Shown one piece after another: positions 1-64,000 of a stretch of DNA of 64,000 bases (position 1 is the first letter of the stretch; each line of letters opens with the position of its first letter). The stretch is from Candidatus Limnocylindria bacterium (GTDB lineage Bacteria; Chloroflexota; Limnocylindria; QHBO01). The notes under the pieces were generated by a model. The model saw nothing but the letters and a program-made list of their open reading frames with translations, had not been told where the DNA came from and did not search any database. The position numbers were made by a program, and so were the translations under genes. The stretch is taken from positions 22,231 to 86,230 of the forward strand of contig DATBIY010000006.1 of assembly GCA_036556695.1 (NCBI GenBank). Direction: 5' to 3'.

Positions 1-1311
1 GTCGACGTTGGTCTCGAAGGTGTCCTGGTTGATGACCACGTTGCCGCGGTTCAGCTCGAACTTCAGCTGGTTGTACTTCGTGCCGTCGGCGCGGGTGGGG
101 GTGGTGCCGTTCAGCGGCGGGGTGCGCCAGCTGGACACCGAGCCGCCCTCCACCGGGTTGCGGGCATCGGTCACGCCCAGGTGCCGGTTCAGTTTGGCGC
201 CGTACTCGCCCAGCACGTTGTTGTCCGACGCCTGGCTGGTGCAGGGGATGACCATGTCGCACGGGATGGTGAACTCGCTGCCGGGGATCGGCTCCGGGGA
301 CCGCCGGCCGGAGGCATCGGGCTCACCCAGGCGGACCCGCTGGAAGACCATGCCTTTCACCTTGCCGCTGTCATCGGCCAGGATCTCGACCGGCGAGGCG
401 AAGAACTCGAACTGCACGCCCTCGAAGCGAGTCTCGTGCTGCTCCTCCTCGTCCACCACCATCTCGTCCGGGCCGCGGCGGTAGACGATGGTGCTGGTCT
501 TGGCTCCCAGCCGCAGCGCCGTTCGGCTGGAGTCCATGGCGGTGTAGCCGCCGCCGACGACCACCACGTGATCGCCCACCCACTGCTCCTCGCCCAGGTT
601 GGCCCGCTTCAGAAAGTCGACGCCGTAGATGACGCCATCCAGCTCCTCGCCCGGCACGTTCATGGCGACCGGGTACATGCAGCCGGTGGCGACCACCACC
701 GCGTCGTGCCGCTCCTTCAGCTGGTCGAGGGTGATGTCGCGGCCGATCTCGACGTTGTAATGGAACTCGACGCCGTGCTTGGCAACCCAGTTGACGTCCA
801 GCTCGATGACGTCTCGCGGCAGTCGGAAGGCTGGCACGCCGATGAGGGTCGTGCCGCCGCCTGACGGGAGCGCTTCGTAGACATGCACCTCGTGGCCGTA
901 GGTCGCCAGCTCCTTGGCGACGCTGAGGCCGGCCGGTCCCGCCCCGATCACCGCCGCCGACTTCCCGGTGGGCGGGCCGACCACGATGTTGTCCGGCATG
1001 TTGTTGCCGTAGTGCCAGTCGACCAGGAAGCGCTTCATGGCGCGGATGGCCAGCGGCTTGTCGATGTCGGCGCGGCGGCATGCCTTCTCGCACGGCGCGC
1101 TGCACACGTAGCCGCAGATGGCGGCCACCGGGTTCGGGTCGCGGGCCAGGATGTAGCCCTCTTCGAACCGCCCCTCGGCTGCCAGCATGAGGTAGCCGCG
1201 GCAGTTGGTATTGACCGGGCAGCCTTCCTGGCACTCGATGTTGCACTGCAGCCAGTCGACGCCGACTTCGGCGGTCTGGAACCTCAGCGGGATTGCGTTC
1301 TCACTGATCAC
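1..1311 (-). CDS. Partial (3' end runs off the window) glutamate-synthase small-subunit-like FAD/NAD(P)-dependent oxidoreductase with an N-terminal Fe-S Cys cluster (GltD/SudA-like)
   Basis: Not on the ORF track because there is no stop in the window; found by reading the reverse complement. Shows the CxxCxxxC...C Fe-S motif (CNIECQEGCPVNTNC...CGYVCSAPCEKAC), the Rossmann GxGxxG stretch (VIGAGPAGLS) and a second FAD/NAD fold (VVVVGGGYTAMD). Probable GTG start near 1311 with an in-frame stop just upstream. Confidence 0.7.
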   Translation of the reverse strand, partial: MISENAIPLRFQTAEVGVDWLQCNIECQEGCPVNTNCRGYLMLAAEGRFEEGYILARDPNPVAAICGYVCSAPCEKACRRADIDKPLAIRAMKRFLVDWHYGNNMPDNIVVGPPTGKSAAVIGAGPAGLSVAKELATYGHEVHVYEALPSGGGTTLIGVPAFRLPRDVIELDVNWVAKHGVEFHYNVEIGRDITLDQLKERHDAVVVATGCMYPVAMNVPGEELDGVIYGVDFLKRANLGEEQWVGDHVVVVGGGYTAMDSSRTALRLGAKTSTIVYRRGPDEMVVDEEEQHETRFEGVQFEFFASPVEILADDSGKVKGMVFQRVRLGEPDASGRRSPEPIPGSEFTIPCDMVIPCTSQASDNNVLGEYGAKLNRHLGVTDARNPVEGGSVSSWRTPPLNGTTPTRADGTKYNQLKFELNRGNVVINQDTFETNVD

Positions 1312-1468
1312 GGGCGAGGTGGCACAGCGGGTTCCACACGAAATCCGTTCGGAGCGAAGCAGCGGCTGATCGATGCTACCTGACCCGCGCTCTGAGCGTC
1401 AAAGCGGATGGTGTGTCGTGCGTGCTCGAGCGCACGACACCGATTCGGCGTTTCCAGGCGCTGCACAG

Positions 1469-3523
1469 CTACCTACCGCTGAAGTACGTGGTCATCACCT
1501 GGCGCACGAGGGGCGCAGCGTCTGAGCCCCCGGTGGCCAGCGGGACGCGCACCAGCACGGTGGCCACCGAAATCTGCGGGTTGTCGGCCGGGGCGATGGC
1601 CGGAAACCACGCATCCGGATCCGGACCACCGGTCTCGGCGGTGCCGCTCTTGCCGGCTACCTGGATGCCGTAGCCGGCGAAGGACGGGAACGCGGTGCCG
1701 TAGGGGTAGTTGACCACCGCCTTCATCGACTCCACCACGTAGCGCAGCTGGCCCCGGGTGAGGCTGATGCGCTGTTTCAGCTCACGGCGATTCTTCTCGA
1801 CCACCGTGCCGTCGGGCAGGCGTGCCTCGGCGACCAGCCGCGGGACCCACAGCTTGCCGCCGTTGCCGATGGCGGCGTAGGCGTTGGCCAGCTGCAGCGG
1901 AGTGCCCAGGTAGCTCCCCTGGCCGATGGCCAGCTGGATCTGGTCGAACGGCCCGTACGGATGGATCTTCCCGTCCCAGCGCTTCGCCGTCTCGAAGTAC
2001 TCGGCGTCGGGCAGGATGCCGGGCTCATCCGCCAGGTGCCTGATGCCGGTGGACTGGCCGAAGCCGAACTCGCGAACCAGGTCGGTCAGGGCCGTCTGGT
2101 TCTCGTCGTAGACCAGGATCGAGAGCGGCATGTAGGTGGTGTTGCAGCTGAAGGCCATGGCCTGCAGCAAGTCGACCAGGCCGGCCAGGCTGTGGTCCAG
2201 ATAGTTGTGGAAGGTGAAGCCGGAGAAGGTCCAGGTGCCGTTGCAGGTCATCCGCGTCGCCGGCGAGGCAACGCCCAACTTGAGGGCCGCGGCCAGCGTG
2301 AAGACCTTGAACGACGAGCCGGCCGGATAGGCACCCAGCACAGCGTGGCTGGTGCGCGCGGACTCGCCCGGGTCTGCCAGCGGGACGCCCGTCAGGCTGG
2401 AGCCGATGGTCATCGAGTTGGGGTTGAAGCGCGGCGCTGATGCCAGCGCCCACACATCGCCGTTGCGCGGATTGATCACCGCCGTGCCGGCCTCCGCGTA
2501 GGGGGCAAGGGTCGCATCGGCCGTTCCCTGGATGTTGCGGCGCAGGGTGATGATCACGTCCGCCCCAGGAACCATCCGCCGGTCGAGCACCGTGATCCGG
2601 CGCCCGTCGTCGCCGATGGCCACCAGCGACAGGCCGGGGCTGCCCGCCAGCAGGTCGTCAGCGCCCATCTCCAGCCCACTGCGACCGACCAGCTCACCTG
2701 AGCGCAGCAGGCCGCTCTCGTCGTCGCGCACGTCCTTGACCGTGGCGGGCGTCGCGTAGCCGATGGTCTGGCCGGCCACCCACTCCTGCGGATAGATCCG
2801 CGCTCCATCGTCCCGGTTTCGGGCGTAGACCGTGCCATCCTGGCCAACGATCCGGCCGCGCAGCGGGGCGGTGCGCTTCAGGCGCAGGGTTCCGCCCTCG
2901 CCGAGCGCAGGGAACAGGATGCTGGGGCTCCAGCGCACGTCCCAGCCGGACGCGGACGCTGCCAGCAGCACTTCGCGCTGCAGCACCACCTCACCGAAGT
3001 TGTCGGTGCTGAAGGTCAGGTCCACCGGGACGCGGACCGCCAGCCTCGGGCCGGCCAGTGGCGTATCCGGCGGGACCGGCGTCGGCTCTGGCGTGGGGCT
3101 GGCAGCGGGATCGACGGATGGCACCGATGGCGCCGCGCCGGATGGCGCCGGCTGCGGTGAGGCCGGCGGCGCGTCCGGCGGCCGCGGAGCGGCCGAGAGG
3201 ACGACGCGTTCCGGATCGCCCAGCTCCCAGGCGAGGTCAGTGCTGCGCGTGAAGCGTTCGAACCGCTCGAGCAGATCGCGGAAGGCTCGTTGCGGCACGC
3301 GGTCGCGGTCGGCCGCCGAGAGCGCCTGGTGCATCGCCGGGTAGCGGCCCTCGCGCCAGTCTTCCAGGAAGGCGGCCAGCGCAGCCGGCGCCTCCTCGAT
3401 CGGCTGCACCGGCACCGCACTCGGAACCGGCGTCGGCAACGGCGTGGTGCTGGTACACGCGGCAGCCAGCATCGCGACAGCCAGGACGGCTGCCTGGCGG
3501 TTGATCCCCCGCCGCGGGCTCAT
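1469..3523 (-). CDS. Class B penicillin-binding protein (transpeptidase) lipoprotein with an N-terminal NTF2/MecA-like domain
   Basis: Lipobox signal (LAAACTST). Transpeptidase motifs SxxK (GSSFKVF), SxN (SCN) and KSG (KSGTA). Confidence 0.85.
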   Translation of the reverse strand: MSPRRGINRQAAVLAVAMLAAACTSTTPLPTPVPSAVPVQPIEEAPAALAAFLEDWREGRYPAMHQALSAADRDRVPQRAFRDLLERFERFTRSTDLAWELGDPERVVLSAAPRPPDAPPASPQPAPSGAAPSVPSVDPAASPTPEPTPVPPDTPLAGPRLAVRVPVDLTFSTDNFGEVVLQREVLLAASASGWDVRWSPSILFPALGEGGTLRLKRTAPLRGRIVGQDGTVYARNRDDGARIYPQEWVAGQTIGYATPATVKDVRDDESGLLRSGELVGRSGLEMGADDLLAGSPGLSLVAIGDDGRRITVLDRRMVPGADVIITLRRNIQGTADATLAPYAEAGTAVINPRNGDVWALASAPRFNPNSMTIGSSLTGVPLADPGESARTSHAVLGAYPAGSSFKVFTLAAALKLGVASPATRMTCNGTWTFSGFTFHNYLDHSLAGLVDLLQAMAFSCNTTYMPLSILVYDENQTALTDLVREFGFGQSTGIRHLADEPGILPDAEYFETAKRWDGKIHPYGPFDQIQLAIGQGSYLGTPLQLANAYAAIGNGGKLWVPRLVAEARLPDGTVVEKNRRELKQRISLTRGQLRYVVESMKAVVNYPYGTAFPSFAGYGIQVAGKSGTAETGGPDPDAWFPAIAPADNPQISVATVLVRVPLATGGSDAAPLVRQVMTTYFSGR

Positions 3524-3544
3524 CGGCTCACGTGGCGCATCGGC

Positions 3545-4264
3545 TCATCTGGCCAGCATCACCCGACGAAAGCCCTCTGCGGCGCGGAATCCGGTCCGTT
3601 CGCCGAGCTCCTCGGCACGGCGGCGGAGCCATCGCGCAGTCTCGTTGAAGTCATGGAACTGGGACACGTGGCAGGCCAGGGCAGCGATCTTCCGCTCCAG
3701 CGTATCGCCGATGTCCACGATCTGGTTCGCCTCGTTGGTGCTCCACAGGAAGAGCTCGGCGACCTTCCAGGGCTCGAGGCCGGCGCTCAGATGCTCGGGA
3801 AAGTTCAACGGGTCGCGCGCCGTGGGGAACACCGCGTCGACCGTCACCTGGCCGAGCGCCCGGTGATCGGGATGGTTGACCCATTCGTTGTTGACGAACA
3901 CCACCGTCGGATCATGGGTCATCACCACTTCCGGGCGGAACGTGCGAATCGCGTGGGTGATTCGCTCACGCAGGCGCAGGCTGGCTTCCACCTGGCCGTC
4001 CGGCTCACCCAGGAAATCGACGCCCTGCACGCCGATCTCGGCCGCGGCGGCTCGCTGCTCCGCCTCGCGCCGCCGCCCGAGCTCCAGCGGATCGGCCCAT
4101 GCGTCATCGGTCCCCTTGTCGCCGTTGGTGGCGAGCAGGTAGCGGGTCTCCGCGCCCTCCTGCACCCAGCGCGCGACCGTGCCCGCCGCGCCGAACTCGA
4201 TGTCGTCCGGGTGCGCAGCGACGACAAGGACGCGTTCCGGAGTCGGCAGTCGATCGTCGGGCAT
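3545..4264 (-). CDS. PIG-L/LmbE family N-acetylglucosaminyl deacetylase (MshB/BshB-like)
   Basis: Hallmark motif AHPDDIEFG and the HPDH motif. Confidence 0.8.
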   Translation of the reverse strand: MPDDRLPTPERVLVVAAHPDDIEFGAAGTVARWVQEGAETRYLLATNGDKGTDDAWADPLELGRRREAEQRAAAAEIGVQGVDFLGEPDGQVEASLRLRERITHAIRTFRPEVVMTHDPTVVFVNNEWVNHPDHRALGQVTVDAVFPTARDPLNFPEHLSAGLEPWKVAELFLWSTNEANQIVDIGDTLERKIAALACHVSQFHDFNETARWLRRRAEELGERTGFRAAEGFRRVMLAR

Positions 4265-4318
4265 GCTGTTGAGTGCGCGCCATCGTAGCGGAGGGCCGGC
4301 CCAGGGGAATGCCGCGCG

Positions 4319-7132
4319 TCAGTCGACGCTGAGCGGGACCAGTGGCGGTTCAGCGGTGCTCGGGGCTCCGATCGTGAAGGCGGCCCCGACCGGTCGCGGG
4401 TCGAGGCGGACCAATGCGTCCTGCGGCGACGCCAGGCTGTCCAACGCCCAGGCGGCGACCTCGTCGTCGTGGGTGAACAGGACCACCTGGCGCTCGCCGC
4501 TGATGGCGTGGAGGACGTCGAGCAGCTGGCGCTTGCGCTCCCCGTCGCACTGCGCGGTCACCTCGTCCAGCAGCAGCGGCGCACGCTCGCCGGTGCTGAC
4601 CAAATGCTCCGCCATCGCCACCCGCAGCAGCAGGTAGACCTGCTCACGCGTGCCTTCCGACAGGTACCTTGCGTCCCGCCACTGGCCTGTGGCGCTTTCC
4701 TTCACGCGGACGTGGAGCGAGGCAGGGTCGACGCTGACCTCCACGTAGGCGCCTCCGGAGACGACCGGCAGCCAGCGCAGGACGGCACGCGCCAGGACAG
4801 GCGCCAGGTCGCGATGCACCCGCTCCTGCGCCGCGCGCAGCAGACCGAGGGTGGTGTCGATGGTTGCGGCAAGGCCCTCGACGCGCTCGAGCTCGCGTTG
4901 CGCGGCGTCGGCTGCCTCCTCGGCCTCGGCCACGTCCGGAAGGGCGGCGCGCTGGGCGTCGAGGGCGCCGCGGGCCACGTCATGCTCGCGTTCCAGCTGC
5001 TGCGCCTCGCGGCGCAGTGCAGCCAGGTGCTCGTCCGACTGGACGCCAGTGGGCAGGGCGATGGCCTCCGCCGCCAGGGCCGCGGCCAGCTCATTCGCGC
5101 GCTGCCGGCGCCGCTCCGCGTCCCCCTGCAGGTCGGCCAGACTTCCGCCGTCCAACAGGGCCTGGAGCTGCTGCCACTCGGCAAGGGCTCGCTGATTGGC
5201 CTGCAGCGCGCCGCTGCGCTCCTCCCGCCAGTGCTCGACGGCGGCGCACAGCTGCTCGGCATCGGTTGCGGTGATCTCAAGCTCGGCGGCAACGGCCCGC
5301 AGCCGCTCCGCGGCCTCGTGGGCGCGGCGCCGAGCGGCGGCGGCGGCATCCTCGGCTGCGCGCCGCGCGTGCAGCTGGTGGCGCAGCGCCTCGGCGCGAT
5401 CGGCGAGGCGCTGCAGCGCGGAGCGGCTCTCGCAGGCGGCGTGATAGGTGGCGGCCGCCGCCGCCGGGTCCGCGTCGGCGGCCAGATCCTCTCCGCGGTC
5501 GCGCAGCGCGGCAGCGAGATCGTGGCGTGCGGTCAGCAGCTGCCCCTGCAGCTCGGCGTGCCGAGCCTCCCAGCGGATCAGCGCGTCGCGCTGCACGGCG
5601 ATCGCGGCCACGCGGTCGGCCAGCTCGGCGATGGCGGCTGCGTCCTCGGGCAGGCCGCTCGCCCGCGCGCGGCCAAGTGCCGCGTCGCGGCGCTCCGTGG
5701 CAGCCGCGCGCGCGCGGCGATACGGCTCGACGCTGGCCTCGGCGCGCGCCAGGGCGTCGGCGGTCGCGCGTGATCGCGAAAGACTCCAGGCGCCAGCCGC
5801 GCCCAGCGCCACGGCGAGCAGGGCAACTGCCACGGCTCCCGGCGCGCTGACCGCCACGAGCAGGCCCGCGGACACAATGGCAAGCAGGCAGGCGCCGCCG
5901 AACAGCAGCTGCGGCCGCGCCGCTGCCGAGCTGCCCCTGCGCAAGCCGGCCAGCTGCGCCTCGAAATCTGATGCCTCGGGAAGCGGCGCCTGCCCCAGAG
6001 TGGCAGCCAGCTCTCGAAGCGCCGGAGCATCCCAGCCGGGCGCGGGATTGGGCTCGACCGCGGGCCGGTCGCCGAGCAGGTGCAGTGCCTGGACGGCCAG
6101 GCTGACGGCGTGCTGTGCGGCCACGACCGACGGATGCGGACGCACATCGCCCGTCGGAGGCTGGGGCAGCGCATCGAGCTCGGCCTGCAGCGCATCCGTG
6201 GTCGGCCCCGACAGGTCGACGGCAGCCGGGCGGTTGCGGTAGCCATCCACCGCGGCCGCAGCACGTGCGGCCAGCTCATCACTGGCGGCCAACGTAGGCG
6301 GTGGTGCGGGGTGGCGAGCCTGCAGCTCGGCCGCTCGCGCGGCGCGGGCGCTTGCCTCCGCGGCCTGCATGCGCGCAACGGCTGCCTCGGCACCCGCCAG
6401 GCGAAGCCGCGCGGACTGGGCGGCGCGCTCGGACGACTCGACGGCAGCCGCCCGCTCAAGGAAGTCGGCGTGGGCCTGACGAGCCTGATCGTGAGCGGCA
6501 GCTGCGGCGGTCAGGCGGTTCCTGGCGGTGCGCAACGGCCCCTTGGCCGCCACGGTATCGGCACCCACCGCGTCACGCCGGAACTGCTCCAGGCGAGCAA
6601 TGGCCTCCGCCGCGGTGACGTCCGCCCCGTGGGTGGCCGCGGCGCGCTGCATGTGCTCCTGCAGGCCTTCGGCCGCATCTGCCACTGCCATGATCTGGGC
6701 CTGGCTGACGCTGACGGTCGTGGCGAACGAATCGCGATCCAGGCCGAGCCAGCGGGAGGCGTCCGGCGTGCCGTCCAGGATCTCGTCCGACACGTCGCGG
6801 CCGAGGTCGACATCGACCGCGCGGCAGGCGACCTTGTTCGCCAGGTCCTGGGTGACGTCGATGGTCCTGCCGTCGTCAAGCTGCATGCGCGCCTCCACCT
6901 CCCAGCGATCCGGCTGATCCCAGGGCTTGTGGCGCAGCGCCAGCTCACGCTCGACGGCGGTGCCCGGGCCCTTGCCGCGCCGAAGGCCGGTGATGGCCAG
7001 CCGCAGCGCGGCGTGCCACGAGGACTTGCCGGACTCGTTGGGACCGGCGATGACCGTCAATCCAGGAGCCAGATCCAGCGTCTCGTTCTGGAACGGCCCG
7101 AAGGCGCGGGCCACGACCCGCTGGATGCGCAT
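4319..7132 (-). CDS. sbcC: SbcC/Rad50-like SMC-family ATPase (double-strand-break repair)
   Basis: N-terminal Walker A (GPNESGKSS), a long Ala/Arg-rich coiled coil and a C-terminal signature/Walker B (LLLDEVTAQCD...VVLFTHD). Sits directly downstream of an SbcD-like gene. Confidence 0.8.
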   Translation of the reverse strand: MRIQRVVARAFGPFQNETLDLAPGLTVIAGPNESGKSSWHAALRLAITGLRRGKGPGTAVERELALRHKPWDQPDRWEVEARMQLDDGRTIDVTQDLANKVACRAVDVDLGRDVSDEILDGTPDASRWLGLDRDSFATTVSVSQAQIMAVADAAEGLQEHMQRAAATHGADVTAAEAIARLEQFRRDAVGADTVAAKGPLRTARNRLTAAAAAHDQARQAHADFLERAAAVESSERAAQSARLRLAGAEAAVARMQAAEASARAARAAELQARHPAPPPTLAASDELAARAAAAVDGYRNRPAAVDLSGPTTDALQAELDALPQPPTGDVRPHPSVVAAQHAVSLAVQALHLLGDRPAVEPNPAPGWDAPALRELAATLGQAPLPEASDFEAQLAGLRRGSSAAARPQLLFGGACLLAIVSAGLLVAVSAPGAVAVALLAVALGAAGAWSLSRSRATADALARAEASVEPYRRARAAATERRDAALGRARASGLPEDAAAIAELADRVAAIAVQRDALIRWEARHAELQGQLLTARHDLAAALRDRGEDLAADADPAAAAATYHAACESRSALQRLADRAEALRHQLHARRAAEDAAAAARRRAHEAAERLRAVAAELEITATDAEQLCAAVEHWREERSGALQANQRALAEWQQLQALLDGGSLADLQGDAERRRQRANELAAALAAEAIALPTGVQSDEHLAALRREAQQLEREHDVARGALDAQRAALPDVAEAEEAADAAQRELERVEGLAATIDTTLGLLRAAQERVHRDLAPVLARAVLRWLPVVSGGAYVEVSVDPASLHVRVKESATGQWRDARYLSEGTREQVYLLLRVAMAEHLVSTGERAPLLLDEVTAQCDGERKRQLLDVLHAISGERQVVLFTHDDEVAAWALDSLASPQDALVRLDPRPVGAAFTIGAPSTAEPPLVPLSVD

Positions 7133-7133
7133 C

Positions 7134-8228
7134 TCAGGCGACCTCCAGGTCCGGCCGGCCCTCGAGGGCGCGCAGCCCGGTCAGCACCACGCGACGCCGC
7201 GTGTCGGGGTCGGTGATGGACTCCATGGCATCGCGCACGAACTGTCCGCGCACCGTCTGCTCGGCGGCGATGGCCTCGACGTCATGGCCGATGCGGATCT
7301 CGCCGGCGCGGATCACCAGCCCGTCGAGGTGCTCGCCCAGGCGCTGCAGCTCGGCGATGTCGAGCGCCATGCCGGGTGCCAGCTCTCCCTGCAGCGTGAC
7401 TCGCACGCAGCCGGCCAGGCCGGCCAGGGCATCGCTGACGATCCCCGCCAGCTCGGTGGCGTGGCGCGCATCGTCGATGGCCACCAGCACGTCGTGCACC
7501 TCGCTGACCGCGACCCGGCGCCGCTCGCGGATGACGCTGCCGTCGGCCGACACCGTCACCAGGACGGCGCCGCGCTCCCCCTCCTCGCCGAACTCGAGCG
7601 GGTCTGGGTTGCCCGGATAGGTATGGCGCTCCGCGTCGCGCGGCAGGTGGTAGTGGCCCAGGAACGCATGGCTGATGCCGGCCGCCGGCAGCTCTGCCGC
7701 ATCGAACGGGGCGTGCGGCTGCTTCCCCTCCTCCTGCCAGCCGAGCAGGCTGCGCTCCGAGGCGTGGGCCAGGGCCAGGTGCACGCCGCCACGATCCGGG
7801 CGGAAGCCAGCGAAGAAGCCATCGGTGTTGGCCGGCGCGCGGTGTGCGGCACCCCACAGGGTCAGCCCATCGGCCAGGGGGAACGGGGTGAGCCGCGCCT
7901 CGGTGAAGAGATGGACGTTCGGCGACCAATCGGTCAGCAGGTATGGACTGCGAGGAGAGAGCCAGTCGTGGTTGCCCGGCGCCAGGAACACCGGTCGGCT
8001 CGTTGCGGCCAGCGCGTCCTGCAGGAATGCGACGGTATCCGGCGTCACCCGGTCGTGCTCGAACAGGTCGCCGGCGCAGAGGATGGCGTCGACCGCCTCC
8101 TCCTCGGCCAGCCGGATGATGTGCTGCAGCGCGACGCGCCGGTTGTTGCGACGTTTGCGCGCGGTTTCGGGCCGTGCCCAGGCGAATGGAGCGTCGAGGT
8201 GCAGGTCGGCAAAGAGAACGAGCTTCAC
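7134..8228 (-). CDS. sbcD: SbcD/Mre11-like metallophosphoesterase nuclease
   Basis: Calcineurin-like motifs DLHLD, GDLFEHD, GNHD and HxH. Its stop lies 2 nt before the sbcC start. Confidence 0.8.
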   Translation of the reverse strand: MKLVLFADLHLDAPFAWARPETARKRRNNRRVALQHIIRLAEEEAVDAILCAGDLFEHDRVTPDTVAFLQDALAATSRPVFLAPGNHDWLSPRSPYLLTDWSPNVHLFTEARLTPFPLADGLTLWGAAHRAPANTDGFFAGFRPDRGGVHLALAHASERSLLGWQEEGKQPHAPFDAAELPAAGISHAFLGHYHLPRDAERHTYPGNPDPLEFGEEGERGAVLVTVSADGSVIRERRRVAVSEVHDVLVAIDDARHATELAGIVSDALAGLAGCVRVTLQGELAPGMALDIAELQRLGEHLDGLVIRAGEIRIGHDVEAIAAEQTVRGQFVRDAMESITDPDTRRRVVLTGLRALEGRPDLEVA

Positions 8229-8304
8229 GCCTTCGAAGGGTAGCGAAGGTCGTGACAGCTAGGCCGTCGCAATCGACAGGCCCGAGAAGAACCTCAGAGG
8301 CTCA

Positions 8305-8448
8305 GTTGCGCGACTCGCGCTCGTTCACCAGCTGGATAACCAGCAGCACCGCCGCCACCACCAGCAGCAGGTTGACCAGCGCCCCGAACTGCAGCAGCAG
8401 GCCGAAGAACCATGCCAGCAGCGCAATGGCGATGAGCGTCCAGATCAT
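8305..8448 (-). CDS. Small membrane protein (lmo0937-like family, about 47 aa)
   Basis: Read from the reverse complement as MIWTLIAIALLAWFFGLLLQFGALVNLLLVVAAVLLVIQLVNERESRN. Overlaps the next small gene by 4 nt (ATGA). Confidence 0.5.
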
Positions 8449-8564
8449 TTGATCAGCAGCCAGCCCAGCCCCATGACGGCGGCCATCACCGCAACGCCGG
8501 CAAGGGCCACCCCGGCGGACAGGATGGCGATGGATGCCCCTGAAGGCCCACGCAGCGCGCTCAT
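8445..8564 (-). CDS. Small hydrophobic membrane protein (about 39 aa)
   Basis: Read from the reverse complement as MSALRGPSGASIAILSAGVALAGVAVMAAVMGLGWLLIK. Translationally coupled between Bcp and the lmo0937-like gene. Confidence 0.4.
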   Translation of the reverse strand: MSALRGPSGASIAILSAGVALAGVAVMAAVMGLGWLLIK

Positions 8565-9031
8565 GCGGCGAGGGCGTCCATCAGCAGGTCCACATGCTCC
8601 ATCGGCTTCACACGCTCCAGCACGTGCTCGATTCTGCCATCCGGACCGATGACGAAGCTCGATCGTTCGACGCCCATGTAGGTGCGCCCCATGTACGTCT
8701 TCTCGACCCAGACGCCGTAGGCATCGGCCACGGCATGCCCCGGATCCGATAGGAGCCGATACGGCAGGGCGTACTTCTCGCGGAACTTGACGTGGCTCTT
8801 CACGGGGTCCGGCGAGACGCCGAACACCTCGACACCGGTGCTCATGACACGCTCGAAGTTGTCGCGCATCGAGCATGCCTGGGCGGTGCAGCCGGGCGTG
8901 TCGTCCTTGGGATAGAAGTACAGGACGTAGCGCTTCCCGAGCTGGCTCATGCGGCTGACGGTCGACCCGTCATCGGCCTGCAGGCTGAAATCCGGGGCGT
9001 CCTCGCGCGGCCGTGGCTTCACGAATTCCAT
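8561..9031 (-). CDS. bcp: Thioredoxin-dependent peroxiredoxin Bcp
   Basis: FYPKDDTPGCTAQAC active-site motif. The track ORF extends to 9268 but the real start is MEFVKPRP at 9031, because the upstream hydrolase gene ends at 9033. Confidence 0.85.
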   Translation of the reverse strand: MEFVKPRPREDAPDFSLQADDGSTVSRMSQLGKRYVLYFYPKDDTPGCTAQACSMRDNFERVMSTGVEVFGVSPDPVKSHVKFREKYALPYRLLSDPGHAVADAYGVWVEKTYMGRTYMGVERSSFVIGPDGRIEHVLERVKPMEHVDLLMDALAA

Positions 9032-9032
9032 G

Positions 9033-10016
9033 CTACTGCAGCGTGCCGCCCATCTCCTCGATAGCCACCAGCACCGGCGGCAGGTCAACCACGCTGATCC
9101 GATCGGCCAAATCCGCGGCCACCTCGGCCAGGAGGCTGTCCGGCGCCTCGGCCAGGTCATGAGCGGCATCCGGGATGACGCGCATGGAAGGCCGATTGCC
9201 CCCGCCGCGCAGCGCTTCGGCCAGGAGTGCGGACTCATCCGGGTGCGACCACCGGTCCTCCGCCCCATGAAAGAGCGCCACGGACCGATGGAGCATGGTC
9301 GCCAGTGCGAGCGGCGGCGTGTGGATCGCCTGCTCGGTGCCGGCCAGGCTCAGGGTCAGTGGCCCGTCGGGCATCCGCAGCTCGATGCTCTGCTCTCGCC
9401 GCTCGGCGCGCTCGATGAGCTCCTCTGACCGCGCGTCCAGCGCCGCGACCAGCGGGTGCTGCCGATCGGTGCCGTCGCGGTCCCGGGCCGCCACGCCGCG
9501 CCGGAAGACGTCGCGCCAGGAGCGCGCCGATGCCCCGATCAGCGCCAGGGCGCTCACCGCCGGATCGCTGATGGCCACGCTCAGGGCCAGGGTGGCTCCC
9601 TCCCCGTGACCGACGATCGCGGTGCGCCGCAGGTCGAGCGCGGGCTGCGAGCGCATGGCCGCCAGCATGTCGCGGGCATCGTCGATGCGAGTGAACAGCG
9701 CCGCTTCCTCCCACACGCCTTCAGATGTCCCGCAACCCCGCGGGTCACAGCGCAGGCTGGCGACGCCCGCATCTGCCAGCGCGATGGCCAGGCGGCCCAG
9801 CAGCCCGCGCTCCCGCTCCGCAACGGCCTGCGGCGCGAACCAGGCCGCATGGGCGGTACGGTCCCAGGCGCCGTCCCGATCACGCGGCAGCCAGGACGGC
9901 AGCAGCAGCGCCGCCGGGTAGCGGCCGCGCTCGTCGGGCGGCGCATCGGGGAGGGTCAGCGTGCCGGCCAGCGTCGCGTCGCCAGCCGTGACTGCCAGCC
10001 CTTCAGATCGGCTCAC
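9033..10016 (-). CDS. Alpha/beta-hydrolase fold protein
   Basis: HGxG-like stretch (IVGHGEGATLAL) and overall alpha/beta-hydrolase layout. Specific function unknown. Confidence 0.6.
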   Translation of the reverse strand: MSRSEGLAVTAGDATLAGTLTLPDAPPDERGRYPAALLLPSWLPRDRDGAWDRTAHAAWFAPQAVAERERGLLGRLAIALADAGVASLRCDPRGCGTSEGVWEEAALFTRIDDARDMLAAMRSQPALDLRRTAIVGHGEGATLALSVAISDPAVSALALIGASARSWRDVFRRGVAARDRDGTDRQHPLVAALDARSEELIERAERREQSIELRMPDGPLTLSLAGTEQAIHTPPLALATMLHRSVALFHGAEDRWSHPDESALLAEALRGGGNRPSMRVIPDAAHDLAEAPDSLLAEVAADLADRISVVDLPPVLVAIEEMGGTLQ

Positions 10017-10070
10017 CCCGGAAGGGTACGGGTCGGCGTCACGCTGCGCTGTGCTCGCGCCGGCTCGGCG

Positions 10071-11675
10071 TCAGCCGGGGCGCGGACCAGGAGCGGAGCG
10101 ATCGGCCAGGATCTGGCCCGCGGCCAGCCGGCCGGGCGCGCCCATCACGCAGCCGCCGGGATGCGTGCCCGAGCCACATTGGTAGTAGCCGTGCAGCGGC
10201 GTGCGGTACTGCGACCAGCCCGGCGCGGGGCGGAAGAAGAACATCTGCGGCGCCAGGAACTCGCCGGCGAAGATGTTGCCCTCCGACAGGCCGGTGACGC
10301 GCTCGATGTCGAGCGGCGTGACCACCTCGCGCTGCAGGACCAGCTCGCCGAAGCCGGGGAAGAAGCGCTCCAGGGTGGCCTGCACCCGATCGGCCATCGG
10401 CTCACGCTGCGTGTCCCAGTCGGATTCGCGCAGGTGGTAGGGCGTGTACTGCACGAAGCACGACAGCACGTGGTTGCCGGGCGGCGCCATGTCGGGGTCG
10501 ATGGTCGACTGGATGGCGCAGTCGATGTACGGATCCTCGCTGAACCAGCCGTACTTGGCAGCGTCGAAGGCGCGCTCCACGTAGTCCATCGATGGGCCGA
10601 TGTTCAGGAAGCCGCGGTACGGCTCTGGCCCGTTGCCCAGCGTCGGGTGGGTGGGCAGCCCCGAGAGCGCGAAGTTGACCTTGGAGCTCACGCCCTGGAA
10701 CTTCATGCGGCGGATGTCCTCCGCCAGGTCGTCGGGGAGCTCCCGCGGGTCGACCAGCTCCAGGAAGGTGCGCCGCGGGTCGAGTGCGCTCACCACCACG
10801 TCGGCAGAGATCTCGGTGCCGTCGGCCAGCGCCACGCCGGTCGCCTCGCCGTCGCGGGTGATGACGCGCTCGACCGGTGATTCCAAGCGAATCTCGGCAC
10901 CGAAGGACTGCGCCGCGCGGGCCAGCACCTGCGTGAAGCCGCCGTTGCCGCCTTTGTGGAAGGCCCACGTGCCGAACGAGCCGTCGTGCTCGCCCAGCGA
11001 GTGGAACAGGAGCACCAGCCCCGAGCCCTGCGACCGCGGCCCGACCTTGGAACCGATGATCCCCGACGAGGCCAGCCAGCCCTTGAGCAGGTCCGACTCG
11101 AAGTAGTCGTCCAGGAAGTCGGCCGCGCTGCCGGTGAGCAGCCGCACGGCGTTGTGCAGCGTCCGCTTGTCCAGCGAGCGCAGCCGCGAGCCGAGTGCCG
11201 TCAGCCGCACCAGCTCCTCCGGATCGTCGCTGAACGGGTCCGGCGGCACCATGTCGAGCAGCGGCTTGATGGCCTGGCACACGCGATCCAGGTCGTGCTC
11301 GTACTGGTCGTAGGCGTCGGCGTCGTGCGGCGAGTGGCGGATGATCTCGCGCAGGTTCTCGTCATGGTCGCGGCTGAAGAGCAGGTACTCGCCGTCCTCG
11401 CCGGGCGCGAAGCGAGTGCTCATCAGCAGCGGCAGGAACCCGTGCTCCGTCAGCTCCAGCTCGTGGATGATCTGCGGCCGCAGCAGGCTGAGCGCGTAGC
11501 TGAAGGTGGTGAACCAGAAGCCGGGGCGCAGCTCCTCGGTGATCGCCGCCCCGCCCACCAGATGTCGCCGCTCCAGGATCAGCGTCTTCAGGCCGCCGCG
11601 CGCCAGGTAGGCGCCGTTCACCAGCCCGTTGTGGCCGCCGCCGATCACGATGGCGTCGTAGCGCTCCTGGCTCAT
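10071..11675 (-). CDS. Phytoene-desaturase-family (CrtI-like) FAD-dependent oxidoreductase
   Basis: N-terminal dinucleotide-binding motif DAIVIGGGHNGLVNGAYLARGG; 534 aa, as expected for the CrtI/amine-oxidase superfamily. Confidence 0.75.
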   Translation of the reverse strand: MSQERYDAIVIGGGHNGLVNGAYLARGGLKTLILERRHLVGGAAITEELRPGFWFTTFSYALSLLRPQIIHELELTEHGFLPLLMSTRFAPGEDGEYLLFSRDHDENLREIIRHSPHDADAYDQYEHDLDRVCQAIKPLLDMVPPDPFSDDPEELVRLTALGSRLRSLDKRTLHNAVRLLTGSAADFLDDYFESDLLKGWLASSGIIGSKVGPRSQGSGLVLLFHSLGEHDGSFGTWAFHKGGNGGFTQVLARAAQSFGAEIRLESPVERVITRDGEATGVALADGTEISADVVVSALDPRRTFLELVDPRELPDDLAEDIRRMKFQGVSSKVNFALSGLPTHPTLGNGPEPYRGFLNIGPSMDYVERAFDAAKYGWFSEDPYIDCAIQSTIDPDMAPPGNHVLSCFVQYTPYHLRESDWDTQREPMADRVQATLERFFPGFGELVLQREVVTPLDIERVTGLSEGNIFAGEFLAPQMFFFRPAPGWSQYRTPLHGYYQCGSGTHPGGCVMGAPGRLAAGQILADRSAPGPRPG

Positions 11676-11699
11676 CGGTCCATGCTCCTTCGGTCCATC

Positions 11700-12899
11700 T
11701 CAGGCGGTCTTGCGCTCAGGGTTGAAGAACGGCAGCCGCGCGACGTGCGCCGCCACCTGCTGGTAATGGTGGTCCACCGTGAACTCCAGGAAGACGCGGC
11801 TGCCGGGCTTCGCCAGGTCGGGACGCACGCGAGCGAGGGCGATGTGCCGCTGCAGGATCGGCGAATACATGATGCTCGTCGCATAGCCGACGCGGGACCG
11901 ATCGGCGTCGTAGACCATCCAGTCCTCGTGCACCGGCCGGTGGTCCTTGGGCGGGATGAGGCCTGCGGCGGTGTACACCCGCTCGTAATCCTGCCAGTCG
12001 ACCACCAGACCCACCATGCGCCAGCGGCTCGTCTTCTCGGCGCGTTCGCCCAACAGCGCCTTGCGGCCGATGAACGGCCGGTCGTCCTCCTCCAGCCCCT
12101 TGAACATCCACGCCCAGCCCAGCTCCAGGGGCGTCGAGCGATGCGCGTCGTTGAAGGCGAAGCGGCTGGAGTCGAAGTCGGCGCCCAGCAGCAGCAGGCC
12201 GGCCTCGATGCGCAGCATGTACAGCGCCCCCATGCCGTAGGCCAGCACGCCGAAGCCCTCGGCCGCATCCCAGATGGCGTCCCACACGGCGAGCGCGTCC
12301 GGCGTGTCGACCCAGACCTCGTACCCCAGGTCGCCGGTGTATCCGGTGCGGCTGATGGTCACCTTCCTGCCGCCGATGGTTCCCGTCGTGAGGCCGAAGA
12401 ACGGCAGCTCCCGGGTCTCCGGCACCAGGCGGGTCAGCAGGTCGCGCGAGCGCGGCCCCTGGATGGCCAGCGCGCCGATGTCCAGGCTCACCTCCTCGAT
12501 GGATACGTCCAGTCCGCCGATGCGGTCGGCGAACCAGGCGTAGTTCGGCTCGGCCGCGGTCAGCAGGTACTCGTCGGCCGCGCGGTGCTGGATGACGCCG
12601 TCCTCCAGCACGAAGCCGCGGTCATCCAGCCAGGTGGTGTAGTGGGCGTGGCCAGGCGGACATGTGCGGATGTCGCGGGCCAGCATGCCGGACAGGAAGC
12701 GCTCCGCGTCGCGGCCGGTGATCCGGTACTTGTACAGCGGGGAGGTGTCGAAGATGCCAGCGCTGTTGCGCACCGCGAAGTACTCGAACTTGTCCGACGA
12801 CTGGTAGCGGGTCACCACCAGGTGGCCCGACCAGTGCTGCCACAGGCCGGTCTGGTTGAGCGCGCTCGTCCGCTCGTGGAACGGCGTCGTCCGGATCAT
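11700..12899 (-). CDS. Aminomethyltransferase-family protein (GcvT-like, folate-dependent)
   Basis: Similar to GcvT and the C-terminal domain of DMGO/sarcosine oxidase over the full length. Its start is 25 nt downstream of the ecfT stop. Confidence 0.7.
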   Translation of the reverse strand: MIRTTPFHERTSALNQTGLWQHWSGHLVVTRYQSSDKFEYFAVRNSAGIFDTSPLYKYRITGRDAERFLSGMLARDIRTCPPGHAHYTTWLDDRGFVLEDGVIQHRAADEYLLTAAEPNYAWFADRIGGLDVSIEEVSLDIGALAIQGPRSRDLLTRLVPETRELPFFGLTTGTIGGRKVTISRTGYTGDLGYEVWVDTPDALAVWDAIWDAAEGFGVLAYGMGALYMLRIEAGLLLLGADFDSSRFAFNDAHRSTPLELGWAWMFKGLEEDDRPFIGRKALLGERAEKTSRWRMVGLVVDWQDYERVYTAAGLIPPKDHRPVHEDWMVYDADRSRVGYATSIMYSPILQRHIALARVRPDLAKPGSRVFLEFTVDHHYQQVAAHVARLPFFNPERKTA

Positions 12900-12924
12900 G
12901 CGGCGCGAGCATAGCGGTCCCGCG

Positions 12925-13722
12925 TCAGGAGAATAGGAAGCGCCAGCTCCCCAGCGCCAGGCTGATCCCCACCGCCAGCAGTGCCAGCGCCACGGCGCCC
13001 GCCAAGAGGAGCCAGTCGGCCTGGCGCACCCCCTCCTCGCGCGCTGAGCTGCGGCATTGGCGGGCGCCGAAGCCGCGCGCCTCCATGGCGGTGGCCAGCC
13101 TCGTCCCGCGCCGCACCGAGCCGATGAGCAGCGCCACCAGCTTCCCGAAGAAGACGCGCACCGTGCCCAGCATGCCCTGCCCGCTCGCGCCGCGAGCGCG
13201 CCGCGCCAGCGACAGGATCTGCCAGTCGAGCGCCAGGATCGGCATCAGCCGCGCGGCGGCCAGCGCGCCCACCGCGAAGCGCGGCGAGAGGCGCAGCTGC
13301 TGCACCAGCGAGTCGGCCAGGCGGGTGGGGTCGGTGGTGACCATGGCCAGCACGCCGGAGAAGGCGATTCCGGCCAGCCGCAGCCCCAGCCCGGCGGCCG
13401 ATGCCAGCGCCTCCGCGCTGACGTTCACGACGCCGATGCTGACCTGCGGCCCGCCCTGGGGCGCGCCGAAGATCACGTTCAGCACGCCCACCGACAGGGC
13501 GGTGAGCAGGATGGGCCAGGTGCGCCCGGCCAGCGTCCGCGGCGAGAGGCCGGACATGGCCACCGCCGCCAGCAGGCCCACGAGCACGACGCCGGCTGTC
13601 ACCAGGTCGACCGAGACGAACAGCGCGAGCATCAGGACCGTCGCAGCGGCCAGCTTGATGGCTGGGTTGGCTGCCGCCAGGAAGGCGCGCGGGTCGGGGC
13701 GCAGCGGCGTGAACAGCCTCAT
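12925..13722 (-). CDS. ecfT: ECF transporter transmembrane T component (EcfT/CbiQ family)
   Basis: Multi-pass membrane protein with the conserved R-rich loop ARGxGxR (LARRARGASG). Its start overlaps the stop of the ATPase gene. Confidence 0.75.
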   Translation of the reverse strand: MRLFTPLRPDPRAFLAAANPAIKLAAATVLMLALFVSVDLVTAGVVLVGLLAAVAMSGLSPRTLAGRTWPILLTALSVGVLNVIFGAPQGGPQVSIGVVNVSAEALASAAGLGLRLAGIAFSGVLAMVTTDPTRLADSLVQQLRLSPRFAVGALAAARLMPILALDWQILSLARRARGASGQGMLGTVRVFFGKLVALLIGSVRRGTRLATAMEARGFGARQCRSSAREEGVRQADWLLLAGAVALALLAVGISLALGSWRFLFS

Positions 13723-15233
13723 GGCGCGCTTCCGGTCGCACGGCTGAGACGGAGGGTGCGATCGGCCAGGACGCCCGCGAACTCGCGGTCGTGGGTGGCG
13801 AACACGATCGCCCGTCCCTGGTCGCGCAGCGCGGCCAGCAGGTCCAGGAGCTCGATGGCCGTGCGGCGGTCCTGCCCGAAGGTCGGCTCGTCAAGGATCA
13901 GGGCTGCCGGCGCGGCGGCCAGCGCGGTCGCAACGGAGAGGCGGCGCTTCTCTCCGCCGGAGAGGGTGAAGGGGTTGGCCGCCGCGAGGTGCTTCAGGTG
14001 GAGACGCTCCAGAAGCTCCGCGGCGCGGCGCGCGGCAGCCGGTCGCTCCACTCCGGCGCGCAGTGGCCCGAGCATCAGCTCGTCCTCGACCCTGCCGGTC
14101 AGGAACTGGTGCTCCGGGTCCTGGAAGACGGTGCCGATGTGGGTTGCCAGCTCGCGCGAAGGCCAGCCGGCCAGCGCGTCGTGGCCACGGCCGCGGGCCA
14201 GCGCCTCGCCGGCGACGACCGAGCCGCCGCTCGGGCGCAGCAGCCCGGCCAGCAGGAAGGCGAGGGTCGACTTGCCGCTGCCGTTCGGGCCGGTCACGGC
14301 CAGCGCCTCGGCGGATTTGACCTGCACGTCGGTCCGCGCCAGGGCCGGCACGCCGCTCCCCGGATACCGGAACTCGACCTGGTCGGCCATGATCAGCGTC
14401 TCGGACGACGGCCGCTCCCTGCGAGGAGGAGCCGGCAGACGTCGATCGGGCACCCACACGCCGGCATCGGCCAGGACGTCTCCGTACCGCGTGAAGACGT
14501 GGGATGCCGGCCCATCGGCCAGGATTGCGCCGTCCGCGTCGAGCGCGACAACCCTGTCGACCAGCGGCAGGGCGTCCGCCACGCGGTGCTCGACCATCAC
14601 CAGGGTGAGGCCCAGCCGCTCCACCACCCCGGCCACGATCTCCCGCACCAGGGCGGCGCCATCCGGGTCGAGATTGGCGGTGGGCTCGTCCAGCAGCAGC
14701 AGGCCAGGCCGCAGCGCCATGACGCCGGCGATCGCCAGGCGTTGCTGCTCGCCACCCGACAGCGCGTCAGTCGGGTGGTCGATGGGGTAGGCGAAGCCGA
14801 CGGCCGCCAGCGCGGCGTGTACCCGTGGCCAGATGGCGTCCGCGGGCAGGCAGCGGTTCTCGAGCCCGAAGGCCACGTCGTCCCCGGCGCGCGCCATGAC
14901 CAGCTGGCTCTCCGGGTCCTGGAACACCAGGCCGGTCGCGTCCCGCGCCTCGCGCGGTGGGCGGCCGTCGAGCGCCAGATTGCCCTTCTCGTCGCCGCCC
15001 TGGGGATCGAGCAGGCCGGCCAGGCCGGCCAGCAGCGTCGACTTGCCCGATCCGGAGGGGCCGACCAGAAGGACGCGCTCACCCGCCTCGATGCGCAGGT
15101 CGATGTCGTGCAGCGCCCACGCACGTCGACCCGGGTGGCGCCAGCCCCAGCCCTCCGCCTGGATGCTGACCGGCGCGGCCTCGGCCGGCGCCCCGGTCAG
15201 CTCACACCTCCGGTTGCTCTCTCCCGGCCGCAA
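13719..15233 (-). CDS. ecfA: ECF transporter duplicated ATPase (EcfA1-EcfA2 fusion)
   Basis: Two ABC cassettes, each with Walker A (GPSGSGKST; GPNGSGKST), signature (LSGGEQQR; LSGGEKRR) and Walker B (LLLDEPT; LILDEPT). The 5' end overlaps the ykoE-like gene by about 30 nt, so the start may be internal. Confidence 0.85.
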   Translation of the reverse strand: MRPGESNRRCELTGAPAEAAPVSIQAEGWGWRHPGRRAWALHDIDLRIEAGERVLLVGPSGSGKSTLLAGLAGLLDPQGGDEKGNLALDGRPPREARDATGLVFQDPESQLVMARAGDDVAFGLENRCLPADAIWPRVHAALAAVGFAYPIDHPTDALSGGEQQRLAIAGVMALRPGLLLLDEPTANLDPDGAALVREIVAGVVERLGLTLVMVEHRVADALPLVDRVVALDADGAILADGPASHVFTRYGDVLADAGVWVPDRRLPAPPRRERPSSETLIMADQVEFRYPGSGVPALARTDVQVKSAEALAVTGPNGSGKSTLAFLLAGLLRPSGGSVVAGEALARGRGHDALAGWPSRELATHIGTVFQDPEHQFLTGRVEDELMLGPLRAGVERPAAARRAAELLERLHLKHLAAANPFTLSGGEKRRLSVATALAAAPAALILDEPTFGQDRRTAIELLDLLAALRDQGRAIVFATHDREFAGVLADRTLRLSRATGSAP

Positions 15234-15786
15234 AGGCGTTCAGCACCCCGGCCTGCGCCAGGGCCTGCACCAGCGCCCAGGATCCCAGGCCGGCGATGAC
15301 CGCCGCGCTGACGCCCACCAGTGAGGAGTAGATGAGCTGCCAGTTCACGGCCCAGTCGGCATAGAAAAAGGCCAGGTCCAGCAGCGCGCCGGCCACGCCG
15401 GCAGCAGCACCGGCCAGGATCGCGACCGGCAGGCGCCATGAGCGGTACAGGCCGAAGGCGAACACCAGCTCGGCGGCAGCGCCCTGCGCCAGGCCGTACA
15501 CCACCGTCAACAGGCCCCACGGCGCGCCGAACAGCATCGAGATGACGGCAGCCGCCGTCTCGCCGTACAGCGCCGCGCCCGGTCGCCGGACGACCAACGG
15601 CACCAGCACCGCCGGTAGCATCCAGACCCCGTAGACCGCCCCGCGGACGGGCGGGAAGATGAACTCGGTCGCGTTCCACCACAGGTTCCACAGCTGGAAG
15701 ACCGCCCCGAAGGCAACGGCCAGCATCGACGCCACCACGATATCCACAACGCGCCAGCCAGACGGCTGCGCAGCCACACTCGTCAT
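15202..15786 (-). CDS. ykoE: ECF transporter S component, YkoE/ThiW-like (HMP/thiamine-specific)
   Basis: 194-aa polytopic membrane protein sitting between the TPK and ECF ATPase genes and downstream of a TPP riboswitch, as in ykoEDC-type operons. Confidence 0.65.
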   Translation of the reverse strand: MTSVAAQPSGWRVVDIVVASMLAVAFGAVFQLWNLWWNATEFIFPPVRGAVYGVWMLPAVLVPLVVRRPGAALYGETAAAVISMLFGAPWGLLTVVYGLAQGAAAELVFAFGLYRSWRLPVAILAGAAAGVAGALLDLAFFYADWAVNWQLIYSSLVGVSAAVIAGLGSWALVQALAQAGVLNAFAAGREQPEV

Positions 15787-16433
15787 GGGTGCATCTCTCC
15801 TTCCTCGAGCTGCTCCACGAGCAGCAGCATCCCCGCCTCCAGCCGTACCGAGGCCGGGGCAGACTCGACAACGTTCGACAGGCCGCGGCTGCTGCCCATG
15901 CGCAGCAGGTCATTGCTGAGCGCATAGCGCAGGCCTGCGGTGGTGACCCCGTTCGCGTCGCCGGCCACCGGGAAGAGACTGACCAGCGTTCCCGGCGGCG
16001 CGGTGATCTCTCGGGTCTCACCGCCGCGGATGGCAGCCAGCCGGGTGGGTCCGCAGACCAGCGTCATGCCGCCGGATCCATCGGCGCACAGCAGCAGCAC
16101 GTTGGCGACCTGGTGATCGATGCGGGGGCCGCCGAACGCGCCGAGCATCACCATTTCGTCGGCGCCCCTGCGCCGTGCAAAGTTCTGGGCGAGCTCCGCA
16201 TCCGAGTGGTCCTTCTCCGATGGATGGCGCTCGATCTCGACGCCCGCCGCCTCGTAGCGGCGCAGCAGCGCCGGCTCCACCGAATCGAGGTCGCCGACCA
16301 GGGCGTGCGGCAGGCGACCCTGGCGTTCGATCCAGTTCGCGCCGCCGTCGACGGCGACCAGCAGGTCGGCCAGGTCCAGCCAGCGTTCGTCGCCCAGATC
16401 CGGCTCGCCGGCGGCGACCAGGACCGCCCTCAT
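15783..16433 (-). CDS. thiN: Thiamine pyrophosphokinase
   Basis: TPK catalytic and thiamine-binding layout (VAVDGGAN...; C-terminal thiamine-binding domain). Start chosen at MRAVLVAAG (16433), which is preceded by a GGAGAAGGGAG Shine-Dalgarno, rather than the Arg-rich start at 16469. Confidence 0.7.
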   Translation of the reverse strand: MRAVLVAAGEPDLGDERWLDLADLLVAVDGGANWIERQGRLPHALVGDLDSVEPALLRRYEAAGVEIERHPSEKDHSDAELAQNFARRRGADEMVMLGAFGGPRIDHQVANVLLLCADGSGGMTLVCGPTRLAAIRGGETREITAPPGTLVSLFPVAGDANGVTTAGLRYALSNDLLRMGSSRGLSNVVESAPASVRLEAGMLLLVEQLEEGEMHP

Positions 16434-16524
16434 CAATCGCCGCTCCCTTCTCCCGCGGGCTGGTGGCATCTGCCGCCGAAGACGACGAATGGCGCGCCTC
16501 GCGGGCGCGCCATGCAGCGATTCA

Positions 16525-16615
16525 AACCGACTCCCTTCGCTGGCATGACCCAGATCAGGTTCGAGGGTCTGCGGCTCACCGCACTCTCAGCGCACCCGGC
16601 GCTCCCCTGTCGCTC
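16525..16615 (-). promoter_or_regulatory. TPP (THI-box) riboswitch aptamer, followed by a GC-rich expression-platform hairpin (16491-16511)
   Basis: Minus-strand read AGGGGAGCGCCGGGUGCGCUGAGAGUGCGGUGAGCCGCAGACCCUCGAACCUGAUCUGGGUCAUGCCAGCGAAGGGAG contains all the conserved THI-box blocks (GGGG.GCC, CUGAGA, ACCCU.GAACCUGAUCUGG.UAAUGCCAGCG.AGGGA). A perfect hairpin GGCGCGCC-cgcgag-GGCGCGCC plus a U-rich tail lies between the aptamer and the SD/ATG of the TPK gene. Confidence 0.85.
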
Positions 16616-16667
16616 TTCGGTTGTCCATCGAGCCTACCACCTGCCGCTGCGGGCCGCCAATCGGAAA

Positions 16668-17126
16668 TCAGGGGTGGGGAAGCCGCAGCTCCACGAGCGT
16701 GCCATGTCCCTCGGCATACATGTCCATCTGCAGCCGCTCGCCCTCCGGCGGACCGAATCGGAAGATGGCCACCCCGCCTCCGGGCCCTGCCAGGTCGACC
16801 TGGAAGCCGGCGGCGGGCAGCTCGTCCTCGTAGAAGGCGTACACCTCCGCCCCGTCGGCGTCGGTCCGCCACGCTGCGATCACGCTCGGATCGTCGGAGG
16901 TGACGGGCTGCATGCCGTCCATCAGCGGAAACCCGTCGGGAACCGGTGGCAGCTCGATCTGGGTGCTTGAGGCCGATGCGGTGGCGGCGCTCCCGCTGGG
17001 CGGCACCGTCGATGACGCAAGGCCGCTCGGCGTTCCACCGGCCGACCCATCGGCGCTGCTGGTGGCGACGCCGCACCCACAGAGGATTGCCAGCAGCAGC
17101 AATCCGGTGCGCCGAGAACCTGCCAT
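16668..17126 (-). CDS. Hypothetical lipoprotein
   Basis: Signal peptide with lipobox (LLAILCGCG) and a low-complexity S/A-rich linker. Confidence 0.5.
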   Translation of the reverse strand: MAGSRRTGLLLLAILCGCGVATSSADGSAGGTPSGLASSTVPPSGSAATASASSTQIELPPVPDGFPLMDGMQPVTSDDPSVIAAWRTDADGAEVYAFYEDELPAAGFQVDLAGPGGGVAIFRFGPPEGERLQMDMYAEGHGTLVELRLPHP

Positions 17127-17189
17127 GTGAACCTCCCTAAGACGAAACCGGCTGGCCTCGCGTCTGCGACGGCCAGCCGGCGTTGCTCG

Positions 17190-18206
17190 TTACTCGTTCA
17201 GGTTGGAGACGATGATCGGTACGTAGAACCCTCCCAGTGCGTCGTGGTCGAACCACCTCACGTTCTGCGCGGCCAGGTTGAATGTCTCGCGATAGCTGCC
17301 AGGGGGCGGGCCGCCGCGAATGCCGAAGGTGAATCGCCCGATGGCGTTCGGCGCGGTGGTGGCATCGACCCGGGTGGCGATCCAGGCATTCGTCCAGTCG
17401 GACGCTTCGAACGGGCTGTCGTGGCTGGCCGGATCCCAGGTGCCGAGGATCACGCGGCCAGCGGTCGACGTCCGCCAGGTGCGCCCGCCGGTGTTCCGGA
17501 ACTCGACCCAGTGGCTGATCGTCCGGCTGCGCCGCACGACCTGGGTGCCGGCGTTGCTCTCCCGGACGTACTCGGCCAGGAACGGCACGCGTCCCGGCCA
17601 GGTGGTCCACAGGCGGCGGTACATGGGGTCGATCTGCACGAAGTCCTCGCCGGCGACCAGCATCTCGAGGTGCAGGTGCGGGCCAAAGCAGTAGCCGCTG
17701 CATCCGGACTCGCCGACCTTCTCACCGGCAGCCACCTGGTCTCCACGCTTGACCGTCAGCCCGCCATCCGCACGGCTGGCGAGGTGGTAGTAGAGCGTGT
17801 CGCGGTCGTCGTCATGCGCCACTCGCACGAAGTTTCCGAAGTCGCCGTACTGCTGCGTGCCGTAGCCGCCCTCGGTGTCGATCACCTCCCCGTCGAGCGA
17901 CGCAGCGATCGGCGTATGCACCGGCATCGGGTAGTCGAGGCCGGTGTGGTTGTCGTACACACGCCCCGCATGCGGGACCGTGTCGAACCAGGTCTTTCCG
18001 GTGTAATCGAGCTGGAAGCCGATGCGCGGGTCGCGGTCGACGCCGTACAGCAGGCTGAACTCGGGGTTGTAGTACGGCAGGGTGTAGTCGTCCGCGGCCA
18101 GCGCCCGCGGCGCTGCCATCAGCGCCAACGCGGCGAATGTCAGCAGCGAGCCGAGTGCCAGCGGCATACGCGGCAGGTGGATGAGTCCAGTGCTCATGGT
18201 CCGCAC
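17190..18206 (-). CDS. M23-family (LytM-like) metallopeptidase, secreted
   Basis: Signal peptide. M23 motifs HxxxD (HTGLDYP) and HxH (GPHLHLEM). Confidence 0.75.
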   Translation of the reverse strand: MRTMSTGLIHLPRMPLALGSLLTFAALALMAAPRALAADDYTLPYYNPEFSLLYGVDRDPRIGFQLDYTGKTWFDTVPHAGRVYDNHTGLDYPMPVHTPIAASLDGEVIDTEGGYGTQQYGDFGNFVRVAHDDDRDTLYYHLASRADGGLTVKRGDQVAAGEKVGESGCSGYCFGPHLHLEMLVAGEDFVQIDPMYRRLWTTWPGRVPFLAEYVRESNAGTQVVRRSRTISHWVEFRNTGGRTWRTSTAGRVILGTWDPASHDSPFEASDWTNAWIATRVDATTAPNAIGRFTFGIRGGPPPGSYRETFNLAAQNVRWFDHDALGGFYVPIIVSNLNE

Positions 18207-19300
18207 TCCGCGACGCAGCCGGCGAACGCCGCCTGCCCGGTGAGCCGCGCCACGGGCCGGCCATCAGCCGCGAACAAGGCAGCGCCAGTCGGCAGCTCGA
18301 CCAGCACGCTGCCGCCATCGGGGGCGACCTGCGGACGCGCGCCGTTTCCCAGGGAGCGCGTCACGACGCCACCGAGGACACGCACGAACACCAGTCCTGC
18401 GCGCTCGAAGGCGGCAACCCGCGCGTCGGCCGAGACGCTGGCGTGCACGGCGTCCTGGCCCAGGTCGGCCAGCAGCGTCGCGCGGCCGGCGTGCAGCCGC
18501 AGCAGCACGTTCCCCGACCGGCGGTGCGCGGCGACCACCAGGTCACCGTCGGCCAGGCGCTGGATGCCGTACACCAACGGCTCTTCGCTGAGCGGTGTGG
18601 CGCTCGTGCCGTCGGCCGACACCCGGACCAGGCGGGAGGCGATGGGCGCCTCGACCGAAGAGACCCGCAGCGCCAGGACCGACCCATCTGGCTCGACCAC
18701 CGCCTGGCCGGCGAATGGACCGATGGCGCCCATCTGCGTGGCGCCGTCGCCGGCCACGCGCCACAGGCTGCCCGATCCGTCGATGACCGCCAGCCACGAG
18801 CCGTCCGGCGCGAACGCCGCGGAGATGATCCCGGGCAGCTCCACCCGCTGCTCGCCGTCGGTTGTGCCGACGGCCAGGACGGTTGCCTCCGGACCAATCT
18901 GGCCGGCCATGGCTGCACTGCGCCCATTGGCGGAGATGGCCAGCAGACGGGGTGCTGCGCCCTGTGCGTCGCTTGCGCGGGCGTTGATGCGCACCTCGGC
19001 CAGTCCGGCGGCCAAATCGCCGCGGTCCACGATGGAGAAGGAAGGGCCGGGCGACGCGGCCGGCTCGCCCAGGGCATTGCCGACCGTCAGCCCACCCACG
19101 ACGAGGCCGAGCACGGCCACCGCCGAGATGCGGAGCAGCGACAGCCCGCCGGCCAGCGGGCGCCGCGGTAGAGAGCGGGGGATCACGGAAGACCTCCGTT
19201 GCAGATTGCCCGGAACGAACGAGTGCAGGCGATCCGTGACGGCGGCAGGTTCCTCCCAGTGGCGCGATGGTTCGGCGAAGGGAGCCCACCCTAGCGACAA
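18194..19300 (-). CDS. Membrane-anchored beta-propeller (TolB/WD40-like) hypothetical protein
   Basis: An N-terminal TM helix followed by repeated DGS...LA/VA blades (PDGSWLAV, PDGSVLAL, ADGTSAT, PDGGSVLV). Confidence 0.5.
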   Translation of the reverse strand: MSLGWAPFAEPSRHWEEPAAVTDRLHSFVPGNLQRRSSVIPRSLPRRPLAGGLSLLRISAVAVLGLVVGGLTVGNALGEPAASPGPSFSIVDRGDLAAGLAEVRINARASDAQGAAPRLLAISANGRSAAMAGQIGPEATVLAVGTTDGEQRVELPGIISAAFAPDGSWLAVIDGSGSLWRVAGDGATQMGAIGPFAGQAVVEPDGSVLALRVSSVEAPIASRLVRVSADGTSATPLSEEPLVYGIQRLADGDLVVAAHRRSGNVLLRLHAGRATLLADLGQDAVHASVSADARVAAFERAGLVFVRVLGGVVTRSLGNGARPQVAPDGGSVLVELPTGAALFAADGRPVARLTGQAAFAGCVAECGP

Positions 19301-19338
19301 CCGCTTACCGCGCGCTTATCGCGGGATAATCCCCGGCC

Positions 19339-20070
19339 ATGCCTCCCTTCGCTGCCGGCGCCCTGCTCGTCGGCGTCGTGCTGCTGGTTGCCGGGCTGGC
19401 CGCCATCCGCCTCTCCGGCGCTTCCCCCGCTGTCGGCCGGCGGCTGGCCGGCGCGCGCGGCGTGCGAGTGGGTGACCTGATCGAGATGGACCCGCTGCCA
19501 GAGCGTCCGGTGCGCGTGGCCGGCCGCATTCGCTGCCCGGACCCGATCCTCACCGAGCGCGGCGACCGCCTGGTGGCGGTGCACCGCGACGTGCAGGTCA
19601 AGCCGCCAAACGGACAGTGGCGCTCGATCGAGCGCGTCCGCGAGACGCGCGGCTTCGAGCTGTGGGACCACGATGGCTCGCTGCCGGTCGATCCCGCGCA
19701 GGCCGCCGAGCCGCTGATCGCCATCCCGCACGTGTGGCGCGGCACCACCGCGGACCTTACGGACCCGGGGCACCTGGCAGCCGCCGCTCGGCTGGGCGTG
19801 GGCGACCGGCCGTGGCCCGCCCGCTCGGTGACCAGGATGGTGAGCGTGGTCGAGCGCCTGCTGGTGCTCGCCCGCGTGACCCGCGGCGGCGAGGGCGTGC
19901 GGCTGGAGCCGCCGCCCGGTGGATTCCTCATCTCGACCCTGGAGCTGGAGGACGCCATGCGGCTGCTGGGCGGGCCGCGGCGCAACCTGCTGCTGGCCGG
20001 CTACGCCATGGTCGGCCTGGCCGCGCTGGCGGGAATCGTCGGCGTCGCCGGCCTGCTCATCGGCTCCTGA
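19339..20070 (+). CDS. Hypothetical membrane protein (N- and C-terminal TM helices)
   Basis: ORF with good coding periodicity and hydrophobic segments at both termini. No recognisable motif. Confidence 0.45.
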   Translation: MPPFAAGALLVGVVLLVAGLAAIRLSGASPAVGRRLAGARGVRVGDLIEMDPLPERPVRVAGRIRCPDPILTERGDRLVAVHRDVQVKPPNGQWRSIERVRETRGFELWDHDGSLPVDPAQAAEPLIAIPHVWRGTTADLTDPGHLAAAARLGVGDRPWPARSVTRMVSVVERLLVLARVTRGGEGVRLEPPPGGFLISTLELEDAMRLLGGPRRNLLLAGYAMVGLAALAGIVGVAGLLIGS

Positions 20071-20216
20071 GAAGCCAGGCACATCGAGGCTTCCCGCAGT
20101 ACCAGCACACGACGGTACGAAGGAGGCATCGAGCCCGCGGCCCTCCCACTTCTACCATCCGATCACCGGTTCCTAACAGAACTTCCATTTGGACCGGAGT
20201 ATGAGGCGATAGCGGG

Positions 20217-23200
20217 GTGCCCTCCCTCTTCCGCGACCGCGGTTTCGAGCACGAGGCGCTCATCAGCGTGGCCCAGGCGGCCGCCCTGCTGGGCGTGCAT
20301 CCGAACACGCTCCGTGCCTGGACCGACGCCGGCCGCCTCACCGCGTATCGCATCAACGCCCGCGGCGACCGCCGCTACCGGCGGATCGACGTCGAGCGGC
20401 TGCTGGCCGAGGGCGGCGACTTCCCGGATCCGGCGCTGGCCGCCGACAGCGCAGCCGCGCAGCGCGAGAACGAGGTCACCCTCTTTGCCCGGTTGGCACA
20501 GGGCACCGGCCCGTCGGCGACCCCGGCGGCGGTCTGCCGCTCGGCCATCGAGGCGCTGCGCACCTCGATGGGGATAGAACGCGCGGCCATCTACGTGACG
20601 CGCGACGCAGCCGATGGCGTGCTCGTGCTCGAGACGCACGCCGGGTATTCCGTTCCTCCGCCGCCGACGATCGAAGCCGTGAACGCAGTGGCCGCGGACC
20701 ACCCCGCCGCAGCGGACGCGGGGATCCGGCGCCGGCTGCCGCTGCAGGCCGCCGGTGAGCGGCTTGGCGAGCTGGTGCTGGAGGACGAGCCTGGCGGCGC
20801 GCTGGAAGGCGTCCGCGACCAGCTGCTGCGCCACGCGGCAGCCGCCATCGCCGCCGACCTGCTGAACGCGCGGGTCATGGCTCGCGCGCGCCGCGAGGTC
20901 AGCCGCGCACGTGCCCTGCGGCACGTCACCCAGGAGCTCACCGGGCAGCTCGACCTGGGCGCGGTGCTGGACGAGGTCGTGGACCGCACGCGCTCGCTGT
21001 TCGACGCCGACAAGGCCGGCCTGTGGCTGCTGGACGAGTCCGAGCAGCCGTTCAAGAGCGCCGCCTCCCGCTCGCTTGGTGAGGACTTCCAGGCGCGCGT
21101 CCGGCAGCTGACCCTCTCCAGCGAGGCGGTTGGCGTGCAGGCGGTCCGCGAGCGCCGCACCTTCGTGGTGCGCGAGGCAGACACCCGCCAGGGCGTGGGC
21201 GAAATGCAGGCGGTCTACGCCGCGGAGGGCATCAAGACGGCCTGCATCGTGCCGCTGGTGAGCAACGACCGCGCCGTCGGGGTGCTGGGGCTGTACCACC
21301 TCCGCGACCACGACTGGCCCGATGACGAGCTCGCACTCGCGCAATCCTTCGCCAACCAGGCGGCGGTGGCCATCAGCAACGCCCGCCTGTACCACTCGGT
21401 CGCCGACCAGGCGAACCGCATTCGGTCCATCCAGGACCTGTCGGCGCGGCTGAACCGTCTGACCGATGTGCAGGCCATTGCCGATGCCATCGTCGCCGAG
21501 GCGAGCTCGCTGGCCAACTACCACGACATCCGGGTGTACGTGGTGGACTGGGATCGGCGGATCTGCGAGCCGGTGGCCTTCACCGACCGGCTTCTCGGCG
21601 ACGGGGACTTCAAGGAGGCGCTGCGCGTTGACATCGGCGAAGGCTCGTTCACCGGCTGGGTGGCCGAGAACGGCGAGCCGATCCTGGCCAACGACGCGCT
21701 GCACGACGACCGTGGCCTGACGATCGAGGGCACCGACGACATCGACGAGTCGATGCTGGTGGTGCCGATGATGTACGAGGGCCGCGCGGTGGGTGTCATC
21801 GCGCTGTCGAAGCTGGGCATGAACCAGTTCAGCACCGACGACCTGCAGACCATGACCATCTTCGCCGGCTACGCGGCGCAGGCGATCGCCAACGCCCGCG
21901 CCTACGAGCGCCTGGAGCAGCAGTCGGCCGAGCTCGCGCGCCAGCTGCAGTCGCAGCGGCGGTTGCTGGAGATCAACGAGCGCCTGCTGTCGACGTTGGA
22001 CCGCGCCGACGTGATGGAGACCATCGCCGATGGCCTGCGCTCGGTGGTGCGCTACGACAACCTGTCGATCTATCGGGCCGACGAGGTGAAGCAGGTGCTG
22101 CAGCCGGTGCTCACGCGCGAGCGGCATGCCGAGGAGGTGAGCCGCTACGTCGTGCCCTTCGGCAGCGGCCTCATGGGCTGGGCGGTCGAGCACGGCGAGC
22201 CGATCCTGGCCAACGACGCGCTGAACGACCCGCGTGCCATGCAGATCCCCGGCACACCGGACGATCCGGAGGCACTGATCGTGGTGCCGCTCATCGCGGA
22301 CGGGGAGGTCATCGGCTGCATGAACCTGTCGCGGGTGGGCGGACCCGAGGTCCACTTCAGCGATGCCGACTTCGACCTGGTCAAGCTGTTCGCCGGCCAG
22401 GCGTCGATCGCGCTGCGCAACGCCGAGGCCCACCAGGCGATCGCCATGCGGGCGGAGACCGACGCGCTGACCGGACTGGGCAACCACGGCGCCTTCCAGC
22501 GCACCCTGGCGGATGTGCTGGGCCAGCCGGAGGGCGCCGCCCCATCACGACCGAAGGGACGCCAGGCGGGTCCGGTGGCGCTGCTGATGATGGACCTGGA
22601 CAACTTCAAGGCCTACAACGATCGCCTTGGCCACCCGGCCGGCGACGCCCTGCTGCACGCCATCGGCAATGCCATTTACGGATCCGCTCGAGCCGAGGAC
22701 CGCGTGTTCCGCTACGGCGGCGACGAGTTCGCGCTGATCCTGCCAGGAGCCGATGCGCGGGCCGCCGAGGCGGTCGGCGAGCGCGTTCGTGCGGCGGTCG
22801 CCCGGCTGACCAGCAAGGAGCCTATGCCGGTCACCATCAGCGTCGGCGTGGCCGCCTACCCCGGCGACGCCACAGACAAGAACGACCTCATCGCCGCGGC
22901 CGATACGGCGCTCTACCTTGGCAAGCAGGCGCCCGAGGACCGCGTGGTGCGTGCCGACCAGGTGCCCACCGAGATGCGCGCGTTGCGCAGCACGCTGGAC
23001 CAGCTGGCCCGCGCGGCGCTGCTGCATCCAGACGAGGGCCCGACCGTCGACTCCCTGGTCGAGCAGGCCGCGCGGCTCTCGCACGCCGGCGATGGACAGG
23101 AGAGCAGCGTGCGCGACGCCCTGCTCGCCGTTGCCCGCTCGCTCGACGCGCTCGATCCGGCGAGCATCGGCCACGGCGACCGCGTCGGCCGCCTGGCGCG

Positions 23201-23633
23201 CATGGTTGCCGAGAAGCTGGGGTGCGACGCCGGATCGGCCAGCGCCATCGAGCTTGCGGCTCGGCTGCACGGCCTGGAGGCCATCGGCGCGGAGGAGCTG
23301 CAGGCCGTCCCGTCGCTGCGCGAGGTGGGCGAGCTGGTCGGCTGGCACGGCCGCGAGTCGCACGGGAGTGGCGCGCACGGGCCCGACGCGGACGACCGGA
23401 TGCCACTGGCAGCGCAGATCGTCGCCGCGGCCAATGCGTACGACGTGCTGGCCTCCGGCATCAACGGCGAGCCGATGGACCGGCGCGCGGCCATCGACCG
23501 CCTGGCCGAGGGCGGACGCTTCGAAATCCAGGTGGTCCGGGCGCTGGCGACCGTGGTTGGCGTGAAGTCGCGCGCCTCCCGGCGACGGCGGCGCGGCGAC
23601 GCGGTCATGCCCGAGGAGCGCGGCGCCGCCTGA
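20217..23633 (+). CDS. Multidomain signalling protein: excisionase/MerR-type HTH, three GAF domains, GGDEF diguanylate cyclase and a degenerate HD-GYP-like domain
   Basis: N-terminal HTH (ISVAQAAALLGVHPNTLRAWTDAGRL), repeated GAF-like blocks, intact GGDEF with I-site (RAEDRVFRYGGDEF), and a C-terminal HD-GYP-like region in which HD becomes HG (HGDRVGRLA...LHGLEAIG...WHGRESHGSG). Confidence 0.75.
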   Translation: MPSLFRDRGFEHEALISVAQAAALLGVHPNTLRAWTDAGRLTAYRINARGDRRYRRIDVERLLAEGGDFPDPALAADSAAAQRENEVTLFARLAQGTGPSATPAAVCRSAIEALRTSMGIERAAIYVTRDAADGVLVLETHAGYSVPPPPTIEAVNAVAADHPAAADAGIRRRLPLQAAGERLGELVLEDEPGGALEGVRDQLLRHAAAAIAADLLNARVMARARREVSRARALRHVTQELTGQLDLGAVLDEVVDRTRSLFDADKAGLWLLDESEQPFKSAASRSLGEDFQARVRQLTLSSEAVGVQAVRERRTFVVREADTRQGVGEMQAVYAAEGIKTACIVPLVSNDRAVGVLGLYHLRDHDWPDDELALAQSFANQAAVAISNARLYHSVADQANRIRSIQDLSARLNRLTDVQAIADAIVAEASSLANYHDIRVYVVDWDRRICEPVAFTDRLLGDGDFKEALRVDIGEGSFTGWVAENGEPILANDALHDDRGLTIEGTDDIDESMLVVPMMYEGRAVGVIALSKLGMNQFSTDDLQTMTIFAGYAAQAIANARAYERLEQQSAELARQLQSQRRLLEINERLLSTLDRADVMETIADGLRSVVRYDNLSIYRADEVKQVLQPVLTRERHAEEVSRYVVPFGSGLMGWAVEHGEPILANDALNDPRAMQIPGTPDDPEALIVVPLIADGEVIGCMNLSRVGGPEVHFSDADFDLVKLFAGQASIALRNAEAHQAIAMRAETDALTGLGNHGAFQRTLADVLGQPEGAAPSRPKGRQAGPVALLMMDLDNFKAYNDRLGHPAGDALLHAIGNAIYGSARAEDRVFRYGGDEFALILPGADARAAEAVGERVRAAVARLTSKEPMPVTISVGVAAYPGDATDKNDLIAAADTALYLGKQAPEDRVVRADQVPTEMRALRSTLDQLARAALLHPDEGPTVDSLVEQAARLSHAGDGQESSVRDALLAVARSLDALDPASIGHGDRVGRLARMVAEKLGCDAGSASAIELAARLHGLEAIGAEELQAVPSLREVGELVGWHGRESHGSGAHGPDADDRMPLAAQIVAAANAYDVLASGINGEPMDRRAAIDRLAEGGRFEIQVVRALATVVGVKSRASRRRRRGDAVMPEERGAA

Positions 23634-23673
23634 CCATCGCGCGCGGCGCCGGTTGTTATGATCGGCCTTCCCG

Positions 23674-24432
23674 ATGTCGAACCCGTCCCTCCGCGCCGTG
23701 CCCGCACGGTTCCTTCCCGTCCTGGCACTGACCGCCGTCGCTGTGCTGCTGGCCGCCTGCGGCTCGCAGGATCCGACGTCAACGCCGCAGGGCAGCTCCC
23801 AGCCGTCCGGAGCCAGCCAGCCCGCCAGCGCCACGCCGCAGCCCACCGCCACTCCCTTGCCGACGCCGCTGCCCACCCCGCAGTACACCAACCCGCCGGA
23901 TCGGGCGCTGGCGCGGCTGATCCCCGAGCGAGTGGCCGGCACGCGCATCACCATCCCTGATCGCGAAGAGTTCGCGCTGACGCCGGGGGACTTCGGCGCT
24001 GCCTACGGCGACCTGGGCCTGCAGTTCACCGCGCTGCAGGTCGCCTACGTGGTCGAGCCGCGGCTGTCGCTGTACGTGGCGCGTGTTTCCGATCCGCAGC
24101 CGACCACCCGGGAGCTGGAGCCGTACCTGGCCACCGCCGGGCAGTACGTCGGCATCGCCGGGCTGCATCGCAAGGAGTGGCGCTACCGTCGGGTCGACGG
24201 GCGGGTGACGTGGATGCGTCCCGAGGACAACGCCACGGCGGCCGGCACGATGATCTACACCTGGGCGGCGGATGGCTACGTGTTCCTGCTCATCGGCGTG
24301 GACGATGGCCTCAACCGCGCGCTGTTCAGGGCGCTTCCCGGTGAGCGCGCCGCGGCAACGCCCAGCAGCAGCCCGTCGGGCAGCGCCTCGCCGGCCGGCA
24401 GCGCATTACCTTCACCCAGCGGGTCGCCGTAG
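23674..24432 (+). CDS. Hypothetical lipoprotein with a P/T/S-rich linker
   Basis: Signal peptide with lipobox (LLAACGS). Confidence 0.5.
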   Translation: MSNPSLRAVPARFLPVLALTAVAVLLAACGSQDPTSTPQGSSQPSGASQPASATPQPTATPLPTPLPTPQYTNPPDRALARLIPERVAGTRITIPDREEFALTPGDFGAAYGDLGLQFTALQVAYVVEPRLSLYVARVSDPQPTTRELEPYLATAGQYVGIAGLHRKEWRYRRVDGRVTWMRPEDNATAAGTMIYTWAADGYVFLLIGVDDGLNRALFRALPGERAAATPSSSPSGSASPAGSALPSPSGSP

Positions 24433-24434
24433 CC

Positions 24435-25517
24435 ATGTTCGGGCGCCTGGCATACGGCGTCGCGATCGCCGGCTCGGTGGCCGCCCTGGTCATGCGCCTC
24501 ATCGGCGCCGATCCGACGCTGACCTTCTTCGTCAGCGGCGCCGCCATCGGCGGCCTGGCCTATACGCTGGGCCACGCCACCGAGCAGCTGGGCGCGGCGC
24601 TCGGCCCGCGCATCGGCGGGATCCTGAACGCCACCGTCGGCAACATCGGCGAGATCATCATCGCCGGCTTCCTGATCGCCAGCGGCGAGCTGGAGGTCGT
24701 CAAGGCCTCGATCACCGGCTCGATCATCGGCAACCTGCTGCTGGTGCTGGGCGCCTCGCTGCTGGTCGGCGGCCTGAAGAACGGGGTGCAGCGCTACGAC
24801 GCGCAGGCGACCGGCATGAACGCCGCCAGCCTGCTGCTGGCCACCAGCGGGCTCATCGTGCCGGCCACGCTGGCCGCGCTGTCGAATGCCGGAGCCGAGA
24901 CCGGCTCCGAGTCACCAGTGTTCTTCAACCTGGAGGCGCTCACCATCGGCGTGGCCGTGGTCCTGCTGCTGACCTATGCCGCGCAGCTGTTCTTCTACCT
25001 GCGCTCCCCAGAGGTCAGCGCACCCGGCGAGCAGGAGGAGGAGCACGGCCCCATCTGGTCGGTGCGCCGCTCGCTGACCGTCCTGCTGGGATCAGCGGCA
25101 GTCCTGACCCTGGTGTCCGAGATCCTGGTCCACTCGCTGGAGCCGATGGTCGAGTCGGTCGGAATCAACCGCTTCTTCATCGGCATCATCCTGATCCCGC
25201 TGATCGGCAACATGGCCGAGCACGTGGTGGGCATCACGCTGGCCTACAAGAACAAGATGGACTTCAGTTTGGTGACCTCGCTGGGCTCGGCCACCCAGAT
25301 CGCCCTGTTCGCGGCGCCGGTGCTCGTCTTCTTCGGCCTGATCGTCGGGCAGCCGCTCACCCTGGTGTTCACCCCGCTGGAAGTGGTGGCGGTGGGGGTC
25401 GGGGTGCTGATCGCGTCCTACATCGCCGTGGACGGGCAGTCCAACTGGGTGGAGGGCATGCAGCTCGTCAGCGTGTACACCATCCTGGGGATCGCCTTCT
25501 TCTTCGTCACGCCGTAG
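24435..25517 (+). CDS. chaA: Ca2+/H+ (cation/proton) antiporter, CaCA family (ChaA-like)
   Basis: Two alpha-repeat motifs (GNIGEIIIAGF...; GNMAEHVVGI) in an 11-TM protein. Confidence 0.75.
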   Translation: MFGRLAYGVAIAGSVAALVMRLIGADPTLTFFVSGAAIGGLAYTLGHATEQLGAALGPRIGGILNATVGNIGEIIIAGFLIASGELEVVKASITGSIIGNLLLVLGASLLVGGLKNGVQRYDAQATGMNAASLLLATSGLIVPATLAALSNAGAETGSESPVFFNLEALTIGVAVVLLLTYAAQLFFYLRSPEVSAPGEQEEEHGPIWSVRRSLTVLLGSAAVLTLVSEILVHSLEPMVESVGINRFFIGIILIPLIGNMAEHVVGITLAYKNKMDFSLVTSLGSATQIALFAAPVLVFFGLIVGQPLTLVFTPLEVVAVGVGVLIASYIAVDGQSNWVEGMQLVSVYTILGIAFFFVTP

Positions 25518-25565
25518 ACGGCGGCGCTCCGGCGTGCCGCGGCGGGGCGGCGGGCGCATCGGTCT

Positions 25566-26600
25566 ATGATCCGGCTCGTGCTGGATGAGAGCTGGGAGCC
25601 GGCGGACGAGCGCGGTGCGCGCAAGCGCGACCGGCTGGCCCGGCTGCTGAGGGTGGCATCCATCCTCTACTCGCGGGGCTCGGGCGACAACGGCGTGGCG
25701 GTGACCGAGATCGCCGAGCTGACCGGCATGACCACCCGCACGGTGTACCGCGACATCAAGGCCCTCGAGGAAGAGCTGGGCATGCCGATCTTCGAGGCGG
25801 GGCGCGGCCGCCGCGGGATCGAGAAGAAGTACTTCCTGCCGCCGCTGCGCCTCTCCCTGCCCGAGGCGGTGGTGCTGTTCCTGGCGTCGCGGCTCATCGC
25901 GCGCTGGTCGGACGAATACGACCAGGCGGTCATCAGCGCCTTCACCAAGCTGGCGGACCTCCTGCCACAGCCCATCGCCCGCCACGTGGCGGCCACCATG
26001 CTGAGTGTCGGGCGGGCAGATCCCAACGAGCCGTTCACCCGCAACTTCGCGGTGGTCGCCCAGGGCTGGGCCGACGGGCGGGTCGTCGAGTTCGACTACG
26101 AGCCCGCATCTGGCGGAGCCGATGCGCGCCACGCGCGGGTGCGGCCGTACTTCCTGGAGCCCGATGCCGCCGGGCGCTCGGTCTACCTCATCGGCTTCGA
26201 TGAGACGGTCGATGCCATGCGCACCCTCAAGGTCGAGCGCATGCGCAACGCGATCCTGACCGCGGACCGCTACGAGATCCCCGAGGAGTTCGATCCGGAC
26301 GCCTGGCTGGCCCATTCGTGGGGCATCTGGTCGTCCGACACCACCGCGGTGGCGCAGGTCCGGCTGCGCTTCGACGCCTCGGTGGCGCCTCGCGTCCGGG
26401 AGTCGATCTGGCACCGCTCGCAGCAGATCACCGAGCTCCCGGATGGCGGCGTCGAGATGACGCTGACCGTGGCCGGCATCGTCGAGATCCGGCCCTGGAT
26501 CCTGGGATGGGGTGACGCGGTCGAGGTGCTGGAGCCGCCAGAGCTGCGCGAGGTGGTGGCCGGCGCGGTGCGACGAGCGGCAGCGCGCTACGAGACCTGA
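25566..26600 (+). CDS. HTH plus WYL-domain transcriptional regulator (PafBC/DriD-like)
   Basis: N-terminal DeoR-like HTH (RLARLLRVASILYS...VTEIAELTGMTTRTVYRDIKALEE...PIFEAGRGRRG) and C-terminal WYL/WCX-like region. Confidence 0.75.
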   Translation: MIRLVLDESWEPADERGARKRDRLARLLRVASILYSRGSGDNGVAVTEIAELTGMTTRTVYRDIKALEEELGMPIFEAGRGRRGIEKKYFLPPLRLSLPEAVVLFLASRLIARWSDEYDQAVISAFTKLADLLPQPIARHVAATMLSVGRADPNEPFTRNFAVVAQGWADGRVVEFDYEPASGGADARHARVRPYFLEPDAAGRSVYLIGFDETVDAMRTLKVERMRNAILTADRYEIPEEFDPDAWLAHSWGIWSSDTTAVAQVRLRFDASVAPRVRESIWHRSQQITELPDGGVEMTLTVAGIVEIRPWILGWGDAVEVLEPPELREVVAGAVRRAAARYET

Positions 26601-27235
26601 TGCCCGGCAGCCTCGAGATCGAGCTCAAGATGCGCGCCGATGACGAGGCCCCGCTGCGCCACCTGGCGGACGTTCCTCTGCTCGGCGGATGCCGCCTGGG
26701 CCCGGCGCGAGAGGTAGAGGAGACCGATCGCTACCTCGACACCGCTGACCGGCGGCTCTCGTCGCAGGGCTGGGCCTGCCGCCTGCGGAAGCGCAACGGC
26801 GTGACGCTCGTCTCGCTCAAGGGGCCACCGGAGCATGCGCCCGGCGAGGCCCTTCACCGCCGGCCCGAGCTCGAGGGTCCAGCCGATGGTGTGCCCGACC
26901 CTGCCGCGTGGCCGCCCTCGGCGGCGCGCAGCCGCCTGCTGGAGCTGACCGGCCATGAAGCGCTGCGCGAGCGGATCGTGCTGCGGCAGCGAAGAGTCGA
27001 GCGCGTGGTGGAGCCTGACCGGCGACTCGGAGTCCTGTCGCTGGACCGGGTCGAGGTGCTGCGCGACGGGACAGCGCGCGGCGATTTCGCGGTGGTCGAG
27101 CTGGAGCTGGCCGGCGGCGCAGACGAGCGTGAGCTGGCCCCGCTGGCCGAAGCCCTGTACGCCACGCCGGGCCTGCAGGCGGAGCCGCGGACGAAGCTGG
27201 AGCGTGCGCTGGAGCTGGCGCCGGACTGCGGATGA
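26600..27235 (+). CDS. CYTH-domain protein (triphosphate tunnel metalloenzyme, CyaB/thiamine-triphosphatase family)
   Basis: N-terminal ExExK signature (LEIELKMR) and about 200 aa of CYTH length. Start overlaps the WYL gene stop, and its own stop overlaps the next gene by 4 nt. Confidence 0.65.
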   Translation: MPGSLEIELKMRADDEAPLRHLADVPLLGGCRLGPAREVEETDRYLDTADRRLSSQGWACRLRKRNGVTLVSLKGPPEHAPGEALHRRPELEGPADGVPDPAAWPPSAARSRLLELTGHEALRERIVLRQRRVERVVEPDRRLGVLSLDRVEVLRDGTARGDFAVVELELAGGADERELAPLAEALYATPGLQAEPRTKLERALELAPDCG

Positions 27236-29442
27236 CGATGGCACGTTCCGTGGGAGTGGCGGCGGCGGTCGTGCTGACCGTGGTGGCCATGGGCTACGCC
27301 GCCTGGGACAGTGCGCTATGGGATCCGCGCTGGCAGCTGGGTCTCCACCTCTCGGCGCTGGCCATGGCCGGCGGCCTGGCCTGGCTGGCCCTCGCCGGCG
27401 GGGCGCTGCCGCGATCCCGCCTGGAGCTGCCGATCCTGCTCCTGCTGCTCGCATTTGCCTCCGCCGCGATGACGCCGTGGAACGCCGGCCTCTCGGCGCA
27501 GTCTCTCGCCGCAATCTGCGCCACGGTGCTGGCGCTGCCGGGGGCCGCAGTTGCCATCCGCCACCGCCCCAACCTGACAGCCCTGGCCATCCTCCTGCCG
27601 ATCCTCTACGTGTCCGCCGTCGCGCTGCTCGGGCTGCTCGCCAGGCGGCTGGACTGGGTGGCAGCCGGCGGGCCTGGCCTGCCACCGATTCGCCTGATTC
27701 GCGAGTCGACCATGCTGGGGTCGGTAGCGGTGCCGCCGTTCGTCGCGCTGTCGGCTGCCCCGCTGAGCCTGCTGATCTCCGATCGCCGGACGAGACGCGG
27801 CCTGCAGGCAGCGCTGCTGATCCTGGGCGTGCCGCTCACCGTCCTGTCCGGCTCGCGCTCGGCATGGATTGCCATCGCGGTGGCGGCCGCCGTGCTCCTC
27901 GTGCCGCCGATCATCCGCCGCGTTCGGCGCCGCGGCCTGGCGTGGCTCGGCCCGGATACGTGGACCCCGCGGCGCGTCGGAATCGCCGTCCTCGGCCTCG
28001 CCGTGCTGACGCTGTCGCTCACCCTCATCGCACCGCGGCTCACCGACCTGCGCTCGCTGCTGTACCGCGGCTTCCTGTGGCGCGACACGCTGGCCGCCTG
28101 GAGCAGCGACCCGCTGTTCGGCATCGGCCCCGGCAGCATGCCGTTCGCGCGGCAGGCGGCGGCCCCCTCGCTGAGCTTCCCGGTGCGGCAGCCGCACTCT
28201 CACGACGTGCCGCTGGGCATCCTGGGCGACGCCGGCCTGCTGGGCCTGGCTGCGGCGGCCGCGGTGGTGATCACCTTCGTCTGGCTGGCGGGGCCATGGC
28301 GGACGCGGACCCGCCCCGGCCGCGCGGCGTTCGCGGTGTTGTCCGGCATCGCGACCTCGATGCTGTTCGAGGACCTGACCTTCCTGCCCGGCTTCAACCT
28401 GCTGATGCTGACCTTGGCCGCCATGGCACTGACCGATGGCGGCGCGATCACGTGGCGGCCCCTGCACCCGCCCGGCTGGCAGGGTCGCGGCCTGGCCGCG
28501 GCCGGGGTGGTGGCCAGTGCTGCGCTGGTGGCCGTCATGGCGGCCGGCGACGCATCCGCCATTGCCTACCGGCAGGGCACGGACGCGGCGTCGGGTCGCG
28601 ACTGGCCGGCGGCGCTCGAGGCGTTCCAGGCATCGGTCCGGCTGAACCCGTGGCAGCCAACCGGCCCGAAGGCGGTGGCATTGGTGGCGGACCGTGCGGG
28701 GAAGCCGGAGTTGGCGCGCCAGTCAACCGAGCGCGCGGTGGAGCTTGGGCCGGGCGATGGCAGTGCCTGGACGAACCTGGCGGTGCTGTGCCGCGCCCAG
28801 GGCGACCGCGAGTGCGCACGACGGGCCGCCGACCGCGCCGTCGACACGGCCAGCCCTTCCGGCCAGGAGCTGGCCAACGCGGCGCTCACCTACGAGTGGC
28901 TCGGCGACCGGCAGGCCGCGGACCGCGCATATCGCTTCTCGCTGCTGACCAACCCGTACACCAGCCTCACGCTCCCGTGGCCGCGGCCGGTGAGCGTGGG
29001 CGACGGCACTGCGCCCGAGCTGGGCGTGGACGTGGCCGAGTTGAGCCTGCTGATCGCGCGCCGGGTGGCGAACGAGGACATCGATCCGGATGCGTATGCC
29101 ACGCCCGTAATCCGGGCACTGGCCTACGCCATGACCGGCGATCGGCCCGCGGCCGAGGACGAGGTGCAGCGGGCGCTGACCGCGATGCCCGAATCGCCAA
29201 CCGGCTGGGAGGTGGCCGCGCTGCTGGCGCGCCACTACGGCCAGGACGCCGAGCGGTTCCTGCGCATCGGCGACGCGGCCCGCGGGATCCAGCTGGCCAG
29301 CGGCACGCCGGAGCAGCCGGCGCTGGTCTACGACATCGCCACCTTCCGCGCCTACCCAGCCGATGGATTGGTAGCGGACGCCGTGCGGCTGGTCCCGAGC
29401 CAGCCATGGCCCTGGGTCCTGGAGCCGTACCTGGCGCGGTGA
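27232..29442 (+). CDS. O-antigen-ligase-like (Wzy_C) polytopic membrane protein with a C-terminal TPR-repeat domain
   Basis: About 12 predicted TM helices with a large loop, then about 300 aa of TPR-like repeats (AYRQGTDAASGRDWPAALEAFQASVRLNPWQ...). Confidence 0.55.
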   Translation: MTMARSVGVAAAVVLTVVAMGYAAWDSALWDPRWQLGLHLSALAMAGGLAWLALAGGALPRSRLELPILLLLLAFASAAMTPWNAGLSAQSLAAICATVLALPGAAVAIRHRPNLTALAILLPILYVSAVALLGLLARRLDWVAAGGPGLPPIRLIRESTMLGSVAVPPFVALSAAPLSLLISDRRTRRGLQAALLILGVPLTVLSGSRSAWIAIAVAAAVLLVPPIIRRVRRRGLAWLGPDTWTPRRVGIAVLGLAVLTLSLTLIAPRLTDLRSLLYRGFLWRDTLAAWSSDPLFGIGPGSMPFARQAAAPSLSFPVRQPHSHDVPLGILGDAGLLGLAAAAAVVITFVWLAGPWRTRTRPGRAAFAVLSGIATSMLFEDLTFLPGFNLLMLTLAAMALTDGGAITWRPLHPPGWQGRGLAAAGVVASAALVAVMAAGDASAIAYRQGTDAASGRDWPAALEAFQASVRLNPWQPTGPKAVALVADRAGKPELARQSTERAVELGPGDGSAWTNLAVLCRAQGDRECARRAADRAVDTASPSGQELANAALTYEWLGDRQAADRAYRFSLLTNPYTSLTLPWPRPVSVGDGTAPELGVDVAELSLLIARRVANEDIDPDAYATPVIRALAYAMTGDRPAAEDEVQRALTAMPESPTGWEVAALLARHYGQDAERFLRIGDAARGIQLASGTPEQPALVYDIATFRAYPADGLVADAVRLVPSQPWPWVLEPYLAR

Positions 29443-29466
29443 GCGCGCGCCGCTGAGCGCCGAAGC

Positions 29467-30153
29467 TCAGTCGGACAGCGGCAGGCGAAGGATCAGGGCC
29501 AGCGTCGGGCGAGCACGCGGCTCGGCCGGAATGATCGGCGCCCGCAGCCACGCCGCGCCGGCCGGCCCTTCGCGATATCGGGCAGACAGCTGCCGCGCCG
29601 ACAGCCCGTCGATGCCCAGGCTGGCCAGCGCCTCCGCGACCAGTGTCCCGTCGCCGGTGTAACCGCGGCCGGCGACCACTCGATCGCCGTCGGCCAGCAG
29701 CGCTCCCAGCCAGCGGCGCCGCACGCGGAACGAGCGACGGGTCACCGGCTCGCCGCCGGCCCACAGCAGGTCGCTGGCCACGTACGCCGGACGGCCGGCA
29801 TCTGCCTGGCCGTCCAGGCGGGCACGCAGCAGCGCGGGATCCGGCCGGCCGTCGTCGTCCAGCACCAGCAGCGTGCCGTCCAGCACCACCCCATCCTCGC
29901 CCAGCTGTCCCAGCAGCTCACTCAGCTCGGGAAAGGTGGCGGTGGCATCGGCCAGGCCGTCCGCCTGCAGGCGGAGCCGCCCTCGCTCGGCCAGGGCGAA
30001 GGCGCGGATGCCCGGCCACCACGGCTCGAAAAAGTAGCCGGCGTCGTCGAACGGGGCGTCGACCTGGGTGGCCTGCATCGGCACGATGCGCGACGGCAAG
30101 CGCGCCGGGCGGTCCTCCGGCGGAACGGGCAGCGGCAGCTGCTCCGGGGGCAC
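29467..30153 (-). CDS. LigD-ligase-domain homologue with degenerate catalytic motifs (predicted inactive pseudo-ligase), encoded immediately downstream of Ku
   Basis: Collinear with the LigD nucleotidyltransferase domain (PMQATQVD...FFEPWWPGIRAFA...DGTLLVLD...GIDGLSAR...AWLRAP). Motif I KxDG is WxPG here, motif IV K is R and motif V K is R. Confidence 0.65.
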   Translation of the reverse strand: MPPEQLPLPVPPEDRPARLPSRIVPMQATQVDAPFDDAGYFFEPWWPGIRAFALAERGRLRLQADGLADATATFPELSELLGQLGEDGVVLDGTLLVLDDDGRPDPALLRARLDGQADAGRPAYVASDLLWAGGEPVTRRSFRVRRRWLGALLADGDRVVAGRGYTGDGTLVAEALASLGIDGLSARQLSARYREGPAGAAWLRAPIIPAEPRARPTLALILRLPLSD

Positions 30154-30159
30154 GCTGCC

Positions 30160-31068
30160 TCAGGCGGTCTTGCGGCGTCGCGCCGCCGGCGCCTCCTCTT
30201 CCGAGTCCTTGGCCTTGCGGCGGCCGGCGGTCTTCTTGGCGGTTGACTTGGCCGGCTTCTCCTCCGCCTCCCCGCCGCTGCGGCGCGACTCGCGGGCCGC
30301 AGCCACGCTGGCCTCCAGGGCGGCCATCAGGTCGCCGATCTTGGTGGGCTCGGTCTTGCGCGCCGGCTCCGGCTTCTGTCCGGCGATCTTGGCCTCGATG
30401 ACCTGCATCAGGGCCTCGCGGTACTCGTCGTGCTCCTCGGATGGATCGAACTCGCCGCTCATCGAGGAGACCAACTGCTCCGCCATCTTGCGCTCGCTGG
30501 CCTTGATCTCGATCTCGTCCTCGGGCAGATTCAGCTCCTCGAGCGAGCGGATCTCGTCGGGCCAGTGGAGCGTGGTGAGAAGCATCGTCTTGCTGAACGG
30601 GTTCAGTGCGGCCAGCTGCTCCCGGTCCTTGAGGACGATCTTGCAGATGGCGGTCTTGCCGGTCTCGGCCAGCACTGACTTGAGCAGGTAGAAGGCCTTG
30701 CGGCCGACCTCATCGGGCTCCAGGTAGTAGGCCTGCTTGACGAAGCGGGCGCCCTTCTCCTCGGCCTGATCCTCGTCGACGAAGGCCTCGATTTCGATGG
30801 ACCGCACGGTCTTGAGCGGCACCGACTCGAGGTCCTCCTCGGTAATGACCACGTACTTGCCCTTCGACCACTCGTAGCCGCGCACAGTCTCCGAGCGCGG
30901 GATGACCTCATCGTCCTCGGGGCAATAGATCTTCATCTGGATCCGGCTCAGATCCTTCTTGTGCAGCAGGTTGAAGCCGATGCCACCCGATTCGGTGGCC
31001 AGGTACAGCTTCACCGGGATCGTCACCAGCCCGAACTGGATGGCCCCCCGCCACATGGATCGCGCCAT
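30160..31068 (-). CDS. ku: Ku protein (non-homologous end joining)
   Basis: MARSMWRGAIQFGLVTIPVKLY... is the canonical bacterial Ku N-terminus, followed by a Lys/Ala-rich C-terminal tail. Confidence 0.9.
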   Translation of the reverse strand: MARSMWRGAIQFGLVTIPVKLYLATESGGIGFNLLHKKDLSRIQMKIYCPEDDEVIPRSETVRGYEWSKGKYVVITEEDLESVPLKTVRSIEIEAFVDEDQAEEKGARFVKQAYYLEPDEVGRKAFYLLKSVLAETGKTAICKIVLKDREQLAALNPFSKTMLLTTLHWPDEIRSLEELNLPEDEIEIKASERKMAEQLVSSMSGEFDPSEEHDEYREALMQVIEAKIAGQKPEPARKTEPTKIGDLMAALEASVAAARESRRSGGEAEEKPAKSTAKKTAGRRKAKDSEEEAPAARRRKTA

Positions 31069-31204
31069 TCAAACTCCTCCGCCCGGGCGACCGCTCCGCG
31101 CCGGGGCGCCATGCTACACCTGCCTCGCAAAAGGGCCTGCCAAGCGGCTCGGCTAGGACCATCCCGTCATTGTTCGCACTGCCTTCCGTACCCAGACTGC
31201 AGGC

Positions 31205-31627
31205 ATGAGCGAGCCGACCGCAAGCCCCGTGCCGGCGCTGACCCCCGACGCGGAAGAGCAGCGTGCCTACGTCCTGGAGGACGATCCGGATATCGCCGCG
31301 CTCGAGGCCGACATCCTGCGGGATCTGGGCTTCAGCGTGGTGATCTGCACGCGGATCGTCGAGCTGGGCGATCTGATGGCGCTCGGCCTGCCGCACCTGC
31401 TGGTGGTGGACGTCATGCTGCCCGATGGAGACGGCGGCGACATCACCGAGCTGCTGCGCAACGCCTGGCCGGGCATCCCGGTCGTGTTCGTCTCCGCCGC
31501 GAGCCGCGAACGCCTGGCGGAGCTGGCGCCGACCGGCCCGGTCGTGGCCAAGCCTTTCGATATCGAGGCCTTCAGCGCCGCTGTCCTGGACGCGGTTGCC
31601 GCGCCACGCGCGCTGCGCAGCGCCTAG
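31205..31627 (+). CDS. Stand-alone response-regulator receiver domain protein (CheY-like)
   Basis: DD pocket (LEDDPD), phospho-acceptor Asp (VVDVMLPDGDG), conserved T/S (VVFVSAAS) and Lys (VAKPF). No output domain. Confidence 0.7.
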   Translation: MSEPTASPVPALTPDAEEQRAYVLEDDPDIAALEADILRDLGFSVVICTRIVELGDLMALGLPHLLVVDVMLPDGDGGDITELLRNAWPGIPVVFVSAASRERLAELAPTGPVVAKPFDIEAFSAAVLDAVAAPRALRSA

Positions 31628-32133
31628 GGCGTGGCCGCGCCCAAGGCACGGCCGCCGGCGGGGCCGGTGACCACCACCAAACCGCTCTCATTCGTTCCGT
31701 CTTCGGGGCGCTGGACGAGGTAGCGATGCTCGATGTGCACCGACGCCGACAGCATGGCGCTCACCGGGCAGTAGGCCGTGGCCGACAGCTCGATCGAGCG
31801 CCGCACCGCCTCCACCGTCATCGCTCCCACCAGGCGGTGCTCGATCACGATCGAGGTGAAGACCTGCGGGTGCTCATCGCGCTTCTCGGCGGTGGCGTGA
31901 ATCTGGTAGCCGAGGAACGGCTGCCGCTTCTTGCGCAGGATGCTGGCCACGTCCATGGCAGTGCAGGCCATCAGCGCCGCCAGCACGGTCTCGGTTGGAC
32001 TGGCGGCCACGCCGCCCTCGGCCACCGGCGCGCTGTCGAAGCCCATCGCGAATCCGGAGCCGCTGACCGCCTCGACGCGCAGGCCCTCGTCCGGGTTGAC
32101 GAAGGTGCCATGGGCGGTGACCTGGGTGGGCAT
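31624..32133 (-). CDS. osmC: OsmC/Ohr-family peroxiredoxin-like protein
   Basis: OsmC fold with two conserved Cys (ALMACTAMD...ATAYCPVSAM). Confidence 0.75.
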   Translation of the reverse strand: MPTQVTAHGTFVNPDEGLRVEAVSGSGFAMGFDSAPVAEGGVAASPTETVLAALMACTAMDVASILRKKRQPFLGYQIHATAEKRDEHPQVFTSIVIEHRLVGAMTVEAVRRSIELSATAYCPVSAMLSASVHIEHRYLVQRPEDGTNESGLVVVTGPAGGRALGAATP

Positions 32134-32912
32134 TGCGGGAGCCTAGCAGCGGGGGCGGCGCAGTGCGGCTGATCCGGCCGGCCGATATCTCCCCGCGACG
32201 CCGCTGGGCGCTGGCTCTCGCACTGGGCATGCTGTTGGTCGGCGGTGTGGCGGTGGCGCTGATGGGCCTGCTGCCGGATACCGGCGTCAACGGCATCGCC
32301 GCGCTGGGCATCGCGGGGGCGCTGGCCATTGGCGTGGGCGTCGGATGGCTGACCCGGGCCACGTCCTTCGGACGGCGACGGGAGGGAGATGACCTGGCCA
32401 CGCTGCTTTCGCCGGCGTTCGACGACAGCTACGTCCTGATCCTGTCTCCCAGGCTGCCGGACGTTCCCAAGGATCTGGCCGCCCTGCTCATCGGGCCGGC
32501 CGGCGTGCGCGCGCTCATCGCCCGCCGCTGGCGCGGCCGCTATCGCGTGCGGGGCCGTGCCTGGGAGTACGACACCAGATCACGCAGTGGCTGGATCCCC
32601 TGCCGCACCAACCCCTCGTTCGAGGCCGATGCGGTCGCAGATGCCGTCGTTACCTGGACACGCAGCGCGGTGGAAGATCCCGGAATACGCGTTGTGCCTG
32701 CCGTGGCCTTCCCACGGAAGGAGAGCGTCATCGTCCTGGAGGAGCCGGACGGCGAGATCGTGACCAGCGACAACGCGCCGTGGTGGGCGCAGCGCATCGG
32801 GCGGGTCCAGCGTTTGGACGCCCAGCGCGCCGCCCGGCTGGTGAGCGCCGTGATCGACGCGGGTGACCAGCTCGCCACGCGCTCCGCGCCGGTGCCGCAA
32901 CGAGCGGGTTGA
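32133..32912 (+). CDS. Hypothetical membrane protein with a possible degenerate NERD (nuclease-related) domain
   Basis: Two N-terminal TM helices. The soluble part resembles the NERD layout (LLIGPAGVRALIARRWRG...W...NP...), but the acidic/Lys positions are replaced, so the assignment is tentative. Confidence 0.4.
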   Translation: MREPSSGGGAVRLIRPADISPRRRWALALALGMLLVGGVAVALMGLLPDTGVNGIAALGIAGALAIGVGVGWLTRATSFGRRREGDDLATLLSPAFDDSYVLILSPRLPDVPKDLAALLIGPAGVRALIARRWRGRYRVRGRAWEYDTRSRSGWIPCRTNPSFEADAVADAVVTWTRSAVEDPGIRVVPAVAFPRKESVIVLEEPDGEIVTSDNAPWWAQRIGRVQRLDAQRAARLVSAVIDAGDQLATRSAPVPQRAG

Positions 32913-32913
32913 G

Positions 32914-33531
32914 CTAGCTCCCCTCACCCTCGCGCGCCTGCTGCAGCCAGCGCTCGGCGGTGGCGCTGTCCAGCACATCGGCCAGCAGCTCGTCGGGGAG
33001 CTCGTCGTCGGTGACCAGGATGATGTGCGAGCGCGCGCGCTGGAAGGCCACCGCGGCGGCAGTGCGACCCAGCTCGGGGTGCGCGCCGCAGGCGATGGTC
33101 ACCTCGGTCATCGGCATGAATCGGTCGCTGGCGTTCAGCACCCCGTCCACCGGTCGACTGCCCTGCGGGACGTGGATGGTGCCGGTGATGCGAAACGGTG
33201 GGATGCCCACCTGCGCTCGTACCGCGCGCTTCGGGATGCGCATCTCTGTCCGGGCCGCGCCTTCGGCTGCCTCGGCAGCGATCACCAGCAGCACCTTGTC
33301 GAGGTCGACCAGCACCTGCATGGCCGATACCGTGGCCGTCGCATCGGCATACTCGCTGACGGTGGCCTCCGCTACCGCCAGGTGGCTGGAAGACCCTGAC
33401 GTTTGGTTGACGATATCGGCCACCCGGCTGAAGCGCGTGGCCGTCTTGCCCGAGACGCGGTACGCGTCGGTATAGACGTCGATGGGCACCGCCTCGGGTG
33501 ACGAGGCGGCGAAGGGATCGAAGCCGCTCAT
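32914..33531 (-). CDS. Hypothetical protein
   Basis: 205-aa ORF with coding periodicity, convergent with the preceding gene. No recognisable motif. Confidence 0.4.
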   Translation of the reverse strand: MSGFDPFAASSPEAVPIDVYTDAYRVSGKTATRFSRVADIVNQTSGSSSHLAVAEATVSEYADATATVSAMQVLVDLDKVLLVIAAEAAEGAARTEMRIPKRAVRAQVGIPPFRITGTIHVPQGSRPVDGVLNASDRFMPMTEVTIACGAHPELGRTAAAVAFQRARSHIILVTDDELPDELLADVLDSATAERWLQQAREGEGS

Positions 33532-33551
33532 ACCCCGATGCTACCCCATGG

Positions 33552-35279
33552 TCAGCTGCTCTCCGGCCCCTCGCCGGTGGCCGCGATGCGCTCCGTCTCT
33601 CCGCCGCTTCCGCGCGCCAGCAGGATGCGACCGGTGGCCTGCTCTCTGAACAGCGCCTCCACCGTGCCCAGCGTGTCGATGTCGGCCGGCGTCTTGTCGT
33701 CGCGGATGCGCACGATGCGCGGGAAGCGCATGGCGAAGCCCGACTTGTGGCGGTTCGAGCGCAAGATCCGGTCGAAGGCGATCTCGACCACCACCTCGGG
33801 GTGCACCGTGCGGTAGCGGCCGAAGTCGCGCAGCGTGATCGACGTGAAGCGCTCGGTCATGGTCGCGATCTCGGCATCGGTCAGGCCGGTGTAGGCCTTG
33901 CCGATGGTCAGCAGCGGCGCATCGGCCTCCTCCGAGGCGCGGACGGAGAAGGTGTAGTCCGACAGGACGTTGCGCCGCTTGCCGTGGCCCCATTCCACGC
34001 CCACCACCACGCAGTCCAGGGTGGCCAGCGCCTTCTTCAGCTTCAGCCAACCAAGGCCGCGGCGGCCGGGCTGGTAGACCGAGTCCGGGTCCTTGACCAT
34101 CAGGCCCTCGTTGTGTCGCTCGCGCGCGTCGGCGAAGTGGCGCTCCACCTCATCCGCGCTGCGGGCCGTCGCCAGGTTCGAGAGCAGGAAGCGCTCCCCG
34201 CTGCGGCCGGGCAGGTCCAGCCCCTCCAGCGCGGCGCGGCGCTGGCGCAGCGGCGTCTCCAGCAGGTCGTTGCCGTCGAGGTGCAGCAGGTCGAAGGCGA
34301 CCAGCACCACCGGCACCTGTTCCAGCAGCTCCGGCCCCGGATTCACGCGGCCCAGGCGGGTCTGCAGGCTGGCGAAGTCCATGACCGATCCCGCCCGATA
34401 CGGCACCAGCTCGCCATCGATCACCAGCCGATGGTCCAGCGTGGCAGCGGCCGATGCCACCTCCGGGAAGGAGATGGTGATGTCGTTCAGGTCGCGGCTG
34501 AACAGCCGTGCCCGGCCGTTGGCCAGATGCAGCTGTGCGCGGATGCCGTCGTACTTGTCCTCGATCCAGGCCTCGTCGCCCACCCGCCGCATCACCTCGT
34601 CCGCGTCGGCGACCGGCGTGGCCAGCATGAAGCGGATCGGCCGTCCCAGGTGCAGGGCGGCCGTGGCCAGCGCGTCATTCCGCGCCAGGACCGCCGCCTC
34701 GCCGGGCTCGCCCACCAGCATGAGGGCACGGCGCACGTCGTCGACGGGCCGCTCGAAGGCGGCAGCGATTGCCTCCTCCAGCAGCCCCTCGCGCAGGCCG
34801 ATGCGCAGCTCGCGGGCGGCGATTCGGCCGATGTAGCGCGCCTCGCCGGGCGTGGCCCGCGCGTAGAGGCGAGCCATCTCGGTCACCCGCGCCTCAGCCG
34901 ACTGCGCCTCGCTCATGCCGCGGAACGCGCGGTCGACGTCGCTGACGCTCAGTGGCGGCGGCGTGGGCGAGCGGCTCGTCAGCAGGTCGGCGGCGGCATC
35001 CCCAAGGTCCGAGTGGCGCAGGTAGGCCGAGTTCAGCGCCTCCGCAGCGGCTCCTGAGGCGGCGGCCAGGGCCTGGCTCTGCTGCACCCAGCCCAGCCCC
35101 AGGCGGTCCTGCGCCCCGGGCAGCGGCCGTCCCGCGAAGAAGGTTGCCGCGGCCGGTAGGACGGCAGCGGGAAGCGCTCGCAGGTAGGCCGCCAGCAAGT
35201 CGCGCTTCTTCAGCTTGGAGGTGGTGGCCGCCACGTCATCGGCAACGCGGGCGAACTCGGCGAACGTGGCGGCAGCCAT
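33552..35279 (-). CDS. lig: ATP-dependent DNA ligase (LigB/LigC type), catalytically intact
   Basis: Motif I EDKYDGIRAQLH with the catalytic Lys, motif III (LVIDGELV), motif IV (EGLMVK) and motif V (WLKLKK). Start is probably the internal Met (MAAATFAEF...), giving a 35-nt divergent intergenic region with the next gene. Confidence 0.85.
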   Translation of the reverse strand: MAAATFAEFARVADDVAATTSKLKKRDLLAAYLRALPAAVLPAAATFFAGRPLPGAQDRLGLGWVQQSQALAAASGAAAEALNSAYLRHSDLGDAAADLLTSRSPTPPPLSVSDVDRAFRGMSEAQSAEARVTEMARLYARATPGEARYIGRIAARELRIGLREGLLEEAIAAAFERPVDDVRRALMLVGEPGEAAVLARNDALATAALHLGRPIRFMLATPVADADEVMRRVGDEAWIEDKYDGIRAQLHLANGRARLFSRDLNDITISFPEVASAAATLDHRLVIDGELVPYRAGSVMDFASLQTRLGRVNPGPELLEQVPVVLVAFDLLHLDGNDLLETPLRQRRAALEGLDLPGRSGERFLLSNLATARSADEVERHFADARERHNEGLMVKDPDSVYQPGRRGLGWLKLKKALATLDCVVVGVEWGHGKRRNVLSDYTFSVRASEEADAPLLTIGKAYTGLTDAEIATMTERFTSITLRDFGRYRTVHPEVVVEIAFDRILRSNRHKSGFAMRFPRIVRIRDDKTPADIDTLGTVEALFREQATGRILLARGSGGETERIAATGEGPESS

Positions 35280-35314
35280 GGGATCGAGTCTAGCGGCGTG
35301 TACGATCCGGGCCG

Positions 35315-37648
35315 ATGCAGACCGTGGGCGTCCTCCACGCGGATCCACCGGCCCTGACGCCCGAGCGTGCCGCCGAGCTGGCGCTCGAGCTGTACGGCGT
35401 CAGCGCCAGCACGCGGATGCTGGTCAGCGAGCGGGACCAGAACTTCCGGCTGGATGCAGACGACGGCAGCCGCTGGGTTCTCAAGGTCTCGAACGCGGCC
35501 GAGGACCCGGCCGTGGTCGAGATGGAGGTGGCTGCCGTGGAGCACGTGGCCGCCATGGACCCCACGCTCCCGGTGCCACGTGCGCGCCCCGCCCGCTCCG
35601 GGGAGCTGGTGGCGGTGGCGCGGGAGGGCGGCGCCACGCACCGCGTGCGGCTGCTGCCCTTCTTCGAGGGTCGTTCCGCAGCGCCCGGGGAGCTGGACGC
35701 CATGGCCATTCGGGCGATTGGCCATGCGACGGCCCGCGTTAGCCACGCGCTGCGCGGCTTCTTCCACCCGGCCGCCGGCCGGGTGATGCCGTGGGACCAG
35801 AAGCAGATCCTGCCCGAGCTGGCGCAGCACGCCGACCGCATCACCGACCCACGACGCAGGGCGCTGCTCGACCGCTTCCTGCGGCGCTTCGAGGACCGCG
35901 TGGCGCCCGCGCTGCCCCAGCTGCGGTCGCAGGTCATCCACAACGACGTGACCCTGGACAACCTGCTGCTCGACGACGCGGACCGGATCAGCGGGATCAT
36001 CGACTTCGGCGACATGGTGCACACCGCCACCGTGCTCGACGTGCCCGCCACGCTGCAGTCGCTGGTGCGGCACCGTGACGACCTGTTCGAGGTCTCCGGC
36101 TGGTTCCTCCCCGGGTTCACCTCGATCGTGCCGCTCGAAGCCGATGCGGCGGAGCTGCTGGCCGACCTGATGGCCGGCCGCATGGTGCAGACCATCCTCA
36201 TCTCCGCCTGGCGGACGGAGCAGTTCCCGGACAACGCCTACATCACCGGCTGGCAGGAGCCGGCCTGGACGCTGCTCGAGGGCATGGAGCGCACCGGCAT
36301 GGATGCCGCCGCGCGGCGGCTGGCCCAGATGGCCATGGCCCCCGCCCTGCGTGCCAGCGCGGCTCCTCCACCTGACGCCGAGCTGGCTGCGCGGCGAGCT
36401 GGCGTGCTGGGGCCAGCACTCGAGCGGCTGAGCTACGCGCGGCCGCTGCACCTGGTCCGCGGCCAGGGTGCCTGGATGTTCGACGCCGAGGGGCGCGCCT
36501 ACCTGGATGCCTACAACAACGTGCCGGTGGTCGGCCACGCCCACCGACGGGTGGCCGATGCCATCGCCCGCCAGGCGGCGACCCTCAACACCAACACCCG
36601 TTACCTGCACGCCGCCATCGTCGAGCTGGCGCAGCGGATCGTCGCCTCGATGCCCGACGGCTTGGACACGGTGATGTTCGTGAACTCGGGCAGCGAGGCG
36701 AACGACCTGGCCTGGCGGCTGGCGACCACCGCGAGCGGCGGCGACGCGGGCCTGGTCGCGGACTGGGCCTACCACGGCGTGACCGCGGCCATCGCCGATT
36801 TCTCCCCGTCCGAGTGGCCGCGCGGCGCGCGGCCGGCGGGCGTCGAGACCTTTCCTGCGCCAGACACCTTCCGCGGGCCCTACGCCCAGGCCGCGGACCC
36901 GGCCGCGGTGGCGCGCGACGAGATGGCGGCCGCCCTGGCGCGGCTGGCTGAGCGTGGCCGGCGGCCGGCGGCGCTGTTCATTGATGCGTTCTGGACCTCG
37001 TCCGGCATCTTCGCACCGGCGGCCGCAACCGTGGCCGAGCTGATCCGCGAGGCGCGACGGGCCGGCGCGCTGTACGTGGCCGACGAGGTGCAGTCCGGCC
37101 ACGGCCGCAGCGGCGACGGGCTGTGGACCTTTCCGGCCTGGGGTGTGACGCCGGACGTGGTCACCATGGGCAAGCCGATGGGCAACGGGCATCCGGTGGC
37201 GGCGGTGGTCACCCGCACCGACATCGCCGAACGTCTGGCGGCGACGACGACCTTCTTCAGCACGTTCGGCGGCAACCCGGTGGCCTGCGTGGCGGCGCTT
37301 TCAGTGCTTGACGTGGTCGAGGACGAGGACCTCGTCGCCCACGCCGCAAGCGTGGGGGCGACGCTGCGCGAGGGCCTGGCAGCGCTGGCCGGGCGCCATC
37401 CGCAGATCGGCGACGTGCGCGGCCGTGGGCTGATCGTGGGCGTCGAGCTGGTGGAGCGGGACGGTGCGCCCGCCGGCGAGCTGGCGCGAGCGGTACGCGA
37501 CCGGATGCGCGAGGAAGGGGTGCTCATCGGCACCACCCGGCGCGAGGGCAACGTGCTGAAGATCCGGCCGCCGCTGGTGATCAGCCCGGACGACGCCGAC
37601 CTCATCGTGACGACCCTGGATCGCGTGCTGGCCGCGCTCGCCGGCTGA
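35315..37648 (+). CDS. Bifunctional-type fusion: N-terminal APH-like phosphotransferase (hydroxylysine-kinase-like) and C-terminal class-III PLP aminotransferase fold (phospho-lyase/aminotransferase-like)
   Basis: Kinase Brenner motif HNDVTLDNLLL and DFGDM. Aminotransferase class III motifs (SGSEANDLAWRLA, DEVQSGHGRSG, PLP Lys in TMGKPMGNGHP). Confidence 0.75.
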   Translation: MQTVGVLHADPPALTPERAAELALELYGVSASTRMLVSERDQNFRLDADDGSRWVLKVSNAAEDPAVVEMEVAAVEHVAAMDPTLPVPRARPARSGELVAVAREGGATHRVRLLPFFEGRSAAPGELDAMAIRAIGHATARVSHALRGFFHPAAGRVMPWDQKQILPELAQHADRITDPRRRALLDRFLRRFEDRVAPALPQLRSQVIHNDVTLDNLLLDDADRISGIIDFGDMVHTATVLDVPATLQSLVRHRDDLFEVSGWFLPGFTSIVPLEADAAELLADLMAGRMVQTILISAWRTEQFPDNAYITGWQEPAWTLLEGMERTGMDAAARRLAQMAMAPALRASAAPPPDAELAARRAGVLGPALERLSYARPLHLVRGQGAWMFDAEGRAYLDAYNNVPVVGHAHRRVADAIARQAATLNTNTRYLHAAIVELAQRIVASMPDGLDTVMFVNSGSEANDLAWRLATTASGGDAGLVADWAYHGVTAAIADFSPSEWPRGARPAGVETFPAPDTFRGPYAQAADPAAVARDEMAAALARLAERGRRPAALFIDAFWTSSGIFAPAAATVAELIREARRAGALYVADEVQSGHGRSGDGLWTFPAWGVTPDVVTMGKPMGNGHPVAAVVTRTDIAERLAATTTFFSTFGGNPVACVAALSVLDVVEDEDLVAHAASVGATLREGLAALAGRHPQIGDVRGRGLIVGVELVERDGAPAGELARAVRDRMREEGVLIGTTRREGNVLKIRPPLVISPDDADLIVTTLDRVLAALAG

Positions 37649-37660
37649 GCGGCGCGCGGG

Positions 37661-37918
37661 CTACTCCAGCTCGCTCTCCAACTGCTTGGCGCGCTCCACC
37701 AGCTCGGCCACGCGCCGTCCGCCCTTGCGCCCGATCTCCTGGAAGTGCTCCGACGGATAGCGCTGGCTGACCGCCTTGCCGCCCTTGTGGCCGATCTCGG
37801 CGAAGAACTCGGCGCCGTAGCGCGCCCGGGTGGCACGGCCGCCCTTGCGGCCGGCGTCGCGCACGCTCATCGGCTCGGCTTTGCGCCGAACCTGGGGCTC
37901 GCCATTGTCATCGTTCAC
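37661..37918 (-). CDS. KGG-repeat general stress protein (YciG/GsiB-like)
   Basis: Repeated GRKGG/HKGGK motifs. Start may be the internal Met (MSVRDAGRKGG). Confidence 0.65.
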   Translation of the reverse strand: MNDDNGEPQVRRKAEPMSVRDAGRKGGRATRARYGAEFFAEIGHKGGKAVSQRYPSEHFQEIGRKGGRRVAELVERAKQLESELE

Positions 37919-37990
37919 GCTCGGCGGCGGTGTGCAGGATGCGTGCCCGAATTCCGGCCGAGCAAGGGCCGGAGGCTAGAATGCCGGCCC

Positions 37991-38302
37991 ATGCACCCCC
38001 TCGCGCGCAATCTCGTCATCGGCCTGGTGGGCCTCATCGTTGCCGGCGGCCTGGCCGCGGTGGCCGTCCTCGGGCGCGACTCGTCGATGTCCGTGCTGGC
38101 GATGCTGGGTGCCGGGCTGGTGTCCGCGGCGGTGGGCATCTTCCTGTTCGTGCAGGGCTGGGTCTGGTCGCAGCGTGCGTATCGAGACGGCTACGCCGGC
38201 CGCTCGGTGGCCATCGCCCTGGGCGGCGGGCTGATGATCGTGCTGGCCGCGGTCGCGCTGGCCGGCACCGTCATCCTGGTGCTGGTGTTCTACGCGCGCT
38301 AG
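37991..38302 (+). CDS. Small membrane protein (three TM helices)
   Basis: Met start MHPLARNLVIGLVGLIV.... The track ORF 37745-38302 has an Arg/Ala-rich, unlikely N-terminal extension. Confidence 0.5.
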   Translation: MHPLARNLVIGLVGLIVAGGLAAVAVLGRDSSMSVLAMLGAGLVSAAVGIFLFVQGWVWSQRAYRDGYAGRSVAIALGGGLMIVLAAVALAGTVILVLVFYAR

Positions 38303-38364
38303 CCACGCCGTCGGCTGGGGTTCACACCAGGCTGCGCTACCATCACGCGGCGGCTGATCGCAGA

Positions 38365-38441
38365 GCCCCCATCGTCTAGAGGCCTAGGACGCCACCCTTT
38401 CAAGGTGGAGATCACCGGTTCGAATCCGGTTGGGGGCACCA
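38365..38441 (+). tRNA. tRNA-Glu (anticodon TTC), CCA encoded
   Basis: GCCCCCA acceptor stem paired with TGGGGGC. Anticodon stem CCACC/GGTGG around loop CTTTCAA, T-arm GGTTCGAATCC, discriminator A then CCA. Confidence 0.85.
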
Positions 38442-38458
38442 GGCCCTCGGCACAGCCT

Positions 38459-38638
38459 TCAGATGTGGTTGATCTCTACCCGATCCCCGCAGTCCGGGCA
38501 GTAGAGCAGCAGCAGCTTCGGATCATCCGGCGTCGGCCGCCACGAGTACACGTCGGCCTCGGTCACGCGCTCGCCGCAGCGTGGGCATTCCACGCCCAGC
38601 GCCAGCCACTGGTCGCGCGGCACGTTCTGGCGCCCCAT
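38459..38638 (-). CDS. Small zinc-ribbon protein (CPxCG...CPDCG)
   Basis: MGRQNVPRDQWLALGVECPRCGERV...YCPDCGDRVEINHI. Start overlaps the upstream gene's stop (ATGA). Confidence 0.5.
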   Translation of the reverse strand: MGRQNVPRDQWLALGVECPRCGERVTEADVYSWRPTPDDPKLLLLYCPDCGDRVEINHI

Positions 38639-39201
38639 CAGCCCTGGCCCTCCGCGGAGCGCTCCGAAGCGCGCGGCGGCAGCCACTCGCTGCCCTGGGG
38701 CAGGCCGGCTCCCTGCTCGGCGTCGCCCACGGGCGTTGCCGGCGGCGGCGTTCGCTCGATGGGCGGTGGCGGCGCCCAGCCGGGCTTGCCGACCGGGCTG
38801 GTGGGCGATGGCTCGGCGGATTCCTCGCCGGAGGCTGCCGCGATCTCGCGGCGTGTCTGCTCGGTGCGGTCGCTGCGGTCGAGCAGCGGGTAGGCGCGCG
38901 CGGCGTAGCCGGGCCACAGGCCCACGTCGCCGTCGCGGATCATGACCATGGTCTTGCCGAATGCGCCGGTGACGTCGCGCACGGATCGGTCCAGCACCTG
39001 GTAGTCCCGACCGGCCACCTCCTGCAGGGCGGGCCGCAGCGTCTCCACCAGGAAGGCCGGGTTGGGCTGGCGCTGCAGTGCGAGCTCCAGGGCGGCGAGC
39101 ACTTCCTCATCGGTCAGCCCGCGGGGCAGCGGGCGGCTGATGAACTCCATGCGCGGGTCGCGGGATGGTCCGCGGAGCGTGCGGACGAGGGAACGCAACA
39201 T
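38638..39201 (-). CDS. Hypothetical protein with a P-rich C-terminus
   Basis: ORF with coding periodicity, translationally coupled to the zinc-ribbon gene. Start may be the internal MEFISRPLP. Confidence 0.4.
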   Translation of the reverse strand: MLRSLVRTLRGPSRDPRMEFISRPLPRGLTDEEVLAALELALQRQPNPAFLVETLRPALQEVAGRDYQVLDRSVRDVTGAFGKTMVMIRDGDVGLWPGYAARAYPLLDRSDRTEQTRREIAAASGEESAEPSPTSPVGKPGWAPPPPIERTPPPATPVGDAEQGAGLPQGSEWLPPRASERSAEGQG

Positions 39202-39379
39202 CGGGCGGCGATTGTACCGTCCCAGGGAGGCATGGCCATTGCCTTCGACCGGGGTCCGGCCCGGCGGTTGCTATACTGCAATCCCCGTGAGACATGCTCT
39301 CGTTGGCGTGGCCTGAGCCGCACGGCTCGCCATCCGGCGCCACGCAACTGTCGAAACTCGCTTCCAGAACTGGAGAGAT

Positions 39380-40261
39380 TTGATCAGCGCGCGCGTCAGA
39401 AAGGCCGTCCTGCCGGCGGCCGGCTTCGGAACCCGGTTCCTGCCCGCCACCAAGGCGATCCCCAAGGAGGTCATCCCCCTGGTCGATCGCCCGATCATCC
39501 AGTACGCGGTCGAAGAGGCCTTCGCCTCCGGCATCGAGCAGATCATCATCGTCATCGCCACCGGGCGCAGCGCCATCGAGGACCACTTCGATGCCAACCC
39601 CACGCTGGAGCGCTGGCTGGAGGAGCGGGGTGACATCGAGCTGCTGCGGGCCGTGCGCCGCATCACCGAGGCGGGCCCCATCGCCTTCGTCCACCAGAAG
39701 GAGCAGCTGGGCCTGGGGCACGCCGTGCTGATGGCCAAGGAGCTGGTCGGCGACGAGCCGTTCGCCGTGCTCCTCTCCGACGACGTGATGCTCAACCCCG
39801 GCGGGCCGCCGGTCACGCGGCAGCTGATCGAGCAGCACGCCACTCACCGCGGCAGCGTGGTGGCAGTGCAGCGCGTGGCTCCGCAGGACGTGACGCGCTA
39901 CGGCATCGTGCAGCCGCTGCGCGAGGAGGGGCGGCTGGTCGAGATCGGTGACCTGGTCGAGAAGCCGGCCGTCGACGACGCGCCGTCGGACCTGGCGGTC
40001 CTGGGCCGATACGTCCTGACGCCCAAGATCTTCAACGTACTGGAGACGACGCCGCGCGGGGCGGGCGGCGAGATCCAGCTGACCGACGCCATCCGGGCAC
40101 TGACCGAGGAGCAGCCGGTGTTCGGCTACCAGTTCGAGGGCGAGCGGCACGATGCCGGCACCCGCATCGGCTGGATGAAGGCCAACGTGGCCATGGCCCT
40201 GGCGTCGGAGGACGCGGACGAGTTCCGCGCCTACCTGCGCGGGCTCGACCTGCGAGACTGA
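39380..40261 (+). CDS. galU: UTP--glucose-1-phosphate uridylyltransferase
   Basis: KAVLPAAGFGTRFLPATKAIPKE nucleotidyltransferase motif. 293 aa. Confidence 0.9.
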   Translation: MISARVRKAVLPAAGFGTRFLPATKAIPKEVIPLVDRPIIQYAVEEAFASGIEQIIIVIATGRSAIEDHFDANPTLERWLEERGDIELLRAVRRITEAGPIAFVHQKEQLGLGHAVLMAKELVGDEPFAVLLSDDVMLNPGGPPVTRQLIEQHATHRGSVVAVQRVAPQDVTRYGIVQPLREEGRLVEIGDLVEKPAVDDAPSDLAVLGRYVLTPKIFNVLETTPRGAGGEIQLTDAIRALTEEQPVFGYQFEGERHDAGTRIGWMKANVAMALASEDADEFRAYLRGLDLRD

Positions 40262-40286
40262 CGCCCGCAACGGAGGGCTACGCGGC

Positions 40287-41924
40287 GTGGAGATGATCGG
40301 GCGGCTCATCAGCGGGCGCTACCGCCTCATTGCGCCGCTGGGCGAGGGCGGCATGGCCACGATCTGGCGCGCCGTCGACGAGCAGCTGGACCGCGAGGTG
40401 GCGGTCAAGCTGCTGCGCGAGCAGTTCGGCAGCGACGCGGGCTTCGCCGCCCGCTTCCGGCAGGAGGCACGCGCCGCCGGCTCGCTGTCGCACCCGAACA
40501 TCGTGCCGGTCTACGACTACGGCACCGACGCCGACGGCAGCCAGTTCATCGTCATGCAGCTGGTAGAGGGCGACACCCTGGCCGGCATCCTGCGCGAGCG
40601 AGGCCACCTGGATACCGATGACGCCGTGCGCGTCGCGCTGGGCGTCGCCTCCGCCCTGGAGGCCGCTCATCGCCGCGGCCTGGTCCACCGTGACGTGAAG
40701 CCGGGCAACATCCTGCTCACCGACGATGGGGACGTGAAGGTCACGGATTTCGGCATCGCGCGCGCCGTCTCCGAGGCGTCGATGACGGTCACCGGCACCA
40801 CGCTGGGATCGGTCCACTACTTCAGCCCGGAGCAGGCGCGCGGCGACGAGGTGACCGGCGCGTCCGACGTCTACGCGCTGGGCATCGTGCTGTACGAGAT
40901 GCTGACCGGCCGGCGCCCCTTCGAGGGAGACTCGGCGGCTGGCGTGGCCCTGAAGCGGCTGAACGAGGACCCGCCGCCGCCGTCCGCCTTCCGGCCCGTG
41001 CCGGCCGGCCTGTCGGCCATCGTGATGCGGGCTCTGCAGCGCGAGCCGGCCGACCGCTTCCCGGACGCCGGCTCCTTCGCCGAGGCGCTGCGCGTGTGGC
41101 AGAAGGACCCGGCACGCGCCGCCGCCGCGGCACCGGCCATGGCCGCGGCCCCGAAGCCGCAGGACGCGCCGCTGCCACCCGCCGGCGAGCCAACGGTCTA
41201 CATTCCGCCGCGCGTCACCATGCCGGCCGACCGGGCCGCATCCGGCGGCCGGCCACCGGTTCGCCGTCCGCCGCCGCCTCCGCCGCAGCGCAGGCAGCCG
41301 TGGTGGACCTGGCTGCTGGTGCTGCTGGCCGTCCTGCTGCTGGGGCTCATCGGCTACCTGGGCATGCAGGTCATCGGCAACCTCGGGCCGAACGGCACGC
41401 CGACGCCCACGCCGGCCGCCCAGTTCGCGCTGCCGGACTTCACCGATCAGCCGATTGCGGCCGCCCGCCGCCTGGCCGAGGAGCGCGGGCTGATCGTCGA
41501 AGTCGACCCGGACCGCGTCCCATCCGACGAGATCGAAGCGGGCAACGTCGTTTCGACCGACCCGCCGCCCGGCACGATGGTCTCCGAAGGCGACACCTTG
41601 ACCTTCACCGTGAGCAGCGGCGAGGACACCGTCGACGTGCCCAACCTCGTCGGCCAGACGGAAGACCAGGCGGTGGCCACCCTGAACACGGCTGGCCTGA
41701 CGCTGGGACAGGTGTCGACCGAGTTCAGCGACGCCCAGCCCGAGGGCCGGGTCATTCGCAGCACACCCAGCGCCGGAGTTTCGCTGCCGCGCGGCGACCA
41801 GGTTGACATCGTCTTGTCGCGCGGCCCTGCCCCGACGCCCACACCACAGCCGACGCCGCCACCCACGCCGACACCTCCGCCGCCGACGCCCGCCCCGGCC
41901 TCACCGACGCCCACGCCGTCATAG
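40287..41924 (+). CDS. pknB: Ser/Thr protein kinase with extracellular PASTA domains (PknB-like)
   Basis: Kinase subdomains (VAVKLL, HRDVKPGNILL, DFGIA, SPEQ), a Pro-rich juxtamembrane region, a TM helix, two PASTA repeats and a P/T-rich tail. Confidence 0.9.
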   Translation: MEMIGRLISGRYRLIAPLGEGGMATIWRAVDEQLDREVAVKLLREQFGSDAGFAARFRQEARAAGSLSHPNIVPVYDYGTDADGSQFIVMQLVEGDTLAGILRERGHLDTDDAVRVALGVASALEAAHRRGLVHRDVKPGNILLTDDGDVKVTDFGIARAVSEASMTVTGTTLGSVHYFSPEQARGDEVTGASDVYALGIVLYEMLTGRRPFEGDSAAGVALKRLNEDPPPPSAFRPVPAGLSAIVMRALQREPADRFPDAGSFAEALRVWQKDPARAAAAAPAMAAAPKPQDAPLPPAGEPTVYIPPRVTMPADRAASGGRPPVRRPPPPPPQRRQPWWTWLLVLLAVLLLGLIGYLGMQVIGNLGPNGTPTPTPAAQFALPDFTDQPIAAARRLAEERGLIVEVDPDRVPSDEIEAGNVVSTDPPPGTMVSEGDTLTFTVSSGEDTVDVPNLVGQTEDQAVATLNTAGLTLGQVSTEFSDAQPEGRVIRSTPSAGVSLPRGDQVDIVLSRGPAPTPTPQPTPPPTPTPPPPTPAPASPTPTPS

Positions 41925-42007
41925 GGCCTCTGACCCTGGCCGGCGGCCCGGTGCTAGCATCCGGCGCTGAACATTCGAACCCTTCGGCCAGGAGGTCCAG
42001 CAATCCC

Positions 42008-42334
42008 ATGTCCGCCCCGATGACGGTCGACGAGTCGACCTTCGAGGCGCAGGTTCTCCAATCGGACAAGCCGGTGCTTGTCGACTTCTGGGCGCCATGG
42101 TGCGGGCCGTGCCGGCTCGTCTCCCCGGTGGTGGAGTCGATCGGCGAGGCGCACGGCGACAAGATCGCCGTCGCAAAGGTGAACACCGACGAGAACCAGC
42201 AGCTGGCGATGCGCTACAGCATCTTCAGCATCCCCACCCTCATCGTCTTCAAGGACGGGCGGGAGGCCGCCCGTGTGGTCGGCTTCATGCCCCAGGAGGC
42301 GATGGAGGAGCGTCTGCGCGACTACATCGCCTAG
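42008..42334 (+). CDS. trxA: Thioredoxin
   Basis: WAPWCGPCR active site. AGGAGG Shine-Dalgarno upstream of the ATG at 42008. Confidence 0.9.
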   Translation: MSAPMTVDESTFEAQVLQSDKPVLVDFWAPWCGPCRLVSPVVESIGEAHGDKIAVAKVNTDENQQLAMRYSIFSIPTLIVFKDGREAARVVGFMPQEAMEERLRDYIA

Positions 42335-42377
42335 CGCGATCGCCTGGCGCTCGAGCAGGACCATCGGCGGCGGCCGG

Positions 42378-42998
42378 ATGGGCCTTCTGCCGCCGAAGCA
42401 GCCGCTACACTCGGCGTGCGAGAGGGAGGCACGCCCGAGTTTGATCATCAAGACCGAGCGGCGAACCGGTGCGGATCGCCGGCAGGCCGGCGATCCATTC
42501 AGCCCGGAGCGCCGGCAAAACGACCGGCGCACGATGTGCTGGGAGGTCGAGAACTGCTCGCTCACGATCCGCTATCGCTGCCCGGCCTTCATCCTGCGCC
42601 GTCCGTGCTGGGAGCTGTGGGCGGTGGAGGGCGTGGGGCCGGCGCGCGCCTGCTGCCACAACGAGATCGACTGCGAGCCGGGCCGCTGCGTGATCGCCGA
42701 GAAGCGCTTCGCCGAGGCCCCGCAGCCGTTGACCGTACACGTCGGCAGGCGTGGCATGCCGCTGGGCTACTCGCGGCCGCGCCGCCATTCGTGCCCGCAC
42801 TTCTTCCTGACCCAAGGGTCGAAGGGGCGCGTCCCGATCGAGGCTCCGCAGCTGCTGCGCACGCTGATGAAGCAGGAGGGCGTTGTGAGTCGATGCGAGC
42901 TTCGAGGTGGCGTGCACCTGGACTCCGGCTACGTCACGGACCTGTGCCTCACCGGGCAGTTCCATGACTGCGTCTTCTACGAGGACGAGCAGGGCTGA
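42378..42998 (+). CDS. Cys-rich hypothetical protein with two CW motifs (two-CW-domain-like) and an N-terminal DRR/ERR-repeat region
   Basis: Motifs MCWEVENC, RCP, PCWELW, CCHNEIDCEPGRC, SCPH and HDC. Sits between trxA and folC and overlaps the folC start region. Confidence 0.45.
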   Translation: MGLLPPKQPLHSACEREARPSLIIKTERRTGADRRQAGDPFSPERRQNDRRTMCWEVENCSLTIRYRCPAFILRRPCWELWAVEGVGPARACCHNEIDCEPGRCVIAEKRFAEAPQPLTVHVGRRGMPLGYSRPRRHSCPHFFLTQGSKGRVPIEAPQLLRTLMKQEGVVSRCELRGGVHLDSGYVTDLCLTGQFHDCVFYEDEQG

Positions 42999-43014
42999 CG
43001 ACTACCCCGCAGCG

Positions 43015-44334
43015 GTGCGGGAGCTGACCTCGCGCGGGCGGTTCGGCATCAGCCTCGGCCTGGAGCGCATCGGCGCCATCCTCGATGAGCTGGACCACCC
43101 TGAGCGGCAGCTCCGCGGAGCGCTGGTGGCGGGGACCAACGGCAAGGGCAGCGTGGTGGCCATGGTCCAGTCGGTGCTGCGCGAGGCGGGGCTGCGGGTA
43201 GGCACCATGCCCAAGCCGCACCTGGTCAGCTACCGGGAGCGCATCGCCCTGGACGGCCTGCCCATCGATGAGGCCGATTTCGCCGCCGCCGTAGGCCGCG
43301 TGCTGCCCGCGGTGGACCGCGTCGCCAGCCGGCTCGGGGCGCCCACCGAGTTCGAGACGCTGACCGCCGCCGCCTTCAGCGAGCTGGCGCGCCGCCAGGT
43401 GGACCTGGCGGTGGTGGAGGTCGGCATGGGCGGCCGCCTGGATGCGACCAACGTGCTCGATCCGGGAGTGGCGGTGATCACCAACGTGCAGAAGGACCAC
43501 GAGCGCTACCTGGGCTCGACGCTGGCGGCCATCGGCACCGAGAAGGCGGCGATCATCAAGCCCGGGAACCTGGCAGTCACCGGCGCCACCGGCCGTGGCC
43601 TGCCGCCGATCCTGGACCGCTGCGCTGCGCTCGCGGTGCCGCTGCGCCTGGCTGGCCGCACCAGGCCCTACCGGGCGGAGCTGCGAAACCAGGACCTGCG
43701 GGGCATCGTGGTCGACGCGCACACCCCGACCACCACGCTGGACGAGCTGCAGGTTGGATTGCTGGGGAGACACCAGGCGACGAACGCGGCGGTCGCGCTG
43801 GCCGTGCTGGACGCCCTGCGCCAGGCGGCCGAGCGGCGCGGTCAGCCTCTGCCCGGGCTAAACGAGGAGGCGCTGCGCCGCGGCCTGGCAAAGGCCCGCT
43901 GGCCGGGGCGCCTGGAGCTGCTCGAGGCCACGCCCCACGGGCGCGTCCTGCTCGACGGGGCGCACAATCCCGCAGGGGCTCGAGCCCTGGCCACCGCGCT
44001 GGAGGACCTGCAGCTGACCGGCATTCCCATGGTGTTCGGCGCCATGCGTGGCAAGCGGGTGGCCGCCATGCTGCGCGCGCTGGCCTCCGCTCGGACGCAG
44101 CCGGTGTTCACCGCCATCGCCGACCACAACGGGCTCCCCCCGCGGGAGCTGCTGCAGACCTGGCGGCGCGTGACCGGTGCACATGGCGGCGCAGCTGCGG
44201 ACATGCCCACGCGCGCGCTCGAGATGGCGGCGGACCTGCGGCACGACGCCCAGCAGCCGGTGCTGGTCGCCGGCTCGCTCTACCTGGTCGGCAGCCTGCG
44301 CGCCGAGCTGCTGGGCGAGGGCCAGCCGGCATGA
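43015..44334 (+). CDS. folC: Dihydrofolate synthase/folylpolyglutamate synthase
   Basis: Mur-ligase P-loop VAGTNGKGS. GTG start inferred about 25 aa upstream of GLERI; the track ORF 42907 start overlaps the previous gene. Confidence 0.8.
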   Translation: MRELTSRGRFGISLGLERIGAILDELDHPERQLRGALVAGTNGKGSVVAMVQSVLREAGLRVGTMPKPHLVSYRERIALDGLPIDEADFAAAVGRVLPAVDRVASRLGAPTEFETLTAAAFSELARRQVDLAVVEVGMGGRLDATNVLDPGVAVITNVQKDHERYLGSTLAAIGTEKAAIIKPGNLAVTGATGRGLPPILDRCAALAVPLRLAGRTRPYRAELRNQDLRGIVVDAHTPTTTLDELQVGLLGRHQATNAAVALAVLDALRQAAERRGQPLPGLNEEALRRGLAKARWPGRLELLEATPHGRVLLDGAHNPAGARALATALEDLQLTGIPMVFGAMRGKRVAAMLRALASARTQPVFTAIADHNGLPPRELLQTWRRVTGAHGGAAADMPTRALEMAADLRHDAQQPVLVAGSLYLVGSLRAELLGEGQPA

Positions 44335-45185
44335 CGCAGCTGGCCTGGGGCGAGCGGACCTACGTCATGGGCATCCTGAACCTGACGCCCGACTCGTTCA
44401 GCGGTGACGGGCTGGCGCCGGAGGGCGCCTCATCGGAGGAGGTCGTTTCCTCGGCCGTCAAGCAGGCGCGCACATTCGTGGCCGCCGGGGCCGACATCCT
44501 GGACATCGGCGCCGAATCCAGCCGGCCGGCACAGTTCTACGGCGACCATCCGCCCATCTCGGCCGCCGCCGAGGCGGCGCTGGTGGTGCCCGTGCTGCGC
44601 GCGCTGCGGGAGGAGCTGGGCGACGGGCCGCTGCTCAGCGTAGACACGACGAAGGGCTCGGTGGCAAGGGAGGCCATTGCCGCCGGCGCGGGCATGGTCA
44701 ACGACGTATGGGCCGGGACGCGCGATCCCGGCACCCTCCACGCCGCGGCCGAGGCCGGCAGCTGGATGGTGCTGATGCACAACCGCGAAGTGGCCGACTA
44801 TCCGCGCGGCGTGTTCGATGAGGTGGTCACCTGGCTGCGCGACGCGATCGGCGCCGCGGAGCGCGCAGGCATCGCGCGGGGTCGGCTGATTGTCGACCCG
44901 GGCATCGGCTTCGGGAAGACGGCCGACCATTCGATCGAGCTGCTCCATCGGCTCCGCGAGCTGAGGGACGCCCTGGGTGGGCTGCCGATGCTTGTGGGGA
45001 CCAGCCGCAAGCGGTTCATCGGCCAGCTGCTGGGTGGCGCCCCGCCGGACCACCGGCTGGAGGGCACAGCTGCCACCGTCAGCCTGGCCATTGCCGCAGG
45101 GGCCGATATCGTGCGCGTCCACGACGTGGAGCCCATGATGCGCACCGTGCGAGTGACGGATGGCATCGTGCGGTGGCGCCGGTGA
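44331..45185 (+). CDS. folP: Dihydropteroate synthase
   Basis: Pterin-binding motifs (GILNLTPDSFSGDG; DIGAESSRP; VNDV). Confidence 0.9.
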   Translation: MTQLAWGERTYVMGILNLTPDSFSGDGLAPEGASSEEVVSSAVKQARTFVAAGADILDIGAESSRPAQFYGDHPPISAAAEAALVVPVLRALREELGDGPLLSVDTTKGSVAREAIAAGAGMVNDVWAGTRDPGTLHAAAEAGSWMVLMHNREVADYPRGVFDEVVTWLRDAIGAAERAGIARGRLIVDPGIGFGKTADHSIELLHRLRELRDALGGLPMLVGTSRKRFIGQLLGGAPPDHRLEGTAATVSLAIAAGADIVRVHDVEPMMRTVRVTDGIVRWRR

Positions 45186-45550
45186 GCGACCGCATCACGC
45201 TGCGCGGCATGCGCTTCCTTGGTCGGCACGGCGTCGAGTTGGAGGAGCGCCTGGAGCCGCAGCCCTTCGAGGTGGACGTGATCCTGCGCGGCGCCATCTC
45301 GCGCGCTGCGGCCAGCGACGACCTGGCCGACACGGTCGACTATTCGGCCGTGTTCACCACGGTGCAGGGCATCGTTGAGGAGCAGTCGTTCCGCCTCATC
45401 GAAGCGCTGGCCGGCACCATCGCCGACACCCTGCTGACCGACCCCGCCATCCAGGACGTCGAGGTCCGGGTGAGAAAGCCGAAGGCCCCGTTGCCCGGGG
45501 CCTTCGACACCGTGGAGGTCAGGCTGCGGCGGCGCGCCGCGGCCGAGTGA
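45173..45550 (+). CDS. folB: Dihydroneopterin aldolase
   Basis: 125 aa with the FolB fold (RITLRGMRFLGRHGVELEER...). GTG start overlapping the folP stop. Confidence 0.8.
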   Translation: MAPVSDRITLRGMRFLGRHGVELEERLEPQPFEVDVILRGAISRAAASDDLADTVDYSAVFTTVQGIVEEQSFRLIEALAGTIADTLLTDPAIQDVEVRVRKPKAPLPGAFDTVEVRLRRRAAAE

Positions 45551-45553
45551 CGC

Positions 45554-46884
45554 TCAGGGCTCCTCTGGCAGCGTGCCCAGCGTGACCTCGATCTCGGTCG
45601 GCGAGTCGCCGCGCAGCACCCGCAGGGTGATGGTGTCACCCGGGTTGTGCGGCAGGATCAGTTCCGCCAGGTCGGTGTCGGCGTCGATCTCCTGGCCGTC
45701 CAGCGCGGTGATCACGTCGCCGGGCTGCAGGCCGGCGGCCGCGGCGGGGCTGTTGGGAAAGACCGCCGGCTGGCTCCCGGTGGAGTCGATGATCACGCCG
45801 TCCTCGACCACCAGGTCCATCTCCTCAGCCAGCTGCTTGGTGATGGGCCGGTAGTAGATCCCGATCCACGGCCGCTGGAGCGGCTGTCCGTTCACCGCCT
45901 GCTGCATGATCGGCCTGGCGATGTCGATGGGGATGGCAAAGCCAATGCCCTGCGCGTCCTGGCTGACGGCGGTGTTGACGCCGATGACCTGCCCGGCGCT
46001 GTCGAGCAGCGGGCCACCCGAGTTGCCCGGGTTGATGGCCGCATCGGTCTGGATCAGGTTGTTCAGCTGCTCGGAGCTGCTGGTCGCCTGGCTGCCGGCC
46101 ACGATCTGCCTGCCCAGGCCGGAGACGATGCCGGTGGTCACCGTGTTCTCGAACTGGCCGAGCGGGTTGCCGATGGCGATGGCCAGCTGGCCCTGCTCCA
46201 GGTCGGCGCTGGAGCCGATCTTGACGGTCGGCAGGTCGGTGGCATCCACCTTCACGATGGCCAGGTCGGTCAGCGTGTCGATGCCGTAGACCTCGCCCTC
46301 CAGCTCGGTGGTGTCGGAGAGGATGACGGTGATCTGGTTCGCGTCGGCCACCACGTGCCGGTTGGTCAGGATCCAGCCATCGGAGTGATAGATGAAGCCG
46401 GTGCCGACGCCCGAGCCCCCCAGGCCGCCGCTGCTGGACTGGATCTTGACCACCGCGGGCATGGCCGATTGCACGGCGCTGATCACCGCCGAGGACTCGT
46501 CGAGGTGCACCTGTGACACGCTCTGCCCCAGCGGCTCCTGCGCCGCCTGCTGGTTCGTCAGCTGCTGGCCGCGCAACAGGCCCGTCACCGCGGCCGCTGA
46601 CAGCGAGCCGGACACGATGCCGGCGACGACGGCCACAGCCACGATGGCGCCGCCGCCCAGGCCGCGCCGCTGCTGCTGGATCCCGTGGCTGGTGGCGAGC
46701 GGCGGCCGCGTGGACCAGGCCGGGACGGCCTGTGCGGGGCGTGGGTCGCTCTCGTATCGCCCCGCCGCCGGCTGAGCGGGTGGCGGCCCGAAGCGCCGGA
46801 CCTCGACAGGCTCGGCCGGGTCGTCGGCGGAACGCGAGGTGAAGTGGAGGTTGTGCTGGTCGTCGGTCATGAGGTTCGCTCGCA
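45554..46884 (-). CDS. htrA: HtrA/DegP-family serine protease with a PDZ domain
   Basis: TM anchor, trypsin-like triad region (TNRHVV; GNSGGPL) and a C-terminal PDZ domain. The true start is MRANLMTDD (about 46884); the longer track ORF is an artefact overlapping the kinase gene. Confidence 0.85.
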
Positions 46885-46955
46885 TCGTACGAGGGCGGGA
46901 CTCTGTCCATCGTGCTCCGCATCCGTTGCGTGCAGCGCCCTGCAAGCGTGAAGTT

Positions 46956-48449
46956 TCATGAACCTTCAGCCGTGCGCGGCAGGGTGATGGTGAAGGTGGA
47001 GCCGCGGCCCAGCTCGCTCGCCACGCTGATGCTGCCACCGTGCATCTCGACGATGGAGCGGGCGATCGACAGGCCCAGGCCAGAGCCGGACGCACGCGCG
47101 TCGCCGACGTTCGTGCCGCGGAAGAAGCGATCGAACACGTGGGGCAGCTCGGCCTGCGGGATGCCTGGGCCGGAGTCGCGCACCTGCAGCGTCGGTGACT
47201 CGGTGCCGTCGCGCAGCGCGACGATGACCTCGCCACCACGCGGCGTGAACTTCAGGGCGTTGCCCACCAGGTTGCTGAGCAGCTGCACGATGCGCTCGCG
47301 GTCGAAGCGCAGCATGACTGGGCTGGTCGGCACCTGGCTGACCAGGCCGATGCCGCGCTGCTCGGCGATTTCGGCATGTGCCTCGACCGTGGAGCGCACG
47401 GGGTCGCGCAGGTCGCCGGAGCGCATGTCGAGGGGGAAGATGCCGGCATCGATGCGCGACAGGTCGAGCAGGTTGGTGCTCATCCACTCCAAGCGATTGA
47501 TCTGCTCGGTAGAGCGGTCCAGGAACTCGCGGCGTTGCGCGTCGTCCGGGTTCCCCTCGCGCAGCAGCTCGGTGAAGGTGCGGAGCGCGGCGATGGGCGT
47601 GCGCAACTCGTGGCTGACGTCGGCCACGAACTCGCGCAGGCGATCGCGATCGGCCTGCAGCAGGCGGACGGACTCACTCAGCTGGTCGGCCATGAGGTTG
47701 AACTGCTGGCTCAGCTCGTCCACCTCGATGATGTCGAACGGCGGCGCGCGCTCCTCCAGGTCTCCCTGCGCGAAGCGGCTCGAGGCACGGCGCAGGCGGG
47801 CCAGAGGACCGGTGAGGCGCCGGGCGGCGACCACGCCCAGCAGCAGCGACACGAACAATGCGGCCAGGCCGGCGCCGATCAGCGTGCCGGTCACGCGCTG
47901 CAGGGTCGCCGCACGGTTGGTGTAGATGTTGCTGACGCGGAAATGCATCCGGAAGCTGACGCCGCTCGCGACCGAGAGCGTCTGCGGATGTTCCACGGAG
48001 CCCGCCTCCAGATCGGGCGCCAGGCCGGCCGCGCGAAGCTGGCTGATGTGCTCGGCGTCCGGTTCGGCGTGTGCCGCCAACGTGCCGTCGTCGTAGAAGA
48101 TCTCAACCGTTCCCTGGGCCAGCGTGTTCGCGGCAACCTGCGCCACCGGAGCGAAAATCCGCGTGTTGCGCAGCTCCGGCACGAGGACCGAGTTCAGGTT
48201 CTGCTCCGCCATCCGCTCCAGCTGGTTCTGGGCCACGACCGCTGTCGCCAGGCTGGCCGTTTCCAGGCGCCGCTGCGCCTGATCCAGGAAGTAGTTGGGC
48301 AGCACCTGGGTCAGCGCGATGCCCGAGACCAGGAGCGCCACCAACGCGACGGCGGCCAGGGCAAGGACGAAACGGACGTTGAGCCGCTGGAAGACGCCGG
48401 CCAGGGTGCGGACTCGCCTGGCGGTCGGCTCAGTCCTCGCTGAATGCAT
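46956..48449 (-). CDS. Sensor histidine kinase (two TM helices, HAMP, HisKA, HATPase_c)
   Basis: H-box VADVSHELRTPI; N, G1 and G2 boxes (NLVGNALKFT, DSGPGI, GSGLGLSI). Confidence 0.85.
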   Translation of the reverse strand: MHSARTEPTARRVRTLAGVFQRLNVRFVLALAAVALVALLVSGIALTQVLPNYFLDQAQRRLETASLATAVVAQNQLERMAEQNLNSVLVPELRNTRIFAPVAQVAANTLAQGTVEIFYDDGTLAAHAEPDAEHISQLRAAGLAPDLEAGSVEHPQTLSVASGVSFRMHFRVSNIYTNRAATLQRVTGTLIGAGLAALFVSLLLGVVAARRLTGPLARLRRASSRFAQGDLEERAPPFDIIEVDELSQQFNLMADQLSESVRLLQADRDRLREFVADVSHELRTPIAALRTFTELLREGNPDDAQRREFLDRSTEQINRLEWMSTNLLDLSRIDAGIFPLDMRSGDLRDPVRSTVEAHAEIAEQRGIGLVSQVPTSPVMLRFDRERIVQLLSNLVGNALKFTPRGGEVIVALRDGTESPTLQVRDSGPGIPQAELPHVFDRFFRGTNVGDARASGSGLGLSIARSIVEMHGGSISVASELGRGSTFTITLPRTAEGS

Positions 48450-49140
48450 AACCCACGCCCCTCACCGTCTTGATGTAACGCGGTTGGGCGGGATCGGGCT
48501 CGATCTTGTCGCGGATGTGGCTGATGTGCACGTTGATCGTCCGCTCGTCGGCCTCCAGTGCCTCGTAGTCGCGCACCAGCTCCAGCAGCTGGGTGCGGGT
48601 GTAGACGCGTCCCGGTCGGCTGGCAAGGTGGCGCAGGAGGTCGAACTCGGTGGTGGTCAGACTGATGCGCTCGCCATCACGCGTCGCCCGGCGACGTTCG
48701 AGGTCGATGACCAGGTCGCCGCGACGCAGCGTCCGGCCGGTCTGGGTATCGGCCAGTTCGCCGTAGGCGCGCCGCAGCAGCGCCTTCACACGACTGACCA
48801 GCTCGCGCACGCTGAACGGCTTGACCAGGTAGTCGTCGGCGCCGATCTCGAGGCCGACGACTTTGTCCACCTCGTCGGCGCGCGCCGTGAGAAACAGGAT
48901 GGGAGCGCGGGTCTCGCGACGCAGCTGGCGGCAGACCTCGAAGCCGTCCATGCCAGGCAGGCGCACGTCCAGCAGCACCAGGTCCGGGGCGATGTCGGCC
49001 AGGCGGCTGATGGCCTCCTCCCCGGTGGGCACCACTGCCACGTCGTAGCTCTCGCGCTCGAGCGCCACCTGGACTCCGCGGGCGACCGCAGGCTCGTCCT
49101 CGACGATCATGATCGTGCCGGCCATTCGGTCGCTGATCAT
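48430..49140 (-). CDS. OmpR-family response regulator
   Basis: Receiver domain (VEDEP...LLDVRLPGMDG) and winged-helix output (YIKTVRGVGY). Confidence 0.85.
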   Translation of the reverse strand: MISDRMAGTIMIVEDEPAVARGVQVALERESYDVAVVPTGEEAISRLADIAPDLVLLDVRLPGMDGFEVCRQLRRETRAPILFLTARADEVDKVVGLEIGADDYLVKPFSVRELVSRVKALLRRAYGELADTQTGRTLRRGDLVIDLERRRATRDGERISLTTTEFDLLRHLASRPGRVYTRTQLLELVRDYEALEADERTINVHISHIRDKIEPDPAQPRYIKTVRGVGYAFSED

Positions 49141-49280
49141 AGCCCGATGCGGCCGCCCGGCCCGGGCGGCCTCCTTGCCCGGTCACCGACGCGCTGCTAG
49201 GATTCGGCCTCGCACCCGCGTGACCACCCTTCGTCCGGCGTGCCCGGACGACGAGAATTTCGAGGATTTGACCGCCCGCC

Positions 49281-49979
49281 ATGGCTGACCTGCAGATCAA
49301 CGTCGACGCACGCAGCGTGACCGGCAAGCACACCCGCCGGCTGCGTGCCGCCGGCATCGTGCCCGGCGTGCTGTTCGGCAAGAAGGCCGGATCGGTGCCG
49401 GTGCAGCTCGACGCCAAGGCGCTCGAGGCGCTGTACCGCGAGGCGGGCCGCACCACCATCGTGCGCGTTTCGGTCGGCGGCAACAGCCCGACCAGCGCGG
49501 TCATCAAGAGCCTGCAGCGCAACCCGCTGAGCGGCCAGGCGATCCATGTCGACTTCTTTGCGCCAGACCTGACCCAGGAGATGACGGTTGACGTGCCGCT
49601 GGTCTTCGACGGCGAGGCGCCGGCGGTGGAGGCCACCGGCGGCAGCCTGTTCACCTCGCTCAACTCGCTGCACGTCAAGGCCTTGCCGTCCGACCTGCCG
49701 CACGAGCTGCGCATCGACCTGAGCCCGCTGGTCGACCTGGAGAGCATCATCCACGTCCGCGACGTGGTGGTCGCCCAGAACGTGACCATCCTCAACGACC
49801 CCGAAGAGATGATCGCGCGCGTCCTGCCGCCTCGCGTCGAAGAAGAGCCGGAGCCTGTCGTGGCCGAGGGTGAGGAGGGCCTGGAGGGCGAGGCCGCAGA
49901 GGGCGAGGCCGCAGAGGGCGAGGGTGGCGAAGCTGCCGAAGGCGCCCCGGAAGGCGCCGGCGAGGACGAAGCCTCCTAG
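49281..49979 (+). CDS. rplY: 50S ribosomal protein L25/general stress protein Ctc with an acidic GEAAE-repeat tail
   Basis: L25/Ctc N- and C-domains, then EGEAAEGEAAEGEGGEAAEG low-complexity tail. Confidence 0.85.
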   Translation: MADLQINVDARSVTGKHTRRLRAAGIVPGVLFGKKAGSVPVQLDAKALEALYREAGRTTIVRVSVGGNSPTSAVIKSLQRNPLSGQAIHVDFFAPDLTQEMTVDVPLVFDGEAPAVEATGGSLFTSLNSLHVKALPSDLPHELRIDLSPLVDLESIIHVRDVVVAQNVTILNDPEEMIARVLPPRVEEEPEPVVAEGEEGLEGEAAEGEAAEGEGGEAAEGAPEGAGEDEAS

Positions 49980-50050
49980 CTGTTCATGTCGCCGGCTGAC
50001 CGGCGCTCGGCGCCGCCAGGGCGCCGCATGCCCGCTCGCCGCATACGAAA

Positions 50051-50081
50051 GAGCCAGGGCTGGCTATGCCGGCCCCGGCTC
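50051..50081. terminator. Possible bidirectional terminator hairpin between the convergent rplY and DUF378 genes
   Basis: GAGCCAGGGC-(11 nt loop)-GCCCCGGCTC gives 9 of 10 base pairs. There is no clear U-tract, which is common in high-GC genomes. Confidence 0.3.
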
Positions 50082-50098
50082 ATGTGTGCCTGGCTGTC

Positions 50099-50317
50099 TC
50101 AGCTCTCGCGGGACGTTGCCCAGTTGGCGATCGTCGGCACCAGGGCCACGGCCGCGACGCCGACGAGCCCGTAGACGATGGCCGACAGCGGGTTCACCTC
50201 GCCGAACTGCGATCCGGTGATCGCCGCCACCAGGTCGAACTTGAACAGCCCGACCAGCAGCCAGTTGAGGCCGCCCACGATGACCAGCACGAGTGCCAGA
50301 GTCTTGATGTACTGCAC
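50099..50317 (-). CDS. DUF378-family small membrane protein
   Basis: VQYIKTLALVLVIVGGLNWLLVGLF...NPLSAIVYGLVGVAA matches the DUF378 architecture. GTG start preceded by an AAGGAG Shine-Dalgarno; the Cys-rich N-terminal extension on the track ORF is rejected. Confidence 0.65.
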   Translation of the reverse strand: MQYIKTLALVLVIVGGLNWLLVGLFKFDLVAAITGSQFGEVNPLSAIVYGLVGVAAVALVPTIANWATSRES

Positions 50318-50342
50318 GATTCTGCTCCTTGCCGTGTTGAGG

Positions 50343-50421
50343 GTTTGTCGAATGTTTGCGCAGTGTACGCAGCACCTGCACAAGTTGTCAAGCGTTTGTC
50401 ACGTGCTAGACTTCGACAAGC
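50343..50421. promoter_or_regulatory. Divergent promoter region with at least five copies of a TTGTC(A/G)-type repeat (candidate operator for the adjacent MerR/B12 regulator)
   Basis: TTTGTCG, TTTGCGC, GTTGTCA and TTTGTCA as direct repeats plus CTTGTCG on the opposite strand, all within the 105-nt intergenic region. Confidence 0.35.
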
Positions 50422-50422
50422 C

Positions 50423-51295
50423 ATGTACACGATTCGCCAGGCATCGCTCCGCAGCGGCGTCAGCGTTCCGCTGATTCGTGCCTGGGAGCGCCGCTACGGC
50501 GTGGTGGATCCCGAGCGCACGGCTTCCGGCTACCGGCTCTACGACGACCGCGCCATCGCGACGCTGGCCACGATGCGCCGGCTGGTCGACGATGGGTGGC
50601 AGCCCTCGACGGCGGCCGCGGCAATCCGCGACGGCAGCGCTCCGGCAGCCGATGCCGCTCCGCCGCGCGTGGCGCCGGAGGTGGAATCGCTGGGCGTTCG
50701 ATTCGTCGAGGCGGCGGCTCGCTACGACGGGCGGGCCATCGAGGCCGTGCTGGACGAGATGCTTGCCCGAGGGTCCTTCGAGGCGGCCGTCGACCGCTAC
50801 CTGCTCCCCGCCGCCGTGGCCCTCGGAGATGCGTGGTCCCGTGGCGAGATGGACGTGGCGGCGGAGCACGCCGCCAGCGCGGCGGTGATGCGCCGGCTCT
50901 CCGCCGCCTTCGACGCCGCGGCGCTCGCTGCGCAAGGACCGGCGGTTGTGGTCGGCCTGCCGCCCGGCGTCCGGCACGAGCTCGGGGCGCTGGCCTTCGC
51001 CACTGCCCTGCGGCGCCGTGGCGTGGGGGTGGTCTACCTCGGGCCGGACGTGCCCATCGGCTCATGGGTTCATGCGGTGCAGGCGTCCGGGGCGGCGGCG
51101 GCGGTGATCGGGGCGGTCATGCCCGCAGATGCCGCCGCGGCGGCCAACGTGGTGGCGGCGCTGCGGACGGCGGATGGCTCGCTGCGGATCGCCGTTGGTG
51201 GCACTGCCGCGGCACTGGTGGCGGCAGAGAACGTGACGGTCCTGCCGGAGTCGATCGCGGAGAGCGCGAGGGTCGCCGAGCGCCTGCTTTCGTGA
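50423..51295 (+). CDS. MerR-family transcriptional regulator with a C-terminal cobalamin-binding domain (CarH/LitR-like)
   Basis: MerR HTH (YTIRQASLRSGVSVPLIRAWERRYGV). B12-binding-2 helix-bundle motif GDAWSRGEMDVAAEHAAS. Rossmann B12-binding motif with VVVGLPPGVRHELG (DxHxxG-type) and YLGPDVP. Confidence 0.8.
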   Translation: MYTIRQASLRSGVSVPLIRAWERRYGVVDPERTASGYRLYDDRAIATLATMRRLVDDGWQPSTAAAAIRDGSAPAADAAPPRVAPEVESLGVRFVEAAARYDGRAIEAVLDEMLARGSFEAAVDRYLLPAAVALGDAWSRGEMDVAAEHAASAAVMRRLSAAFDAAALAAQGPAVVVGLPPGVRHELGALAFATALRRRGVGVVYLGPDVPIGSWVHAVQASGAAAAVIGAVMPADAAAAANVVAALRTADGSLRIAVGGTAAALVAAENVTVLPESIAESARVAERLLS

Positions 51296-51322
51296 ACGAC
51301 AGCCGGCCGTCAGAATGAGCTC

Positions 51323-52804
<1,482 letters not shown>

Positions 52805-52808
52805 GCCC

Positions 52809-52835
52809 GGCCCACCTTGGTGGGCAGTACTTTTG
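52809..52835 (+). terminator. Intrinsic terminator downstream of the aldehyde dehydrogenase gene
   Basis: GCCCAC-cttg-GTGGGC hairpin followed by AGTACTTTTGG (a T-tract). Confidence 0.45.
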
Positions 52836-53045
52836 GCGCTGAACCGAGCAACGCTCGGTGCGCCGTGGCACCGCAATTCGGATGGCCTCATCACCGGACC
52901 ACCACCAACGTCTCCAGCGTGCACCACCTCCGTGAAACTTAGGTACTTCCGCCCGTAGTACCCCCGCTGGTAGGTTCGGAACACGGCGCAACCGGTCCAA
53001 ATTTTTCATCACCGGAGCGCCGCCGAATCTCCAGGGGAGGCTACG

Positions 53046-54419
53046 GTGTTCTCATCCTTTGCTCAGCTGCCCGAGCGACCCACCCGCGCCATGGGTGGGG
53101 TCATCTCGACGGCAGCACTCCTTGCCTCGCTGCTGCTGGCAGGGACGGCGTCGGTCGGAATGGCGGCCGACAATCCCGACTGCGGCCTGCGGCCGCTCGA
53201 CGTCGAGCTGATCATCGATCGGTCCGGCAGCATGAGCAGCCAGCAAAGCGGCGGGCATTCGCGCATCTACTGGGCCAAGCAGGCCGCCAACCAGCTGGTC
53301 GACGATCTCGATGGCAACGGCGGCGTCGGCGGGACACACCATGTTGGCGTGACCTCGTTCGGCGGCGTCACCGCCGGCGTGAACCTCGCCCTTGGTGGCT
53401 CGAGTGCCGCCACGGTGCATGGTGCCATTGACGGCATCTCCGCAACCGGGAACACGCCGCTGAAGCTCGGCTTGGCCACCGGCGCCGCGGACCTGGTCGC
53501 AAACAAGCGCAACTCGGCAAGTGGCATCCCGGTGCTGCACGTGCTCGTCATGCTGTCTGACGGCCGTCCGAATCCGGATCCCGGTCAGCGGCCGAACTCG
53601 GGGGAGATCGCCAGCTACCTGGCATCCGCTGATGTTGCGTACTCCATCGCCATCGGCGAGGGGGGCAGCGGCTCCAACCAGATCGACCTTGCCCTGATGG
53701 GCAATCTCGCCAACCCGTCTGGAAACTTCCATCATGTGGTGGAGGCATCGGACCTGCCGGGCCTCTTCTCTTCGATCTTCGAGGAGCTGAGCTGCCCGCA
53801 GATCGGGGTGGAGAAGACGCCGAGTGTCGACAGCCTGCCTGCTGGTGGCGGGGACGTGACCTATACGTATGAGGTCACCAACTCGAACCCCGATGCAGCG
53901 CTGCACGACGTCACGGTCAGCGATGACAAGTGCTCGCCCGTCACCTACGTCTCCGGTGACACGAACACGGACTCGAAGCTGCAGTCGGGTGAGACCTGGA
54001 TCTTCACCTGCTCGATGTCGCTCAGCCAGACGACGAAGAACGTCGTGACTGCCGCCGGACAGTACAACGGTCGCAGCTTCACGGCGCTCGACGACGCGAA
54101 GGTGGTCGTGGCCGACGCCACTCCCACCCCGACGGCCACGCCCACCGCGACGCCGACGGCGACGCCCACGGCCACGCCGACGGTGAAGCCCAGTCCTTCT
54201 CAGCCGGAGACCGAGGTTCCTTCTGAGACTCCGTCACCCACGCCCGAGCAGAGCGTCGAGGGCGGAACGGGGACTCCGGCCCCGAGCATCCCGAACACCG
54301 CAGTCGTGGTCGACCATTCGTCGAGCCCTGCTGCCACGGTGCTGTTTGCCCTGATTGGCGTGGGTGCGCTGCTGGTGCTCGCATCCGCGAACGTGGCGGT
54401 CGCCAGGCGGCGCCGCTAG
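53046..54419 (+). CDS. Secreted von Willebrand factor A (vWA) domain surface protein with a DUF11-like Ig domain, a (TPTA)n linker and a sortase-type C-terminal anchor
   Basis: Signal peptide. vWA MIDAS motif (DRSGSMS...T...). (TPTA)5 repeat linker. C-terminal IPNTA motif, then a hydrophobic helix and RRRR tail. Confidence 0.7.
   Translation: MFSSFAQLPERPTRAMGGVISTAALLASLLLAGTASVGMAADNPDCGLRPLDVELIIDRSGSMSSQQSGGHSRIYWAKQAANQLVDDLDGNGGVGGTHHVGVTSFGGVTAGVNLALGGSSAATVHGAIDGISATGNTPLKLGLATGAADLVANKRNSASGIPVLHVLVMLSDGRPNPDPGQRPNSGEIASYLASADVAYSIAIGEGGSGSNQIDLALMGNLANPSGNFHHVVEASDLPGLFSSIFEELSCPQIGVEKTPSVDSLPAGGGDVTYTYEVTNSNPDAALHDVTVSDDKCSPVTYVSGDTNTDSKLQSGETWIFTCSMSLSQTTKNVVTAAGQYNGRSFTALDDAKVVVADATPTPTATPTATPTATPTATPTVKPSPSQPETEVPSETPSPTPEQSVEGGTGTPAPSIPNTAVVVDHSSSPAATVLFALIGVGALLVLASANVAVARRRR
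54118..54183 (+). repeat. Tandem 12-nt (ACNCCNACNGCN) repeat encoding (TPTA)n inside the vWA gene
   Basis: Five or more direct copies of ccacg/cccac...gcgacgccgacg visible in the sequence. Confidence 0.7.
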
Positions 54420-54507
54420 ATACGGGGGGAAGGGGGAACCCAGGGGGACCAGGGAGAGGACCAGCGGCCATCGGGGTCGCACATTGATCCAGCCCCCCTG
54501 GCAGGGA

Positions 54508-54533
54508 CGGGGTGGAGGTTCGCCTCCACCCCG
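54508..54533. terminator. Strong palindromic hairpin (11-bp stem, UUCG tetraloop), a probable bidirectional terminator between the vWA gene and tRNA-Thr
   Basis: CGGGGTGGAGG-ttcg-CCTCCACCCCG followed by TCTTCTGG on the plus strand. Confidence 0.5.
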
Positions 54534-54564
54534 TCTTCTGGTGTGGTGGCCTGACTTCATGTGG

Positions 54565-54639
54565 TGGAGCCGAAGGTGGGATTCGAACCCACGACCGACG
54601 GTTTACGAAACCGTTGCTCTACCCCTGAGCTACTTCGGC
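54565..54639 (-). tRNA. tRNA-Thr (anticodon CGT), CCA encoded
   Basis: Minus-strand read GCCGAAGTAGCTCAGGGGTAGAGCAACGGTTTCGTAAACCGTCGGTCGTGGGTTCGAATCCCACCTTCGGCTCCA gives a cloverleaf with anticodon loop TTCGTAA. Confidence 0.85.
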
Positions 54640-54824
54640 CCGATGACCGCCGCCGTCCGCCGCGGCTGAGGCGAGGGCGAAGTCTACCAGCGGGCAGGCC
54701 TCGGTTCTAGCAGCCGATCGTCCAGACCTCTGGCGCAGATGGCGCGGACCGGATACGCTCGCCATTCAGGCCGGCGAGCCGTCGACGGCTCACCCATCGG
54801 CCATCAGCCAACGCGGAGGATGAC

Positions 54825-55226
54825 ATGAAGATCGAGGATGTCGAGGGGATCGGTCCGGCCTTTGCCGAGAAGCTCGCGAACGCAGGCGTCAGGACGACTG
54901 ACGACCTGCTGGCTCGGGGTGGCAAAAAGGCAGGCCGCGCAGCCCTTGCCGCGCAGACCGGCATCAACGAGGGGATGCTGCTCGAGTGGACCAACCACGT
55001 CGACCTGATGCGCATCAAGGGCGTGGGCTCAGAGTTCTCGGACATGCTCGAGGCCGCCGGCGTCGACTCCCCGGCGGAGCTGGCGCAGCGCAACGCCGCC
55101 AATTTGGCCGAGACCATGGCCGAGCTGGACATGGCACGCAACACGACTCGGCGCATCCCGACCGAGGCGATGGTCGCCGGGTGGATTGCTGAGGCGAAGA
55201 GCATGGAGCGGGCCGTCGAGCACTGA
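54825..55226 (+). CDS. DUF4332 (helix-hairpin-helix) domain protein
   Basis: IEDVEGIGPAFAEKLANAGVRTTDDLL...LMRIKGVGSEFSDMLEAAGVDSPAELA gives two HhH-like units. Confidence 0.6.
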   Translation: MKIEDVEGIGPAFAEKLANAGVRTTDDLLARGGKKAGRAALAAQTGINEGMLLEWTNHVDLMRIKGVGSEFSDMLEAAGVDSPAELAQRNAANLAETMAELDMARNTTRRIPTEAMVAGWIAEAKSMERAVEH

Positions 55227-55283
55227 CGGCCGAGGGATCCGATGGAGCGCCGGTGCGGCCAGCCGCCCGGCGCTTCGGGTTTC

Positions 55284-56240
55284 TCAGTCCACCAGGTGCT
55301 CGGCGGCGAAGGCGCGCATGGCCTCGATGTCCGGCTCCAGGATGTAGCCGCGCCCGTCCCCCGCGTCCCCGGCAAAGGTGATGAAGCCGCCGTCCGGGTT
55401 CAGCACCTGCGTGATGACCTCGGCGTCCTGCGCTCGCTGGGCGAGCTCCACGTAGGTCGGCATGTCCTCCAGCGGCAGGTCGGTCTCGAACGAGTCCAGG
55501 CTGTCCAGCAGCGCCGGAATGTCGATCTGGTTATCCGGTGAGATGAGTCGCCGCACCAGTTGCTGGATGACCTCCTGCTGGCGCGCGGCACGCTGGAAGT
55601 CGTTGTCGACCCGCGTCCGCACGTAGCCCTGCGCCGTCCTCCCGTCCAGCAGCTGGCGTCCCGCCGGGATGTCCAGGTCAAGGTGGGCATCGGCCAGCGG
55701 GGCGTGGGGCCGAACGCGCACGCCACCGACCGCGTCGACCATGGTGATCAGGTCGCCCATGTCGATCTGCACGTAGCCGTCGATCTCGATCTGCAGCAGT
55801 TCCTCCAACGCCCCGCGCAGCTCCTCCACCCCCTGCGTTGAATAGATGGCATTGATCTTCTGCGTCCAGGTCGTACCGTCGGGCATCGGGATGTCGACCG
55901 TGTCGCGGGGGACGCTGACCAGCGTCATCTCCGACTGGTCGGCGTTCATGCTGGCGATCATGATCGTGTCGCTGTTGATGCCGGCTCCTCGCGCCCGGCG
56001 GGCGTCGCTGCTGTCCAGGCCAAGCACCAGGACGGTGAACCGATTGCTCAGCAGCTCCTGGTTGAGCGTCGGCGAAGGTGACGGCTGGCTGGCCGATGGC
56101 GAGGCGCTCGCCGCCGGCGCCCGCTGGTTCAGCAGCACGAACCCCAGGCCGGCTGCGACAACGGCCAGCAGGACGACGCCGCCGACCAATGGCCACGGCG
56201 CACGGCGAGAGGCAGCGGCTGGTTCGGGCGTGTAGGTCAT
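55284..56240 (-). CDS. LytR-CpsA-Psr (LCP) family cell-envelope phosphotransferase
   Basis: TM anchor followed by an LCP core (VLVLGLDSSD...SDTIMIASMN...VSVPRDT). Confidence 0.8.
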   Translation of the reverse strand: MTYTPEPAAASRRAPWPLVGGVVLLAVVAAGLGFVLLNQRAPAASASPSASQPSPSPTLNQELLSNRFTVLVLGLDSSDARRARGAGINSDTIMIASMNADQSEMTLVSVPRDTVDIPMPDGTTWTQKINAIYSTQGVEELRGALEELLQIEIDGYVQIDMGDLITMVDAVGGVRVRPHAPLADAHLDLDIPAGRQLLDGRTAQGYVRTRVDNDFQRAARQQEVIQQLVRRLISPDNQIDIPALLDSLDSFETDLPLEDMPTYVELAQRAQDAEVITQVLNPDGGFITFAGDAGDGRGYILEPDIEAMRAFAAEHLVD

Positions 56241-57130
56241 CGGGACGCGCTGTCTGCGTCTGGCGTGCCAACCTCGGCCGCTCGGCGTTCAGGCGGCATC
56301 CAGCCATGGATCAGCTCGTCGTGGTAGCGAGGCATGCCGCCGGCCCTGGCAATGTCGCGGGGAATGGGAGCCATCGGTGCCTTGCTCTTCGCCGCCAGGA
56401 CGTAGTAGGCGCAGACGTCGGTCAGCGGGCAGAGCCCGCAGATCGGACGCGGCGCGCGGCAGGTGTCGCGGCCATGCCGGATGAGCTCCACGTGGAAGGG
56501 GTACATCTCGTCGGGCTGGAGCACCTCCTCCAGCAGGTCGTGGGCGCGCTCCAGCGGTGTGCGCGGCGGCAGCATGCCCAGGCGGCTGGCCACGCGGTGA
56601 ACGTGGGTGTCGACCGGCACCGCCGGTCGCCCGAAGCCGAACAGCAGGATGATCGAAGCGGTCTTGCGGCCGATGCCGGTCAGCGACACCAGCCAGGCCC
56701 GCGCCTCCTCGAGCGGCTGCGTCCCCAGGAAGCCCAGGTCCCAGGTGCCATTCGTCGCGGCGTGCACCTCGGCCAGGATGTGCTGGATGCGCTTCGACTT
56801 GGTCGGCGCCAGGCCGCCGGGGCGGATGACGTCCTCCAGCTCGTCCGTCGGCGCGGCCAGCACCTCCTCCCAGGTGGCGTAGCGGGCGCGGAGCGCGCTG
56901 AAGGCTCGGAACGAATTCGTGTCGGCAGTGTTCTGCGACAAGATGGTCAGCACCAGCTCGCTCACCGCATCGAGCCGCGGGCCCGCCCAGGTCGGGTGCT
57001 CATAGCGCTCCCCCAGCCGATCGAGCACCACGCCGGCCAGCGCGCGGCGCTTCCGACGGTCTGCGGCCCTCTTCTGCGGGCTTGGACCTCGCCGTCCGCC
57101 CCGCTTCTTCCCCTTGGTGGCGGCCGCCAT
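56237..57130 (-). CDS. nth: Endonuclease III family DNA glycosylase (HhH-GPD with a 4Fe-4S cluster)
   Basis: HhH-GPD motif (LVSLTGIGRKTASIILLFG...VDTHVHRV) and FCL Cys cluster Cx6Cx2Cx5C (CRAPRPICGLCPLTDVC). Basic N-terminal extension. Confidence 0.85.
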   Translation of the reverse strand: MAAATKGKKRGGRRGPSPQKRAADRRKRRALAGVVLDRLGERYEHPTWAGPRLDAVSELVLTILSQNTADTNSFRAFSALRARYATWEEVLAAPTDELEDVIRPGGLAPTKSKRIQHILAEVHAATNGTWDLGFLGTQPLEEARAWLVSLTGIGRKTASIILLFGFGRPAVPVDTHVHRVASRLGMLPPRTPLERAHDLLEEVLQPDEMYPFHVELIRHGRDTCRAPRPICGLCPLTDVCAYYVLAAKSKAPMAPIPRDIARAGGMPRYHDELIHGWMPPERRAAEVGTPDADSASR

Positions 57131-58311
57131 CAGCCGGAGCGCTCCGCCAGCCCGATCCCCAGCTCCAGGGTCCGCGCAACCCGCTCCGCGGCGTTGGCCA
57201 GCAGCCGCTCCGTGTCCTGCATGGCCTCATCCAGCGCCATGGGCCTGTCGCCGATGGGCTGCACCACCGCGAATGTGCCCGACGCATCGAGCGCGGCGGC
57301 TCCCGGGCCCAGCGCGCCACACAGCAGGATCACCGGCGAGTTCCGGCTGCGCGCCAGGCGGGCCACGCCCATGGCCGCCTTGCCGGACAGCGTCTGCTCG
57401 TCGGCGCGTCCCTCGCCGGTGATCACCAGGTCGGCCGATTCGAGCGCGTCGGCCAGGCCCACCAGCTCGGCCACGACCTCTACCCCGGGACGGACCTGCG
57501 CGCTGGTGAAGCCCAGCAACCCGGCCGTCGTGCCCCCGGCCGCGCCAGCGCCGGGGATGTCGGCCACGAAGCGGCCCTTGGCCGTCTCGATGGCCCCGCC
57601 CCACGCCGCCAGCGCGGCTTCCAGCTCCTCGACGGCTGCCGGGTCGGCGCCCTTCTGCGGCCCGTAGGTGGCTGCCGCACCGCTGGGCCCACACAGCAGG
57701 TTGGTCACGTCCGAGGCGATCGTCAGCCTCACTTCGGCCAGCCGTGGATCCAGTCCATCGGCTTCGACCTTCGCCAGCCCGGCGAGTGCCGCGCCACCCG
57801 GCTCCAATACCCGTCCCGCCGAATCGAGCAGCCGCAAACCCAGCGCCGCCAGCAGGCCGCTGCCACCGTCGGTTGTGGCGCTGCCGCCCAAGCCCAGCGT
57901 GATCTCCGTGGCACCGGCGTCCAAAGCGGCGCGCAGCAGATCCCCCGTCCCGCGGGTCGAGGCACGGCGCGCTGCGTCCGGGGTGCGCTCCTGGTGCGCC
58001 AGGCGGGACAGCCCGGAGGCCGCCGCCATCTCGATGAACGCGGTGCCGCCGCCCAGCTCCAGCCAGTCAGCCTCGATCGGACGGCCCAGCGGGTCGATGG
58101 TGCTCACCGTCCGCCGCTGCGCCCGCTCGCCGAGGGCCGCCTCCAGGGAGGCCAGCGTGCCCTCGCCGCCATCGGCCATGGGAGTCAGCCGGATCTCGTC
58201 CTGGGACCGGGCGCGTGACCACCCGGCGGCGATCGCCCGCGCCACGCCGACGGAGTCCAGCGACCCGCCGAACGAGTCGGGGGCGATGACCAGGCGGAGG
58301 GGGTCAGTCAC
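57130..58311 (-). CDS. glxK: Glycerate kinase
   Basis: GlxK/GarK family layout (LVIAPDSFGGSL...MADGGEGT...VITGEGR). Confidence 0.85.
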   Translation of the reverse strand: MTDPLRLVIAPDSFGGSLDSVGVARAIAAGWSRARSQDEIRLTPMADGGEGTLASLEAALGERAQRRTVSTIDPLGRPIEADWLELGGGTAFIEMAAASGLSRLAHQERTPDAARRASTRGTGDLLRAALDAGATEITLGLGGSATTDGGSGLLAALGLRLLDSAGRVLEPGGAALAGLAKVEADGLDPRLAEVRLTIASDVTNLLCGPSGAAATYGPQKGADPAAVEELEAALAAWGGAIETAKGRFVADIPGAGAAGGTTAGLLGFTSAQVRPGVEVVAELVGLADALESADLVITGEGRADEQTLSGKAAMGVARLARSRNSPVILLCGALGPGAAALDASGTFAVVQPIGDRPMALDEAMQDTERLLANAAERVARTLELGIGLAERSG

Positions 58312-58364
58312 CCGTCGATGATAGTGGTGCTCGGCGGCTTGGCCGTGAGGTCCGTATCGGCGAG

Positions 58365-60316
<1,952 letters not shown>

Positions 60317-60317
<1 letters not shown>

Positions 60318-61705
60318 CAGCCCGGCCGCTCCCCGGCGGCGCGCATCTCCTTCCAGCGCGTCACCAGGTACGGCTTCAGCTCCTCGAACTCGCGCGCCTG
60401 GGAGTCGATGACGCGCTCCGCCTGGTCCGTGGTCATCTCCAGCGTCTCGCCGATGAAGCCGGCTGTGCGAGCGAAGTACAGCGGCGTCAGCGCGGCCAAC
60501 AGCTGCTCACGATCGGCTCCGGGGCGGTGGAAGGCGACCATGGTGTCGTACAGGCAGCGGATCCACAGCTCGGCCGGGAAGTGGAAGGCAGGCGGCTCTG
60601 GCGGGATCTCCAGGGTCATGACCCGCTCCAGCTGCTCCGGGGCCAGCATCCCGTCCCACACCTGGCGCTGCGCCAGCCGGGCGGTGTCGAAGTTGTCGAT
60701 CAGCTTGGCGTGGTTGACGTCGATCATCTCCGGGGCGATGACCCGCTCGAATCCGTACTCCGGGATGGGGTGCGAGCCGCGGACCCGGAGCCATCGGTCC
60801 TCGTAGACCGCGGCCAGCCGGAAGAGCGTGCCGACCACCTGCCGAAACATCGGCCCAAGGTCGGAGGCTGGATCCTTGGCGTCGTGGATCTTTGCGCCCA
60901 GGCGTGCCTGGCAGACGGCGAAGCCCTCGTTGATGGCCGAGTGCGTCATCCAGATGTCGATCCCGAAGCGCGCCGTGAGCTCGTCGAAGGTGTCCAGCTC
61001 CAGGTAGCGCTCCACCAGGTCGCCCGATACCGCGAACTCACCACCGATGGGCTGCCGAATCCGCGCCCCGTACAGCGCCCGGGTCAGCGGGTAGGCGATG
61101 TTGTTGGTGATGGTGCCGTCGTACTTGAAGCGCGCGTACATGGGCGCCACGAAGTCGTAGCCGCCCTTGAGGATCGGCCCGGCCAGCAGCTCGATCCACT
61201 CCGGCGCGATGCTGCGCAGGTCGGAGTCGACCATCACGAAGGCCTTGACCTTCAGCTCGCGCGCCACCTCGAACAGGGCGCGCACCGCGGTGCCCTTCCC
61301 GCTGATGCCCTGGTAGGTGAAGCTGATGCGCTGCAGCTTGTGGCGCGGGCTGACCAGGATGATCTTCTCGATGTAGTCCGGGCTCTCGGTGCTGACCGCC
61401 ACCCGGGGCGTGTCATCCGGTGAGCCGCCGTCGCTGTTGACCATGATCGGCTTGAGATCCGGGAAGTACTGGACCATGCCTGCGGTGGCAGCGCGCACGA
61501 CGTAACCGATGGTCTCCGCGTTGCCGAAGCTGGGGATGCCGACCATCAGGTCGGCGCTTCCCACGCGCCGGACCTCGGCCAGCCCCTTGGCGTCGAGCGC
61601 CGATTCCGGCGGAGCTGGCGAGGTGGTCGTCACCGGCTTGCCTCCTGGAGCATCGAGCGTGGGGTTCGGGCTCGGGAAGGAAGCGTAGCACCGCCAGTGC
61701 CCCAC
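60317..61705 (-). CDS. GT-A-fold glycosyltransferase, paralogous partner of the upstream GpgS-like gene
   Basis: VGIPSFGNAETIG...MVNSDGGSPDDT...FVMVDSDLR indicates a nucleotide-sugar transferase fold. Stop/start overlap with the upstream gene. Confidence 0.6.
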
Positions 61706-61733
61706 GGTCCGCCGCGCGGCCAGGTGCCGTGAC

Positions 61734-62459
61734 TCAGTCGTGGGACCGGGATTGCTCCGCTGGCTCGGACTCGTCCTCGATGTGCACTCGCCGCTTCGGC
61801 CGCACGCCGAAGAGCCGCTGCACGGGCGAGGGGCCGCGCACCTCGGCGGTGGAGATCTGCAGCCAGTCCTCGCACACCTCGCCGGGGCGGTAGCGCGAGT
61901 TCACGTGCTTGGCGATGTAGTGCTCGAAGCCGGCGGCCCGCCAGCCGAGCAGCCAGTTGGCGAGGGGCAGCCGCACCGCCGGGCTGATGCGCACCCGCAC
62001 GTCCTCGGCCACCACCGAGGTCAGCAGCCGGCGTCGTTCCAGGTACGGGATGTCGTGCAGCGGCTGGCCGTCCAGCTCCACCAGGTCGACCGCCACGAAG
62101 GCGCGGCGCGGCTCGTTCTCGATGGGATCGGGCAGCTCCTCGGCCAGCCCTTCCTCGGCGATCGCATCGGCCAGGTGGCGCGCGGCGCTCCCCTCGCCGA
62201 CGAACGGCATGTTGGTCCACACGCCGTCGATGAGCGCCTCGTCGGCATCGAGCGCCGGCTCGAGCACCTCGGCCGCCTCGCGCAGCTCATCGGCCACCGG
62301 TTCGCCGGTCGCGTCGGTGACCGTCACCCGGCCGTCGCGCAGGCGGGCCATCAGGCGCTCGCCCTTCCAGGCAGGCTCGAACATCCACTCGGTGCTTTGC
62401 ACGACGGCGTCGGATGGCGTGGCGCGCTGCGGCAGGTCGGTCGCGTCGGGGGCTGTCAT
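61734..62459 (-). CDS. Second LigD-ligase-domain homologue with a degenerate motif I (predicted pseudo-ligase paralogue)
   Basis: WMFEPAWKGERL in place of EPKWDGxR, motif III-like EALIDGVW, motif IV IAKHVNSRYRPG retained, motif V WLQIS with Lys lost. Same length class (241 aa) as the Ku-adjacent paralogue. Confidence 0.6.
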   Translation of the reverse strand: MTAPDATDLPQRATPSDAVVQSTEWMFEPAWKGERLMARLRDGRVTVTDATGEPVADELREAAEVLEPALDADEALIDGVWTNMPFVGEGSAARHLADAIAEEGLAEELPDPIENEPRRAFVAVDLVELDGQPLHDIPYLERRRLLTSVVAEDVRVRISPAVRLPLANWLLGWRAAGFEHYIAKHVNSRYRPGEVCEDWLQISTAEVRGPSPVQRLFGVRPKRRVHIEDESEPAEQSRSHD

Positions 62460-62663
62460 CGTCCGCAGTAAGGTACCGCCCTCGCGCGCTGGGCGTTCAA
62501 GCCCGGCCCGATATGACCGGGCAGTTATGGGAACGACGCGATCGGCGTCAAATCTGCGCGATCCATCACCCGGGGTCTTCGGAACGGCAGGTTTCGGCTC
62601 GAAACGGTCATTTTCATGACTGGTGGGTTATACGACCGGTGCGAAGCGGCCGCGGCACAGGGC

Positions 62664-63983
62664 TCAGCCAGGGCCGTAGAGGTCCAGCTGCCCCTCTTCG
62701 ACCTCGGCGCCGACCTCGGTGCGGATCTGCTCCCAGGCATCCAGGTCCCACTCACCCACGAAGGTGATGGCCGTCCCCTCCTTGCCGGCGCGTCCGGTGC
62801 GGCCGATGCGGTGGACGTAGGTGTCGGCGTCCTCGGGGATGTCGTAGGACAGGACGTAGGGCAGGTCGGTGATGTCCAGCCCGCGGCTGGCGACGTTGGT
62901 GGCCACCAGAAACTGGATCCGCCCAGCCTTGAAGTCGGCCAGGGTGCGGGTCCGCTCGCGCTGGCTCATGCCGCCGTGCAGGGCCGCCACGTTCTTGCCG
63001 CGGCGCTTCAGGGTCAGGGCCAGGCGGTCGACGCCGATCTGAGTGTGACGGAAGACCAGGAGCCGATCGAACCCGAACTGCTCGGTCAGCTCGACCAGGG
63101 CGCGCACCTTGTCCTGCTCGGCCACGAAGTAGACCAGCTGGCGCACGGTCTCGACCGTCTTGGTCTCGGGCTTGACCACGATGTGCTCGGCGTTGCGGTC
63201 CATGAACCGATCGCAGATGCGCAGGATGGCGTAGGGCATCGTCGCGCTGAACAGGGCCGTCTGGCGGTTGCGCGGGCAGCGGGCCAGGATCGTCTCCACG
63301 TCGACGATGAAGCCCATGTCCAGCATGCGGTCGGCCTCGTCCAGGATCACGGTGTTCACCCGGTCGAGGCGCAGCTCACCGCGGCGGATCAGGTCCAGCA
63401 CCCGTCCCGGGGTGCCGACCACCACCGGCGTCCCCTTCTTCAGTGCGGTGATCTGGCGATCCATGCTCGAGCCGCCGTAAATGGCCACTGCGCCGACGTT
63501 GCGGAAGACGCCGATGCGCCGGATCTCCTCGGTGACCTGCACGCACAGCTCGCGCGTCGGGGTCAGGATCAGCGCCTGCACGTGGCGGGCAGACGGGTCT
63601 ACCTTCTCGACGATGGGAATGCCGAAGGCCGCGGTCTTCCCGGTACCGGTCTGCGCCTGGCCGATGAGGTCCTCGCCCGCGCGCAGCGGTCCGATGGCGC
63701 GCGCCTGCACCTCGGTGGGCTGGGTAAAGCCCATTTTTTCGATGGCGCGGGCGATGGTGGGCGGCAGCTCGATGTCGCCGAAGCGGTAGCTCTTCTGGGC
63801 CGCCAGCACGGCGGCGAGCAGTGGCGATTCCTCGGGGGATTCCTCGGGCTGCGTGGCGGTGGCGGCGACGGCCGCCTGGCCGTTGGTGGCCGGCGCGCGG
63901 CGCCGGGTTCGAGAGCGGCGCGGCGCCGGCCGGGCGTCGATTTCTGGCAAATGCATCCTCGTTTCTGCCGCGGATCCTAGCAC
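62664..63983 (-). CDS. DEAD-box ATP-dependent RNA helicase
   Basis: Q-motif (F...TQPTEVQ), motif I AQTGTGKT, motif II DEAD, SAT, HRIGRTGR. Arg-rich N-terminal extension. Confidence 0.9.
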   Translation of the reverse strand: MLGSAAETRMHLPEIDARPAPRRSRTRRRAPATNGQAAVAATATQPEESPEESPLLAAVLAAQKSYRFGDIELPPTIARAIEKMGFTQPTEVQARAIGPLRAGEDLIGQAQTGTGKTAAFGIPIVEKVDPSARHVQALILTPTRELCVQVTEEIRRIGVFRNVGAVAIYGGSSMDRQITALKKGTPVVVGTPGRVLDLIRRGELRLDRVNTVILDEADRMLDMGFIVDVETILARCPRNRQTALFSATMPYAILRICDRFMDRNAEHIVVKPETKTVETVRQLVYFVAEQDKVRALVELTEQFGFDRLLVFRHTQIGVDRLALTLKRRGKNVAALHGGMSQRERTRTLADFKAGRIQFLVATNVASRGLDITDLPYVLSYDIPEDADTYVHRIGRTGRAGKEGTAITFVGEWDLDAWEQIRTEVGAEVEEGQLDLYGPG

Positions 63984-64000
63984 GCCAGTGGCCGTCTTGA

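Follow-up and report, generated by a model that had tools for sequence, protein, structure and literature searches.

A TPP riboswitch-headed thiamine operon and a probably separate GcvT-like/CrtI-like gene pair in Candidatus Limnocylindria

The thiamine operon and its riboswitch

Flavin-dependent amine oxidation combined with one-carbon transfer to tetrahydrofolate (THF) is the chemistry of the dimethylglycine and sarcosine oxidases and of Tdm and DmmD. Characterised members of the CrtI family act on carotenoid C-C bonds, and we know of no CrtI-family enzyme that carries out N-demethylation. Among thiamine importers, YkoEDC of B. subtilis binds thiamine through its S component YkoE (PMC5037267). 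We analysed a window of 64,000 nucleotides from a Candidatus Limnocylindria bacterium, in which a thiamine locus is followed by a GcvT-like gene and a CrtI-like gene. All features described below lie on the minus strand, and positions are counted from the first letter of the window.

Like the THI-box ykoEDC operon of B. subtilis (PMC5037267), the Limnocylindria locus has a 5' TPP riboswitch followed, in the same order, by a YkoE-type S component, a fused double ATPase YkoD and a CbiQ-type YkoC. Unlike that operon, it has no YkoF gene, its first gene encodes thiamine pyrophosphokinase (TPK), its terminator tail is poor in U and its host belongs to a high-GC class of Chloroflexota.

The aptamer of the TPP riboswitch (THI element) is located at 16515..16618. 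It matched Rfam RF00059 over the full length of the model (positions 1-105) with 67.2 bits (E 4.9e-11), above the gathering score of 54.3 bits, and its leader position before thiamine genes is conserved, one TPP riboswitch being found directly 5' of TPK in 18/18 related loci tested. The expression platform (16476..16513) is, from its sequence, of the intrinsic-terminator type and consists of a 10-bp GC hairpin, AUGGCGCGCC-CGCGA-GGCGCGCCAU (16489-16513), and the tail UCGUCGUCUUCGG. Of 18 relatives, 14 have a comparable hairpin whose tail contains U. Folding of the complete leader to minimum energy pairs the 5' arm of the hairpin with aptamer sequence, which represents an alternative conformation. 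A promoter-like site at 16631..16660 (TTGGCG at 16655-16660, an 18-nt spacer and TAGGCT at 16631-16636) would start the riboswitch transcript about 6 nt ahead of the aptamer; this putative site was read from the sequence and was not reported by a strict sigma-70 scan. These features support the prediction that a thiamine salvage/uptake operon is headed by a TPP riboswitch whose platform is of the terminator type.

The first gene of the operon encodes TPK (ThiN; 15783..16469), which scored 144.9 bits with TIGR01378 (cut-off 76.4) and contains PF04263 and PF04265. Translation probably begins at ATG 16433, preceded by the Shine-Dalgarno sequence GAAGGGAG. The next gene, in a 4-nt overlap with the TPK stop, encodes the YkoE-type S component of an ECF thiamine transporter of group I (15202..15786; PF09819, E 3e-37). 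It is followed by ykoD (13719..15233), whose start codon is uncertain and whose 504-aa product is a fused double ABC ATPase (EcfA-A') with both PF00005 domains in a single protein (TIGR04520, 317.8 bits, cut-off 315). The YkoC/EcfT transmembrane component of the CbiQ family is encoded at 12925..13722 (PF02361, E 5.6e-21), and its overlap with the ykoD stop is again 4 nt. The three transporter genes overlap or abut one another, and the S component, dedicated double ATPase and T component of a group I ECF system are all present in one operon. The THI-box with its GC-rich terminator-type platform, and TPK and the YkoE-EcfA-EcfT importer behind it, had been proposed in a sequence-only reading of this DNA, and all were found where they had been placed. 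The thiamine operon is an ordinary one, and ykoC is its final gene.

In such an operon the promoter-like site would feed the riboswitch, and binding of TPP would favour the GC-rich hairpin and termination before TPK-ykoE-ykoD-ykoC. Under TPP shortage the group I ECF thiamine importer would be made, together with the kinase that turns imported thiamine into TPP.

The genes behind ykoC

Genes for a GcvT-like protein, a CrtI-like protein, an alpha/beta hydrolase and Bcp follow ykoC on the same strand. The gap between ykoC and the GcvT-like gene is 25 nt, and the next gaps down the string to bcp are 24, 54 and about 0 nt, in agreement with the earlier description of a continuous minus-strand string. 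A simple scan of 8000-17500 returned no terminator-like or sigma-70 consensus site, and no structure above chance was found at the ykoC/GcvT-like junction (z = -0.02). The hydrolase (9033..10016) matched PF12146 and PF00561. The Bcp/PrxQ thiol peroxidase (8561-9031) scored 162.5 bits with NF006960 (cut-off 140); its gene starts at GTG 9022, behind a -10-like box, with ATG 9031 as an alternative.

The GcvT-like gene (11700..12899) encodes a folate-binding protein of the aminomethyltransferase family with PF01571 and PF08669, which is 75-89% identical across Limnocylindria hits and loci. Assignment as GcvT proper was rejected, the scores being 159 with TIGR00528 (cut-off 235.85) and 202.4 with NF001567 (cut-off 300). 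Neither gcvH nor gcvP was adjacent to the gene in any locus inspected. The top family match was NF053776, the C-terminal part of Tdm (230 bits, model positions 385-759), and the best solved structure was PDB 9q5a (Tdm residues 407-783, E 7e-40). Folate domains of dimethylglycine oxidase, sarcosine oxidase and dimethylglycine dehydrogenase were matched with E values of 1e-19 to 1e-23. The nearest relatives are the THF modules of the TMAO demethylase Tdm (its C-terminal, THF-binding half) and of DmmD. Like these modules, the GcvT-like protein is presumed to catch the one-carbon unit freed by demethylation. Unlike them, it lacks the DUF1989 N-terminal half, has no dmmABC nearby and is partnered by a CrtI-like flavoprotein.

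The partner (10071..11675) is a CrtI/CrtO-like FAD flavoprotein with the amine-oxidase fold; PF01593 and also PF13450 matched, and its gene has a Shine-Dalgarno sequence of its own, GAAGGAG. It scored below the cut-offs of both crtI_fam (TIGR02734, 106.1 vs 238.1) and CrtO (NF045689, 263 vs 1000). An AlphaFold2 model was of moderate confidence (pLDDT 69). Foldseek searches with this model gave CrtD (4rep, TM 0.68/0.74) as the best match and CrtI (4dgk), and then NicA2, monoamine oxidase and putrescine oxidase. The protein has a CrtI-type fold with an N-terminal FAD-binding Rossmann motif, to the extent that a model of pLDDT only 69 defines the fold. It does not have a DAO-type oxidising part, the PF01266 match spanning only residues 247-301.

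Like the CrtI/CrtD/CrtO family (COG1233, including human PYROXD2), in which its best structural and profile matches are found, the flavoprotein shares the fold and the FAD-binding N-terminus. Unlike members of that family, it falls under every curated cut-off, is strictly paired with a folate-binding protein and has no carotenoid context: no carotenoid-biosynthetic genes were identified in the Limnocylindria or alphaproteobacterial neighbourhoods inspected. A metabolite GWAS connects the human PYROXD2 locus with levels of trimethylamine and dimethylamine (PMC3169529). We treat this link as a lead only, and the kinship of the CrtI-like protein to PYROXD2 is presumed.

Genomic contexts and -10-like boxes

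The CrtI-like gene directly follows the GcvT-like gene in 76/76 Limnocylindria species loci, and the stop codon of the first frequently overlaps the start codon of the second. A GcvT-fold module is coupled in this way to a flavin amine oxidase/dehydrogenase, and the coupling is kept in Alphaproteobacteria. The thiamine operon lies upstream of the pair in only 21/74 species loci. In the other 53 the pair is located elsewhere and no thiamine genes flank it, and Rfam scans of three such loci found no TPP riboswitch within 10 kb. About 54 thiamine operons were located via YkoC. The gene after ykoC was the GcvT-like gene in 5 of them, the hydrolase in 19, a DAO oxidoreductase on the opposite strand in 13 and an unrelated gene in about 15. 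Nineteen relatives without the pair have the hydrolase directly behind ykoC, and in 13 more it follows the opposite-strand gene. These counts did not bear out the expected co-occurrence of the pair with thiamine genes.

At other Limnocylindria loci the pair is accompanied by a Pot-like ABC transporter, a GABA-AT-like class-III aminotransferase and a BetI-like TetR regulator. In 7 alphaproteobacterial plasmids the top-scoring matches to the CrtI-like and the GcvT-like protein were co-located. Four of these clusters were inspected, and all had GbcA-like Rieske oxygenases and a polyamine-type ABC transporter besides a TetR regulator and a class-III aminotransferase. A Shinella plasmid carries a CrtI-like gene and gcvT within a carnitine-type cluster. 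A 43%-identical homologue, a single cluster representative, is fused to a GFA formaldehyde-activating domain. Thiamine genes were absent from the cross-phylum amine-catabolic clusters that hold homologues of the pair. The role suggested earlier, salvage or remodelling of a thiamine/HMP-related compound, is disfavoured by this placement and by the missing thiamine genes beside the pair elsewhere.

A -10-like box, GCTATGCTC (12907..12915), precedes the GcvT-like gene, its hexamer TATGCT (12908-12913) being 8 nt ahead of the ATG. The site is the sole GNTATNCTC in the whole window, and the GcvT-like start has no Shine-Dalgarno sequence. A TANNNT box of the GGTATGCTC type is found 8-9 nt 5' of the GcvT-like ATG in loci both with and without thiamine context; at loci where the box is 35-64 nt off, a GGAGG Shine-Dalgarno sequence is present. 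TANNNT occurred at offsets 8-9 in 37/88 upstream regions of GcvT-like genes, against a background of 0.9 per offset. Counted as close to the start codon, it was present in 41/91 regions, and in the remainder it was further off or absent. The same search near the starts of control genes gave none (TPK 0/46, YkoE 0/31, YkoD 0/19, YkoC 0/95, CrtI-like 0/79).

The hydrolase is preceded by TACCCT (10023..10028), 6 nt ahead of its GTG, which we propose as a leaderless promoter. TANNNT lies 5-8 nt before the start in 46/53 distinct upstream regions of the hydrolase (33 at 6 nt and 12 at 7 nt), regardless of whether the upstream gene is the CrtI-like gene, ykoC or the opposite-strand DAO gene. The hydrolase gene, as judged from these sequences, would be a transcription unit of its own. 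Before bcp, TAGCAT (9030-9035) is located 7 nt ahead of GTG 9022, and TANNNT is found 6-7 nt before a start codon in 26/27 relatives. In high-GC bacteria, TANNNT about 12 nt 5' of the start codon marks leaderless genes (PMC3160421; PMC3898074, PMC4007540). Since the box of the GcvT-like gene is 8-9 nt from the ATG, compared with 6-7 nt for the hydrolase and bcp, its mRNA may have a leader of 1-3 nt. From the conservation and spacing of the box, the GcvT-like/CrtI-like pair probably has its own promoter. The run-on of the thiamine operon into the pair that had been suggested does not fit a conserved box before the GcvT-like gene and none before the internal operon genes.

Alternative explanations and the putative function of the pair

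The explanation that best accounts for the whole, and which we consider likely, divides the minus-strand string into four transcription units rather than one operon. The thiamine salvage/uptake operon TPK-ykoE-ykoD-ykoC would be the first unit. The second would be the GcvT-like/CrtI-like pair, started at its own conserved -10 box on a leaderless or near-leaderless mRNA; it would be an autonomous two-gene module, perhaps an N-demethylase, that came to lie behind ykoC and ahead of the hydrolase gene in a single Limnocylindria clade. The third and fourth units would be the hydrolase and bcp, both of which have a -10 box of the leaderless type. That the pair is independent of thiamine is the firmest part of this explanation, and we hold it to be highly probable.

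A single operon under the TPP riboswitch might extend through the pair, and perhaps through the hydrolase and bcp, with the pair remodelling a thiamine-, HMP- or thiazole-related compound. Such an operon would agree with the common strand, the gaps of 25 to 54 nt, the lack of a recognisable terminator and the recurrence of the arrangement in 21 species-level genomes and several metagenome contigs. However, where the arrangement recurs the entire neighbourhood is syntenic up to SbcCD and a penicillin-binding protein, so the recurrence mirrors relatedness and not selection for linkage. The pair is also missing from 49 of the approximately 54 thiamine operons and lies away from thiamine genes in 53/74 species loci, again with no TPP riboswitch within 10 kb in the three scanned; a conserved promoter-like box precedes the GcvT-like gene, and homologues in other phyla are located in amine-catabolic clusters. 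We regard the extended operon as extremely unlikely. An independent promoter and a lack of synteny with thiamine genes had been named beforehand as grounds for refuting it, and both are indicated in silico. Incidental read-through is a milder form, in which the pair would serve a function outside thiamine metabolism from a promoter of its own, yet transcripts escaping the terminator cross the 25-nt gap in this clade. Some read-through from the thiamine promoter is likely because the gap, which also lacks any stable structure, has no terminator, and the corresponding gaps in the clade go down to 10 nt. Under thiamine limitation the pair would then be expressed somewhat more strongly, above all its CrtI-like gene, which bears a Shine-Dalgarno sequence. 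On the other hand, the GcvT-like start has no Shine-Dalgarno sequence, so that as an internal start on a long mRNA it should be translated poorly. The gap varies between 10 and 188 nt, and different relatives carry different genes behind ykoC, which argues against selection for coupling. We think this version doubtful, although it is compatible with four units and no true alternative to them.

The remaining alternative concerns function: the CrtI-like protein could be a carotenoid/isoprenoid desaturase or a CrtO-like ketolase, with the GcvT-like protein in an unrelated or non-folate role. CrtO is indeed its top family match (263 bits), and CrtD and CrtI are its top structures, but the scores are far under the cut-offs (263 vs 1000 and 106 vs 238) and no carotenoid-biosynthetic gene was identified in the inspected neighbourhoods. 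Strict pairing with a folate-binding protein in 76/76 loci, the amine and betaine catabolic contexts and the GFA fusion also stand against a carotenoid enzyme, which we judge very improbable.

For the pair as a separate unit, the flavoprotein plus GcvT chemistry put forward earlier, oxidative N-demethylation with the one-carbon unit passed to THF, fits the contexts elsewhere and the GFA fusion. The CrtI-family flavoprotein would oxidise the N-methyl C-N bond of some methylated amine, and the GcvT-like partner would pass the one-carbon unit to THF, giving 5,10-methylene-THF. The demethylated primary amine could go to the class-III aminotransferase that is encoded beside the pair in other lineages. 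We give about even chances to the pair being a THF-linked oxidative N-demethylase of methylated-amine catabolism.

Like dimethylglycine oxidase, heterotetrameric sarcosine oxidase and dimethylglycine dehydrogenase, the pair combines a flavoprotein with a GcvT-fold folate module and is found in methylated-amine or betaine catabolic contexts. Unlike these enzymes, its flavoprotein is of the CrtI/PF01593 type and not of the DAO type (PF01266), its components are two separate polypeptides with no SoxD or SoxG, and its activity is predicted. Rather tentatively, the pair may represent a new two-component class of THF-coupled N-demethylases with a CrtI/COG1233 oxidising subunit, distributed from Chloroflexota to Alphaproteobacteria and acting on a methylated-amine or betaine-derived substrate. 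If so, it would be the first amine-demethylating activity within the phytoene-desaturase family, and it might account for the human PYROXD2 locus tracking methylamine levels.

Riboswitch and thiamine operon

A full-length TPP riboswitch was located on the minus strand at 16515-16618 (Rfam, 67.2 bits; gathering score 54.3), and directly downstream of it lies a 10-bp GC hairpin (16489-16513, minus strand) with the tail UCGUCGUCUUCGG. When the whole leader is folded to minimum energy, the hairpin's 5' arm pairs with aptamer sequence, the alternative pairing that a terminator/antiterminator switch is expected to form. Of 18 related loci, 14 have an equivalent hairpin with a U-containing tail 3' of the aptamer, and one folds differently. 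The terminator hairpin is missing in the other three (L095, L118 and L121), where the aptamer abuts the start codon of thiamine pyrophosphokinase (TPK); this suggests that, in a riboswitch that is otherwise orthologous, the mode of control has shifted from transcription to translation.

As the sequence-only reading described, the riboswitch heads a thiamine operon on the minus strand: TPK is its first gene (15783-16469; TIGR01378, 144.9 bits, cut-off 76.4), accompanied by a YkoE-type S component (15202-15786; PF09819), a fused double ABC ATPase (ykoD, 13719-15233) and a CbiQ/EcfT component (ykoC, 12925-13722). Wherever this operon is present in related loci, a TPP riboswitch (Rfam) precedes TPK. 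The operon is of the same class as THI-box/ykoEDC operons (YkoE: PMC5037267), with TPK as first gene and ykoF absent, and is a further, routine member of it.

The minus strand continues with genes for a GcvT-fold protein (11700-12899; PF01571 and PF08669), a CrtI/CrtO-like flavoprotein (10071-11675; PF01593), an alpha/beta hydrolase (9033-10016) and Bcp (8561-9031). The intergenic gaps from ykoC onward are 25, 24, 54 and ~0 nt. The riboswitch, the eight genes and the short gaps on which the earlier interpretation was built are all present in the window, which the names of close homologues place in Candidatus Limnocylindria, Chloroflexota. A 39-codon ORF (MSALRGPSGASIAILSAGVALAGVAVMAAVMGLGWLLIK; 8444-8563, minus strand) overlaps the bcp stop codon in ATGA. 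In the compared loci L006-L008 a 39-aa gene has the matching position; after it come small DUF5670 membrane proteins and the SbcD/SbcC-like genes, the latter occupying 7134-8228 and 4319-7132 in the window.

Gene order around the GcvT-like/CrtI-like pair

From the short gaps, the thiamine operon had been proposed to run on into the GcvT-like and CrtI-like genes (hereafter, the pair). Eighty species-level genome loci were retrieved with an alignment of the GcvT-like subfamily, and the eight window proteins were located in them by tblastn. In all 76 of the 76 loci whose sequence extends far enough downstream, the GcvT-like gene is followed by the CrtI-like gene, and the stop codon of the first often overlaps the start codon of the second. 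TPK-ykoEDC lies upstream of the pair in only 21 of 74 informative loci; in the remaining ones the pair, still 75-89% identical, stands in unrelated surroundings. Synteny of the pair with thiamine genes is thus not conserved among relatives, and Rfam scans of three non-thiamine loci found no TPP riboswitch within 10 kb of the pair.

The reciprocal test, in which a YkoC alignment was searched against metagenome contigs, gave ~54 loci in which the sequence continues far enough beyond ykoC. In 5 of these ykoC is followed by the GcvT-like gene, which again argues against run-on; hydrolase-bcp follows directly in 19, an opposite-strand DAO-family oxidoreductase and then hydrolase-bcp in 13, and unrelated genes in ~15. 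Because the next gene differs among the loci, the position behind ykoC is variable, and the conserved part of the thiamine operon ends with ykoC. In loci that repeat the window arrangement, synteny extends over the entire neighbourhood, to the SbcCD-like genes, a PIG-L gene and a penicillin-binding protein gene; such recurrence is what common descent would produce and does not count as evidence of functional linkage.

The opposite-strand DAO-family FAD oxidoreductase between ykoC and the hydrolase gene was seen in L105-L110, L112, L114, L117, L133, L139, L146 and L162 (for example, L112 4709-6034, minus strand). Three such genes were searched with Pfam and the L112 gene with NCBIfam, in which its nearest families were soxB, MTOX and ThiO, all far below cut-off. 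ThiO was rejected as its identity, TIGR02352 scoring 84 against a cut-off of 250.8. Since a clade other than that of the window has this gene where the window has the pair, the slot has been occupied at least two times by different flavoenzymes.

Promoter-like boxes and proposed transcription units

A simple scan of 8000-17500 for promoters and terminators gave no hits; such a scan is uninformative in DNA of 70% GC, and we therefore relied on comparative analysis. When the sequences upstream of the GcvT-like ATG were aligned for all loci, a conserved GGTATGCTC-type box was found in loci with and without thiamine context. TANNNT hexamers lie 8-9 nt before the ATG in 37 of 88 distinct regions, against a background of 0.9 per offset, and these regions have no Shine-Dalgarno sequence; where the box lies 35-64 nt upstream, GGAGG is present before the ATG. 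The window box, TATGCT (12908-12913, minus strand), is 8 nt before the ATG at 12899, within the 25-nt gap.

The hydrolase gene has TACCCT (10023-10028, minus strand) 6 nt before its GTG at 10016, and bcp has a TANNNT box at 9030-9035 (minus strand), 6-7 nt before the start codon; this points to GTG 9022, not ATG 9031, as the bcp start. The hydrolase and bcp homologues of loci L005-L168 were compared upstream, and 46/53 and 26/27 relatives, respectively, carry such a box 6-7 nt before the start. The hydrolase box is more regular than the GcvT-like box and is found irrespective of the upstream gene. Counted uniformly, TANNNT occurs near the start of 41/91 GcvT-like, 46/53 hydrolase and 26/27 Bcp genes; the counts for TPK (0/46), YkoE (0/31), YkoD (0/19), YkoC (0/95) and the CrtI-like gene (0/79) are all zero. 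A conserved box before the GcvT-like start, with no hits before the internal genes of the operon, is at odds with a single run-on operon.

TANNNT ~12 nt before the start codon is a signature of leaderless genes in high-GC bacteria (PMC3160421; PMC3898074; PMC4007540). Based on this signature and the box counts, we infer that the string would comprise four units: riboswitch-TPK-ykoEDC, the pair, the hydrolase gene and bcp. The same boxes suggest that leaderless transcription is widespread in Limnocylindria. The extended motif GNTATNCTC was rejected as a general promoter word of the window, where it occurs once against 1.8 expected by chance, so its weight comes only from conservation among orthologous loci.

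No terminator was found after ykoC, so some read-through into the pair is likely. On a read-through mRNA the GcvT-like start would be internal and lack a Shine-Dalgarno sequence, and poor translation would be expected. Folding of the ykoC/GcvT-like junction gave no structure greater than chance, and in Rfam gathering scans the region preceding the GcvT-like gene showed no riboswitch, whether for glycine, THF or another ligand.

In one clade (L063-L065, L070, L074-L076, L079, L080, L082, L084, L086 and L090) the stretch 20-50 nt before the GcvT-like ATG contains a conserved palindrome, of the type GCGACAGGTCGCGTGTCGCG. It overlaps a -35-like TGACAG or CGACAG, is followed 17-19 nt downstream by a TACCGT or TAGGGT box, and is probably a repressor operator for the pair in that clade.

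Proposed function of the pair

The GcvT-like protein scores below curated GcvT models (159 vs 235.85; 202 vs 300) and has its nearest relative in the half of TMAO demethylase that binds tetrahydrofolate (230 bits, model positions 385-759); it matches PDB 9q5a with an E value of 7e-40. The flavoprotein falls under the CrtI and CrtO cut-offs, and the best matches of its AlphaFold2 model (pLDDT 69) are CrtD and CrtI, then nicotine, monoamine and putrescine oxidases. P0272, a single cluster representative of 816 aa, has an N-terminal GFA domain (glutathione-dependent formaldehyde-activating, PF04828) fused to a CrtI-like protein 43% identical to the window flavoprotein. CrtI-like homologues below ~40% identity (Sphingobium and others) have no GcvT/folate partner, so the pairing marks a subfamily and not the whole CrtI-like family. 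Literature searches on PYROXD2 with demethylase or trimethylamine, and on phytoene desaturase or dehydrogenase with aminomethyltransferase, turned up no pair of this kind that has been characterised. Human PYROXD2, a candidate relative of the flavoprotein, is a lead to which GWAS papers point.

In some Limnocylindria the pair occurs with a PotABCD-like ABC transporter, a GABA-AT-like class-III aminotransferase and a response regulator, and in others with a divergent BetI-like TetR regulator, a second GcvT paralogue and an ABC transporter. The BetI-like gene lies upstream of the pair in L081, L085, L087 and L088 (L087 9304-10044, minus strand), all of which have an AT-containing intergenic repeat (AACGATATTGCGCA...CCGATATCGTG); the paralogue in L087 (7810-9024) is 25% identical.

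The best plasmid-borne homologues of both proteins (45-47% and 35-36% identity) occur together in the same 7 alphaproteobacterial records. Four of these clusters, inspected for layout, contain TetR, a class-III aminotransferase, two CrtI-like genes, an aminomethyltransferase gene, GbcA-like Rieske oxygenases, a polyamine-type ABC transporter and an OYE-family Fe-S flavoprotein. A Shinella plasmid has a 40%-identical CrtI-like gene and gcvT in a carnitine-type cluster, whose other members include a BKACE enzyme and a 3-hydroxyacyl-CoA-dehydrogenase-like gene. A hit also lies on S. meliloti pSymA (record without annotation). Plasmid clusters of Rhizobium sp. SL42 (L171), Fuscovulum ytuae (L172), Shinella zoogloeoides (L173), Parasedimentitalea marina (L176) and Shinella sumterensis (L178) contain a tandem of two CrtI-like paralogues (31% identical to each other's counterpart) along with aminomethyltransferase, aminotransferase, GbcA-like Rieske oxygenases and ABC transporter. 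These clusters appear to represent an uncharacterised catabolic pathway in cultured Alphaproteobacteria.

The Tdm-like folate protein, the structural matches of the flavoprotein, the amine/betaine contexts and the GFA fusion lead to a reading to which we give even chances: the pair may oxidatively demethylate an N-methyl amine, the one-carbon unit being captured by tetrahydrofolate. It would then work like dimethylglycine oxidase, sarcosine oxidase or Tdm/DmmD, but lies outside those families because its flavoprotein is CrtI-type, not DAO-type, and would be a new variant of THF-coupled demethylase. The demethylase-type chemistry foreseen by the sequence-only reading stands, while its setting in thiamine metabolism gives way to methylated-amine catabolism. 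With 53 of 74 pairs located elsewhere and the three scanned non-thiamine loci free of TPP riboswitches, a new thiamine/HMP salvage step under riboswitch control does not hold, and its rejection averts a false pathway annotation. The original observation is confirmed and its interpretation partly supported; the value comes from the by-products and not from the original claim. As read from the aligned upstream regions, it seems clear that Limnocylindria, an uncultured high-GC class of Chloroflexota, uses TANNNT boxes at leaderless spacing, so that short same-strand gaps in these genomes are no indicator of operons. A strictly conserved, cross-phylum gene pair of a CrtI-like flavoprotein and a GcvT-like folate protein is also defined; it sits in amine/betaine catabolic clusters of cultured rhizobia and roseobacters, where its substrate could be found by genetics.

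Follow-up and report, generated by a model that had tools for sequence, protein, structure and literature searches.

An operon of a WYL regulator, a CYTH enzyme and a Wzy_C/TPR membrane protein inherited throughout the class Limnocylindria

Increasingly, WYL regulators are recognised as the principal sensors of DNA damage and phage attack outside the SOS system, and their targets define the response. Factors of the same type control BREX, CBASS and CRISPR loci. The bacterial roles of CYTH enzymes are mostly obscure. Described WYL factors include DriD (Caulobacter) and SiwR (Mycobacterium smegmatis), both homodimeric, ssDNA-sensing activators, and PafBC (Actinobacteria), a damage regulator that consists of two HTH-WYL-WCX halves, heterodimeric or fused in tandem, and belongs to the Pup-proteasome locus. 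The residues with which DriD contacts ssDNA include Y168, R176, R178, Y192, R204 and R207 (PMC9186387); SiwR regulates adjacent enzyme genes after genotoxic stress (PMC10693628).

This report describes a locus from Candidatus Limnocylindria (Chloroflexota), an uncultured and abundant class of soil and freshwater bacteria, in which a WYL regulator is followed by a CYTH enzyme and a Wzy_C/TPR membrane protein. The three genes are a real operon, inherited throughout the class; it is modular and lineage-bound, and no widespread new system. The initial annotation regarded the combination as previously undescribed, and no description was found in PADLOC or in the literature searched.

Organisation and products of the locus

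The window, i.e. the whole stretch of DNA that was analysed, is 64,000 nucleotides long. The relevant features are as follows.

25557..25571, + strand: conserved promoter-like element CATCGGTCTATGATC, with a −10-like TATGAT at 25565–25570, 7 nt upstream of a conserved GTG
25566..26600, + strand: wHTH-WYL-WCX transcription factor, 344 aa from ATG 25566 (Pfam)
26600..27235, + strand: stand-alone CYTH/triphosphate tunnel metalloenzyme (TTM), 211 aa, YgiF-like (Pfam CYTH, 1.5e-12)
27232..28551, + strand: Wzy_C (O-antigen ligase/polymerase-like) polytopic domain of a 736-aa protein, about 13 helices (Pfam)
28552..29442, + strand: TPR domain (about 300 aa) at the C-terminus of the 736-aa protein (Pfam TPR_2, TPR_14, TPR_16)
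29444..29487, no strand: inverted repeat (12 nt, imperfect) where the Wzy_C/TPR and ligase-like genes converge
29467–30153, − strand: ligase-like, NTase-only gene (Pfam, NCBIfam), convergent, ending 24 nt past the Wzy_C ORF
30160–31068, − strand: Ku (Pfam, NCBIfam), next to the ligase-like gene
33552–35348: full ATP-dependent ligase (Pfam, NCBIfam)

In all three + strand ORFs (25566–26600, 26600–27235 and 27232–29442), GC3 (0.85–0.92) far exceeds GC2 (0.48–0.57) in a genome of 70% GC, so they are real coding frames. The gene overlaps proposed at 26600 and 27232 are present: the A of the WYL stop codon TGA (26598–26600) is also the A of the CYTH ATG (26600), a 1-nt overlap, and the CYTH and Wzy_C genes share the 4 nt of an ATGA at 27232–27235. 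The proposed domain calls (WYL regulator, stand-alone CYTH with EIELK, Wzy_C plus TPR) are likewise correct according to Pfam, Foldseek and profile searches.

The regulator matches, from N- to C-terminus, the Pfam domains HTH_11 (3.2e-7), WYL (1.2e-10) and WCX (2.4e-21), and thus combines in one chain the winged HTH, the Sm-like WYL domain and the WCX domain that characterise the wHTH-WYL-WCX family, whose members have about 320–350 aa. Its best solved relative is DriD (1e-11), PafBC being a weak match. In PADLOC it scores 244 bits against the N-terminal module of WYL-Cas3, and the models matched are CRISPR-associated WYL and the Cas3c N-terminus. An identity as PafBC was considered and rejected, as the protein is a single half with CaCA, CYTH, Wzy_C and Ku as neighbours. 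In a HMMER alignment, DriD residues Y168, R176, Y192, R204 and R207 align with Y178, R188, Y207, R219 and K222, respectively, while the counterpart of R178 is R191, shifted by one residue; Y178, Y207 and K222 are invariant in an alignment with outgroup homologues. Judged by these alignments, most DriD ssDNA-contact residues are retained in the WYL domain, and the protein is probably a homodimer-type wHTH-WYL-WCX factor of the ssDNA-sensing kind, like DriD, SiwR, CapW and PafBC.

The CYTH protein carries EIELK, an ExExK motif, at residues 6–10. The candidate TTM motif residues E6, E8, K10, R61, R63, K74, E90, E92, R132, E134, D149, E167, E169 and K199 are invariant in 32 orthologues, and the catalytic motif appears intact. 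The AF2 model is β-rich (pLDDT 94.6), and its top Foldseek match is the TTM domain of E. coli YgiF (5a60, E 4.6e-12). The CYTH/TTM family is defined by an N-terminal ExExK and charged residues lining an eight-stranded β-tunnel, and the motif, the invariant charged residues and the modelled fold place the protein in it. The best structural matches are the tripolyphosphatases YgiF, SaTTM and AtTTM3, with TTM structures found at E-values of 1e-9 to 1e-12; adenylate cyclase-type AC-IV (CyaB) structures match more weakly than the triphosphatases (7e-7 versus 5e-12, Foldseek), and cAMP synthesis, as by class IV adenylate cyclases, is a conceivable activity. The full YgiF-type architecture, TTM followed by CHAD, does not apply; the protein ends at residue 211 and has no CHAD domain.

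The third protein matches Pfam Wzy_C at residues 195–341 (2.7e-13; 50.4 bits, cut-off 31.7). This domain has about 13 helices according to both hydropathy and the AF2 model (pTM 0.87), and the loop 268–333 contains invariant R269, R279, R307, H322 and H324; a polytopic Pfam Wzy_C domain whose large outer loop has conserved Arg and His residues is what defines the family. The TPR domain matches TPR superhelices and the OGT TPR domain (Foldseek, PDB profile search); helix counting and the positive-inside rule predict that it lies outside the cytoplasm. Both C520 and C528 in this domain are invariant. An assignment to WaaL proper was rejected: no NCBIfam WaaL model is matched and there is no LPS locus, with no glycosyltransferase, flippase or LPS genes found among the scanned neighbours. 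The large protein therefore does not resolve as a standard WaaL in an LPS locus, an outcome the initial annotation had allowed for. A lipid A-core acceptor would be unlikely in a Chloroflexota lineage.

Many related loci have CATCGGTCTATGATC ahead of the WYL gene, and it is a putative promoter. A second exact copy lies at 49135–49149(−), before an unrelated two-component regulator operon, so CATCGGTCTATGATC is no WYL-specific operator; none was found. The annotated WYL ATG at 25566 falls within the conserved −10-like TATGAT, and the true start may be GTG 25578, which would give a leaderless transcript. WYL need not head its transcript: in some clades its start codon overlaps the stop codon of the preceding gene. 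At the other end, the inverted repeat at 29444..29487 is a putative terminator; it has no T-run.

Conservation within and beyond the class

The conservation survey covered about 110 related loci. WYL lies immediately upstream of CYTH in 74/74 CYTH-seeded loci (one genome per species) and the two are adjacent in 26/28 WYL-seeded metagenome loci; no gene is ever inserted between them. The WYL and CYTH genes overlap in 72 of 79 loci, and 45 of 58 have the same ATGA between CYTH and Wzy, which bears out the apparent operon. Since the overlaps are kept across species, the unit is non-random. Such overlaps are frequent, at 15 of the 39 co-directional junctions in the window, and therefore weak evidence for a functional link by themselves.

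The flanks of the WYL-CYTH pair vary. Upstream there is CaCA, a rhodanese-like gene or no gene; downstream, Wzy is present or absent. Wzy_C/TPR, present at the root of the tree, is missing from 19/75 loci and has been lost independently at least six times. In two contigs CYTH is missing and WYL runs directly into Wzy_C, and in one further locus (L052) CYTH is coupled to a PAP2 lipid phosphatase and the Wzy_C/TPR gene lies in inverted orientation. The idea of an obligate three-part system does not survive these losses. The adjacency to the Ku/ligase neighbourhood does: the ligase-like/Ku pair follows WYL-CYTH(-Wzy) tail-to-tail in 75/75 loci with evaluable downstream sequence.

The whole neighbourhood of ~15 kb, from GAF-GGDEF to the large ligase, is syntenic across the class and includes unrelated genes (GAF-GGDEF, lipoprotein, OsmC, response regulator). 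Conservation is therefore largely inherited, and not by itself an argument for a functional link. No homologues of the locus were found on plasmids.

Outside the class the picture differs. The trio is conserved in related genomes only in the sense that it is kept within one class: neither CYTH nor Wzy_C was found near any of the 50 closest outgroup WYL genes (46 metagenome loci and four looked up individually). The cargo of outgroup WYL genes comprises a coupled HD protein (L086), an AddAB-like nuclease-helicase (L085) and, in L127, a coupled cupin close to UDG and RmuC; L084 has HhH-GPD and Ogt in its vicinity, and other WYL relatives are fused to Cas3 or HD.

Possible functions of the operon

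With moderate confidence, we favour a vertically inherited Limnocylindria operon in which an ssDNA-sensor-type WYL leader governs a CYTH phosphohydrolase and an optional glycan transferase as co-regulated cargo; it is in this sense that we infer a functional link among the three. Like its closest relatives, the WYL factor would stand at the head of a short operon whose cargo varies, and it most likely regulates its own promoter. The constant cargo, the soluble CYTH enzyme, most likely acts in the cytoplasm, where it would hydrolyse inorganic triphosphate, short polyphosphate or a nucleoside triphosphate. Wzy_C would most likely take an undecaprenyl-pyrophosphate-linked glycan and transfer it to, or polymerise it on, an acceptor at the cell surface; the TPR domain, on the outer face of the membrane, would hold this acceptor. 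Where all three genes are present they would be co-translated. The pair works without Wzy_C, and a few rare lineages have WYL joined straight to Wzy_C, which argues for co-regulated cargo and not one machine. Ku adjacency and the type of WYL domain suggest DNA damage as the inducing signal. One WYL clade keeps a triphosphate tunnel enzyme as a fixed partner across an entire class, beside end-joining genes; if the link is functional, CYTH enzymes gain a physiological context in the DNA-damage response and envelope glycan changes are tied to genome stress.

The three genes might instead be neighbours only, brought together by genome compaction in a frozen syntenic block and perhaps co-transcribed, with no common function or signal and with the WYL targets elsewhere. 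The collinearity of the block across the class, the frequent overlaps in the window (15/39), the clean deletion of Wzy and, rarely, of CYTH, and the unrelated neighbours of outgroup WYL genes are all consistent with this. However, the WYL-CYTH overlap is kept although CYTH has diverged to about 50% identity and genes are gained and lost at the flanking junctions; related WYL factors control adjacent genes, as SiwR does (PMC10693628), and within the clade, coupling or fusion of the WYL factor to an enzyme encoded downstream recurs. We consider mere adjacency rather unlikely. Were it correct, this would be an ordinary lineage-specific gene order, and would show that conservation in more than 100 genomes can reflect just a frozen syntenic block.

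It is less probable still that WYL is chiefly a DNA-damage regulator of Ku and the ligase-like protein, with CYTH and Wzy as passengers on its transcript. The invariable tail-to-tail arrangement, the similar conservation of WYL and Ku (median identities across the class of 76% and 75%), the ssDNA-sensor-type WYL domain and the repair genes adjoining WYL relatives would fit, as would the unusual, conserved Ku promoter, TTGC-N6-GGTGTAGCAT, whose −35-like and −10-like hexamers are just 8 nt apart and which has a conserved element, AATGRCGNRATGGTCC, upstream of them. Yet the genes are convergent, the Ku promoter lies 1.6–3.9 kb from the WYL gene, no element common to the WYL and Ku upstream regions was found, and nothing ties the Ku-promoter elements to the Limnocylindria WYL factor.

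A direct signalling role for CYTH is improbable. Here, a phosphate-rich molecule made or destroyed by CYTH would tune WYL alongside ssDNA, and so couple the break response of the Ku locus to glycan remodelling by Wzy_C/TPR; triphosphate, short polyphosphate or a nucleotide would be candidates. Both the near-invariant translational coupling and the repeated association of the WYL clade with phosphohydrolases (HD, Cas3-HD, CYTH) are consistent with such a signalling pair. The idea that the WYL ligand is produced or consumed by CYTH found no support in the analysis, and the WYL domain keeps most of the DriD ssDNA-contact residues.

We regard a c-di-GMP circuit, in which GAF-GGDEF makes the nucleotide, WYL senses it and Wzy_C/TPR surface polysaccharide is the output, as very improbable. 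A conserved MerR-HTH/GAFx3/GGDEF/HD_5 protein is indeed encoded in the same orientation, two or three genes upstream, Wzy_C proteins function in surface-glycan assembly, and one WYL factor, MbpR, is reported to bind c-di-GMP, through residues that are conserved in Firmicutes but diverged in DriD and PafBC (PMC11880434). The closest solved relative here is DriD, however, in which those residues have diverged; moreover, WYL-CYTH persists without Wzy, and the circuit has no place for CYTH.

An anti-phage cassette, in which infection would cause a WYL repressor to free CYTH (nucleotide depletion or signalling) and Wzy_C/TPR (glycan change, receptor masking), is the most far-fetched reading: WYL factors of the same type do control BREX, CBASS and CRISPR loci, and the WYL-Cas3 match (244 bits) and relatives fused to Cas3 point the same way, but CYTH and Wzy_C match no PADLOC defence-system model, and the locus is a single, vertically inherited one, fixed throughout the class among conserved housekeeping genes and not in a variable island, with no plasmid homologue.

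Comparison with known systems

Among CYTH enzymes, the Limnocylindria protein most resembles YgiF, Sulfolobus SaTTM and Arabidopsis TTM3, its top Foldseek and profile matches, with which it shares the closed β-tunnel fold, ExExK and the charged tunnel residues. Identity to these proteins is only about 20–24%, and in contrast to YgiF it has no CHAD domain. The membrane protein shares with Wzy_C proteins of the WaaL, Wzy and PglL types a Wzy_C domain above cut-off, a polytopic structure and a large outer loop with conserved Arg/His. It differs from them in an extra C-terminal helix and the 300-aa TPR domain, and in lying outside any glycan-synthesis locus.

As for the regulator, CapW/BrxR and the WYL-Cas3 fusions provide the precedent of a factor that heads and controls its own operon, and the match to the WYL-Cas3 N-terminal module is strong; the Limnocylindria operon, however, is without defence genes and sits in a fixed chromosomal core, not an island. 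PafBC is also a WYL-family damage regulator, and sequence matches to PafBC and PafC structures are weak; its paired halves contrast with the single 344-aa protein found here, in an unrelated locus. DriD and SiwR are alike in three-domain architecture and size, although identity to DriD is low and limited to the WYL-WCX part, and no binding site was found for the Limnocylindria factor. The cargo also differs: DriD and SiwR control DinB-like proteins or a division inhibitor, whereas the Limnocylindria factor is joined by a CYTH enzyme and a glycan transferase.

Gene order and modularity of the operon

The initial annotation had described an overlapping cassette of three genes. Three plus-strand open reading frames were found exactly where it had placed them, with the overlaps it had described, and Pfam domain matches agree with the names that it had given to the parts.

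Open reading frames of the operon, with Pfam matches
25566–26600, +, ORF1: WYL regulator, 344 aa; HTH_11, WYL, WCX
26600–27235, +, ORF2: CYTH protein, 211 aa; CYTH
27232–29442, +, ORF3: Wzy_C/TPR protein, 736 aa; Wzy_C, then TPR repeats

In the window sequence, the WYL/CYTH junction is TGATG (1-nt overlap) and the CYTH/Wzy junction is ATGA (4-nt overlap). The codon-position GC of all three frames is that of genuine genes, in a genome of about 70% GC. Overlaps are frequent in the window (15 of 39 co-directional junctions, eight being of the −1 or −4 type), and therefore say little by themselves. The Ku/ligase neighbourhood noted beside the trio is also present: a minus-strand ligase-like gene (29467–30153, 228 aa) ends 24 nt past ORF3, Ku comes next, and a full-length ATP-dependent ligase is encoded on the minus strand, 4 kb further along.

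Database relatives of the CYTH protein number more than 1,000; among the best 120, identity is 55–99%, all belong to the class, and those with a name are labelled Candidatus Limnocylindria or Chloroflexota. A scan of one genome per species gave 80 loci, all of this type, with a few bearing other taxon labels; a plasmid search found no CYTH homologue. Thirteen window proteins were mapped onto 83 loci, and the entire neighbourhood keeps one gene order throughout the class. The order is MerR-HTH/GAF/GGDEF, lipoprotein-like ORF, variable slot, WYL, CYTH, Wzy_C/TPR (present or absent), ligase-like (−), Ku (−), response regulator (present or absent), OsmC (−), hypothetical, DUF6812 (−) and large ligase (−). 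The WYL and Ku proteins of these loci match their window counterparts at a median identity of 76% and 75%; the ligase-like protein does so at 63%, CYTH at 53% and Wzy at 49%.

Several features of the flanks are observed alongside. The first gene of the block (20217–23633, +) encodes a 1138-aa protein with a MerR/HTH_17 head, three GAF domains, GGDEF and an HD_5 tail; it lies on the same strand as the WYL gene, two to three genes 5′ of it, and is kept throughout the class. The variable slot between the lipoprotein-like ORF and WYL (24435–25517, +, in the window) holds a CaCA gene, a rhodanese-like gene or none. In the window it is occupied by a CaCA calcium/proton exchanger; in a comparison of L004–L083, loci from other genomes, the gap measures between 9 nt and 4.9 kb, depending on the species, and the rhodanese-like gene of some loci ends in C-terminal GSWSDWSSD. 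Gene gain and loss are concentrated in this slot, at the edge of a block that is otherwise rigid. Beyond the far end, a 777-aa fusion of an APH-type phosphotransferase and a class III aminotransferase (35315–37648, +) overlaps start-to-start with the gene for the large ATP-dependent DNA ligase on the opposite strand.

WYL lies directly 5′ of CYTH in all 74 evaluable loci, and, compared as ORFs, the end of WYL and the beginning of CYTH overlap by 1–14 nt in 72 of 79. In 55 of 75 loci, CYTH is separated from the ligase-like gene by Wzy_C/TPR; in 19 of the 75, the two are direct neighbours. Where Wzy is present, it is a true operon member and not a chance insertion, because the same ATGA overlap between CYTH stop and Wzy start is kept in 45 of 58 loci. 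In a neighbour-joining tree built from the joined WYL, Ku, ligase-like and CYTH sequences of 64 taxa, Wzy is placed at the root and must have been lost independently at least six times. A second sample, of WYL-seeded metagenome contigs, contained 34 in-class loci (75–89% identity). Of the 28 that extend far enough downstream, 26 have CYTH after WYL. The other two (L108, 942–1190; L112, 1194–1607), on contigs from different samples, lack CYTH: the conserved Wzy_C/TPR N-terminus comes immediately after the WYL stop. Synteny in related genomes holds for the WYL–CYTH pair, with these two exceptions, and not uniformly for Wzy. Given the two exceptions and the Wzy losses, the unit is modular: a very stable, translationally coupled WYL–CYTH pair, and an ancestral but dispensable third member. 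In one further locus (L052, 820–4225), CYTH is translationally coupled to a PAP2_3 lipid phosphatase (388 aa) and the Wzy_C/TPR gene (793 aa) is inverted; both products would act on polyprenyl-pyrophosphate-linked envelope chemistry.

The encoded proteins and their relatives

The CYTH protein is probably an active, stand-alone TTM of the triphosphatase type, judging from sequence and model. Fourteen charged residues, including those of the ExExK motif, are invariant in 32 orthologues. The best structural match of its AlphaFold model (pLDDT 94.6) is the TTM domain of E. coli YgiF (E 4.6e-12, TM 0.70), with Sulfolobus SaTTM and Arabidopsis TTM3 among the further best matches; all are tripolyphosphatases. 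The model matches class IV adenylate cyclases and thiamine triphosphatases less well. A profile search of solved structures also ranked YgiF first, and phmmer with the single CYTH sequence against solved structures gave noise only. The suggestion that CYTH handles the ligand of the WYL protein draws no support from these results and is considered very improbable. A literature search found no relevant report on WYL with CYTH, or on TTM proteins with DNA damage.

The third protein is assigned by its sequence to the Wzy_C family, not to standard WaaL. Its model (pLDDT 88.5, pTM 0.87) and hydropathy give about 13 membrane helices, and a large loop (residues 268–333) carries invariant Arg and His residues. 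The last helix continues straight into a TPR domain of about 300 aa, which the helix count and the positive-inside rule would place on the outer face, on the same side as the catalytic loop. Two cysteines, C520 and C528 (window 28789–28815), sit eight residues apart on adjacent TPR helices and are invariant in both alignments, suggesting a disulfide and an extracytoplasmic TPR domain. A sequence-profile search of the PDB gave TPR proteins only, with no solved structure matching the membrane domain, WaaL-type structures included; Foldseek matches of the model are dominated by TPR proteins. No NCBIfam WaaL model matches, and no glycan-synthesis genes were found among the neighbours of the operon, so the alternative that the large protein is a standard WaaL in an LPS/O-antigen locus did not hold. 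A standard WaaL was ruled out on the missing LPS context and the extra TPR domain.

For the WYL protein, the closest solved structure is DriD (E 1e-11), and PafBC and PafC match weakly. DriD contacts ssDNA through Y168, R176, R178, Y192, R204 and R207 (PMC9186387). These residues align with Y178, R188, (R191), Y207, R219 and K222 of the WYL protein, of which Y178, Y207 and K222 are invariant in an alignment that includes homologues from outside the class.

An exhaustive representative search found stand-alone relatives of the WYL protein at 40–47% identity and, at about 35%, the HTH-WYL-WCX module fused to Cas3 or an HD domain. The fusions (P0189, P0197, P0221, P0250 and P0168) are to full Cas3 (HD and helicase), to Cas3-HD alone or to plain HD; in another relative (P0170), an IS1595-type zinc ribbon precedes the module. 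Within 4 kb in 46 metagenome loci of the 42–47% clade, no CYTH, Wzy, Ku or ligase-like gene was found. Five WYL loci from outside the class were examined gene by gene.

Neighbours of the WYL gene in five loci outside the class
L084: HhH-GPD glycosylase, Ogt, response regulator
L085: AddAB-like nuclease-helicase pair
L086: HD protein, translationally coupled
L087: toxin-antitoxin genes, Cas3
L127: cupin (coupled); UDG-family glycosylase and RmuC nearby

These loci have no CYTH near WYL; the WYL–CYTH link thus belongs to the Limnocylindria orthologue group alone. The WYL/CYTH/Wzy_C feature is real, modular, vertically inherited and absent from the nearest relatives, an absence seen from the WYL side, in loci of WYL relatives. 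In the wider WYL clade, the regulator heads operons whose enzyme cargo is interchangeable and often repair-related or nucleic-acid-acting.

Promoter elements and alternative readings

Our preferred reading, held with about half confidence, is a lineage-specific operon with a WYL leader of the ssDNA-sensor type, a fixed TTM phosphohydrolase cargo and an optional surface glycan transferase cargo. Such an operon would probably be self-regulated by WYL and probably responsive to DNA damage. The main rival, that the collinear neighbourhood is a frozen gene order and the three genes share no function, is considered unlikely.

A lesser rival has WYL acting mainly on the adjacent end-joining genes. 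A sigma-70 consensus scan found no promoter, the only two terminator-like matches are on the plus strand inside the minus-strand ligase-like and Ku genes, and no Rfam RNA families were found in 23–36 kb of the window. Alignment of upstream regions revealed a conserved CATCGG(T/G)CTAT(G/C)ATC with a −10-like TATGAT at 25565–25570, and a conserved GTG 7 nt downstream of this promoter-like element. This suggests a leaderless WYL transcript starting near 25578, in which case the annotated ATG lies inside the −10. Other clades differ: the start of WYL overlaps the stop of the lipoprotein-like or rhodanese-like gene that precedes it, making a longer transcript probable there. The 15-mer of the WYL promoter, CATCGGGCTATGATC, has an exact second copy at 49135–49149 (−), 10 nt 5′ of the ATG of the gene for an OmpR-type response regulator, the first in an operon with a kinase and an HtrA-like protease, and therefore represents a promoter type rather than a WYL-specific operator. 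With up to two mismatches, it has five matches in the window against 0.32 expected; it may be a lineage-typical extended −10 of short-leader or leaderless genes.

Upstream of Ku, two elements are conserved across the class. TTGC-N6-GGTGTAGCAT (31111–31130, −) has −35-like and −10-like hexamers 8 nt apart, an architecture reminiscent of the −26-element promoters used by PafBC and SiwR; AATGRCGNRATGGTCC (31156–31171, −) has no second copy in any of the 23 loci in which it was found. Neither recurs near WYL, and the WYL and Ku promoters have no element in common; thus no link of WYL to the Ku promoter is supported, which speaks against the end-joining rival. The ligase-like protein between the operon and Ku has a nucleotidyltransferase domain only, without an OB fold. 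All 64 aligned orthologues carry E[P/A]WWPGxR at the position of KxDG, the adenylated-lysine motif of ATP-dependent ligases, and the protein looks like a conserved, catalytically dead LigD-type domain partnered with Ku.

Another lesser rival is a c-di-GMP circuit with the upstream GGDEF protein, in favour of which a c-di-GMP-binding WYL factor is on record (PMC11880434). A defence cassette is disfavoured by vertical inheritance and by PADLOC, which matches the WYL protein only.

Comparison with known systems

As cargo of a WYL regulator, the combination seen here is undescribed; it is conserved throughout one uncultured class. Its CYTH protein differs from YgiF in the absence of the CHAD domain that YgiF carries. 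In contrast to PafBC, the WYL protein is a single HTH-WYL-WCX chain, and its locus is without Pup-proteasome genes; a PafBC orthologue is ruled out by this architecture and locus. The protein is therefore DriD/SiwR/CapW-like, sharing the design of these regulators.

Follow-up and report, generated by a model that had tools for sequence, protein, structure and literature searches.

Non-homologous end joining (NHEJ) in bacteria is taught as a minimal machine composed of Ku and LigD. In the stretch of Candidatus Limnocylindria DNA analysed here, which is 64,000 nucleotides long and is referred to as the window, ku is followed by a gene for a relative of the LigD ligase domain that has lost the adenylated lysine. 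The locus raises the question of what a ligase homologue without its nucleophile does beside ku. The answer that we prefer, with a probability of roughly 55%, is that the protein, designated famA, is a non-catalytic accessory or adaptor subunit of Ku, a dead LigD nucleotidyltransferase (NTase) subdomain kept by purifying selection. The locus suggests that end joining in this Chloroflexota genome has a third, non-enzymatic component. If this is true, famA beside ku, together with relatives co-encoded with LigD, would add a third member to the NHEJ machinery, and famA would offer a tangible way into the recruitment or regulation of partners by Ku.

Organization of the ku-famA operon

The ku gene occupies positions 30160–31068 of the window on the minus strand and encodes a protein of 302 residues, which is composed of the Ku core, a conserved minimal C-terminal helix (IGDLMAALEASV), and a basic Lys/Arg tail. 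The protein matches the model TIGR02772 with 277.7 bits (cutoff 150) and also PF02735, and it aligns to M. tuberculosis Ku (8v53) with an E value of 3e-50, with the C-terminal helix (VSDLLAKLEASV) included in the alignment. The famA gene (29467–30153, minus strand) forms an operon with ku and encodes a lysine-free protein of 228 residues, which is homologous to the NTase subdomain of the LigD ligase and lacks the OB domain. The GC3 of famA is 0.88. The start codon of famA is a GTG positioned 6 nt past the TGA of ku. A Shine-Dalgarno-like GAGG site (30158–30161, minus strand; tGAGGcagcGTG) overlaps the ku TGA and is located 4 nt before the GTG; we read this arrangement as probable translational coupling. 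It is likely that ku and famA are made from one transcript and that famA has been kept as a partner of Ku.

Out of 80 loci taken, 77 could be evaluated, and in all of them ku is located directly upstream of famA. The two genes are also adjacent in the distant loci L081, L082, and L093, the famA proteins of which have 41–48% identity. The flanks of L081 are unlike those of the window, and L082 and L093 have a second, different set of flanking genes in common. Since the flanks of these three loci are unrelated to those of the window, the operon linkage of ku and famA is independent of the wider neighbourhood. In the window, the two open reading frames (ORFs) are in frame across the ku stop codon (TGA GGC AGC GTG), and readthrough could produce a Ku-famA fusion. 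The fusion was rejected as a general feature, because the ORFs overlap out of frame by 4 nt in L081 and by 1 nt in L093.

Ligase fold and lost catalytic residues of famA

The LigD ligase domain (TIGR02779; approximately residues 452–759 of the M. tuberculosis protein; PDB: 1VS0, 6NHZ) is the best sequence and profile match of famA, and the two share the NTase fold. The alignment of famA to the M. tuberculosis domain has an E value of 4e-15. The match to TIGR02779 (NHEJ_ligase_lig) covers model positions 2–182 of 302 and scores 75.6 bits, far below the NCBIfam curated cutoff of 227.75 bits, whereas the match to PF01068 scores 30.1 bits (cutoff 26.2). A profile search for the OB domain PF04679 gave no match in famA. 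The first-pass annotation had described the gene as collinear with the LigD ligase domain block by block; this holds for the NTase half, which is covered by TIGR02779 and PF01068, and fails for the OB half. The chain runs on for only about 22 residues past motif V, and because the OB domain is absent, famA also lacks motif VI. The AF2 model of famA, for which LigD relatives were added to the input alignment, has an NTase fold with a pLDDT of 92.4. A Foldseek search with this model retrieved the NTase domains of ligases, including 6nhx and 1vs0, with TMq values of 0.65–0.75 and E values down to 4e-14.

The catalytic motifs of famA, all encoded on the minus strand, are degenerate. Motif I reads F42-E-P-W-W-P-G-I-R50 (30004–30030), and its residues W45 and P47 align with the adenylated K481 and with D483 of M. 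tuberculosis LigD, respectively. The motif III sequence LDGE is replaced by LDGT. The EGVIAK of motif IV corresponds to DGLSAR in famA (D182-G-L-S-A-R187, 29593–29610), with the Lys changed to Arg, and the WVK of motif V corresponds to WLR within the segment W202-L-R-A-P206 (29536–29550), in which both lysines are lost and the W-x-R-x-P pattern is conserved. The Lys and Asp of motif I, the Glu of motif III, and the lysines of motifs IV and V are thus replaced, and the motif changes read in the first pass are confirmed by this alignment. The close famA family keeps E43, G48, and R50 of motif I and D92-G93 of motif III, and the motif I Arg is changed to Pro in distant members (WWPGxP). LigD, in contrast, has the adenylatable Lys, intact motifs I, III, IV, and V, and the OB domain with motif VI. 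Judged from these residues, famA is a pseudoenzyme, which is predicted to be incapable of self-adenylylation and nick sealing.

Two ways of rescuing the activity were considered. A catalytic lysine at a shifted position was rejected because famA contains no lysines; the median count across 120 homologues is also zero, and no lysine position is conserved among them. A split ligase completed by a separate OB protein was rejected because the nucleophile is missing and the other motifs are lost as well.

Conservation of the degenerate active site

The sequence EPWWPG is present in all 79 GTDB loci and in 119 of the 120 homologues, the remaining one of which contains EPSWPG. The sequence also occurs in those 50%-identity representatives of the famA clade that cover motif I, down to an identity of 44%. 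The species-representative genomes contain 270 matches to famA, and 78 of 79 orthologous ORFs are uninterrupted. The dN/dS ratios of famA are 0.10–0.18, near the 0.14–0.24 of Ku from the same genomes, and not about 1. The low ratios and the invariant W-W-P indicate that famA is under purifying selection and is not decaying despite its dead active site, in agreement with the first-pass view that the ku-adjacent gene is not a decayed pseudogene. The two findings by which the first pass would have been refuted, a catalytic lysine at a shifted position and remnants with a dN/dS of about 1, were looked for and not obtained.

These data bear on the reading of famA as a recent remnant or pseudogene of ligD, or as an active ligase with a displaced lysine. 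The short ORF is located in the usual place of ligD beside ku, and the POL-like C-terminal peptide of famA would fit an internal deletion of a LIG-POL gene. The gene may have originated in this manner; however, the 270 species-representative matches, the 78 intact ORFs, and the dN/dS ratios are at odds with a recent remnant. Furthermore, the residues that took the place of the catalytic ones do not vary down to an identity of 44%, the family has no conserved lysine, and the motif III, IV, and V residues are missing together with the OB domain. The reading is so improbable that we regard it as refuted.

Putative docking of famA onto Ku

The place of famA beside ku is the one where ligD usually stands, and famA has retained the subdomain in which the published contacts with Ku lie. 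The C-terminal arm of M. tuberculosis Ku contacts residues D522, R567, T572, K579, and L580 of the LigD ligase domain (bioRxiv 10.64898/2025.12.12.693941). In the alignment to the LigD ligase domain, all five positions map to the subdomain kept by famA. E86 takes the place of D522 and is the same in all close homologues. The distant branch of famA conserves neither E86 nor R147 and W148, the equivalents of K579 and L580. Since the NTase part of the M. tuberculosis LigD ligase domain docks onto the Ku arm, the acidic dead NTase domain of famA (pI 5.0, net charge −5) may dock onto the conserved C-terminal arm of Ku in the same way. From the M. tuberculosis contacts, the conserved C-terminal helix of Ku, and the operon, we infer that famA probably binds Ku and may have the scaffolding or regulatory role that the first-pass annotation had put forward.

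Binding to the arm is also what would be expected of a decoy or brake, which would block the arm of Ku where LigD docks, restrict end joining or set its timing, and recruit nothing. The location in the ku operon, the retained NTase subdomain with the Ku-contact residues, and the lack of catalytic capacity are all compatible with this function, and the related family famD, encoded just upstream of an intact ligD, could compete with LigD. However, famA carries two strictly conserved terminal peptides, which a protein that merely competes would not obviously require, and an inhibitor made stoichiometrically in the operon of its own target would be unusual. Moreover, no PE or POL domain was found in the window, nor in the 10 kb around famA across the 80 loci. 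We consider the decoy function unlikely.

A dead NTase domain could alternatively recognise a 5'-phosphate end or a nick and so help Ku to cap, bridge, or mark breaks. The NTase domain of ligases touches the nick, the fold of famA is intact, and the close famA family keeps the motif I and III residues E43, G48, R50, and D92-G93. Nevertheless, famA is acidic, it lacks both the OB domain and the DBD, which are the source of most DNA contacts, and R50 is replaced by Pro in its distant members. In M. tuberculosis LigD, the positioning of DNA has been assigned to the OB domain (PMC8656161). A sensor of this kind is, in our assessment, quite improbable.

Terminal peptides of famA

If famA is an accessory subunit of Ku, its flexible terminal peptides might tether further factors to Ku-bound DNA ends. 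The N-terminal peptide Q5-L-P-L-P-V10 (30124–30141, minus strand) is a short linear motif of the QLxLP type. The C-terminal peptide R215-P-T-L-A-L-I-L-R-L-P-L226 (29476–29511, minus strand) forms a conserved tail beyond the NTase domain, which was modelled by AF2 as a low-confidence helix. Every one of the 75 full-length homologues contains the pattern QL.LP, L6 and L8 do not vary down to an identity of 41%, and the C-terminal peptide, of the RPxLxLLxRLPL type, was found in 120 of 120 homologues. The peptides are conserved, whereas the linkers adjoining them are variable. Both peptides are absent from the 82 lysine-containing relatives and were found only in lysine-less ones. The C-terminal peptide resembles the C-terminal end of the LigD POL domain, ...APVLTLVQELP.

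The N-terminal peptide resembles the clamp-binding motif of E. coli Hda, 6-QLSLPL-11 (PMC5397184). The famA sequence 5-QLPLPV-10 is equally far from the N-terminus and belongs to a flexible region, but the likeness extends over just 5–6 residues. Compared with clamp-binding motifs (QL[SD]LF or QLxLxL), the QLxLP of famA is invariant, but its sixth residue is not always hydrophobic: it is V, L, A, or I in most homologues, and E, T, G, or R in approximately 12 of the 75. The occurrence of E, T, G, and R at this position weakens the clamp-binding reading, and the partner of the N-terminal peptide could equally be Ku or another protein. The peptides QLPLPV and RPTLALILRLPL are candidate ligands for DnaN or Ku, and the factors that they would tether may include the beta sliding clamp or a separately encoded LigB-type ligase.

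LigB-type ligase near the locus

An intact LigB-type ATP-dependent DNA ligase is encoded at positions 33552–35348 on the minus strand. The protein contains DBD, NTase, and OB domains (PF04675, PF01068, and PF04679, respectively) and the motif EDKYDGIR. The first pass had correctly noticed an intact ligase with KYDG and placed its end at 35279; the ORF extends to 35348, and position 35279 corresponds to an internal ATG, which may be the start codon. The LigB-type ligase, a candidate sealing enzyme, is located 3–6 kb upstream of ku in the majority of the 80 related loci. The ligase is missing near ku-famA in the distant loci L081 and L082, and the neighbourhood was seen only within Limnocylindria; its closeness to ku-famA may be plain synteny.

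Wider family of lysine-less LigD homologues

The motif I Lys is lost in four LigD-like families, famA, famB, famC, and famD. The N-terminal peptide QLxLxL is common to famA, famC, and famD, and one relative, P0267, has MPQLSLF, which contains the pentapeptide clamp consensus. The C-terminal sequence RPxLxLLQRLPL of famD matches the tail of famA; famC is not matched by the C-terminal pattern. The famD proteins keep the OB domain and are paired with ligD instead of ku: their genes are positioned 2–5 nt upstream of a full-length ligD in all seven evaluable loci. The famC proteins consist of the NTase domain only, and no NHEJ gene neighbours famC in the sole long locus seen. The famB proteins do not have the terminal peptides and contain a unique insert. 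A single loss of the lysine may not account for all four families: in a rough neighbour-joining tree, without bootstrap and with short deep branches, famB is separated from famA, famC, and famD. The terminal peptides, the wider lysine-less clade, and the famD branch beside ligD are new here; our searches of the literature on inactive or pseudo-LigD, Chloroflexi NHEJ, and Limnocylindria DNA repair yielded no account of such proteins.

The eukaryotic proteins XRCC4, XLF, and PAXX are non-enzymatic and act with Ku and a ligase via protein contacts, which include short terminal Ku-binding peptides. The likeness of famA to these proteins is limited to its hypothetical function, since they are not homologous to famA, have a different fold, and are not derived from a ligase. 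By extension, the widespread lysine-less LigD-ligase superfamily (famA, famD, and the stand-alone famC) might be composed of non-catalytic adaptors that couple Ku-bound ends to the beta clamp, to a separate ligase, or to both, as a counterpart of the XRCC4/XLF type, with sealing in Limnocylindria performed by the LigB-type ligase. Bacterial end joining would then not in every case be a system of two proteins, Ku and LigD. We put this extension forward as tentative and, taken as a whole, doubtful.

famB and its helicase neighbour

The second lysine-less homologue in the window, famB, is encoded at positions 61734–62459 on the minus strand, 31 kb from ku, and is an NTase-only protein of 241 residues. 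It matches PF01068 with 39.3 bits and TIGR02779 with 64.7 bits, likewise far below the curated cutoff of the latter model; the TIGR02779 match ends at model position 183 of 302, and the profile search for PF04679 gave no match. As the first pass had read, motif I is FEPAWKGER, with A at the position of the adenylated Lys, and the motif V Lys is lost (DWLQIS). The motif IV Lys (YIAKH) is the only catalytic Lys kept. The motif I Lys position is occupied by A, C, Y, S, H, or G in 118 of 120 famB homologues, and the motif I pattern is unmatched in the other two.

The first-pass annotation had called famB degenerate and had counted it as one of two Ku-associated pseudo-ligases, neither of which agrees with our data. 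The alignment of 25 famB sequences contains 49 invariant columns, and the dN/dS ratios of famB are 0.37–0.51, measured on more diverged pairs. The conserved upstream neighbour of famB is a DEAD-box RNA helicase of the CshA/RhlE/DbpA type (62664–63983, minus strand), an adjacency repeated in L083, L084, and L085, and ku was never found beside famB in the loci examined. Because its upstream neighbour is the helicase, famB appears to be a separate, older lineage tied to an RNA helicase and without association with Ku. The 27% identity of famB to famA and their separate clades in the rough tree indicate that the two are probably old independent lineages and not a recent pair. In a PADLOC search, none of famA, famB, and Ku matched a defence system.

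Annotation of lysine-less ligase homologues

A census of bacterial NHEJ has been compiled from domain matches, in which catalytic residues were not considered (PMC7719229). Such censuses would score genomes like the one analysed here as 'Ku + LIG', although the LIG is predicted to be ligation-dead. In the JGI annotation, these proteins are labelled 'bifunctional non-homologous end joining protein LigD'.

famA is a LigD nucleotidyltransferase domain without catalytic residues

The window has a G+C content of 70.9% and encodes Ku at 30160–31068 on the minus strand (302 aa; TIGR02772, 277.7 bits against a cutoff of 150). The next gene, which we call famA (29467–30153, minus strand, 228 aa), starts at a GTG codon 6 nt after the ku stop, and in the junction ...ACC GCC TGA GGC AGC GTG CCC... 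a GAGG overlaps the ku stop codon ahead of this GTG. The two genes share a reading frame, with only TGA and two codons between them (30151–30162, minus strand), and readthrough of the stop codon would yield a Ku-famA fusion in the window genome. Such a fusion was rejected as a general feature, because the corresponding ORFs of two distant loci, L081 and L093, overlap out of frame. A protein 100% identical to famA (P0001), from a Candidatus Limnocylindria (Chloroflexota) MAG, is named only 'hypothetical protein'.

The only Pfam family matched by famA is the nucleotidyltransferase (NTase) domain PF01068 (30.1 bits). The top NCBIfam models are of the LigD type (PRK09632, 93 bits; TIGR02779, 75.6 bits), the TIGR02779 match being confined to model positions 2–182 of 302, and Pfam and NCBIfam profile searches found no OB domain (PF04679). 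The alignment to the ligase domain of M. tuberculosis LigD (1vs0/6nhz; E about 4e-15) bears out the homology proposed in the first-pass annotation, which had missed that famA and a second homologue, famB, are both NTase-only. The AlphaFold2 model of famA, calculated from a mixed alignment (pLDDT 92.4, pTM 0.84), has a core of residues ~21–210 and two flexible tails, and superposes, with TMq values of 0.65–0.75, on NTase domains from ATP-dependent DNA ligases, among them that of M. tuberculosis LigD. The protein is acidic (pI 5.0).

In motif I, W45 of famA occupies the position of the adenylated K481 of M. tuberculosis LigD and P47 that of D483, and the motif III Glu, motif IV Lys, and motif V Lys are replaced by T94, R187, and R204, respectively. 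famA contains no lysine, and therefore the catalytic residue cannot have moved to a shifted position; the median lysine count among 120 homologues is likewise 0, with none at a conserved position. A protein of this composition is incapable of self-adenylylation through lysine. The LigD ligase domain is the closest family, with which famA shares the fold and the linkage to ku. Unlike that domain, famA lacks all of the catalytic residues and the OB domain, and scores below the curated cutoff, so that classing it with the LigD ligases would be wrong. It is a pseudoenzyme offshoot of LigD.

famA is conserved and under selection

Of the 120 closest clusters, 119 have the motif EPWWPG and one has EPSWPG. 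EPWWPG also occurs in 79/79 GTDB loci and is kept down to 44% identity in the 50%-identity representatives of the famA clade that cover motif I. The motif V sequence W-x-R-x-P is also conserved. A scan of species-representative genomes gave 270 matches, and 78 of the 79 near-full-length ones are uninterrupted ORFs. The third-position G+C contents of famA (0.88) and famB (0.93) are typical for real genes of the window genome. Between the window and its ten nearest relatives, dN/dS is 0.10–0.18 for famA and 0.14–0.24 for Ku from the same loci, with medians across all pairs of 0.29 (famA) and 0.30 (Ku); these pairwise NG86 values, from a simple counting method applied to saturated synonymous sites, lean upwards because dS is probably underestimated in a codon-biased genome. 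The famA data come nearly all from uncultured MAGs of one class. In agreement with the first-pass reading, famA is thus not a decaying gene and is under selection; the intact ORFs, low dN/dS, and absent lysine effectively exclude a pseudogene or a cryptic enzyme.

famA forms a conserved unit with ku

In species-representative genomes, ku lies immediately upstream of famA on the same strand in 77 of 80 related loci, and the remaining three loci are truncated at the end of a contig. These loci share a wider synteny of LigB-type ligase, DUF6812, OsmC, response regulator, ku, famA, Wzy/TPR, CYTH, and WYL genes, so that the adjacency alone could reflect vertical inheritance. However, ku still directly precedes famA in the distant members L081, L082, and L093 (41–48% identity), with a 4-nt overlap, a 32-nt gap, and a 1-nt overlap, respectively. 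The flanks of these loci are unrelated to those of the window, and L082 and L093 have one flank set in common. The ku-famA pair is therefore a conserved unit, and the LigB-type ligase lies outside it in these lineages. No PE or POL domain was found anywhere in the window, nor up to 10 kb from famA at any locus.

We consider it somewhat better than an even chance (roughly 0.55) that famA is a non-catalytic accessory or adaptor subunit of Ku, to which it would bind. In M. tuberculosis, the POL and LIG domains of LigD both take part in binding the C-terminal arm of Ku, with LIG contacts at D522, R567, T572, K579, and L580, and the D522R substitution in LigD abolishes Ku binding (bioRxiv 10.64898/2025.12.12.693941). 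The window Ku keeps a minimal C-terminal helix (IGDLMAALEASV versus VSDLLAKLEASV in M. tuberculosis), and in the LigD alignment all the LIG contact residues map to the NTase subdomain kept by famA; both features support the putative binding. E86 of famA, the residue that corresponds to D522, does not vary among close homologues but is not conserved in the distant branch. Contact with Ku could instead make famA a decoy or a brake on Ku, which we regard as unlikely. The OB domain, which positions DNA in LigD (PMC8656161), is missing from famA, and a role as a non-catalytic end sensor appears less probable still. The pseudoenzyme may point to an accessory layer of bacterial end joining that has gone unrecognised.

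Lysine-less relatives share terminal peptides

The 50%-identity representatives related to famA include about 20 further LigD-like proteins without the motif I lysine. Many of them share with famA an N-terminal peptide, QLxLxL (variants QLSLKL, QLTLQL, and, in a Dehalococcoidia protein, MPQLSLF), and a C-terminal peptide, RPxLxLLQRLPL, which look like short linear interaction motifs. Among 82 lysine-containing relatives, the C-terminal peptide occurs in none and the loose N-terminal pattern in only two.

Profile searches resolved two further families. Members of famD (about 335–380 aa) have NTase and OB domains, the motif FEPSW[DE]GLR, and both peptides (QL[ST]LEL and RPVLALLQRLPL). A full-length PE-LIG-POL ligD follows 2–5 nt downstream in 7/7 evaluable loci (L086:1585-5476, L092:1837-5762, and L094–L098), forming a pseudo-ligase/ligase gene pair. 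Members of famC (L090:6001-6768; P0448–P0509, including P0487 from Limnocylindrales; P0523 from Gaiellales) are NTase-only proteins of about 250–290 aa with FEP[SMV]WGG and an N-terminal QLSLRL; the C-terminal pattern had no match in them. The sole long famC locus, L090, has no NHEJ neighbour. There famC lies between DeoC and GBBH-like genes, which also flank the famD-ligD loci, and this hints that ligD was lost at L090.

In famA and famD, the C-terminal peptide (RPxLALLQRLPL; window 29476–29511, minus strand) resembles the extreme C-terminus of the LigD POL domain, ...GDLFAPVLTLVQELPG (GDLFAPVL[ST]LxQxLP); the C-termini concerned include those of the L086 LigD and of P0270, P0317, and P0331. 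The resemblance points to a LIG-POL gene, shortened by an internal deletion, as the source, but a similarity of 10–12 residues is only suggestive. The peptide may be either what is left of a deleted POL domain or a shared interaction peptide.

In JGI annotation, the two lysine-less families represented in the window carry the names 'bifunctional non-homologous end joining protein LigD' or 'ATP-dependent DNA ligase' (P0003, P0011, and others), and NCBI annotates them as hypothetical. Domain-based censuses of NHEJ would count such proteins as LIG domains; a broad one sorts genomes by domain presence, with catalytic residues not considered (PMC7719229). Our literature search turned up no account of lysine-less LigD paralogues, Ku-associated pseudo-ligases, or NHEJ in Limnocylindria.

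famB is not associated with Ku

The second homologue, famB (61734–62459, minus strand, 241 aa; PF01068, 39.3 bits), reads FEPAWKGER and DWLQIS and keeps the motif IV lysine. It is 27% identical to famA and is placed elsewhere in a rough NJ tree without support values. Its homologues have A/C/Y/S/H/G in place of the motif I Lys and R/K/S/N/T in place of the Asp, and therefore the K of the window copy is not conserved. Invariant features of famB are DGxWT at motif III, a unique insert MPFVGxGSAARHLA...LPDPIENE, and YVAKHxNSRY. Its dN/dS is 0.37–0.51, from rather diverged pairs. In the window and three long contigs, famB follows a DEAD-box RNA helicase (CshA/RhlE/DbpA-like), not ku, and is itself followed by a glycerate kinase and a pair of glucosyl-3-phosphoglycerate-synthase-like genes. 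The motif alignment and profile searches upheld the first-pass sequence statements on famA, famB, and the intact ligase; the idea of two Ku-associated pseudo-ligases fails on the famB side.

The genes downstream of famB (57130–61705, minus strand) encode a GpgS-like protein of 462 aa without a Pfam match, a Usp–glucosyl-3-phosphoglycerate synthase fusion, and glycerate kinase, and resemble a cluster for glucosylglycerate, a compatible solute; next comes an HhH-GPD glycosylase (56237–57130). Several gene calls on the long-read MAG contigs L081 (for example urease) and L085 (for example the split DEAD-box helicase) are fragmented, likely by assembly frameshifts, and calls on these contigs need care.

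Other features of the window

The LigB-type ATP-dependent ligase (33552–35348, minus strand) is intact, with DBD, NTase, and OB domains and the motif EDKYDGIR. It has two possible starts (GTG at 35348 or ATG at 35279), and the longer ORF overlaps a divergent APH-kinase/class-III aminotransferase fusion gene (35315–37648, plus strand). The ligase gene has a conserved DUF6812 neighbour immediately downstream (32914–33531). Shortly past famA, the plus strand at 25566–27235 encodes an HTH-WYL-WCX regulator and a CYTH-domain protein, which are conserved across the class and occupy the same position in most of the 80 related loci. Matches of the WYL protein include a PADLOC 'Cas3c' model (E 8e-73) as well as CRISPR-associated WYL models, and a role in a DNA-damage response is possible. 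The window also contains a TPP riboswitch (16515–16618, minus strand; 67.2 bits), tRNA-Glu(TTC) (38365–38441, plus strand), and tRNA-Thr(CGT) (54565–54639, minus strand).
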